A stretch of DNA of 20,913 nt from a virus. The translations under genes were made by a program, and so were the position numbers. Shown piece after piece: positions 1 to 20,913 of this stretch. The notes below the pieces were generated by a model. That model saw only the letters and a list, made by a program, of their open reading frames with translations, made no database searches and was not told the origin of the DNA. How positions within the stretch are numbered: position 1 is the first letter of the stretch; the number at the start of each line of letters is the position of its first letter. The stretch lies in IMG/VR virus record IMGVR_UViG_3300044712_000982, positions 85,373 through 106,285 of that record; one strand, written 5' to 3'.

Positions 1-892
1 CGGGCGTGATCCGCTCGGCGGTCAGCTCGGTTGCAATGAGGTCGGTGAGGCCGTTGTAGTCGGCTCGGTCGGCGAGGAGTTGCGCGACGCGATCCATGTC
101 GTAGGTGAGGGTTGCAATGTCGGCGTAGGTGGGGCCGACGCGTGTTGCAATCTTGGCCCGTAGGGCTGTTGCAATCGCTGCGCGTCGGGCTGCAACTTGG
201 GCGGCGTTGCGGGCGGCTTCGAGGCTTGCAACTGTGCCGAGTTGCGGATTCTTGATGGCGCGGCGACGCGCGTCGGTTGTGATCTTTGGGTGGCGGATCC
301 ACTGCCACGGGCTGTACACGGGTGGGGTGCTGACCATCTTGTTGGCTGCGCGTTGCGCGTCGCGGTACCGGGCCGCCGAGATGATCAGGTAGACGGTGTA
401 GCCGAGCGCGGAGAACCCGGCGAAGAAGCAGGCTTGGAATCGGTTGTTGTCGTGCCCGAAGAAGTTGATCGCCACGGCACCAGCAGCGATCGCGGCGGAG
501 ATGATCCGGGCGACGATGGCGTGCTCGCCGAGGCGGCGGCGGGAGTCGGCGTGCATCGAGAGGACAACTCCGCCGAGTTCGGCGGCGGAGACGGCGGCGA
601 GGGCTGCGGGGAGTTTCCAGTCGAGTTTCCCGGCGGCGGCTTGCGCGGAGCCGACGAGTGCGACCGCGAGGACGGCGAGGTAGAAAGCCGCGGTGATGAG
701 GTTGCGGAGTTTGCTCGTGGTGGGCGTCGCGGTGGTCGGCTCCGGCTGGCTGTCGTTCTGCTGGCTTTGGCTGCGCTGCGGTTGATCGACGGGGGTAGTT
801 GCGGTGGGCATGGCGACGGACGCTATCGGCAGGTGGCCGTGGCGCTGGGGGTGCCCGTTGACGCGGGGCGCCTCGCTGATCGCCGTGCTCAC
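1..892 (-). CDS. Membrane protein with ~4 TM helices, DUF2637/Spd (plasmid spread)-like; 3' end runs off the window
   Basis: Not in the ORF track because it is open at the window edge. AAGGAG RBS then GTG at 892; reads MSTAISEAPRVNGH...LITAAFYLAVLAVALVGSAQAAA...AVSAAELGGVVLSMHADSRRRLGEHAIVARIISAAIAAGAVAINFFGH...FFAGFSALGYTVYLIISAARYRD. Confidence 0.75.
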   Translation of the reverse strand, partial: MSTAISEAPRVNGHPQRHGHLPIASVAMPTATTPVDQPQRSQSQQNDSQPEPTTATPTTSKLRNLITAAFYLAVLAVALVGSAQAAAGKLDWKLPAALAAVSAAELGGVVLSMHADSRRRLGEHAIVARIISAAIAAGAVAINFFGHDNNRFQACFFAGFSALGYTVYLIISAARYRDAQRAANKMVSTPPVYSPWQWIRHPKITTDARRRAIKNPQLGTVASLEAARNAAQVAARRAAIATALRAKIATRVGPTYADIATLTYDMDRVAQLLADRADYNGLTDLIATELTAERITP

Positions 893-902
893 TGGTTGCT
901 CC

Positions 903-1085
903 TTAGGGCTGGGCGGGTTCGGGTGTCGGGATCGGTTGGGCGTAGACGTAGACGCGGACAGCGTCTTGGTCGCGGCGGGCGGTGAGTGGGCGGCTGACGT
1001 TGGTGACGTCGAGCGCCGCAACAAGCAGGTCGACGACGGGCTGGACGTCGTCGGGCTGGCCGACGACCCGGATCTCGACGCTCAT
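903..1085 (-). CDS. Small conserved AICE/actinophage-type protein (60 aa)
   Basis: MSVEIRVVGQPDDV...VRVYV pattern; ATGA overlap with the upstream gene. Confidence 0.7.
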   Translation of the reverse strand: MSVEIRVVGQPDDVQPVVDLLVAALDVTNVSRPLTARRDQDAVRVYVYAQPIPTPEPAQP

Positions 1086-1417
1086 CGGACGGCGGCGGTG
1101 AGGAGTTCGGCGTAGGTGCCGCCGTCGACCACGTAGCTCGGGTTGCGTTCGTAGGCGCGCCGGTCGGCCTCGCTGATCGCGGCCAGTTCGGCGGCCTCGC
1201 GGTCGGACATGTAGATGTCGTCCTCGCCGATGGCCTTCTCGATCTGGCCGCAGGTGAGGTCGATGGCCTCCAACAGCGGCGCGATCGACGCGGAGGTCTG
1301 CCAGCCGGTGGGGGCGGCGCGGGCGATGCGCTCGCGGAGAGCCGCGACGGCGGCGGTGATGTCGCCGACCTGTGCGTTGAGGGTGCGGGGCAGGGTGTTG
1401 GGCCGGGTGATGGTCAC
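1082..1417 (-). CDS. Hypothetical protein (111 aa)
   Basis: AGGAG RBS; GTG at 1417 overlaps the upstream TGA; high GC3. Confidence 0.7.
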   Translation of the reverse strand: MTITRPNTLPRTLNAQVGDITAAVAALRERIARAAPTGWQTSASIAPLLEAIDLTCGQIEKAIGEDDIYMSDREAAELAAISEADRRAYERNPSYVVDGGTYAELLTAAVR

Positions 1418-1668
1418 GGTTGCTCCTGTCCAGTGCGGGTGAGCCGGTAGACCCAGCTGCGGGATCGCGCGAAGTGCTGCGCGAGTCGGCCGTGGGAGTA
1501 GGTGCGCTTGAGTGCTACGAGTGCTTCTCGGCGGATCGCTGCGAGTGGTCCGGGGACGGTGCCGTAGGTGTCGGCGACTTCGTTGATCAGCTCGACGCGC
1601 CTGAAGGGGCACGTGACCGCCGCGATTTCTGCGGCGGTCGGTGCCTCGCTGAGCTTGCGCTTTCCCAC
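1414..1668 (-). CDS. Small HTH DNA-binding protein
   Basis: GAAAGGA RBS; C-terminal SHGRLAQHFARSRSWVYRL HTH pattern. Confidence 0.7.
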   Translation of the reverse strand: MGKRKLSEAPTAAEIAAVTCPFRRVELINEVADTYGTVPGPLAAIRREALVALKRTYSHGRLAQHFARSRSWVYRLTRTGQEQP

Positions 1669-1741
1669 GGTGGTCCTTTCTGTCTGGCGCTTGACGTCTG
1701 TTCGCGGCCTTCGCTCTGTTGCTGGGACCGCGCCCGACTTG

Positions 1742-1757
1742 TGTCTAGCGCTAGACA
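1742..1757. promoter_or_regulatory. Perfect 16-bp palindrome TGTCTAGCGCTAGACA, probable operator
   Basis: Lies in the divergent intergenic region; GACTAGTC palindromes also at 1768-1775 and 1876-1883. Confidence 0.55.
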
Positions 1758-1936
1758 GATTATTCCGGACTAGTCTTCAAGATCGCAAGCATGTTGGCTA
1801 ACATCAACCCCGCCAGGTCACGCCGGACGCCTGTTCCTGCTGGCGACACGCCGACCAGAAATCGCGCATATTGCCGACTAGTCCACGGCGATGACACCAT
1901 CAGGGGCAGGCAACCTGGCGACCGAAAGGCGAACCG

Positions 1937-2140
1937 ATGAAGCTCACGTTCATCCGCAAGACCAACGGCAGTATCAACGGCAGCTGTCCAGCCCTGTACA
2001 GCACCGACGACGGGCGCTACGTCGTGCAGGGCAAACTCCTTGGCGACGACGAACGCGCCCAACTCCGCGACCTCGCCGCCGACGAAACGGCCGTAGTTGT
2101 GCCCGCCGACGTGATCGCCGGCATCGTCAACGGCGCCTGA
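1937..2140 (+). CDS. Small protein typically found upstream of DUF6879 (CPALY..DDGRYVVQG motif)
   Basis: GAAAGG RBS; recognisable motif of the actinomycete DUF6879/XRE gene trio. Confidence 0.8.
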   Translation: MKLTFIRKTNGSINGSCPALYSTDDGRYVVQGKLLGDDERAQLRDLAADETAVVVPADVIAGIVNGA

Positions 2141-2142
2141 CC

Positions 2143-2679
2143 ATGTCAGAGCGCATGGCCCCCGACGACTTCAACCGGCTTTTCAACCGGTTCGAACGCG
2201 AGGCGTTCCGACTCGAAACGCAGCCGGTCTACCTCGTCGCGGAGGAGCAGGAGGATTTCGCGCTCTGGCTTGCCGGCCGCGGGCGTCCGCTCAACGAGCG
2301 GCCGGTGTTCCGCGAGTGGCAGGACGGGATTCGGAAGGCGACCACGGCGGGCCGGACGATCCGGCGGGTGCGGATCCTGGAAGAGCCACCGACTGACTAT
2401 CAGCGATTCGAAATGTGGGCCGGTCAGTGGAACGCCGCAGCCGGCGAGGTGATCCACTATCTGGCGCGTAGCCGCGCCGCCGCCATCGGCCTCCCGGACG
2501 CCGTCGACTGGTGGCTGTTCGACTCGGCGACTTTGGCGATCATGCAGTTCGACCCCGACGGGCGTCCGCTCGGCGGTGACATTGTCCGCGATCCGGTGAT
2601 CGTGGCCCAGCATCGTGCGTGGCGAGATCTGGCGATCCAACACGCCGCCCAACCCGCGGAGTGGCAGCCTGCCGCCTAG
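2143..2679 (+). CDS. DUF6879 family protein
   Basis: FEREAFRLETQPVY...RVRILEEPPTDYQRFE...AAGEVIHYL...DWWLFDS motifs. Confidence 0.85.
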   Translation: MSERMAPDDFNRLFNRFEREAFRLETQPVYLVAEEQEDFALWLAGRGRPLNERPVFREWQDGIRKATTAGRTIRRVRILEEPPTDYQRFEMWAGQWNAAAGEVIHYLARSRAAAIGLPDAVDWWLFDSATLAIMQFDPDGRPLGGDIVRDPVIVAQHRAWRDLAIQHAAQPAEWQPAA

Positions 2680-2687
2680 GAGCACAC

Positions 2688-3515
2688 GTGAACAACGACG
2701 ATCGCGCCGTCCGTCTAGCCGGCCGCCTGCGGGACCTCCGCAAGGCGGCCGGCTACACCGGTATCTCCCTAGCCGCGAAGTTGGGCTGGACCCAGTCGAA
2801 GATCAGCAAGATCGAGACTTGCCGCACGACGCCGGACACTCCGGACATCACCGCATGGGCTGCGGCTACCGGCGCGGAAGCAGCCGTGACGGCCGAACTG
2901 GTCGACCTGCTTACCGAAATACGGGCGGCGCAACTCGAATGGCAGACACGATTTCGGCAGGGCCAAGCAAAAGTCCAGCAGGGATACGCCAAACTTGCCA
3001 GAGACGCAAAGCTCATCCGTTGTCTCGACATATCGGCGATTCCGGGGCTGTTGCAGACTCCCGAGTACGCGCGGATACGGCTGATGGAGGGCGTACGGCG
3101 ACACGGGGCGGATTCGGCGAAGCTCGACGATGCAGTTGCCGCACGGGTGCAGCGCGGGCAACTGCTATTCGACATGTCGCGCCAGTTCGAGTTTGTGATT
3201 TGCGAGCCGGCATTGCGGTGGACCCTGGCACCCGCCGACGTGATGCGCGCCCAGCTCGCGCAGGTACTCACGCTGGCCGGGCTGCCAAATGTGACGGTCG
3301 GCATACTGCCATTCGGCGTCCCACTCGACGACACCCCACAGCATGCGTGGATATCGTTCGATGACACAGCGATCGTCGAGAACCTTGTCGAGGAACACTC
3401 GTACGTTGATGAACGCTCAGCCGTTTTCGCCGCGGTGTTCGAGGACTACCTGAGTCGGTCCCTCGTCGGCGATGATGCCCGCCGTCTGATCGTCGCTGCC
3501 GCCGACGCTTTGTAA
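2688..3515 (+). CDS. XRE-HTH + DUF5753 regulator (Scr1/WhiJ-like)
   Basis: AGGAG RBS, GTG at 2688; LRDLRKAAG..LAAKLGWTQSKISKIE HTH; IPGLLQTPEYAR and VICEPAL DUF5753 motifs. Confidence 0.9.
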   Translation: MNNDDRAVRLAGRLRDLRKAAGYTGISLAAKLGWTQSKISKIETCRTTPDTPDITAWAAATGAEAAVTAELVDLLTEIRAAQLEWQTRFRQGQAKVQQGYAKLARDAKLIRCLDISAIPGLLQTPEYARIRLMEGVRRHGADSAKLDDAVAARVQRGQLLFDMSRQFEFVICEPALRWTLAPADVMRAQLAQVLTLAGLPNVTVGILPFGVPLDDTPQHAWISFDDTAIVENLVEEHSYVDERSAVFAAVFEDYLSRSLVGDDARRLIVAAADAL

Positions 3516-3527
3516 GGGTGTGGCCAG

Positions 3528-3983
3528 CTACTCCGCGGCCACACCCTGGACTGCTTCGGCGTGAGCGTGACCGATCTTCCGGGCGAGATCGGCTAGGACA
3601 TGATCCGGTACTCCACGGCGGCACTCCGGACCGACGGCGTAGACCTTGGAATCATCGGCGGTGAGCGGACGTCCGCAGGAACAGCACCGGCTGGAGAACG
3701 CCGCGAACCGAGCTCCGGCTGTCGCACGGTCCTCGGTGATCGCCTCGCGGATTTTCGCCATCCATGGTTCGCGCACGTCGCACCACCACGCGATGCACCA
3801 GGCGCGCTGAGCTTCGCCGCGAAGTCCGGCTGGAATGTGGTACCGGTGGCCCGGGTTTTCTCGTCGCCACAGGACCGGGCCGTACTTGGCGCGCGGCGGC
3901 CACGCGGTGAGCCCACGGGGCCCGTCGCGCCAGTAGGTCATGTCTCCGGTGTCCGGGTCTCGGATTGCGAGGTATTCGATCAC
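3528..3983 (-). CDS. DUF6011 zinc-ribbon domain protein
   Basis: GGAG RBS, GTG at 3983; C-terminal CCSCGRPLTADDSKVYAVGPEC. Confidence 0.75.
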   Translation of the reverse strand: MIEYLAIRDPDTGDMTYWRDGPRGLTAWPPRAKYGPVLWRRENPGHRYHIPAGLRGEAQRAWCIAWWCDVREPWMAKIREAITEDRATAGARFAAFSSRCCSCGRPLTADDSKVYAVGPECRRGVPDHVLADLARKIGHAHAEAVQGVAAE

Positions 3984-4026
3984 TCCGGATCTCCAATCTG
4001 GCTCGCAGGTAAAAGAGGTGGCGTCG

Positions 4027-5004
4027 TCACGCTGCCGCCTCGCTAGGTGCCGACTGGCGTCGGAGTGGGTGGCAGCGCGGACAGCGTGCCATCCCCACTC
4101 TGCCTTCGTTGTCGGTGACCTCGATCTGCCGGTGGGTGTTGCACTGACCGCAGCGCGGCGGGGGCGCTGGTGAGGGTTCCGGGTCGCCAAGCTTCGTGAT
4201 CCGCGCGACGAGTCCGGCACCGGGGCGACTGAGTCCGGAGATCGACTCCTTGAGTACGTCGGTGAGGACTTGGTCGTCGTGTCCAGCGTTGAGGGCGTCT
4301 TCGATGGCGATGCGCACGGCGGCTCGGTCGGATGCGCGGAGCTGGTGGCCGGTCTTGTCGAGGACCCTTCTTGCCCTTGATCGAATCTCCCCCTCCTTCC
4401 CGGAGCTGGCGTCCGTCGGTGCCGGGTTGCTGGCGGGTTGCGCAACCGAATCGGTTGGTTGGTTTATCTGTTTTGGTAAGGGTGGCGGTGCGCCTCCACC
4501 TTCCGACGTGATTCCGCCGCCTTTCTGCGTGGATCCGCCGCCTTCTTGCGCCATGCCGCCACCTTTCCAGCCGGAAGGCGGCGGAGTACCGCCACCTTCC
4601 TCGTACGCCTCCGGGTCGAAAGGCGGAAGCTCACCGCCACCTTTCAGCAGCCTCGCCATCCAGCACGCCGGGCAGAGGCAGCCGACCGGGGGCGGAAAAT
4701 ACGGAACACACCAGCGCGGCGGCGACCCGCGGAACGCCCAGATCGGCTCACCGTGCTTGTTCTTGCCGTACGAGACGCGCACCTCGTAGCCGAGGCCAGC
4801 GAGAGAGGTCACGGCATCACGGGCTGACCGCGTCGAAACTCCAGCGCAGGTAGCGACGTCGTCCATGCTCATCTTGATGACGACAGGTACCGCCGGATCT
4901 CTACCTTTTGTCCTGTCGGCCAGGGCGACAAGAACGAGCCTCGGGCTGCCGTTGATCGACTTCGGCGCGTGGTACAGGACGTTGTGTACCCGTTGCCAGG
5001 TCAC
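4027..5004 (-). CDS. Phage replication initiator (lambda O/RepA-like; N-terminal wHTH, C-terminal Zn finger)
   Basis: RLVLVALADR...MDDVATCAGVSTRSARDAVTSL wHTH; central [EK]GGG repeats encoded by DNA iterons; C-terminal CGQC..CPRCHP. Confidence 0.75.
   Translation of the reverse strand: MTWQRVHNVLYHAPKSINGSPRLVLVALADRTKGRDPAVPVVIKMSMDDVATCAGVSTRSARDAVTSLAGLGYEVRVSYGKNKHGEPIWAFRGSPPRWCVPYFPPPVGCLCPACWMARLLKGGGELPPFDPEAYEEGGGTPPPSGWKGGGMAQEGGGSTQKGGGITSEGGGAPPPLPKQINQPTDSVAQPASNPAPTDASSGKEGEIRSRARRVLDKTGHQLRASDRAAVRIAIEDALNAGHDDQVLTDVLKESISGLSRPGAGLVARITKLGDPEPSPAPPPRCGQCNTHRQIEVTDNEGRVGMARCPRCHPLRRQSAPSEAAA
4493..4643. repeat. Iteron cluster CCGCCRCCTT, probable replication origin inside the initiator gene
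   Basis: Copies at 4493 (1 mismatch), 4514, 4535, 4556 (21-bp period), 4589, 4634, and inverted at 4575; AT-richer tract at ~4450-4480. Confidence 0.75.
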
Positions 5005-5083
5005 GCCGTCGCCCCGGTTCGAGTCGCGCTGCGATCGGCTACGGTGGTCACATCCGACCTTCCTCGCGTGGATGAGTGTGTTG

Positions 5084-5114
5084 GGGCCGTCTGGTGTTGG
5101 CGCACCGGCGGCCC
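5084..5114 (-). terminator. GC-rich hairpin after cro-like gene A (tR1-like)
   Basis: GGGCCGTCTGGTG / CACCGGCGGCCC imperfect stem. Confidence 0.45.
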
Positions 5115-5122
5115 GCCTGTTT

Positions 5123-5407
5123 TCAGGCGACGTTCACGGTTGATTCGCGGATTTCGAATAGGTCGTCGAACCGCGGGGCTGGCTTTCCGAGTCGCTCGGC
5201 GACGTCGGACATTCCTTCGATGATCGCGACGATGGCCTTCTCTCCGGCATTGCCGCCGCGTCGAGCGAGGCGGAACCACGTGCCGTTGGGGAGGCCGATG
5301 ATGCGGGCTTTGGCTTCTTCGCTGAGCCGGTCGAACGGGTCGATGAGGTCGTCGATGGTGTCGGGGCGCAGGAAGATCGCCTTCCGTGGTCGGGTGGCGT
5401 TATCCAT
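5123..5407 (-). CDS. Cro-like HTH regulator A
   Basis: SEEAKARIIGLPNGTWFRLARRGGNAGEKAI...FDDLFEI; divergent from an XRE repressor. Confidence 0.7.
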   Translation of the reverse strand: MDNATRPRKAIFLRPDTIDDLIDPFDRLSEEAKARIIGLPNGTWFRLARRGGNAGEKAIVAIIEGMSDVAERLGKPAPRFDDLFEIRESTVNVA

Positions 5408-5414
5408 AGATGCG

Positions 5415-5443
5415 ATCATACCCTTCCGTGAACGACCGATCAA
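5415..5443 (-). promoter_or_regulatory. Sigma70-type promoter TTGATC-N17-TATGAT, likely leaderless cro A mRNA
   Basis: -10 box ends 7 nt before the ATG at 5407. Confidence 0.6.
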
Positions 5444-5494
5444 CTCACGCAGGGAAACCCTCCATCCATGGAAGGGCGGTTGCATACTCTGCCT

Positions 5495-5896
5495 ATGGGC
5501 GACAACATCGGGGCAGCAACGAAACTCGGCCAAAGGATCGACGAGCTACGACGCCAGCATCGCCCACCGATGAGCCAAGCCGCCCTCTCTCGTGCGTCCG
5601 GCATCGGCCAATCGACCATCAGCCGACTCCGCAGCTCTGACGATCACGCCCCCGACGTCAAGACCCTCGAACGACTCGCCGAAGCGCTCAGTACGACCGT
5701 TGCAGATCTTGCCCGCGCCGCCTATGGCGACTTGCTCGGCACGCCGCAGCCCCATCCCGAGCCGATCCCGTTCGTGCTCGACCAGCTCATCCGCGCGCAC
5801 CGGGACCTACCGCCCGAGGACTGGGCCATGCTCGAACAGATGCTGGGCACGCTCGTCACCTGGGCGAGGGCGAGGCTTGCCGGGAAGCTGCGCTGA
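5495..5896 (+). CDS. XRE/CI-like repressor A
   Basis: LGQRIDELR..MSQAALSRASGIGQSTISRL..PDVKTLERLAEALSTTVADL; CATACT -10 box 6 nt before the ATG, no SD. Confidence 0.9.
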   Translation: MGDNIGAATKLGQRIDELRRQHRPPMSQAALSRASGIGQSTISRLRSSDDHAPDVKTLERLAEALSTTVADLARAAYGDLLGTPQPHPEPIPFVLDQLIRAHRDLPPEDWAMLEQMLGTLVTWARARLAGKLR

Positions 5897-5984
5897 CGCG
5901 ACCGGCAGCCGCAGGCTGACGCGATGCTGGAGGCGATCCTGCGGGTCCTACAAGCATTCGCCGTCCGGCCGGCAGACACGGAGA

Positions 5985-6009
5985 CGCCCCCGCCGTAGTG
6001 ACGGGGGCG
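5985..6009. terminator. Hairpin between converging transcription units
   Basis: CGCCCCCG-9 nt-CGGGGGCG. Confidence 0.55.
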
Positions 6010-6061
6010 CTCTGGCCTGCTGGTCAGTCTCGGGCGGTGCCAGCCTGGTTGCAGGTTCGTC

Positions 6062-6277
6062 TCAGGACCCGCCGCGGCAGACGGTTTTCGGTTTCGTGTC
6101 GACGGCGAACGGGAGTAGTGGCATGACCTCGCGGGTTTCCTCGGCGAATGGCCAGTCGCTCATCTCCCCCAGCGCGACGTTTGCCGCCTTCGCGTCGTCG
6201 TAGGGTCCGAACACGGCACGGATCCCGGACCGGTCGCCGTGGGACATGACGATGACGTGCTTCCGGTCGTCGCTCAC
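6062..6277 (-). CDS. Hypothetical phage protein (71 aa)
   Basis: GAGGA RBS, GTGA coupling; VFGPYDD motif. Confidence 0.7.
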   Translation of the reverse strand: MSDDRKHVIVMSHGDRSGIRAVFGPYDDAKAANVALGEMSDWPFAEETREVMPLLPFAVDTKPKTVCRGGS

Positions 6278-6390
6278 TGGTCGTCCTCATCTTCATCATC
6301 GTCGAGACATATGCAAGGCCATTGATCGCAGTTGTCGCACCACGGCCCGCTGAACGAGTCGTAACATCCACTGCATCGTCGAGTTGTCAA
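6274..6390 (-). CDS. 38-aa Cys-rich microprotein with acidic tail
   Basis: MTTRRCSGCYDSFSGPWCDNCDQWPCICLDDDEDEDDQ; GGAGGAG RBS, TTG start, 4-nt overlaps at both ends; below the ORF-track cutoff. Confidence 0.65.
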   Translation of the reverse strand: MTTRRCSGCYDSFSGPWCDNCDQWPCICLDDDEDEDDQ

Positions 6391-6554
6391 CGCTTCTCCT
6401 CCCCATCCACATCGTTTTTCGGTGGCTCTGTGCAGTCGCACAAGCCGCGTTCGTGTGCCCTGCGGTGCCGGCGCTCGTACAGGGCGATCTCCTCGGCGGT
6501 GGGCGGCGGGAGCTGGGCGGCGATGTGGTCGAGCAGGTCGCCGAGATCAGCCAC
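6387..6554 (-). CDS. Hypothetical protein (55 aa)
   Basis: MADLGDLLDHIAAQLPPP...CDC; GAGGGG RBS; overlaps the upstream stop. Confidence 0.6.
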   Translation of the reverse strand: MADLGDLLDHIAAQLPPPTAEEIALYERRHRRAHERGLCDCTEPPKNDVDGEEKR

Positions 6555-6744
6555 GGCACACCCCCTCTGGCGCGTGCTTCCTGATGGGGCGTCCTTGCCG
6601 CGTGCGCAGCTTGACGCCCGCGTCGAGCAGGAGTTGCCTCGCGGTGCCGTACGAGCATTCGAGCCGTTCGGCGATCGCGGCGATGCTGTCGCCGCAGCCG
6701 TAGCGGATGACGGCGATGCGGGTTGACTCGTCGAGGTCAGCCAC
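6547..6744 (-). CDS. HTH_58-like DNA-binding protein
   Basis: YGCGDSIAAIAERLECSYGTARQLLLDAGVKLR. Confidence 0.8.
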   Translation of the reverse strand: MADLDESTRIAVIRYGCGDSIAAIAERLECSYGTARQLLLDAGVKLRTRQGRPIRKHAPEGVCRG

Positions 6745-7221
6745 GGTCGTCCTCCTGCTGCTGTCGTTCTCGCCGCCCGTGGATGCGCCCGCACCGGTAG
6801 GCGGCGTGGCCTGCGCACACGGTGGCGGTGCCGTAGAGCGCCCAGTGCCAGTCGGCGTGCGGCGGCCAATGCCAGAAGATCACTGCGGCGTGATTCGCGA
6901 GCCCGGCTATTGCGAGCAGGGCTGCCGCAGTCCACAGCCGGCGTTCTTCTCGGCGCAGCGTTTGCGCGCTCTTGGCCGGCGGTTCGGTGGCGCGGACGGG
7001 TGGGAGCGTGTTGACGCTGTCTGGCGCCGTTGGCGTGTCCTCGCGGCAGGCCGTTGTGGCGCCGCAGATGCATCGGTATCCGCCGAATGCGTTGGCTGTC
7101 CCGCTGGATCGGTGTAGCCCCGCCTCGCGGTCGCGATCTTCGTCGCAGGTGCAGGCCATGCCGGGGGTGCTGTGGGTTCGGCACGGATAGCCGAGTTGGT
7201 CAGCCACGGTCGTCCTCCTGC
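6735..7221. repeat. Exact 24-bp direct repeat GGTCAGCCACGGTCGTCCTCCTGC at two consecutive gene junctions
   Basis: Copies at 6735-6758 and 7198-7221. Confidence 0.9.
6737..7207 (-). CDS. Cys/His-rich protein with two C-terminal TM helices
   Basis: GGAGG RBS, GTG at 7207; hydrophobic LWTAAALLAIAGLANHAAVIFW and WALYGTATVCAG. Confidence 0.65.
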   Translation of the reverse strand: MADQLGYPCRTHSTPGMACTCDEDRDREAGLHRSSGTANAFGGYRCICGATTACREDTPTAPDSVNTLPPVRATEPPAKSAQTLRREERRLWTAAALLAIAGLANHAAVIFWHWPPHADWHWALYGTATVCAGHAAYRCGRIHGRRERQQQEDDRG

Positions 7222-7505
7222 CAGGAGTGCCGGCCGTCGTGTCCGCGCCGGTGGTTGCAGCCGTCGTGACCGCACGGCCCGCGCTGGTCATGCTCTACGG
7301 CGCGGCGTTGTATTGCCTCGGCACGATCTGCCTGTTCGACCAGGACAGCGGCCAGTGCGCGCGCCTGGTCTGATTCGCCGACCCACAGGTACCGGCCTTC
7401 CGCAGCATCGATCGTGCCTTGCAGGATGACGAGGTCGTGCCCGTGGTGAACGCCGATCGTGCCGATAACGCCACGCACGAGATGCGGGACGGCGGGCTCA
7501 GTCAC
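7200..7505 (-). CDS. Hypothetical protein with C-terminal C/H zinc-like motif
   Basis: GAGAGG RBS, GTG at 7505; CGHDGCNHRRGHDGRH. Confidence 0.65.
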   Translation of the reverse strand: MTEPAVPHLVRGVIGTIGVHHGHDLVILQGTIDAAEGRYLWVGESDQARALAAVLVEQADRAEAIQRRAVEHDQRGPCGHDGCNHRRGHDGRHSWQEDDRG

Positions 7506-7785
7506 GGTTATCCTCTCGCCATTGGCGGTCACATTCTGCCCTTTCGGCTCGCAATTGTGGGAGTCGCTCGTCGAATGCCGCGACGACACAGCCGCCCTGT
7601 CCGATGAGGTCGCGTCTGATTGCCCATCGGATCGCTTTGTATGGCCTGGCTTTTTCAGCGTCGCCGTCGCACTGTTTGATCATGTCGTTTGCCCAGTCGA
7701 TCTCACGTTGGAGTTTCGCACGCGCCCACGCGAGCGCGTCGGGGTCCCGGTCGAACCGGGACAGGTCGTCGGTTGGCGCGGTCAC
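7498..7785 (-). CDS. Hypothetical phage protein (95 aa)
   Basis: AAGGAG RBS, GTGA overlap. Confidence 0.7.
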   Translation of the reverse strand: MTAPTDDLSRFDRDPDALAWARAKLQREIDWANDMIKQCDGDAEKARPYKAIRWAIRRDLIGQGGCVVAAFDERLPQLRAERAECDRQWREDNRD

Positions 7786-7982
7786 GGCGTCTCCTTCGGT
7801 CCGGCGCATTCCGGGATCGAGCCGTCGGCGCGGCGTAACGCGATCTCGTACCCGCCGCAGTAGGTGCACGCGAACACGTCATCGTCGGTCAGTTCGAATT
7901 CGTGCCCGCCGAACCCCTTCGGGTGGGTGACGGTGATGTCGATGATGCTGAGTTGCGGTTCGGGGCCGGGATGGATGGTCAC
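7782..7982 (-). CDS. Hypothetical protein, possible Zn finger (H...CTYC...C)
   Basis: GGAG RBS; coupled in the operon. Confidence 0.65.
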   Translation of the reverse strand: MTIHPGPEPQLSIIDITVTHPKGFGGHEFELTDDDVFACTYCGGYEIALRRADGSIPECAGPKETP

Positions 7983-7986
7983 GGCG

Positions 7987-8187
7987 TCATCTCCAGATCT
8001 TCAGTAGTCCACAGCCGGGGCATTTGTGTTGCGTCCGGCGCTGGTAGTGCATGCTCGCTGCCCATTCGTGCCAGTCGACGTATCCGGTCGGGCATGGCGT
8101 GTGCTCGGCACTGTTTGGGCAGTCCGACGTGTCGGGTACGGGCCGATCGTCGCCGCAGACGTATGTGACCTTCGGGTGCGATGCCAT
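7987..8187 (-). CDS. Small Zn-binding protein (CP..H.P.P.GY...Q..CPGCG)
   Basis: GAGGA RBS; ATG at 8187 overlaps the upstream TGA. Confidence 0.7.
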   Translation of the reverse strand: MASHPKVTYVCGDDRPVPDTSDCPNSAEHTPCPTGYVDWHEWAASMHYQRRTQHKCPGCGLLKIWR

Positions 8188-8558
8188 CAGTCGTCCTCGA
8201 ATCGGTTGATGATGTTGCCCAAGCACTCGTAGACGGCGCTCGACTCGTGCGTTACCGGCAGTTGCCGGCCCGCGGTGGCGTGCATCCGGCGGGTGGTGCT
8301 GGCATCCAGTTGTAGGTATACGGCGTGGCCCAATTGGAATACCTCGCGGATTTCCTCGGCGTACCGATCGCCGATCCAGTGGGCTATGGCCGGCGACGCC
8401 ACGATGTGGATCTTGTCTGGTTGTTCGTCTCCGTCAAAGTCGATGCGCGTTAGTTTGGCCCACGTAGGTTCGGGCTTGTCCTCGGTTTCCGGGGTGCCGA
8501 GGTACGGGGCGTTGGCCGTCACGGCGTCACTGGCCGGGTGCCAATACCTGCGGGCCAC
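8187..8558 (-). CDS. Hypothetical phage protein (123 aa)
   Basis: Fills the operon, high GC3. Confidence 0.7.
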   Translation of the reverse strand: MARRYWHPASDAVTANAPYLGTPETEDKPEPTWAKLTRIDFDGDEQPDKIHIVASPAIAHWIGDRYAEEIREVFQLGHAVYLQLDASTTRRMHATAGRQLPVTHESSAVYECLGNIINRFEDD

Positions 8559-8559
8559 G

Positions 8560-8937
8560 TCACGCCCGCCTGTAGACGGTGGTCGTGACGGTCTTCGCCA
8601 TCATGGGGTAGCAGGACACAGTGCCGCCCCCGGTGTAGCGCTCCTCGGTCGCGTTCCACTTCGCGCCGTCCCACGGGTACTCGTTGGGCTGCCGTTCGGT
8701 GAGCCCGCGGGCGTAGCTACAGCCATACAGGGCGCCGTCTGCTTCGCGGCGGAGGATGAGCCGGCAGTTCTCGACCCACCGGCCGCTGCCGATGCTGACG
8801 GCGCCGATGATCCGGTAGCCGCCGACCTCGTCGGACGGTTCGATGGTCTCGCCGGGGAGCGCGTCGGCGATCTCGTACAGCTCGGCGAGTACCCCGGCGG
8901 GGATCTCGACGGGCTCGGGCTTGGTGGTGGTAGTCAT
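8560..8937 (-). CDS. Conserved hypothetical phage protein (SGRW...Y.RGLTE.Q motif)
   Basis: GAAGGGA RBS; motif typical of phage early proteins. Confidence 0.75.
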   Translation of the reverse strand: MTTTTKPEPVEIPAGVLAELYEIADALPGETIEPSDEVGGYRIIGAVSIGSGRWVENCRLILRREADGALYGCSYARGLTERQPNEYPWDGAKWNATEERYTGGGTVSCYPMMAKTVTTTVYRRA

Positions 8938-8952
8938 GGGTGATCCCTTCGG

Positions 8953-9198
8953 TCAGGTGTGGTGGATTGAGCGGCTGAGGTGCTGCTGGCCGGCGAGGAT
9001 GAGCGCCGACGGGGTGGCTGCGTGGACGACGGGCGGGTTGGTCATCTGGAACGGGCTCTCGTCGCCGAGGTAGGCGATGGGATGTCCGCGCATGTTGCAC
9101 TTGCGGCACTCGATCGATACGCCGCCGGTGGTGTGGCCGACGAAGCGGAAGTGCTCGTCGAAGTAGTCGGCGTCAAAACCGAAGCTGGGCATCGTCAC
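8953..9198 (-). CDS. Hypothetical protein with CxxC...HxxxxH
   Basis: GAGGAG RBS; IECRKC and QQHLSRSIH. Confidence 0.65.
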   Translation of the reverse strand: MTMPSFGFDADYFDEHFRFVGHTTGGVSIECRKCNMRGHPIAYLGDESPFQMTNPPVVHAATPSALILAGQQHLSRSIHHT

Positions 9199-9248
9199 TC
9201 CTCGCTGTCTTTCGCGTCTGTTCGTGTCCCGATTTTGACCTCAACCCA

Positions 9249-9409
9249 CCTGTCCCCTCCCCTAGGGAGAGGTGGGGACAGGACAGGTTTTGGGAGGCTG
9301 TCCGCAACCTGTCCCGGACAGGTCTACAGGTAGCGTGACGTGCTGAAACGTTCCGTCCTGTCCTGACCTGTCCGGGACAGTTGTCGGTTGGACCTGTCCG
9401 GGACAGGTC
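9249..9409. repeat. Cluster of CCTGTCC/GGACAGG direct and inverted repeats, probable origin for the helicase module
   Basis: About ten half-sites; palindromes ACCTGTCC-C-GGACAGGT (9307-9323) and GACCTGTCC-G-GGACAGGTC (9391-9409); hairpin at 9249-9282. Confidence 0.7.
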
Positions 9410-9423
9410 TGGATCCATGCGCA

Positions 9424-10884
9424 TCACTTGATCGCCCCACCCTTCCGGAGCTTCGCGACCTCGGCGAGAAGATCGTTCCCGGCCTTGATGTCGAGGCGTT
9501 CACACTCGGTCCGAAGCCTGTCCCGGCCGTAGCTGGACGGCACCCGTTCGGCGTCCAGCCTCGCCGCGATCTCCGACACCCGAGGGTCGGCAGCGACCTT
9601 CCCTGCGGCACCTGACGGCGAGGTGACGCGCCACGACACGGACCCGTCTTCCCTCGGCGCCATCACGAACCGGCCCGCCGGCTGCGACTTACCGTCTACC
9701 GGGCAGTGCTTCCGCAACCCGCCGGGTCGGTCCTTGAACACGGTCATCGACGCCGCGCCGCCCTTTCCCGGCGCGAACACCTCAACCACCGTCACCTTCA
9801 AGTTCGACCCGTTCACTGCCCGCTTCTTCGCGATCGTGCCCGTCTGCCCGTGCGTACGGGCGTCCTCCCCCTTCGGCATGTGGTCGATCGCGATCACGGC
9901 AGCACCGGCGAGCGCCAGCGGCGTGAGTGCCCTCCGGTGACCGGCCGTGTAGTCGTCGGGCGAGTTGCTGGACAGCCCGAACATCGGAAGCATCTCCCCG
10001 ATGCTGTCGACCACTACAACGTCCGGCCTCCATTCGCGGAGTTGCTGAATCGCCATCCCGAGGACCATCACGTCGTCGGGTTCGGATAGCCGGAACCCGT
10101 CCGGGTCCGCTAGCGCATCCGGTTTCGCCCCGAGCGCTAGGAGCCGTGCGAGGACCTCTTGGGCGCCGTTGTGGTCCATGTCGAGCATGGCCGCGCGCTT
10201 CCCGTCGTTTAGGGCTTCGGCTACGGCTGCGAGCGCGATCCACGTCTTGCCGCACTCTGGGTCGCCGAACAGGACGTTGACTTTCCCGTCGTAGAACAGG
10301 CGGTGTCCGTCGTCGCGGCGTAGCAGTGTCGGTTCTGGCGGTTCCGGCAGTCCACCTCTGAGGATCGCGGCGGTGTCAACGAATACTGGCCCGTGGTCGT
10401 TATCGTCGCTTTCGCTGAGGTCGGCGAAGATCTTCGCGGTTCTGGCGACGTCACGCGCAACGTCGAGGTTGCCGGTCGTTACGGCTTGGCGGATGTTGGT
10501 GGCGAGCTTGATCCAGTATCGGCCCTCGGCGGCCTCGGCGACGCGTTTCGCGTACCAGGCCGGATCGCCGGCAGATCTCGATCCGAGTTGGAATAGCTCC
10601 ACGATGTATCCGTGGTGCGGGAGTCGCACGTCGGCTTTGATGAGCGTTTCGCAGATCGCGGTGGGGTGGAACGGTTTGCCCTGATCGGCGTGATCGCACA
10701 GGTTCCGTAGGATCGCCCGGTCGTGGTCGGCGCAGAAGTCGAACGGCTCGATGCATTCGCGGATTGCGTCAAGGTTGGCCATTGACTGCATGGCCATGCC
10801 GAGTGTGATCCGCTCATATTGTCGTATCTCGTCGGGTACAGCGAGCACGTCGGACCAGGTGTCGACGTCGAGGGCCGCAGTCAT
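9424..10884 (-). CDS. Replicative helicase: DnaB-like N-terminal domain fused to AAA_25/RepA-type ATPase
   Basis: ERITLG...DFCADHDRAI (DnaB_N-like); Walker A GDPECGKT, Walker B VVVVDS, IDH and KDRPG motifs. Confidence 0.85.
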   Translation of the reverse strand: MTAALDVDTWSDVLAVPDEIRQYERITLGMAMQSMANLDAIRECIEPFDFCADHDRAILRNLCDHADQGKPFHPTAICETLIKADVRLPHHGYIVELFQLGSRSAGDPAWYAKRVAEAAEGRYWIKLATNIRQAVTTGNLDVARDVARTAKIFADLSESDDNDHGPVFVDTAAILRGGLPEPPEPTLLRRDDGHRLFYDGKVNVLFGDPECGKTWIALAAVAEALNDGKRAAMLDMDHNGAQEVLARLLALGAKPDALADPDGFRLSEPDDVMVLGMAIQQLREWRPDVVVVDSIGEMLPMFGLSSNSPDDYTAGHRRALTPLALAGAAVIAIDHMPKGEDARTHGQTGTIAKKRAVNGSNLKVTVVEVFAPGKGGAASMTVFKDRPGGLRKHCPVDGKSQPAGRFVMAPREDGSVSWRVTSPSGAAGKVAADPRVSEIAARLDAERVPSSYGRDRLRTECERLDIKAGNDLLAEVAKLRKGGAIK

Positions 10885-10957
10885 GCCGCGCTCATGTTCT
10901 TCCGGGGCGCGGCATTGCTTGCTACCGTTGACACAGGGTTGCCCTCCAGTGGGCTCG

Positions 10958-10993
10958 AAGGCCGCCGCACGGTTTGGGGACCGCGGCGGCTTT
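10958..10993 (-). terminator. GC-rich hairpin after cro-like gene B (tR1-like)
   Basis: GCCGCCGC(A)CGG / CCGCGGCGGC stem. Confidence 0.5.
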
Positions 10994-11000
10994 CTGTTGG

Positions 11001-11252
11001 TCAGGCTGTCTGCAATCTGCGGTTCCGGCGCTTCGGTGGCCCTTCGGGGCTGATCTCGTCGAGGTCGACGCCGAGGGCGTTTGCTATGGCTAGCCGTGTT
11101 GCCGGGAGTCCTTTGGTGACTCCGCTTTCCATGCGGCTGATGACGGTCGGGTCGAGGTTTGCCCTGCGGCCGAGTTCGGCCTGGGTCCATCCGTTGCGGA
11201 GTCTGGCGCGTTCGATGGCCTGCCCGTTGGTGAGTCCGGGTGCGATGGTCAT
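11001..11252 (-). CDS. Cro-like XRE HTH regulator B
   Basis: IERARLRNGWTQAELGRRANLDPTVISRMESG...IANALGVDLDEI; TAAGAT -10 box 6 nt before the ATG. Confidence 0.9.
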   Translation of the reverse strand: MTIAPGLTNGQAIERARLRNGWTQAELGRRANLDPTVISRMESGVTKGLPATRLAIANALGVDLDEISPEGPPKRRNRRLQTA

Positions 11253-11281
11253 GCATAGATCTTAGCAGGATCATGCATGAT
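11249..11281. promoter_or_regulatory. Operator pair TCATGCATRR in switch B
   Basis: ATCATGCATGAT perfect palindrome at 11270-11281; TCATGCATAG at 11249-11258 overlapping the cro start. Confidence 0.6.
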
Positions 11282-11362
11282 ATGCCGGTATCGGGCTGTA
11301 CTTTTCTGCACGATCCGGCAGCCTCTAGCACTTCACCCGTTCCGGTTGGCACGATCACCCGC

Positions 11363-11755
11363 ATGGACCGGAAAAGACTGGCAAATGCCGTAATTGCCCG
11401 TCGTGTCCAGCTTGGGCACCGGAGTCGAGAAGCCTTCGCCGAAGCCGCCGGCATCAGCCCACGCACCATCAGCTACATCGAGACCGGAGAGGATCGCAGG
11501 TACAACGCCTCAACCGTCGCCCAGCTTGAGCACGCCCTGAAGTGGGCGCCCGGCTCAGTCGCTCGGATCCTGGCCGGCGGCGACCCGATGCCGCTGCCCG
11601 ACAGTGCCCGGCCGATCCCCCCGCTCGCCGCGGAGTTGGCGGCGATGCTCGACCCTGACTCGCCCCTCACGCCCGAGGCGCGCGACTACCTCGGGCGGCT
11701 CGTGGACCTCGCCATGACCCCGCACCGGCAGGCGATGCGACGGAGGGACAACTAG
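11363..11755 (+). CDS. XRE/CI-like repressor B (actinophage immunity repressor type)
   Basis: RLANAVIARRVQLG..SREAFAEAAGISPRTISYIETG...LEHALKWAPGSVARILAGGDP. Confidence 0.9.
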   Translation: MDRKRLANAVIARRVQLGHRSREAFAEAAGISPRTISYIETGEDRRYNASTVAQLEHALKWAPGSVARILAGGDPMPLPDSARPIPPLAAELAAMLDPDSPLTPEARDYLGRLVDLAMTPHRQAMRRRDN

Positions 11756-12063
11756 CTGCGGCTATCTTTTCGGCGACGCGCCACTAATCAGGTTGACGTC
11801 TTTGCGCACGCACCGCATACTCGCATTTGCACGAACACTTACCCGATGAGTCGTTGTGACCAGGTGGCAGCCCGAGCAGACGCCGCGTTTGCGGCCGTCG
11901 TGCGCTGGGCAAAATCTGGTCGGCTCCGCCAACGTGATTCCGGCGGCCTTCGAAGCCAAGCGCGATCACATGGGTAGGTGGCGCGACTAGCGCAGCACAA
12001 CGCGCGAGCGCCGCCCACCCGAACCGGGTACGGGCGGCATTTCCAGTTTCCGACCAACTTCAT

Positions 12064-12137
12064 ATGGGCGTAGCTCAATCAGGTAGAGCGCTGGTCTCCA
12101 AAACCAGTCGTTGCGGGTTCAATTCCTGCCGCCCATG
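12064..12137 (+). tRNA. trnW: tRNA-Trp(CCA)
   Basis: Cloverleaf; CTGGT-CTCCAAA-ACCAG. Confidence 0.95.
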
Positions 12138-12172
12138 CGCAACAGCCCCAGCATGCTGGCGGCGCACGAACG

Positions 12173-12189
12173 TTGAGAACTCCACAGCG
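12173..12189 (+). promoter_or_regulatory. rrn-type boxA/CL2 antitermination-like motif TTGAGAACTCCACAGCG
   Basis: One mismatch to TTGAGAACTCAACAGCG, recalled from actinobacterial 16S rRNA leaders; preceded by the CCAGCATGCTGG hairpin. Confidence 0.6.
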
Positions 12190-12198
12190 GATGGCATT

Positions 12199-12271
12199 CG
12201 GGAATGACCGGCACGGTGACCGGGCCTGATTTGGGATCAGGACGCAGCGCGTTCGACTCGCGTATTCCCGA
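12199..12271 (+). tRNA. trnP: tRNA-Pro(TGG), G8/C14
   Basis: CCTGA-TTTGGGA-TCAGG; C1-G72, A73. Confidence 0.85.
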
Positions 12272-12275
12272 CGAT

Positions 12276-12348
12276 GGGGTTGTAGCTCAGTTGGTAGAGC
12301 GTCGGCTCGGCAGACCGAAGGCCGAGGGTTCGAGACCCTCCTTCTCCA
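12276..12348 (+). tRNA. trnA: tRNA-Ala(GGC), atypical (C33, two U-U acceptor mismatches)
   Basis: G3-U70, A73; loop TCGGCAG. Confidence 0.75.
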
Positions 12349-12356
12349 CGCATCAT

Positions 12357-12432
12357 GCCTCTCAAGCTCAGCCAGGTAGCAGCGCGCGGTTGAAGCCCGC
12401 GAGGATTCCGGGTTCGACCCCCGGGGGAGGCA
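12357..12432 (+). tRNA. trnF: tRNA-Phe(GAA)
   Basis: CGCGG-TTGAAGC-CCGCG; A8. Confidence 0.85.
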
Positions 12433-12440
12433 CGTTTCAT

Positions 12441-12517
12441 GGGCCGTCGGAGCAGATGGAACGCTCACCTCGTTCTCAGCGAGGAGAACACCGGTTCGAG
12501 CCCGGTACGGCCTGCCA
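12441..12517 (+). tRNA. trnE: tRNA-Glu(CTC), CCA encoded
   Basis: CCTCG-TTCTCAG-CGAGG. Confidence 0.9.
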
Positions 12518-12518
12518 C

Positions 12519-12591
12519 GCGGTCGTGGTGAACTCGGCGGACACATCAGTCTTCCAAACTGAGAAAGCGGGTTCGATGCCCGCCGGCCGCT
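12519..12591 (+). tRNA. trnG: tRNA-Gly(TCC)
   Basis: TCAGT-CTTCCAA-ACTGA; U73. Confidence 0.9.
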
Positions 12592-12596
12592 CTCGT

Positions 12597-12673
12597 TCCG
12601 GGGTACGGCGCTGGCGTCCGTGACCGCACTTTGAATGCGGAACCCGTAGGTTCGATTCCTGCACCCGGAGCCA
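12597..12673 (+). tRNA. trnQ: tRNA-Gln(TTG), CCA encoded, atypical D arm
   Basis: CCGCA-CTTTGAA-TGCGG; U1-A72. Confidence 0.85.
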
Positions 12674-12674
12674 T

Positions 12675-12748
12675 GCCGTGGTGGCCCAACCGGGAGAGGC
12701 GCTCCGTTCAAAGCGGAGAAGTTGGGGGTTCGAATCCCTCGCACGGCA
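12675..12748 (+). tRNA. trnL: tRNA-Leu(CAA), short variable loop
   Basis: CTCCG-TTCAAAG-CGGAG; 5-nt variable loop; A73. Confidence 0.85.
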
Positions 12749-12758
12749 CTCGTTCGAT

Positions 12759-12833
12759 GCGGCTGTAGCACAACGGTCAGTGCGTCGCCTTGCCATGGCG
12801 AAAACCGGGGTTCGACTCCCCGTAGCCGCTCCA
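12759..12833 (+). tRNA. trnG: tRNA-Gly(GCC), CCA encoded
   Basis: TCGCC-TTGCCAT-GGCGA. Confidence 0.95.
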
Positions 12834-12865
12834 CGTCCACCCTCAATGGCCAGGAGGTGTTTCCG

Positions 12866-13309
12866 GTGGACTCGGTACTTGTTCTCAACGCCGACCTCGG
12901 GCCGCTGCACCGGGTCAGCCTGCGCCACGCGATCCGGATGCTCTGCCGACAGGTGGCGGAGGTCCACGAATCGGAGCCCGACATACGCATCGGCGTGTTT
13001 CCGATGCCGCGGGTGGTGCGGCTCGTCGCGTACGTGGTGACCCGCTGGCGGTACAGCGCCGGCCCGGCGTGGTCGCGGACAGGTGTGCTCGCCCGTGACG
13101 GGCGGCGTTGCGGCTACTGTGGCAGTCCGGCAACCACGGTCGATCACATCCTCCCGCGGTCGCGGGGTGGCCGGAACGCCTGGAAGAACACGGTCGCCGC
13201 GTGTGGGCCGTGTAATCAGCGCAAGGGCGACAGGACCCCCATCGAAGCGCGGATGCCGCTGCGGGCCACCCCAGCGGCGCCGACCTGGGCCACGCTCGCC
13301 CAGCGCTAA
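12866..13309 (+). CDS. HNH endonuclease (HNH_5/McrA-like) embedded in the tRNA array
   Basis: AGGAGGT RBS, GTG at 12866; VLVLNAD N-terminus; RDGRRCGYCG..TVDHILPRSRGG...N.VAAC..CNQRKG. Confidence 0.92.
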   Translation: MDSVLVLNADLGPLHRVSLRHAIRMLCRQVAEVHESEPDIRIGVFPMPRVVRLVAYVVTRWRYSAGPAWSRTGVLARDGRRCGYCGSPATTVDHILPRSRGGRNAWKNTVAACGPCNQRKGDRTPIEARMPLRATPAAPTWATLAQR

Positions 13310-13374
13310 CGCTCAGAACCTCACGAGGATGGCCGGTGACGGCATGGGGTGACAGCCGGGAGAGACCGGCCCAT

Positions 13375-13446
13375 TCCCGGGTCGTCTAGCTGGTAGGACG
13401 CCGCGCTCTGAACGCGGAAGGCTGGGTTCGAATCCTGGCCCGGGAG
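13375..13446 (+). tRNA. trnQ: tRNA-Gln(CTG)
   Basis: CCGCG-CTCTGAA-CGCGG. Confidence 0.95.
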
Positions 13447-13459
13447 CGTTACCTCACAT

Positions 13460-13535
13460 GCCGGTGTAGCTCACGTTGGTTCCGAGCACCGCTCTTGTAA
13501 AGCGGAGAACGCTAGTTCGATTCTAGTCACCGGCT
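13460..13535 (+). tRNA. trnT: tRNA-Thr(TGT)
   Basis: CCGCT-CTTGTAA-AGCGG. Confidence 0.92.
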
Positions 13536-13539
13536 CTTC

Positions 13540-13613
13540 GGGCTCTTAGCTCATTTTGGTAGAGCACCTGTCTTGCAAACAGGAGGTGGCCGGTTCGAAA
13601 CCGGCAGGGTCCA
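13540..13613 (+). tRNA. trnA: tRNA-Ala(TGC)
   Basis: CCTGT-CTTGCAA-ACAGG; G3-U70. Confidence 0.95.
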
Positions 13614-13619
13614 CGTCAT

Positions 13620-13694
13620 GCCCGGGTAGCCCAAATGGTAGGAGGCGACTGGCTTAGAACCAGTTCAGTGCACGTTCGAATCGTGTTCCGGGTA
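13620..13694 (+). tRNA. trnL: tRNA-Leu(TAG), short variable loop
   Basis: ACTGG-CTTAGAA-CCAGT; 5-nt variable loop. Confidence 0.88.
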
Positions 13695-13698
13695 CTTT

Positions 13699-13771
13699 GC
13701 TGGCGTAGCTCAGTGGTTAGAGCGCCGGATTGTCAATCCGGAGGCCGCGGGTTCGAGTCCCGCCGTCGGCG
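13699..13771 (+). tRNA. trnD: tRNA-Asp(GTC)
   Basis: CCGGA-TTGTCAA-TCCGG; G73. Confidence 0.95.
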
Positions 13772-13775
13772 CGTT

Positions 13776-13864
13776 GGAGAGTTGGCCGAGTTGGTTTATG
13801 GCGCCGCACTGCTAATGCGGTTCGGGTAACACCGTCGTGGGTTCGAATCCCGCACTCTCCGCCA
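13776..13864 (+). tRNA. trnS: tRNA-Ser(GCT), CCA encoded
   Basis: CCGCA-CTGCTAA-TGCGG; long variable arm. Confidence 0.95.
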
Positions 13865-13865
13865 T

Positions 13866-13939
13866 GCCGTCGTGGCCCGCGTGGTAAGGGCGTCTCGCCG
13901 ATAACGAGAAGGTAGGGAGTTCGACTCTCCCCGACGGTA
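13866..13939 (+). tRNA. trnI: tRNA-Ile(GAT), C33
   Basis: TCTCG-CCGATAA-CGAGA. Confidence 0.88.
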
Positions 13940-13943
13940 CTTT

Positions 13944-14016
13944 GCCCCCGTAGCTCAATGGATGGAGCAGCGGCCTACGAAGCCGTGGTATGCGAGTTCG
14001 AATCTCGCCGGGGGTG
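13944..14016 (+). tRNA. trnR: tRNA-Arg(ACG)
   Basis: GCGGC-CTACGAA-GCCGT. Confidence 0.95.
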
Positions 14017-14021
14017 CGTTT

Positions 14022-14099
14022 CGGGATGTAGCTCAGCTTGGTCAGAGCACGCGGCTGGGGGCCGCGGGGCCGCCGGTTCGAATCCGACCATCCCGACCA
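14022..14099 (+). tRNA. trnP: tRNA-Pro(GGG), CCA encoded
   Basis: CGCGG-CTGGGGG-CCGCG. Confidence 0.92.
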
Positions 14100-14100
14100 G

Positions 14101-14174
14101 CGGGTACTAGCTCAACTTGGTGGAGCGCGCGGTCCGGGGCCGCGAGGATGGGCGTTCGAATCGCCCGTACCCGA
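14101..14174 (+). tRNA. trnP: tRNA-Pro(CGG), C33
   Basis: CGCGG-TCCGGGG-CCGCG. Confidence 0.88.
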
Positions 14175-14178
14175 CTGT

Positions 14179-14262
14179 GGAGGGTGGCGCCATGGTGGCA
14201 AACCGGTCTTGAAAACCGTGCCGGGGTAACGCCCGAGGGTTCGATTCCTTCACCCTCCTCCA
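14179..14262 (+). tRNA. trnS: tRNA-Ser(TGA), CCA encoded, atypical D arm
   Basis: CGGT-CTTGAAA-ACCG; long variable arm. Confidence 0.85.
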
Positions 14263-14263
14263 C

Positions 14264-14334
14264 GCGCCGCTAGCTGAGTGGTTTAGCACCGGACTCTTAA
14301 TCCGGGGAGGAAGGTTCGATCCCTTCGCGGCGTA
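14264..14334 (+). tRNA. trnK: tRNA-Lys(CTT)
   Basis: CCGGA-CTCTTAA-TCCGG. Confidence 0.92.
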
Positions 14335-14339
14335 CGTTT

Positions 14340-14412
14340 CCCTCGGCAGCTCGACGGAACGAGCAACGGACTTCTAAGCCGCTGGTTGCCGGTTCGATTC
14401 CGGCCCGAGGGA
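14340..14412 (+). tRNA. trnR: tRNA-Arg(TCT), weak anticodon stem, C8/G14
   Basis: ACGGA-CTTCTAA-GCCGC. Confidence 0.8.
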
Positions 14413-14418
14413 CTCTCT

Positions 14419-14490
14419 CTCCCGCTAGCTCAACGGACAGAGCGCCACCCTCCTAAGGTGGATGTCCACGTTCGAATCGTGGGCGGGAGA
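14419..14490 (+). tRNA. trnR: tRNA-Arg(CCT)
   Basis: CCACC-CTCCTAA-GGTGG. Confidence 0.93.
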
Positions 14491-14495
14491 CTTAT

Positions 14496-14567
14496 GCGCC
14501 GTTAGCTCAGAGGTAGAGCTGCCGCCTTTTAAGCGGAGTGTCGCAGGTTCGAGCCCTGCACGGCGTA
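14496..14567 (+). tRNA. trnK: tRNA-Lys(TTT)
   Basis: CCGC-CTTTTAA-GCGG. Confidence 0.93.
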
Positions 14568-14568
14568 C

Positions 14569-14642
14569 TGCGGGTGTGGTGGAGTGGAACCACGCTGGGC
14601 TCATAACCCGGAGACGCCGTTCGAATCGGACACCCGCCACCA
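14569..14642 (+). tRNA. trnM: Initiator-type tRNA-fMet(CAT), CCA encoded, imperfect T stem
   Basis: CTGGG-CTCATAA-CCCGG (three G-C pairs); 1:72 U-C mismatch. Confidence 0.82.
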
Positions 14643-14714
14643 CGCGCGTTCGACTATGGGTTAGGTTGCGAAGCTTTCACCTTCGCGGAACGGGTTCGAG
14701 TCCCGTACGCGCGA
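14643..14714 (+). tRNA. trnE: tRNA-Glu(TTC)
   Basis: CGAAG-CTTTCAC-CTTCG; starts immediately after the CCA of fMet. Confidence 0.9.
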
Positions 14715-14718
14715 CTAT

Positions 14719-14793
14719 TCCGGTGTCGCCCAATTCGGTAGGGCAACGCACTGTTAATGCGTACAGGTGCAGGTTCGAGTCCTGCCACCGGAG
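14719..14793 (+). tRNA. trnN: tRNA-Asn(GTT)
   Basis: ACGCA-CTGTTAA-TGCGT. Confidence 0.95.
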
Positions 14794-14797
14794 CTTC

Positions 14798-14872
14798 GCG
14801 TCGGAGTCCATCTGGTTGGTGGAGACCGTCTTATAAACGGTGTGTGGCTGGGTTCAATTCCCGCGCGGCGCA
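14798..14872 (+). tRNA. trnI: tRNA-Ile(TAT), atypical
   Basis: ACCGT-CTTATAA-ACGGT; A8/U14, bulged T stem, A73. Confidence 0.75.
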
Positions 14873-14877
14873 CCTAT

Positions 14878-14950
14878 GCCCGTGTAGCTCAGTTGGTGGA
14901 GCGGCTGCCTTACAAGCAGCGGGATGCAGGTTCGAATCCTGTCGCGGGTA
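14878..14950 (+). tRNA. trnV: tRNA-Val(TAC)
   Basis: GCTGC-CTTACAA-GCAGC. Confidence 0.95.
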
Positions 14951-14952
14951 CT

Positions 14953-15026
14953 GTGACTGTAGCTCAATGGTAGAGCGCTGGATTGTGGCTCCAGCGATGC
15001 CGGTTCAATTCCGGTCGGTCACCCCA
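14953..15026 (+). tRNA. trnH: tRNA-His(GTG), CCA encoded, no genomic G-1
   Basis: CTGGA-TTGTGGC-TCCAG; C73; base -1 is T. Confidence 0.93.
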
Positions 15027-15027
15027 A

Positions 15028-15112
15028 GTCCGTCGTGAGCATTGGTCAGCTCGGCAGTCTGTAAAACTGTCGCCTTGCGGCTGATCCGGTTCGAATCCGG
15101 GGGCGGGCACCA
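15028..15112 (+). tRNA. trnY: tRNA-Tyr(GTA), CCA encoded
   Basis: GCAGT-CTGTAAA-ACTGT; long variable arm. Confidence 0.9.
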
Positions 15113-15113
15113 A

Positions 15114-15185
15114 GTCTTCGTAGCGCAGCGGAAGCGCGCGGCCCTCCGAAGGCCGAGGTCGCTGGTTCGAATCCAGTCGGGGACG
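15114..15185 (+). tRNA. trnR: tRNA-Arg(CCG)
   Basis: CGGCC-CTCCGAA-GGCCG. Confidence 0.93.
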
Positions 15186-15186
15186 C

Positions 15187-15417
15187 TCACGGCTCGGTGT
15201 CGTTGCGGGTGCAGCGGCCGGTCTGCAAAACCGGATTCTCTCGGGTTCGACTCCCGGCCGAGCCTCTATGCCGTCTGCTGTGGATTTTGCGCTGGCGGGT
15301 CGGCTGCCCAGTCGCCATCGCCCGTGCGACCAGCGCGGCCCGGTCGGCCTCCGGGTCTCCGGTCCAGTCGTCGTACCGGCTTGAGAGTGGGCTTGTATCG
15401 CGTTCGCTGGTGCTCAC
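15187..15417 (-). CDS. Hypothetical protein, 3' end antisense to tRNA-Cys (possibly truncated)
   Basis: GGAGGGG RBS; GTG overlaps the upstream TAG. Confidence 0.5.
   Translation of the reverse strand: MSTSERDTSPLSSRYDDWTGDPEADRAALVARAMATGQPTRQRKIHSRRHRGSAGSRTRENPVLQTGRCTRNDTEP
15191..15265 (+). tRNA. trnC: tRNA-Cys(GCA), extended D stem
   Basis: CCGGT-CTGCAAA-ACCGG; U73. Confidence 0.88.
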
Positions 15418-15815
15418 TAGCTATCCCCTCCTGCTGTTGCGTAGATCTTCGGCGAGTCGAGGCGCGGCTTTCCGTGCACCGTCTCACCCCCGTACCGCAG
15501 GTGCCCCTGCTCGACGAGCTGGCCGATGATCTGCCGGCGACGCTCCGGCGAGCACTCGGCGACGGACGGTATGTCGCGGGCTATCTCCCGCAACGTCACG
15601 CCGTCCGGGCGGGCTGCGGCGTACGCGACGACGGCTGCGGCGCGGTCGCCGATCGGCGCAGGCTTGGCGCCGGCTGCCTGGATCTCATCCCACGCGGCCA
15701 CCAGCGCCGCGTGCTGCTCCTCCATCCGCTCCACCTCGCGGGCGAGCTGCAACAGGTGGTCACGGTTGATCACGCGCGGCTCGACGGCGCGGCGGATCTG
15801 GTCGGCGAGGCTCAT
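15417..15815 (-). CDS. Protein with C-terminal winged-HTH-like domain
   Basis: GGAG RBS; GVTLREIARDI...RRQIIGQLVEQGHL. Confidence 0.7.
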   Translation of the reverse strand: MSLADQIRRAVEPRVINRDHLLQLAREVERMEEQHAALVAAWDEIQAAGAKPAPIGDRAAAVVAYAAARPDGVTLREIARDIPSVAECSPERRRQIIGQLVEQGHLRYGGETVHGKPRLDSPKIYATAGGDS

Positions 15816-15839
15816 CGGAGCTCCAATCGGGTTGGGTGG

Positions 15840-15986
15840 TCAGGCTGCGTTCTCGGCGCGGTGGACCCGTGCTGCCGCGCGGGCCTCAGAGCGGCTTTCG
15901 GCATGGCTCTTCCAGCCGCACGAACATCTGGCGGTGCTGTTCTCGCTGCGCACGTGCCGGCCGCATGAGCCGTTCGACTTGGTCAC
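15840..15986 (-). CDS. Possible small Zn-finger protein (CSCGW...H); start uncertain
   Basis: ARCSCGWKS...AAARVHR motif; a competing + strand frame is also open. Confidence 0.4.
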   Translation of the reverse strand: MTKSNGSCGRHVRSENSTARCSCGWKSHAESRSEARAAARVHRAENAA

Positions 15987-16116
15987 GTACCGCTCGCTCT
16001 GGTGCGCCCGCGTCACCGGCCGCGGCGATGCTGCGGACGTCACGCTGTTCGGCGGACACGCCGTCGGCCAGGCCATCGCCAGCCTGTTCCTCGGCCGGGG
16101 ACTCGCCCGCAACGCC

Positions 16117-16515
16117 ATGACGGACTGGTGCGCGCCCGCGGCCGAGGAGCCGGCGTGGCACGACGAGGCGCTGAGCGGCATTGGGCAGATCTGCTCGTGG
16201 GCCGCCGCCGTCGGAGATCCGTACGGGGCGCTCGGCTTGGCGCACTACCTCGCCGGTGAGTACGTGGAGCCATCTGCCGCCCGCGATGTTCTGCTGCTGG
16301 ACAAGGTCGTCGCCGCTCTCGGCCCAGTCGATCGGGCCGCCGCGGTGCATGACGTCTACCGGGTGTGGAAGGACGCGCCGAAGACGGCTGACCTTGGCGA
16401 ACAGATCGCGCGTGTGTTGGCCGGCGTGGGGAGGTCGGACCGGCACCCGGGATTCGACAGCATGCAGGACGTGATTCGCACGTCCGCGCTTGAGCTTGAG
16501 CAGAACTCGGCCTGA
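16117..16515 (+). CDS. Hypothetical protein; start uncertain
   Basis: High GC3 and protein-like composition; co-oriented with the downstream kinase. Confidence 0.5.
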   Translation: MTDWCAPAAEEPAWHDEALSGIGQICSWAAAVGDPYGALGLAHYLAGEYVEPSAARDVLLLDKVVAALGPVDRAAAVHDVYRVWKDAPKTADLGEQIARVLAGVGRSDRHPGFDSMQDVIRTSALELEQNSA

Positions 16516-16574
16516 TCGTCCCGCTTCTCCCGCAACCGGCACGGGGGCCCGGTGGCGGGGGTGGAGGTGCGACC

Positions 16575-17051
16575 ATGTCGACCCTGATCGTTACGCTCGG
16601 CCCGCCCGGGTGCGGCAAAACCTACGACGTCGACGCGTGGATGCGCGTCGAGCCGGGCAGGGTGCGGATCTCCCGCGACGGACTACGGGTGGCTGTCGGA
16701 TTCGGCGGCAACCACGACGACAACCCGCGCTGGATGGAGGACGCGATTACGATGGCGCAGCGCGCCGCCGTTCGGGAGTGGCTACTCGACGGACTTGACG
16801 TGGCCATCGACGACACGTGCCAGTCGCAGCCGACGATGGACAACTGGATGCTGATCGCGAAGCGGTGCCGGGCGCGGCTGGTCGTGTGGGACTACCGGGC
16901 GGTGCCGCTGACGCTGTGCATTACGCGGGACCGCGAGCGCGGCGCCCGTGGTGGGAGGCTTGTCGGTGAGGATGCGGTTCGGTTGGTTGCCGAACGTTGC
17001 GCCGCCGTGACCATCCCGGCTGGCGCGGACTCGCTGCGGCTGCTGGCCTAG
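16575..17051 (+). CDS. AAA_33 / polynucleotide kinase (T4 PseT kinase-domain-like)
   Basis: GGAGGT RBS; GPPGCGKT, ISRDGLR, VAIDDT, CITRDRER lid motifs. Confidence 0.85.
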   Translation: MSTLIVTLGPPGCGKTYDVDAWMRVEPGRVRISRDGLRVAVGFGGNHDDNPRWMEDAITMAQRAAVREWLLDGLDVAIDDTCQSQPTMDNWMLIAKRCRARLVVWDYRAVPLTLCITRDRERGARGGRLVGEDAVRLVAERCAAVTIPAGADSLRLLA

Positions 17052-17443
17052 CTGGCGATGAGCAGCGCAACCACATAGGCCCAGCCGATGTGCCACACCT
17101 GGTCGAGCAGCGGTAGCCCTCCGCCCTCGACGAACCCACCAGAGCCGGTCGCGCACGCCAACCAGCGCAGCGGCGCCCGACGGTCCGCGGCGTAGTGCGT
17201 GGCGGCGTTCACGGCGAGCCCGACGACCAGCGCGGCCGGCGAGAGTACCCAGCCCGATACCGCCACGACCACCGCGACGACGGCGGCGATCGTGGCGGTG
17301 AGGGTCGCGACGTGCGCCGCGCACGCCAACCTACCGGCCCAGCCCGGGTCGGCCTTGCGCGCGGCCTGGCGGTCGGACTGGATCCAGTAGTCGCCGAGTA
17401 GATGGCCGACGACGATTGCCGCGAAAACATCGGTTGCGCCCAT
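17048..17443 (-). CDS. DUF3307 membrane protein
   Basis: GHLLGDYWIQ...HV...HYAADR...DQVWH. Confidence 0.88.
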   Translation of the reverse strand: MGATDVFAAIVVGHLLGDYWIQSDRQAARKADPGWAGRLACAAHVATLTATIAAVVAVVVAVSGWVLSPAALVVGLAVNAATHYAADRRAPLRWLACATGSGGFVEGGGLPLLDQVWHIGWAYVVALLIAS

Positions 17444-17501
17444 ACGTCAAGCGTGGTGGGCGCAACCGCAAAGCTGTATGTCAAATTGCGTAAAGCGCTG
17501 T

Positions 17502-17834
17502 TCACTCACGTTCAGGCGCGTAAAACACGAATGGCAATCCGTCCTCGGCCTCCAGTTCGGCCAGTAGCGTCTCCCACGCAACGAGTTCGCCCGTGCATGG
17601 CCCCCCGCCTGGCTGCGGATCCTCGTGTGTGGCGTGGCACACGCGGCAGATGGCCTGTCCGGGCTCACGTGGGATGAAGATTGCCCACGTGCCACACCCG
17701 GGACATTGCTCCTGTCTGCACACTACCGACGCGCGTTCTAGCCACCACGCGTGATAGGAGTACCCGCCCGGTTTGTCTGGGTGGTGGAGTTCTGTGCGTG
17801 GGCACGGTGGCGGTTCAGTGCGCCGTTTCGCCAT
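17502..17834 (-). CDS. Zn-binding protein, paralogous to 7987-8187
   Basis: GAGGAG RBS; CP...H.P..PGGY...Q.QCPGCG plus CRVC. Confidence 0.7.
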   Translation of the reverse strand: MAKRRTEPPPCPRTELHHPDKPGGYSYHAWWLERASVVCRQEQCPGCGTWAIFIPREPGQAICRVCHATHEDPQPGGGPCTGELVAWETLLAELEAEDGLPFVFYAPERE

Positions 17835-18054
17835 GGCACTCTCCTCGGATCCGCGCGAGCCGTTCCCGGTTGCGCTGTTGTTCGGCTTCGTACCGGGCCG
17901 TCTGCTCCGGTGTCCACTCGATGCGCTGGACGGCGGCGACCACCTCGCGCATGGCCGCCTCACCCTCGGGGCTGAGCGGTTCGGCGCCGCGGACCATCGC
18001 GATCACCTCGCCAGCGTCGTCGAGCAGCGGCCGGCAACGCTCCTCAGCGCTCAC
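17815..18054 (-). CDS. Hypothetical protein (79 aa)
   Basis: GAGGT RBS, GTGA overlap. Confidence 0.65.
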   Translation of the reverse strand: MSAEERCRPLLDDAGEVIAMVRGAEPLSPEGEAAMREVVAAVQRIEWTPEQTARYEAEQQRNRERLARIRGECHGETAH

Positions 18055-18683
18055 GCCGCCACCTCGCCGAGCCGCATGGCCGCGAATTGCGCGGCGCCCC
18101 ATTTGCAGTCACCGAGCGCCGTGTGACGCTCGAACGCGTCGGGGTTGACGCCGATCGCCCGCGACCAGTCGTCGGAGCGAATCTTCCCGTCGCCGCGTGA
18201 CGACACCGGGACGATTCCCTTCGCCGAGCACCAGCCGCGCGCCGCAGACGGCAGGTCGAGCGGGTGATGCTCCCACGCTGGTGTCAGCCCATGCTCGGCG
18301 AGCATCACGGCGAGGTGGTCCTGGTCGAACGTTGGCTTCGAGCCGACGAACACGGCGCCGCGGGCGAGGTTCTCGATCTCGTCTGCCAATTCGAACGGCG
18401 ACGCCGAGGCGCAGCCGATGTCGTATGGCTCCACGCCATCAGCGCACGGCTCGGATGGGTGGTACATCCGCAACGCCGTTCCGGGCTGCGCGTCACGTAG
18501 CGCCGGGTCGATGCGACCGTGGTACCGGTTGACTTCGAGCGCACGCTGATCGGCGATGGTCAGATCCGGCTTGACCTGCCACAGGTACTCCTCGCCGTGA
18601 GCGGTGATGATGCCGACCTCCCACACGACAAGGTGACCGGGCGCCAGTCGGATCGTCTCGACGTCCGCGAATACGTATTTCAC
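18051..18683 (-). CDS. DEDDh 3'-5' exonuclease (DnaQ-like, actinophage type)
   Basis: FADVET, GSKPTFD and HTALGD motifs; GTG at 18683. Confidence 0.88.
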   Translation of the reverse strand: MKYVFADVETIRLAPGHLVVWEVGIITAHGEEYLWQVKPDLTIADQRALEVNRYHGRIDPALRDAQPGTALRMYHPSEPCADGVEPYDIGCASASPFELADEIENLARGAVFVGSKPTFDQDHLAVMLAEHGLTPAWEHHPLDLPSAARGWCSAKGIVPVSSRGDGKIRSDDWSRAIGVNPDAFERHTALGDCKWGAAQFAAMRLGEVAA

Positions 18684-19075
18684 TGCTTCGCCTCTCGGAT
18701 TTCGCGGCGATTCTCCTCGATTGCCGCGTCTGCTTCCGGGTCGTCGTCCGGGTCGCCGCCGTCGCCCTGGCACATGCCGCAGAAGTCGAGCGCCCGCTCG
18801 CCATCCGGGACAGGCCGTAGCCGCTCGCCATCCCACCTGCCTTCGCCGACGCCGTTGCATGCGGGGCATAGTGCCCGGATCGGCTCACGTGCGAGGGCGG
18901 CGGCGATCGTCTCGGCCGTCGCCTGGTCCAGTTCGGGGTCGCCGTCGGGTAGGTGCTCGGCGTGCCGTGCTGCGACGTAGGTCGGGCCGAGTCCGGGAAC
19001 GTCAACGATCAACTGGTCTTCGATACCGCACACGAGCTGGCCGACATAGCGCGTGCCGGCGATACGGACACTCAC
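18680..19075 (-). CDS. Protein with DnaJ-type CxxCxGxG zinc finger
   Basis: CPACNGVG and CGMCQGDG; GTGA overlap. Confidence 0.7.
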   Translation of the reverse strand: MSVRIAGTRYVGQLVCGIEDQLIVDVPGLGPTYVAARHAEHLPDGDPELDQATAETIAAALAREPIRALCPACNGVGEGRWDGERLRPVPDGERALDFCGMCQGDGGDPDDDPEADAAIEENRREIREAKQ

Positions 19076-19728
19076 GACGCACCTGCCGCCACCGGCTCGT
19101 TGTCCCGCGTAGCTTTCGCCGCGTCGTACTGGCCGATACCCCAGGCGATAGCATGACAGGACCACAGGTAGTGATAGTCCCAGTCGCGCAGGTCCCATTC
19201 CCAGTTGTCGTCGAAGCGGACCTTCACGTCGGATTCTGCGAACGTGAATGTGAAATCGTCGATAACACGACGGGCTGCGTCCTCGAAGTCGAGCCGATTA
19301 TCCCAGTCATCGAACAGTTCTTCGTGGACGGCCTTGGCCAGACCCTTGGCGTCCCTGCCGTGCGCCTCGTACTCGTCGCGTACTGCCCGCCAGATCTTCT
19401 CCTCGGTGCGTTCGCGGGAGTACTTCTTCGTCCGTTCACGGCCGTCGGTGACCTTCTCGGCCCAGTAGTCCGGATTGATGGGCTCACGGCCGACGCGTCG
19501 GAAGAACCCGAACATGTCCTCGACCCTACTGAAGGTGTATCCGTCGCGGTCGCCCCCGATATGCAGGTGGTACGGCCAGGTGACGATGTCGAAGTATTCG
19601 AGTCCGGTGTCGGGGCGCTTGAACCGCAGGTGACGGTACAGGCCGTTTTCGTGGAGCACTGTGAGTTGGTGTTCGGTGACGTCGCGGTCGAACCGGTGCT
19701 GAATGTAGTCGGGATAGCGGGGCCTCAC
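19072..19728 (-). CDS. Conserved phage hypothetical protein (218 aa)
   Basis: GLYRHLRF...ivTWP.hL.I.GD...Y.F.R..DMF.FF...INP.YWAEK family pattern; AAAGGA RBS. Confidence 0.85.
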   Translation of the reverse strand: MRPRYPDYIQHRFDRDVTEHQLTVLHENGLYRHLRFKRPDTGLEYFDIVTWPYHLHIGGDRDGYTFSRVEDMFGFFRRVGREPINPDYWAEKVTDGRERTKKYSRERTEEKIWRAVRDEYEAHGRDAKGLAKAVHEELFDDWDNRLDFEDAARRVIDDFTFTFAESDVKVRFDDNWEWDLRDWDYHYLWSCHAIAWGIGQYDAAKATRDNEPVAAGAS

Positions 19729-20129
19729 GATGCGTCCTTTCCGGTGCCGATGCGCAGCACCTCGGCGGTGCCGTCGGCGAGCATTGCGTCGACTGCGGCG
19801 TTGCTGGCGTCCTCTCCCCAGCATCCGGACCACGGCCGCGGCTCGGTCCCGGGTGCCGAGTACAGCGTTGTCACCGTCTCGGGGTCCTCTTTGATGTAGG
19901 CGACGTCCGTCGTCGCCACCACGGTCCCCGTCGGCAGGCTCGCCGCGTCCTTGTGGTCGAGCGCCCAGTCGACCGCAGCGCGCACCTTGGCGAGGTGCGC
20001 CCGCCCACGTTCGGCCTCGACGACCGTGCACACCTGGTTTACGGCCATGGTCGCGATCGTGGGGAGGTGGTCGTTGGTCCGTTCTAGTGCGCGGACGGTC
20101 TGCCACGCGTACGTTTTCAAGTCGATCAT
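19725..20129 (-). CDS. Hypothetical phage protein (134 aa)
   Basis: Coupled by 4-nt overlaps on both sides. Confidence 0.7.
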   Translation of the reverse strand: MIDLKTYAWQTVRALERTNDHLPTIATMAVNQVCTVVEAERGRAHLAKVRAAVDWALDHKDAASLPTGTVVATTDVAYIKEDPETVTTLYSAPGTEPRPWSGCWGEDASNAAVDAMLADGTAEVLRIGTGKDAS

Positions 20130-20584
20130 CGGAAGGTCATCTTCGGCGCGGGAGATTCAACGATCATCCTGGCGAGGTCGTCTACGTCGGAGACGAGCCC
20201 TTCCACGACATTCTCGCATTCCCCATTCCGGGCATCCGTGATCATGTCGTCGATGGCGTAGAGCATGCCAAGTTGCAACGGCGTCAGCCCGACCACCTCG
20301 ACCTCTCCGCGGGCGGTCGCCGTACCGTCCCACCCGGTGATGACGATCGGCCCGGCATACGGCATGCGCGGTGCGCCGAGCGCCAGCAGGATCAGTGAGC
20401 CGATCGGGTTGCGGCGGTACTTGTCGGGGAGGACGTGCCCGCAGTCATTGACCCATGCAGCCAAGTCGCGGGTGAGTTGGACGCGGTTCCATCCTTCCGG
20501 GCCGACGTGGCTGAGCGCCAGCGTGTAGTCGGTGGCGGAGTTGCACTGCATCCCTCCGCCTTCGGTGATGATCAAGTAGTCCAT
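20126..20584 (-). CDS. DUF3846-like protein
   Basis: GAGGAG RBS; AWVNDCG...RNPIGS...YAGPIVITG. Confidence 0.7.
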   Translation of the reverse strand: MDYLIITEGGGMQCNSATDYTLALSHVGPEGWNRVQLTRDLAAWVNDCGHVLPDKYRRNPIGSLILLALGAPRMPYAGPIVITGWDGTATARGEVEVVGLTPLQLGMLYAIDDMITDARNGECENVVEGLVSDVDDLARMIVESPAPKMTFR

Positions 20585-20595
20585 TGACGTGCTCC

Positions 20596-20786
20596 TCAGG
20601 TGGTTGGGTTGGGGCCGCCGGGCAGGATCCGCCCGAACGGCTGCGGGCAGTCGCAGCCCATGACGTCGCAGCCGTGCATCCGGTGGGCGATTGCCCCATG
20701 GCCACATGCGGGGCAGGCGTAGCCCTTCGGCTCTGGCATGGCCAGGATCGCGGACTCTTCAGGGCTCCGGGACGCTGCTACTGTCC
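20596..20786 (-). pseudogene. Small Cys/His zinc-motif gene, apparently frameshifted near 20710; 5' end runs into the tandem repeat
   Basis: One frame reads ...MPEPKGYACP and another continues ACGHGAIAHRMHGCDVMGCDCPQPF...stop; adding one C would give YACPACGH. Confidence 0.4.
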
Positions 20787-20913
20787 GCTCGGTGCTCGGT
20801 GCTCGGTGCTCGGTGCTCGGTGCTCGGTGCTCGGTGCTCGGTGCTCGGTGCTCGGTGCTCGGTGCTCGGTGCTCGGTGCTCGGTGCTCGGTGCTCGGTGC
20901 TCGGTGCTCGGTG
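20787..20913. repeat. Perfect heptanucleotide tandem repeat (GCTCGGT)n, at least 18 copies, runs off the window
   Basis: Directly visible. Confidence 0.97.

Follow-up and report, generated by a model that had tools for sequence, protein, structure and literature searches.

The 20.9-kb window, that is, the whole stretch of DNA analyzed here, contains 33 tRNA genes and a single HNH endonuclease gene on one strand, which raises the question of what such a set offers its carrier and how it is expressed.

Carrier genome and composition of the array

The record IMGVR_UViG_3300044712_000982 is the complete genome (106,285 bp, with terminal repeats) of a soil phage, and genes for a large terminase, tape measure protein, DnaB and sliding clamp identify it as a tailed phage. 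As the window is the end part of this genome, the array is a phage tRNA array; a plasmid or island as its carrier was rejected on the same ground. The features discussed below are, in window coordinates:

11363–11755, + strand: gene for an XRE-type helix-turn-helix regulator, located upstream of the array (E 3e-7 to Pfam HTH_3 and HTH_31)
11793–11821, + strand: promoter-like site, TTGACG, 17 nt, CATACT (consensus match only)
11856–11990, + strand: predicted small leader ORF of 44 codons ending in GRWRD-stop, conserved in relatives
12010–12045, + strand: terminator-like hairpin GCCGCCC...GGGCGGC with a T-rich tail, 19 nt before tRNA-Trp (fold, −23.1 kcal/mol)
12064–12137, + strand: tRNA-Trp(CCA), the first gene, outside the leader-trailer helix (ARAGORN; Rfam, 66 bits)
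12166–12198, + strand: leader strand of the predicted long-range helix, with an rrn-leader-like motif, TTGAGAACTCCACAG... (family conservation, pairing energy)
12199–12833, + strand: eight tRNAs, Pro-UGG, Ala-GGC, Phe-GAA, Glu-CUC, Gly-UCC, Gln-UUG, Leu-CAA and Gly-GCC (ARAGORN, Rfam, cloverleaf folds)
12866–13309, + strand: gene for a 147-aa HNH endonuclease with the ribosome-binding site AGGAGG (Pfam HNH_5, E 1.6e-13, and HNH; phrog_16726)
13375–15265, + strand: 24 tRNAs from Gln-CUG to Cys-GCA, including the initiator (14569–14642) and tRNA-Ile(UAU) (ARAGORN, Rfam)
15267–15300, + strand: trailer strand of the predicted helix, starting 2–3 nt past tRNA-Cys (pairing energy, covariation)
16575–17051, + strand: polynucleotide-kinase-like P-loop kinase, a neighbor whose link to the array is uncertain (Pfam AAA_33, E 1.7e-10; phrog_505, E 1.8e-17)

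The layout proposed in the initial annotation, nine tRNAs, an HNH gene and 24 further tRNAs on the + strand, was confirmed throughout. ARAGORN called 32 tRNA genes between 12064 and 15186 on this strand. The 33rd, at 15191–15264, was absent from its calls here and was recognized by the Rfam tRNA-Sec model (48.5 bits) and by RF00005 (38 bits); its anticodon loop (CU-GCA-AA) and U73 identify it as tRNA-Cys, and in relatives ARAGORN gives Cys(gca) at the same last array position. All 33 tRNAs have distinct anticodons, which together cover 20 isotypes, exactly as had been claimed. Spacers of 0–13 nt were likewise found save in two places: the Trp–Pro spacer measures 61 nt, and the one containing the HNH gene 541 nt. 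The count of nine genes with an encoded CCA end also held, comprising seven unambiguous cases, Gln(UUG) in the ARAGORN register and the initiator in the register 14569–14642.

With 33 tRNA genes in 3,202 bp (~10 per kb), the clustering is far above chance and exceeds the at least 20 genes at two or more per kb by which arrays were defined in 2016 (PMC4758250). The genes are also co-oriented, closely spaced and non-periodic with 33 different anticodons, and they are horizontally spread and supernumerary to the host set, which together describe an L-array (PMC8421152).

Leader-trailer helix and candidate attenuator

The leader at 12166–12198 was predicted to pair with 15267–15300 at −38 kcal/mol, its best partner in the window, and the resulting 17-bp helix brackets tRNAs 2–33 exactly while leaving tRNA-Trp outside. 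This helix is conserved with compensatory changes in 21 distinct relatives. Where the array end lies within the relative's sequence, the trailer is found ~20 nt or less from the last tRNA, and leader-trailer pairing ranges from −31 to −44 kcal/mol versus medians of −12 to −18 kcal/mol. Most of the helix core is invariant and covariation is confined to a few positions: position 4 is C:G in eight relatives, U:A in nine and U:G in four, and positions 8 and 9 co-change in two relatives (L015 and L033). Within the central 11 bp, eight G·U cells versus one A·C cell point to pairing of the + strand RNA. Because a leader-trailer helix can form only within a single transcript, its covariation, together with the shared strand and short spacers, argues for the one precursor that the initial annotation had envisaged. 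The covarying helix predicted around tRNAs 2–33 is new here, as far as the literature is searchable.

The rrn-like leader motif is conserved throughout the array family. It agrees with the 16S leader of the host family at 14 of 15 positions, and in a Micromonospora genome its core was found only in the three 16S leaders; in Micromonospora the same motif forms the 16S leader-trailer helix, at −50 kcal/mol. As in the RNase III helix of rRNA operons (PMC10250234), the 5′ leader pairs just past the last structural RNA, whereas in the array the helix surrounds tRNAs together with a protein-coding gene instead of 16S rRNA. The rrn leader has a U-rich boxA core immediately upstream of the motif; the arrays show no conservation of this core, so that Nus-factor antitermination is only putative.

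Upstream of the array, the sole sigma-70-like match within 11200–16000 is the site at 11793–11821, and a search of the same interval found neither an internal promoter nor a real terminator inside the array. The XRE-type gene precedes this site; HTH_31 genes occupy the equivalent place in two relatives (L012 and L018), and a third array (L054) is preceded by a homologue with 38% identity. Between promoter-like site and tRNA-Trp, a small ORF followed by a hairpin recurs in 51 of 57 relatives, with a stop-to-hairpin gap of 15–32 nt in nearly all. Of 48 distinct leader peptides, 28 end in GRWRx-stop, with Gly and Arg codons that vary synonymously, and the GCCGCC/GGCGGC stem is invariant in 42/42 aligned relatives. 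A possible alternative pairing was also observed, in that the terminator 5′ arm pairs best with the ORF end in 31 of 48 loci (−19 versus −10 kcal/mol); 71.8% of cells are paired, versus 35–57% with the partner slid, but the core is invariant. A leader ORF whose translation is predicted is thus closely followed by an intrinsic terminator ahead of tRNA genes, the arrangement of an attenuator, and we regard the conserved small ORF and invariant hairpin as a candidate for one. This leader is likewise new here. It was not found in the Mycolicibacterium plasmid array, and the Mycobacterium-array literature, as far as it is searchable, yielded no description of helix or leader.

An array family with a fixed HNH gene

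When loci were gathered via the HNH gene, a sample made up of HNH-bearing arrays, homologues with 60–87% identity were found inside syntenic arrays at 25 viral loci and at least 80 genome loci; 79 of the at least 80 genome loci examined belong to Micromonosporaceae. Between 94 and 98% of shared anticodons follow one common order, as compared to 32–60% after permutation. The terminases of phages that share the array are either unrelated or just 38% identical, these phages have no flanking genes in common, and the cassette also resides among ordinary chromosomal genes. One Micromonospora genome combines 50 housekeeping tRNAs with 35 array tRNAs. By these sequence comparisons, the array is a member of a large syntenic family in Micromonospora-type bacteria and their phages, which is a new finding here.

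The HNH protein has an IscB/Cas9-type HNH domain. Its ORF is intact in 106/106 homologues with a dN/dS of 0.20, and all of them retain the DH...N...N motif and two CxxC pairs. The position of the gene is fixed as well, with Gly-GCC upstream in 56/105 loci and Gln-CUG downstream in 50/105. In this sample of HNH-bearing loci, the sporadic presence and frequent decay typical of homing genes were therefore not observed, as no broken HNH gene was found and the position is fixed. Contrary to what recent homing would produce, tRNA identity around the gene showed no gradient. We read the protein as a putative homing-type DNA endonuclease that has turned into a fixed, selected part of the cassette, where it would probably promote inheritance of the array during mixed infections.

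tRNA arrays that harbor an internal HNH gene together with an XRE regulator were already known from mycobacteria, and the link to such actinobacterial arrays proved real. Mycobacterium G2 and M. avium linear-plasmid arrays (Morgado and Vicente 2018, PMC5966550; PMC12803027) also have more than 20 one-strand tRNA genes for 19–20 amino acids and one embedded HNH gene, that of the Mycolicibacterium pTY66_01 array being 45% identical to ours over its full length. They occur in phages, plasmids and chromosomes, their anticodon domains are unlike those of housekeeping tRNAs, and an XRE regulator lies upstream in G2-like arrays (~87% of Mycobacterium G2 arrays; PMC5966550). The pTY66_01 array further has the same leader motif with its own matching trailer. 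In contrast, the host family here is Micromonosporaceae, and in the synteny check that had been suggested, which covered one mycobacterial plasmid array rather than the published G1–G5 orders, the isotype order differs save for the Trp-Pro pair; the present array should be filed as a separate group. L-arrays such as the trn operon of Anabaena PCC 7120 (PMC8421152) are also long, non-periodic, co-oriented and horizontally spread, with an adjoining homing endonuclease gene and a link to RtcB, although they belong to another phylum and the comparison is one of organization. The Anabaena array is induced under impaired translation (PMC8421152), which by analogy is how the candidate attenuator would be expected to behave. 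A more speculative generalization, which we consider rather doubtful, is that actinobacterial HNH-type arrays are pseudo-rRNA operons with an rRNA-like stalk, and that those of Micromonosporaceae are gated by an attenuator that opens when translation falters. If true, the array would be an inducible reserve of tRNAs that monitors translation, the process it serves to repair, and the pseudo-rRNA operon build would be common to phage, plasmid and chromosomal arrays.

Function of the tRNA set and competing explanations

We favor, at a probability of about 65%, a phage-borne supplementary tRNA operon of the actinobacterial HNH-array family that is made as one precursor; its tRNAs are possibly also insensitive to host tRNA nucleases. 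Transcription would start upstream of the small leader ORF, and RNA polymerase would have to pass the conserved terminator hairpin before producing one precursor with 32 further tRNAs and the HNH mRNA. The precursor ends would pair as a leader-trailer helix of 17 bp or longer, resembling the pre-16S rRNA stalk, and the tRNAs would be released by host RNase P, 3′ trimming enzymes, the CCA-adding enzyme and probably RNase III. Once charged, they would supplement the host pool, not replace it, with the main gain at A-ending codons, and many of them have loops unlike housekeeping ones, which host anticodon nucleases could recognize poorly.

Codon usage is consistent with a gain of this kind. With the host inferred from cassette occurrence, G+C is 66% in the phage versus ~72% in hosts and GC3 is 0.80 versus 0.94 in host-family genes; A-ending codons reach 108 per 1000 versus 23 per 1000, a ~5x difference. 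A U34 tRNA is present for each A-ending codon but UUA. However, enrichment in the phage is about the same whether a codon has a cognate phage tRNA (mean log2 0.93) or lacks one (1.34), so that codon compensation is supported for the A-ending class alone.

The initial annotation had also stated that the set reads nearly the whole code. This holds under four-way U34 wobble (60/61 sense codons) but not under standard wobble, where 52/61 are read, corresponding to 86% of phage codons; the nine unread codons, which include CUC, GUC, ACC and UCC, make up the other 14%. The sole CAT tRNA is of the initiator type (1:72 mismatch, A73, CCA, GGG/CCC anticodon stem), and hence no elongator tRNA-Met is encoded. 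While 24/33 tRNAs depend on a CCA-adding enzyme, none was found in the phage genome. Some members may moreover be weak or dead, since Rfam gave no match to Phe(gaa) or Pro(cgg) even at E≤1, three tRNAs have C33, tRNA-Ala(GGC) has two U·U acceptor-stem mismatches, and no G-1 is encoded in tRNA-His; the two without an Rfam match nevertheless fold as cloverleaves and are syntenic in relatives.

The set is consequently not autonomous, and the "replacement translation kit" proposed previously was an overstatement. That the array replaces host translation capacity after the phage destroys host tRNA or DNA is, in our view, improbable: 20 isotypes without redundancy would fit, as would those relatives that read 55–57 of 61 codons by standard wobble, but the missing elongator, the unread codons and the lack of a CCA-adding enzyme speak against it, and no host-shutoff nuclease was identified. 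Only slightly better placed, and still unlikely, is a selfish cassette in which the HNH gene drives inheritance with little benefit to the phage. Its distribution over phages with unrelated terminases and ordinary chromosomal loci would agree with this, as would chromosomal arrays that have decayed to 3–6 tRNAs with the HNH gene still intact. There is also a precedent in T4 SegB (cited in PMC8421152), an endonuclease gene inside a phage tRNA cluster that favors inheritance of the region, a role that is putative here; SegB is, however, a GIY-YIG and not an HNH enzyme, and the T4 region has 8 tRNAs only. Against a selfish cassette, 23/25 viral arrays still have 20 or more tRNAs and hardly any repeated anticodons, tRNA structural constraints are maintained, a co-conversion gradient was not seen, and the conserved regulatory leader and processing helix would imply selected expression.

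A more serious contender, though one we hold to be somewhat short of even odds, is that the array acts mainly in counter-defense, its altered-loop tRNAs evading anticodon nucleases of the host, such as those of the VapC, MazF or PrrC types, and translation would thereby continue once host tRNAs have been cut by the host itself; such a role is compatible with the supplementary operon favored above. Compared with Micromonospora housekeeping tRNAs, 17/32 phage anticodon loops differ at positions 32, 33, 37 or 38. Across the family a housekeeping loop is found in 43% of array tRNAs and never in Gln-CUG, Leu-GAG, Val-GAC or Leu-UAG, while purine-37 (98–99% of array tRNAs) and pyrimidine-32 are kept. 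RtcB ligase genes lie in or beside two related arrays, and the polynucleotide-kinase-like gene adjoins this one. The idea of nuclease-insensitive phage tRNAs has been put forward in the literature on mycobacteriophages and T5 (PMC10264068, PMC11555353), while arrays of mycobacteria were termed putative anti-defense systems (PMC12803027). On the other hand, loop divergence (~22% of positions) is in line with overall tRNA divergence (~30%), so the loop changes may be plain drift, and neither RNA ligase nor RtcB was found in the phage genome. Large phage tRNA clusters, for some of which an anti-nuclease role was proposed or shown (PMC10264068, PMC11555353), provide a further comparison. Mycobacteriophage cluster C1, T5 and Microbacterium phage A3Wally also have tens of tRNAs per block, and in A3Wally homologous HNH genes are interspersed among the tRNAs and the block ends with an RNA ligase, yet this phage differs in its duplicate anticodons and ~100-nt spacers. 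Also counting against the counter-defense reading, cluster C1 phages have no codon-usage gap to their host, contrary to the strong gap present in the phage studied here.

The array and its carrier phage

ARAGORN identified 32 tRNA genes in the window, and Rfam matched a 33rd (RF00005, 38 bits) whose anticodon loop (CU-GCA-AA) and discriminator base (U73) make it a tRNA-Cys. In relatives, i.e., viral contigs or bacterial genome stretches carrying a homologue of the embedded HNH gene, ARAGORN places Cys(gca) at the same final array position. The features of the locus are:

11793-11821, promoter-like site, the only one in 11200-16000
11856-11990, small leader ORF
12010-12045, terminator-like hairpin
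12064-15186, + strand, the 32 tRNA genes found by ARAGORN
12166-12198, leader motif, pairing with 15267-15300 from 2-3 nt after tRNA-Cys (-38 kcal/mol)
12866-13309, + strand, HNH gene of 147 codons, with 9 tRNAs before it and 24 after
15191-15264, tRNA-Cys

All 33 anticodons are distinct. Spacers measure 0-13 nt, except for 61 nt after tRNA-Trp and the 541 nt that contain the HNH gene. CCA is encoded in nine genes, two of them register-dependent (Gln-UUG and the CAT tRNA read as 14569-14642). This confirms what the initial annotation had described: 33 tRNAs split 9 and 24 around an HNH gene, no repeated anticodon, nine CCA ends and short spacers. Phe and Pro-CGG gave no Rfam match whatsoever; both fold into cloverleaves and have syntenic counterparts in relatives. 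In Ala-GGC (12276-12349), Ile-GAU (13866-13940) and Pro-CGG (14101-14175), C33 replaces the almost universal U33. The acceptor stem of Ala-GGC further contains two U.U mismatches, and position 37 of Phe-GAA is a G. Charging by HisRS normally requires G-1. The tRNA-His gene (14953-15026) has T at position -1, as do about half (13/29) of the His genes in the array family, whereas the Micromonospora housekeeping gene encodes G-1.

The window forms the final 20.9 kb of a virus record that measures 106,285 bp (G+C 65.7%), has 116-bp terminal repeats and is rated complete by CheckV. Its genes include those for a large terminase, tape measure protein, minor tail proteins, DnaB and a sliding clamp, so the array is a phage tRNA cluster rather than one of a plasmid or island. 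No cultured phage has a terminase more than 55% identical to this one, and DNA similarity to cultured phages and plasmids was found at the level of single tRNAs only. ARAGORN and Rfam gave no supported tRNA gene outside the array in the whole phage genome; the one ARAGORN call, a tRNA-Ala(GGC) outside the window (G000:C1:82803-82876, in full-genome coordinates), has no RF00005 match and is probably a false positive.

A polynucleotide-kinase-like P-loop kinase is encoded 1.3 kb 3' of the array (16575-17051). A tRNA-repair module of kinase and ligase is unsupported, as the phage genome has neither RtcB nor an RNA ligase. RtcB RNA ligase genes do occur at two related loci (L012, 8112-9311, and L054, 7422-8618; Pfam E 2.5e-122; 80% identity between the two), lying just 3' of one array and inside the other. 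Neither the kinase nor the neighbouring 227-aa and 132-aa proteins have homologues beside related arrays. The 227-aa protein found no identification in Pfam, PHROGs, NCBIfam or ESM Atlas, and a locus search with the adjoining helicase-like protein returned no results.

Syntenic relatives in phages and Micromonosporaceae

Arrays exceeding 20 tRNAs, embedded HNH genes and XRE regulators are on record for mycobacteria, cyanobacteria and phages, as are occurrence in phages, plasmids and chromosomes and redundancy with housekeeping tRNAs (PMC5966550, PMC8421152, PMC12803027, PMC4758250). A search with the window HNH protein recovered 25 IMG/VR contigs (many ~90-150 kb long) that carry an HNH gene 60-78% identical to it, and the gene was present in at least 357 stretches of a species-representative genome collection. 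Among the best 80 genome stretches, 79 belonged to Micromonosporaceae (Dactylosporangium, Micromonospora, Actinoplanes, Catellatospora), with identities up to 87%. Almost all of these HNH genes are flanked by tRNAs ordered as in the window: Trp, Pro, Ala, Phe, Glu, Gly, Gln, Leu, (Thr-GGU), Gly on the 5' side and Gln, (Leu-GAG), Thr, and so on to Tyr, Arg, Cys on the 3' side. The longest common order comprises 94-98% of shared anticodons, compared with 32-60% after shuffling. Open-access text yielded no literature linking tRNA arrays to Micromonosporaceae, a leader-trailer helix or a leader-peptide attenuator. The window array forms a new group within an already described type of element, and its expression signals are probably new. 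Through it, a complete phage is linked with a very large syntenic family of the antibiotic-producing Micromonosporaceae.

Viral arrays are full (at least 20 tRNAs in 23/25), whereas most chromosomal arrays are remnants (median 6 tRNAs), flanked at annotated loci by ordinary bacterial genes (e.g., glycosyl hydrolases, a response regulator). Full arrays also occur in Micromonospora costi CS1-12 and Micromonospora sp. CA-246542. Terminases of the phages that share the array are undetectable or 38-39% identical, and none of the window's flanking genes or proteins recur beside related arrays. Taken together, unrelated terminases, unshared flanks and chromosomal loci indicate that unrelated phages and chromosomes exchange the cassette; judged by its distribution, the host family of the phage is likely Micromonosporaceae. 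Array tRNAs are ~70% identical to their syntenic counterparts and ~69% to housekeeping tRNAs with the same anticodon, so the family is old and the window array did not arise by recent capture from a host. A reduced array (Trp, Leu-CAA, intact HNH, Ala-UGC, Leu-CAG, Ser, Arg) was seen in 21/80 genome loci, e.g., L044 and L047 of Dactylosporangium. It lies at similar chromosome coordinates across several complete Dactylosporangium genomes, which suggests a vertically inherited remnant.

All 106 HNH homologues are intact ORFs of 145-152 codons, with a median dN/dS of 0.20 against the window copy and the nuclease motif kept; the gene stays intact even where the array is reduced to 3-6 tRNAs. This stability contrasts with the gain and decay expected of a purely selfish homing gene, and no gradient of tRNA identity around the gene, as a co-conversion signal, was found. 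The domain is of the IscB/Cas9 type. A Mycolicibacterium plasmid array holds an internal HNH that is 45% identical over its full length, and HNH homologues also sit between the tRNAs of Microbacterium phage A3Wally. From these sequence comparisons we read the product as a predicted homing-type enzyme fixed in the cassette; the fixed junction and always-intact gene predict a defined cleavage site. Further HNH copies lie away from the array in the Micromonospora sp. CA-246542 genome (6609518-6609918 and 5733273-5733467; 76% and 73% DNA identity).

Leader-trailer helix and upstream leader

A 25-nt motif conserved across the family lies 3' of tRNA-Trp (TTGAGAACTCCACAGyGGATGGCAT). Its core, TTGAGAACTCAACAG, has exactly three mismatch-free copies in a complete Micromonospora genome, each ~140 nt 5' of one of the three 16S genes, where it serves as the 5' strand of the leader-trailer helix around 16S (partner ~170 nt past the 16S 3' end, -50 kcal/mol). 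In the array, the segment following tRNA-Cys is the best partner of the leader motif anywhere in the window (median -17 kcal/mol). Most relatives in which the array end is present likewise have their best partner within ~20 nt of the last tRNA, with energies between -31 and -44 kcal/mol, compared with medians between -12 and -18. A 17-bp helix core is kept across 21 distinct leader-trailer pairs; one position is C:G in 8, U:A in 9 and U:G in 4, and two neighbouring positions co-vary in the related loci L015 and L033.

The alternative that leader and trailer are terminal inverted repeats in the DNA was rejected: non-Watson-Crick cells in the central 11 bp comprise eight G.U and one A.C on the + strand, which fits an RNA helix. 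A promoter role for the leader motif was rejected because the motif ends 1 nt before tRNA-Pro in the window. Because the helix joins both ends of the array and can form only within one transcript, its covariation supports a single precursor, as the initial annotation had proposed; by analogy with rRNA, the helix predicts one RNase III-processed precursor. The U-rich boxA core found in the rrn leader is not conserved in the tRNA arrays, and Nus-type antitermination is therefore not claimed. A separate version (GGTGGC pairing with GCCACC) is present in the Mycolicibacterium plasmid array, where candidate trailers lie directly behind the last tRNA and 1 kb beyond it. A second rRNA-like copy of the motif after the HNH gene was considered and set aside as weak (20/61 aligned positions, with a gap needed); the genome held no second match within 6 substitutions, and the post-HNH spacer of most relatives (~35-40 nt) is too short for one. 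Literature searches by motif sequence returned unrelated primer sequences only.

Upstream of tRNA-Trp, 51/57 relatives contain a small ORF (38-45 codons in its shortest forms), followed in nearly all ORF-bearing relatives by a hairpin after 15-32 nt, a T-rich tail and then ~20-40 nt to the tRNA. With no space for a promoter between hairpin and tRNA, transcription of the array must pass through the hairpin. The hairpin stem (GCCGCC/GGCGGC) is invariant in 42/42 aligned sequences and, being invariant, offers no covariation. Among distinct leader peptides, 28/48 end in G-R-W-R-x-stop, with all four Gly codons and AGG, CGG, CGC and CGA for Arg; this codon variety argues for selection at the peptide level. 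The final codons of the ORF are the best partner of the terminator 5' arm in 31/48 loci (-19 versus -10 kcal/mol elsewhere). In this alternative pairing 71.8% of cells are paired compared with 35-57% in slid controls, but its core is invariant; in the window it reaches -24.6 kcal/mol against -23.1 for the terminator alone. We tentatively regard a ribosome-dependent switch at the array leader as plausible, at somewhat less than even odds; the conserved ORF and terminator would predict induction under impaired translation. If true, the predicted precursor, attenuator and HNH site would explain how a supernumerary tRNA set is carried silently and then switched on, and the same handles would provide a sequence signature for finding such arrays elsewhere. 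By eye, the ORF stop usually lies in or beside a small hairpin (11980-12009 and the same site in relatives), whose arms vary yet stay complementary (GCGGC/GCCGC, GAGGC/GCCTC, GCGCG/CGCGC).

Codon reading and anticodon loops

Codon usage in the phage (28,780 codons) was compared with that of chromosomal genes beside Micromonosporaceae arrays (61,602 codons). The phage has a GC3 of 0.80, against 0.94 for the host family, and A-ending codons number 108 versus 23 per 1000. The array provides a U34 tRNA for every A-ending codon but UUA, with CGA read via ACG, and its tRNA-Ile(UAU) is absent from the tRNAs of the Micromonospora genome. Comparison with fuller relatives shows that Thr-GGU, Leu-GAG, Val-GAC, Ser-GGA and several C34 tRNAs, which read the host's commonest codons, have been lost from the window array. 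Overall phage enrichment is equal for codons with and without a phage tRNA, thus limiting the codon compensation argument to the A-ending class.

Standard wobble leaves nine codons unread (UUA, UCU, UCC, CUU, CUC, ACU, ACC, GUU, GUC), which make up 14% of phage codons. The only CAT tRNA inside the array is of the initiator type, and the phage encodes no CCA-adding enzyme. The set therefore supplements and cannot replace the host pool, and of the initial interpretation as a replacement translation kit made as one precursor, only the precursor is supported.

At position 32, 33, 37 or 38, 17/32 phage tRNAs differ from Micromonospora housekeeping tRNAs. Among ~1,500 array tRNAs, position 37 is a purine in 98-99% and position 32 a pyrimidine in ~95-97%; C33 occurs in 6-10%, compared with 0/50 housekeeping tRNAs, and only 43% share the housekeeping anticodon loop. 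These altered loops fit the published idea of nuclease-insensitive phage tRNAs (PMC10264068, PMC11555353, PMC12803027). However, divergence in the anticodon loops is no faster than elsewhere in the tRNA.

A putative amber suppressor tRNA (anticodon CUA) occurs in several related viral arrays (L021, 4880-4952; L023, 2445-2517; L027, 2291-2365; L159), and ARAGORN called four-base anticodons in three related loci (L029, L034, L042). A third kind of CAT tRNA, often with anticodon loop UU-CAU-AC, follows tRNA-Cys outside the trailer strand in L011 (7375-7445), L033 (9399-9473), L037 (8036-8108) and others.

Follow-up and report, generated by a model that had tools for sequence, protein, structure and literature searches.

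Organization of the tRNA array and its setting

The stretch of DNA analyzed in this study (hereafter the window; 20,913 nucleotides) forms the final 21 kb of a complete virus record of 106,285 bp, in which direct terminal repeats and a terminase gene are present. It carries an array of 33 tRNA genes, all on the + strand, comprising 32 genes identified by ARAGORN (12064-15186) and tRNA-Cys (15191-15264), together with an HNH endonuclease gene and a set of leader and trailer elements (Table 1). For the tRNA-Cys gene, the top-scoring model was that of tRNA-Sec; in most relatives, a Cys gene closes the enclosed block. An Rfam scan of the window returned tRNA families only, and GOLLD RNA was absent. 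Actinobacterial array units with about 30 co-oriented tRNA genes and an internal HNH gene, as found here, have been described on phages, plasmids, and chromosomes, on which they spread (PMC5966550; PMC6582537); neither paper mentions antitermination, and the main text of the first does not mention boxA, nor that of the second RNase III. The tRNA-Ile of the window with a TAT anticodon (14798-14874) belongs to a rare type that is reported from Mycobacterium clusters too (PMC6582537).

Table 1. Features at the tRNA array, in window coordinates.
Feature	Position	Strand	Remark
Candidate promoter of the array (sigma-70-like site)	11793..11821	+	weak
Leader ORF of 44 codons, candidate attenuator peptide	11856..11990	+	GTG start, ends G-R-W-R-D-stop; conserved frame
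Antiterminator strand within the last leader codons	11972..11983	+	can pair with the 5' terminator arm
G+C hairpin resembling a terminator, short T run	12010..12042	+	21 nt before tRNA-Trp
tRNA-Trp(CCA), opens the array, not enclosed by the stem	12064..12138	+	directly precedes motif 1 in most arrays
Small hairpin in boxB position	12145..12163 (core 12148-12159)	+	fold prediction
BoxA-like core TTGAGAAC, mostly unpaired	12173..12180	+	conserved; same bases as host rrn leader and spacer
Leader arm of the stem	12181..12197	+	columns 8-24; most similar to the arm of the host pre-23S stem
32 stem-enclosed tRNA genes	12199..15264	+	31 by ARAGORN plus Cys (Rfam, relaxed ARAGORN)
HNH endonuclease gene (HNH_5), within the array	12866..13309	+	PF14279, E 1.6e-13
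Separate phage RNA element, motif 2 being its 5' part	13308..13370	+	recurrence in other loci
tRNA-Cys(GCA), last enclosed gene	15191-15264	+	Rfam and relaxed ARAGORN; overlooked by default ARAGORN
Trailer arm of the stem, 3 nt past tRNA-Cys	15268..15284	+	17 contiguous pairs with 12181-12197

Relatives of the array were gathered through the HNH_5 gene. Its nearest relatives were found on Micromonosporaceae chromosomes and on viral contigs of approximately 100 kb, which points to a soil actinomycete, a member of the Micromonosporaceae, as the probable host of the phage. Several neighboring features were recorded along with the array. An isolated tRNA-Ala(GGC) gene beyond the window (G000:C1:82803-82876), located about 14.6 kb before the array and sharing its anticodon with the tRNA-Ala of the array, could represent an attachment site. 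Two divergent helix-turn-helix genes (11001-11252 on the - strand and 11363-11755 on the + strand), resembling a cro/repressor pair, adjoin the array leader upstream. Immediately after the trailer, a G+C-rich hairpin region without a T run (15285-15345), which faces a convergent gene (15417-15815, - strand), is a possible transcript end. A 7-base unit repeated in a long tandem run occupies the end of the window (approximately 20840-20913) and the start of the genome, that is, the junction of the ends of the record.

The boxA-like core and the leader-trailer stem

The initial annotation had located a hairpin and a boxA-like sequence (motif 1, 12169-12195) in a long spacer after tRNA-Trp, and a related sequence (motif 2, 13308-13333) at the end of the HNH gene. 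All three lie where they had been placed, and the spacer is present as well (12139-12198), its measured length being 60 nt. Neither motif matched an Rfam family. The proposal that the motif is conserved in homologous arrays was borne out for motif 1, which stands at the head of 45 distinct arrays. These are located on Micromonosporaceae chromosomes, on viral contigs, and on one Frondihabitans plasmid, and motif 1 usually lies 27-53 nt past tRNA-Trp, behind a small hairpin. It also heads plasmid arrays of Mycolicibacterium, Nonomuraea, Frondihabitans, and Arthrobacter, and in those of Mycolicibacterium and Nonomuraea, it was found together with the stem described below (motif 1 plus stem, hereafter the bracket). 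All HNH-linked arrays with at least 10 tRNA genes possess motif 1 save three, one of which is truncated at its start (L002), the others being among the most divergent viral loci (L088 and L091). An independent pattern scan of viral sequences returned 27 matches; approximately half were located immediately past the first tRNA gene of an array, and about half of the exact matches had no tRNA genes nearby. Motif 1 was absent from the array of Streptomyces phage FlowerPower and from short Dactylosporangium clusters. The latter (L005, L007, L018, and others) are HNH-linked clusters of 3-7 tRNA genes that lack the bracket, which was possibly lost as the arrays shrank; in the genome of L005, two further arrays (L127 and L129) do have it.

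Conservation within motif 1 is uneven. In the core (columns 0-7, TTGARAAY), both T residues are invariant (45/45), and the G and the three A residues occur in 41, 40, 44, and 43 arrays, respectively; four arrays have the core changed to TTCTC. Alignment over the 12 nt of classical boxA showed that the pyrimidine-rich 5' half (columns -6 to -1) varies except for one G (33/45); the window agrees with the 12-mer boxA of the Micromonospora leader at 8/12 positions, and the host copies vary in their 5' half as well. Each core column is paired in just 6-23 of the 36 arrays with an ungapped trailer. Such conservation of mostly unpaired bases suggests a protein site, and its position behind a hairpin fits the boxB-boxA order. 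The hairpin was predicted in 36/36 of these arrays, with variable sequence and a median z of only -1.3, so that individual predictions are weak.

Actinobacterial rrn leaders carry the boxA/CL2 motif, which is bound by NusB-NusE. As the initial annotation had anticipated, host-type rrn operons contain the motif in both leaders and 16S-23S spacers: each of the five Micromonosporaceae genomes compared has three copies in leaders, 134-153 nt before the 16S gene, and a further three in spacers, about 2 kb on and before the 23S gene. Motif 1 agrees with the leader copy at 14/15 positions and with the spacer copy at 13/15 in these five genomes from the family of the probable host; all other sites in the 106-kb phage genome differ from the leader 15-mer by at least three mismatches. 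Over 25 nt, the matrix of the array family scored the spacer copy at 23.4 bits and the leader copy at 2.6 bits. The leader copy pairs with a segment 160-170 nt past the end of the 16S gene, and the spacer copy pairs past the 23S gene (four operons); the two copies provide the 5' strands of the processing stems of 16S and 23S rRNA. By sequence comparison, motif 1 is nearest to the 16S-23S spacer copy, the 5' arm of the 23S stem.

The initial reading of the sequence had overlooked the partner of motif 1, a trailer at 15268-15284 that pairs with 12181-12197. The stem comprises 17 contiguous pairs, including three G-U pairs, and encloses 32 tRNA genes and the HNH gene; the trailer is the best downstream partner of the leader arm, with a predicted energy of -41.2 kcal/mol compared to -32.6 for the next. 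A trailer without gaps was found in 36/45 arrays, in 31 of them within -6 to +9 nt of a tRNA end, with leader-trailer spans of 1.1 to 8.7 kb. Of the other nine arrays, three have a partner that is gapped or partial, four belong to loci whose sequence stops at the last tRNA gene or shortly past it, and two (L046 and L052) show no trailer, although their array ends apparently lie within the examined sequence. Motif 1 can also form an upstream duplex at 11181 (-44.9 kcal/mol), but its partner there falls within the region of the divergent cro-like gene, ahead of the candidate promoter, and the pairing was not seen in relatives; we took it as chance.

Each stem column (8-24) is paired in 30-36 of the 36 arrays. 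Arms paired with their own partners in 527/540 cells, compared to a maximum of 507 over 5000 partner swaps, and among 41 leader changes, scattered over the HNH tree, 38 leave the position paired, 37 of them with the partner changed; in both the swap tests and the change counts, related rows inflate significance. Compensatory changes also occur in distant lineages (L083, L084, L131, and L160). One-sided changes in the trailer over columns 8-24 gave 29 G-U compared to 8-9 A-C combinations, an excess that favors RNA of the + strand over a DNA repeat. Based on these comparisons, the tRNA block is almost certainly surrounded by an RNA leader-trailer stem.

Seventeen of the 25 conserved bases form the stem arm, so that much of the rrn match would reflect mimicry of the stem, not of boxA alone. 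The same figure agrees with an explanation in which the stem is all that was taken over: a processing or stability stalk copied from the 23S stem, its core serving a nuclease or another RNA-binding protein and not Nus antitermination. This explanation also accommodates the unconserved 5' half of classical boxA; in B. subtilis, rRNA antitermination has not been directly shown (PMC13753749), and we found no test of it in actinomycetes in the open literature. We nevertheless consider it improbable, because the core is conserved without a partner, follows a hairpin at the operon head as in boxB-boxA, and has the bases of the host motif. RNase III recognizes double strands, and a conserved core that is unpaired is not explained by it.

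The arms might instead be inverted repeats in DNA, either marks of a mobile tRNA cassette or the site of a dimeric DNA-binding protein. They do flank a horizontally spread cassette with an HNH gene, and co-variation alone would fit DNA equally well; however, G-U combinations outnumber A-C about threefold, the sequence is that of the host rRNA stem arm, and tRNA-Trp, the terminator, and the leader ORF travel with the array yet lie outside the repeats, which makes this explanation very improbable. Similarly remote is the idea that the bracket is a functionless leftover of an ancestral rRNA operon. The close match to the host spacer and the loss of the bracket in some short clusters could be read in this way, but compensatory changes have arisen in many lineages, and four actinobacterial orders conserve the bracket while the adjoining spacers diverge.

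Sequences resembling motif 1 were also encountered away from tRNA arrays. In Mycobacterium phage Phantastic, a site on the minus strand about 500 nt from the right end (L179:497-526) lies in the non-coding leader of a long leftward transcript and may pair locally with a sequence about 270 nt further on; we regard it as a candidate boxA-like site, and approximately 30 mycobacteriophage records gave weak BLAST matches at the equivalent place. Intergenic sites with no tRNA genes nearby were found in two Micromonosporaceae chromosomes and a Streptomyces plasmid (L128:1023, L130:1032, and L159:9001), in the plasmid ahead of a run of hypothetical genes, and the site in L130 has a possible pairing partner 3.2 kb downstream. 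A match in Streptomyces phage BRock, obtained with a 36-mer BLAST search against phages, lies within a structural gene and was taken as chance.

The RNA element behind the HNH gene

Motif 2 overlaps the TAA stop codon of the HNH gene (13307-13309). The identity reported in the initial annotation between the two motifs (21/27 with one gap) is correct, and motif 2 is the best second match to motif 1 in the genome. Such a likeness is unlikely at random, a Markov simulation giving about 0.002 matches of this quality per 3.2 kb (an estimate that rests on just five events in 10 Mb, with boundaries set afterwards), and rrn operons carry two copies of the motif. Both observations speak for the earlier two-site reading, in which Nus factors load at one boxA and are reloaded at another as ribosomes leave the HNH gene. 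Against the matrix of the array leaders, however, motif 2 scored approximately 0 bits with a gap and -32 without, compared to 44.5 for motif 1, and it alters three positions that are invariant in 45/45 leaders, so that it does not qualify as a repeat of the boxA signal. No second copy was detected after the HNH gene or anywhere in the array in any of the relatives examined, which have a G+C hairpin after HNH. With motif 2 off consensus and no second copy in relatives, the proposed reloading is unsupported, and we regard the two-site reading as highly unlikely.

What follows the HNH gene is, judged by its recurrence, a distinct small phage RNA element inserted there (13308-13370), not a boxA. 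It comprises a predicted stem (ACCTCA/TGGGGT) with a variable interior, followed by GACA and a G+C hairpin at 13355-13370. A nearly identical sequence occurs past tRNA-Pro, and not past HNH, in L087, and with no tRNA gene within 400 nt in L176; its 3' module was found in 16 viral contigs, most of which have a short pairable 5' strand with an unrelated interior. It is this recurrence within a different element and away from HNH that marks 13308-13370 as separate, and one related soil contig has position 13313 changed and 13315 missing. Motif 2 may resemble motif 1 by chance or through distant common ancestry. Rfam returned nothing meaningful for the element up to E 10, and none of 17 related loci reached a gathering score; a resemblance to phage antisense RNAs of the C4/CI type was also considered and found no support in Rfam. 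Elements of this type (in the window, L087, and L161-L177) are widespread and unannotated, and one also lies between tRNA genes of Microcystis phage Mwe-JY26.

The upstream leader and a proposed model of array expression

The promoter-like site ahead of the array (11793-11821) was the sole match in 11000-16000, with a chance expectation of 0.6. Downstream of it, a leader ORF is conserved in frame: among 43 arrays, an in-frame ATG stands 37-47 codons before the stop codon in 32, compared to two and two in the other frames, and internal stops are missing in 42, compared to 23 and 17. A conserved GGAG upstream serves as the ribosome-binding site, and the stop codon lies 19-30 nt ahead of a terminator-like hairpin, which is present in 43/45 arrays, mostly 11-33 nt ahead of the first tRNA gene; because the hairpin abuts this gene, there is no room for a promoter between them. 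In the window, the T run of the hairpin is weak, and the hairpin was not called in the terminator scan. The leader ORF with its terminator and antiterminator strands (11856-12042) was seen before approximately 40 related arrays.

The predicted antiterminator strand pairs with its own terminator arm at a mean of -21.1 kcal/mol, compared to -18.5 for swapped arms (best of 5000 swaps, -19.7) and -10.3 for control segments, and it outperforms all 10 control segments in 35/43 arrays; the minimum free energy fold of the whole region is the antiterminator fold in only 7/43 arrays, the window included. The leader ORF of the window uses 35 distinct codons for 19 amino acids in 43 codons, which exceeds all 258 samples taken from long phage ORFs (mean 25). 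Leader codons are read by tRNAs of their own array in 58% of cases compared to 54% after swapping, and none of 3000 swaps equaled this value, although the effect is small and the rows are related. Taken as a whole, these comparisons argue for a ribosome-sensing attenuator upstream of the array, which we consider probable. The boxA-like core lies downstream of the terminator and therefore cannot be what lifts it. An internal promoter with the TTGAGA hexamer of motif 1, which resembles TTGACA, as its -35 box could provide the bypass that this terminator would call for, but we dismiss this idea, since no conserved -10 box lies 16-18 nt downstream (last-position T in 5/45 with a 16-nt spacer), the would-be spacer is itself conserved and pairs with the trailer, and the site was not called in the promoter scan.

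Comparison of the arrays shows a common anatomy of hairpin, TTGARAAY core, 17-nt arm, and trailer with its predicted pairings, and from it we infer the protein steps that follow. We favor, with some confidence, a model in which a single long RNA is made from the array, organized like the pre-23S unit of the host and served by host Nus and processing factors. Ribosomes on the leader ORF would decide whether the array is transcribed: when the ORF is finished, the terminator would form, and when ribosomes are slow, polymerase would read through. Past the terminator, polymerase would make tRNA-Trp, the hairpin, and boxA in turn. The unpaired core would act as boxA, at which the host Nus complex (NusB-S10, NusA, and NusG) would load once, at the head of the array and with no reloading past HNH, and such loading appears probable on comparative grounds. 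Polymerase so equipped would be fast and Rho-resistant across 3 kb of mostly untranslated RNA, and the leader arm, tethered near polymerase, would close the stem once the trailer is made. The stem would then form a processing or stabilizing stalk that host RNase III might cut, and the released tRNA block would be converted to tRNAs by RNase P and exonuclease trimming of 3' ends. Genes encoding NusB and RNase III were found in relatives of the likely host, and no match to RNase III was detected in the phage genome. RNase III cleavage is uncertain because, at about 17 bp, the array stem falls short of the host stems with their about 30 pairs, and we consider the chances for and against it to be even. 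The position of tRNA-Trp outside the stem counts against the model.

The proposed organization resembles that of rrn operons, in which a hairpin and a boxA-like sequence are followed by a strand whose pairing partner, the trailer, lies about 3 kb downstream (PMC10250234), and its sequence is nearly identical to the Micromonosporaceae rrn spacer copy. Delivery of the leader to the trailer by boxA anchoring is the published rrn model (PMC10250234), and boxA-like RNA of the Gram-positive B. subtilis is bound by NusB (PMC13753749). In contrast to an rrn operon, the array is carried by a phage, encloses 32 tRNA genes and an HNH gene without any rRNA, has a single copy of the motif and the shorter stem, keeps its core unpaired while the host core is largely paired, and is gated by a terminator behind a leader ORF. 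Since it encloses no rRNA, the array would work like a pre-23S unit but is not one. A boxA outside rrn operons is known from gammaproteobacterial CRISPR arrays and from suhB (PMC13753749; PMC5725501). The array would be similar to these systems and to lambda nut in recruiting host Nus factors to transcripts other than rRNA, and differs from them in phylum and consensus. In CRISPR arrays, boxA protects long untranslated RNA; we know of no leader-trailer stem at the boxA sites of CRISPR arrays, suhB, or lambda nut. In the open literature, we found no account of tRNA arrays that carry a boxA or a stem joining their two ends.

Leader-peptide attenuators such as trpL, hisL, and ilvL consist of a short ORF whose end overlaps an antiterminator strand, followed by a terminator. 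The array leader shares the short ORF ending on the antiterminator strand and the mutually exclusive pairings of terminator and antiterminator, but it controls tRNA genes, and its ORF is diverse in codons and not rich in one amino acid. In Anabaena, a mobile replicon carries the trn operon, a long set of accessory tRNA genes that is induced by translational stress under the repressor TrcR (PMC10272220). The phage array may similarly be switched on when translation is impaired; it differs from the Anabaena operon, which is under TrcR control and for which neither boxA nor an attenuator is mentioned (PMC10272220).

The expression, regulation, and processing of large tRNA arrays of phages and plasmids are poorly understood, as are the reasons for their maintenance. 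A conserved boxA-like site, a co-varying stem, and a likely attenuator provide the exact bases to mutate, in cultured Micromonospora, Catellatospora, and Mycolicibacterium. If the model holds, rRNA-type antitermination and processing would extend to non-rRNA cargo in actinobacteria. The array also offers a non-essential substrate for asking whether actinobacterial boxA works and whether Nus factors aid the closure of long-range stems. In a broader and more tentative proposal, mobile actinobacterial tRNA arrays might mimic rRNA operons in general, combining a codon-sampling attenuator, a Nus boxA, and RNase III excision with a trailer 1-9 kb away.
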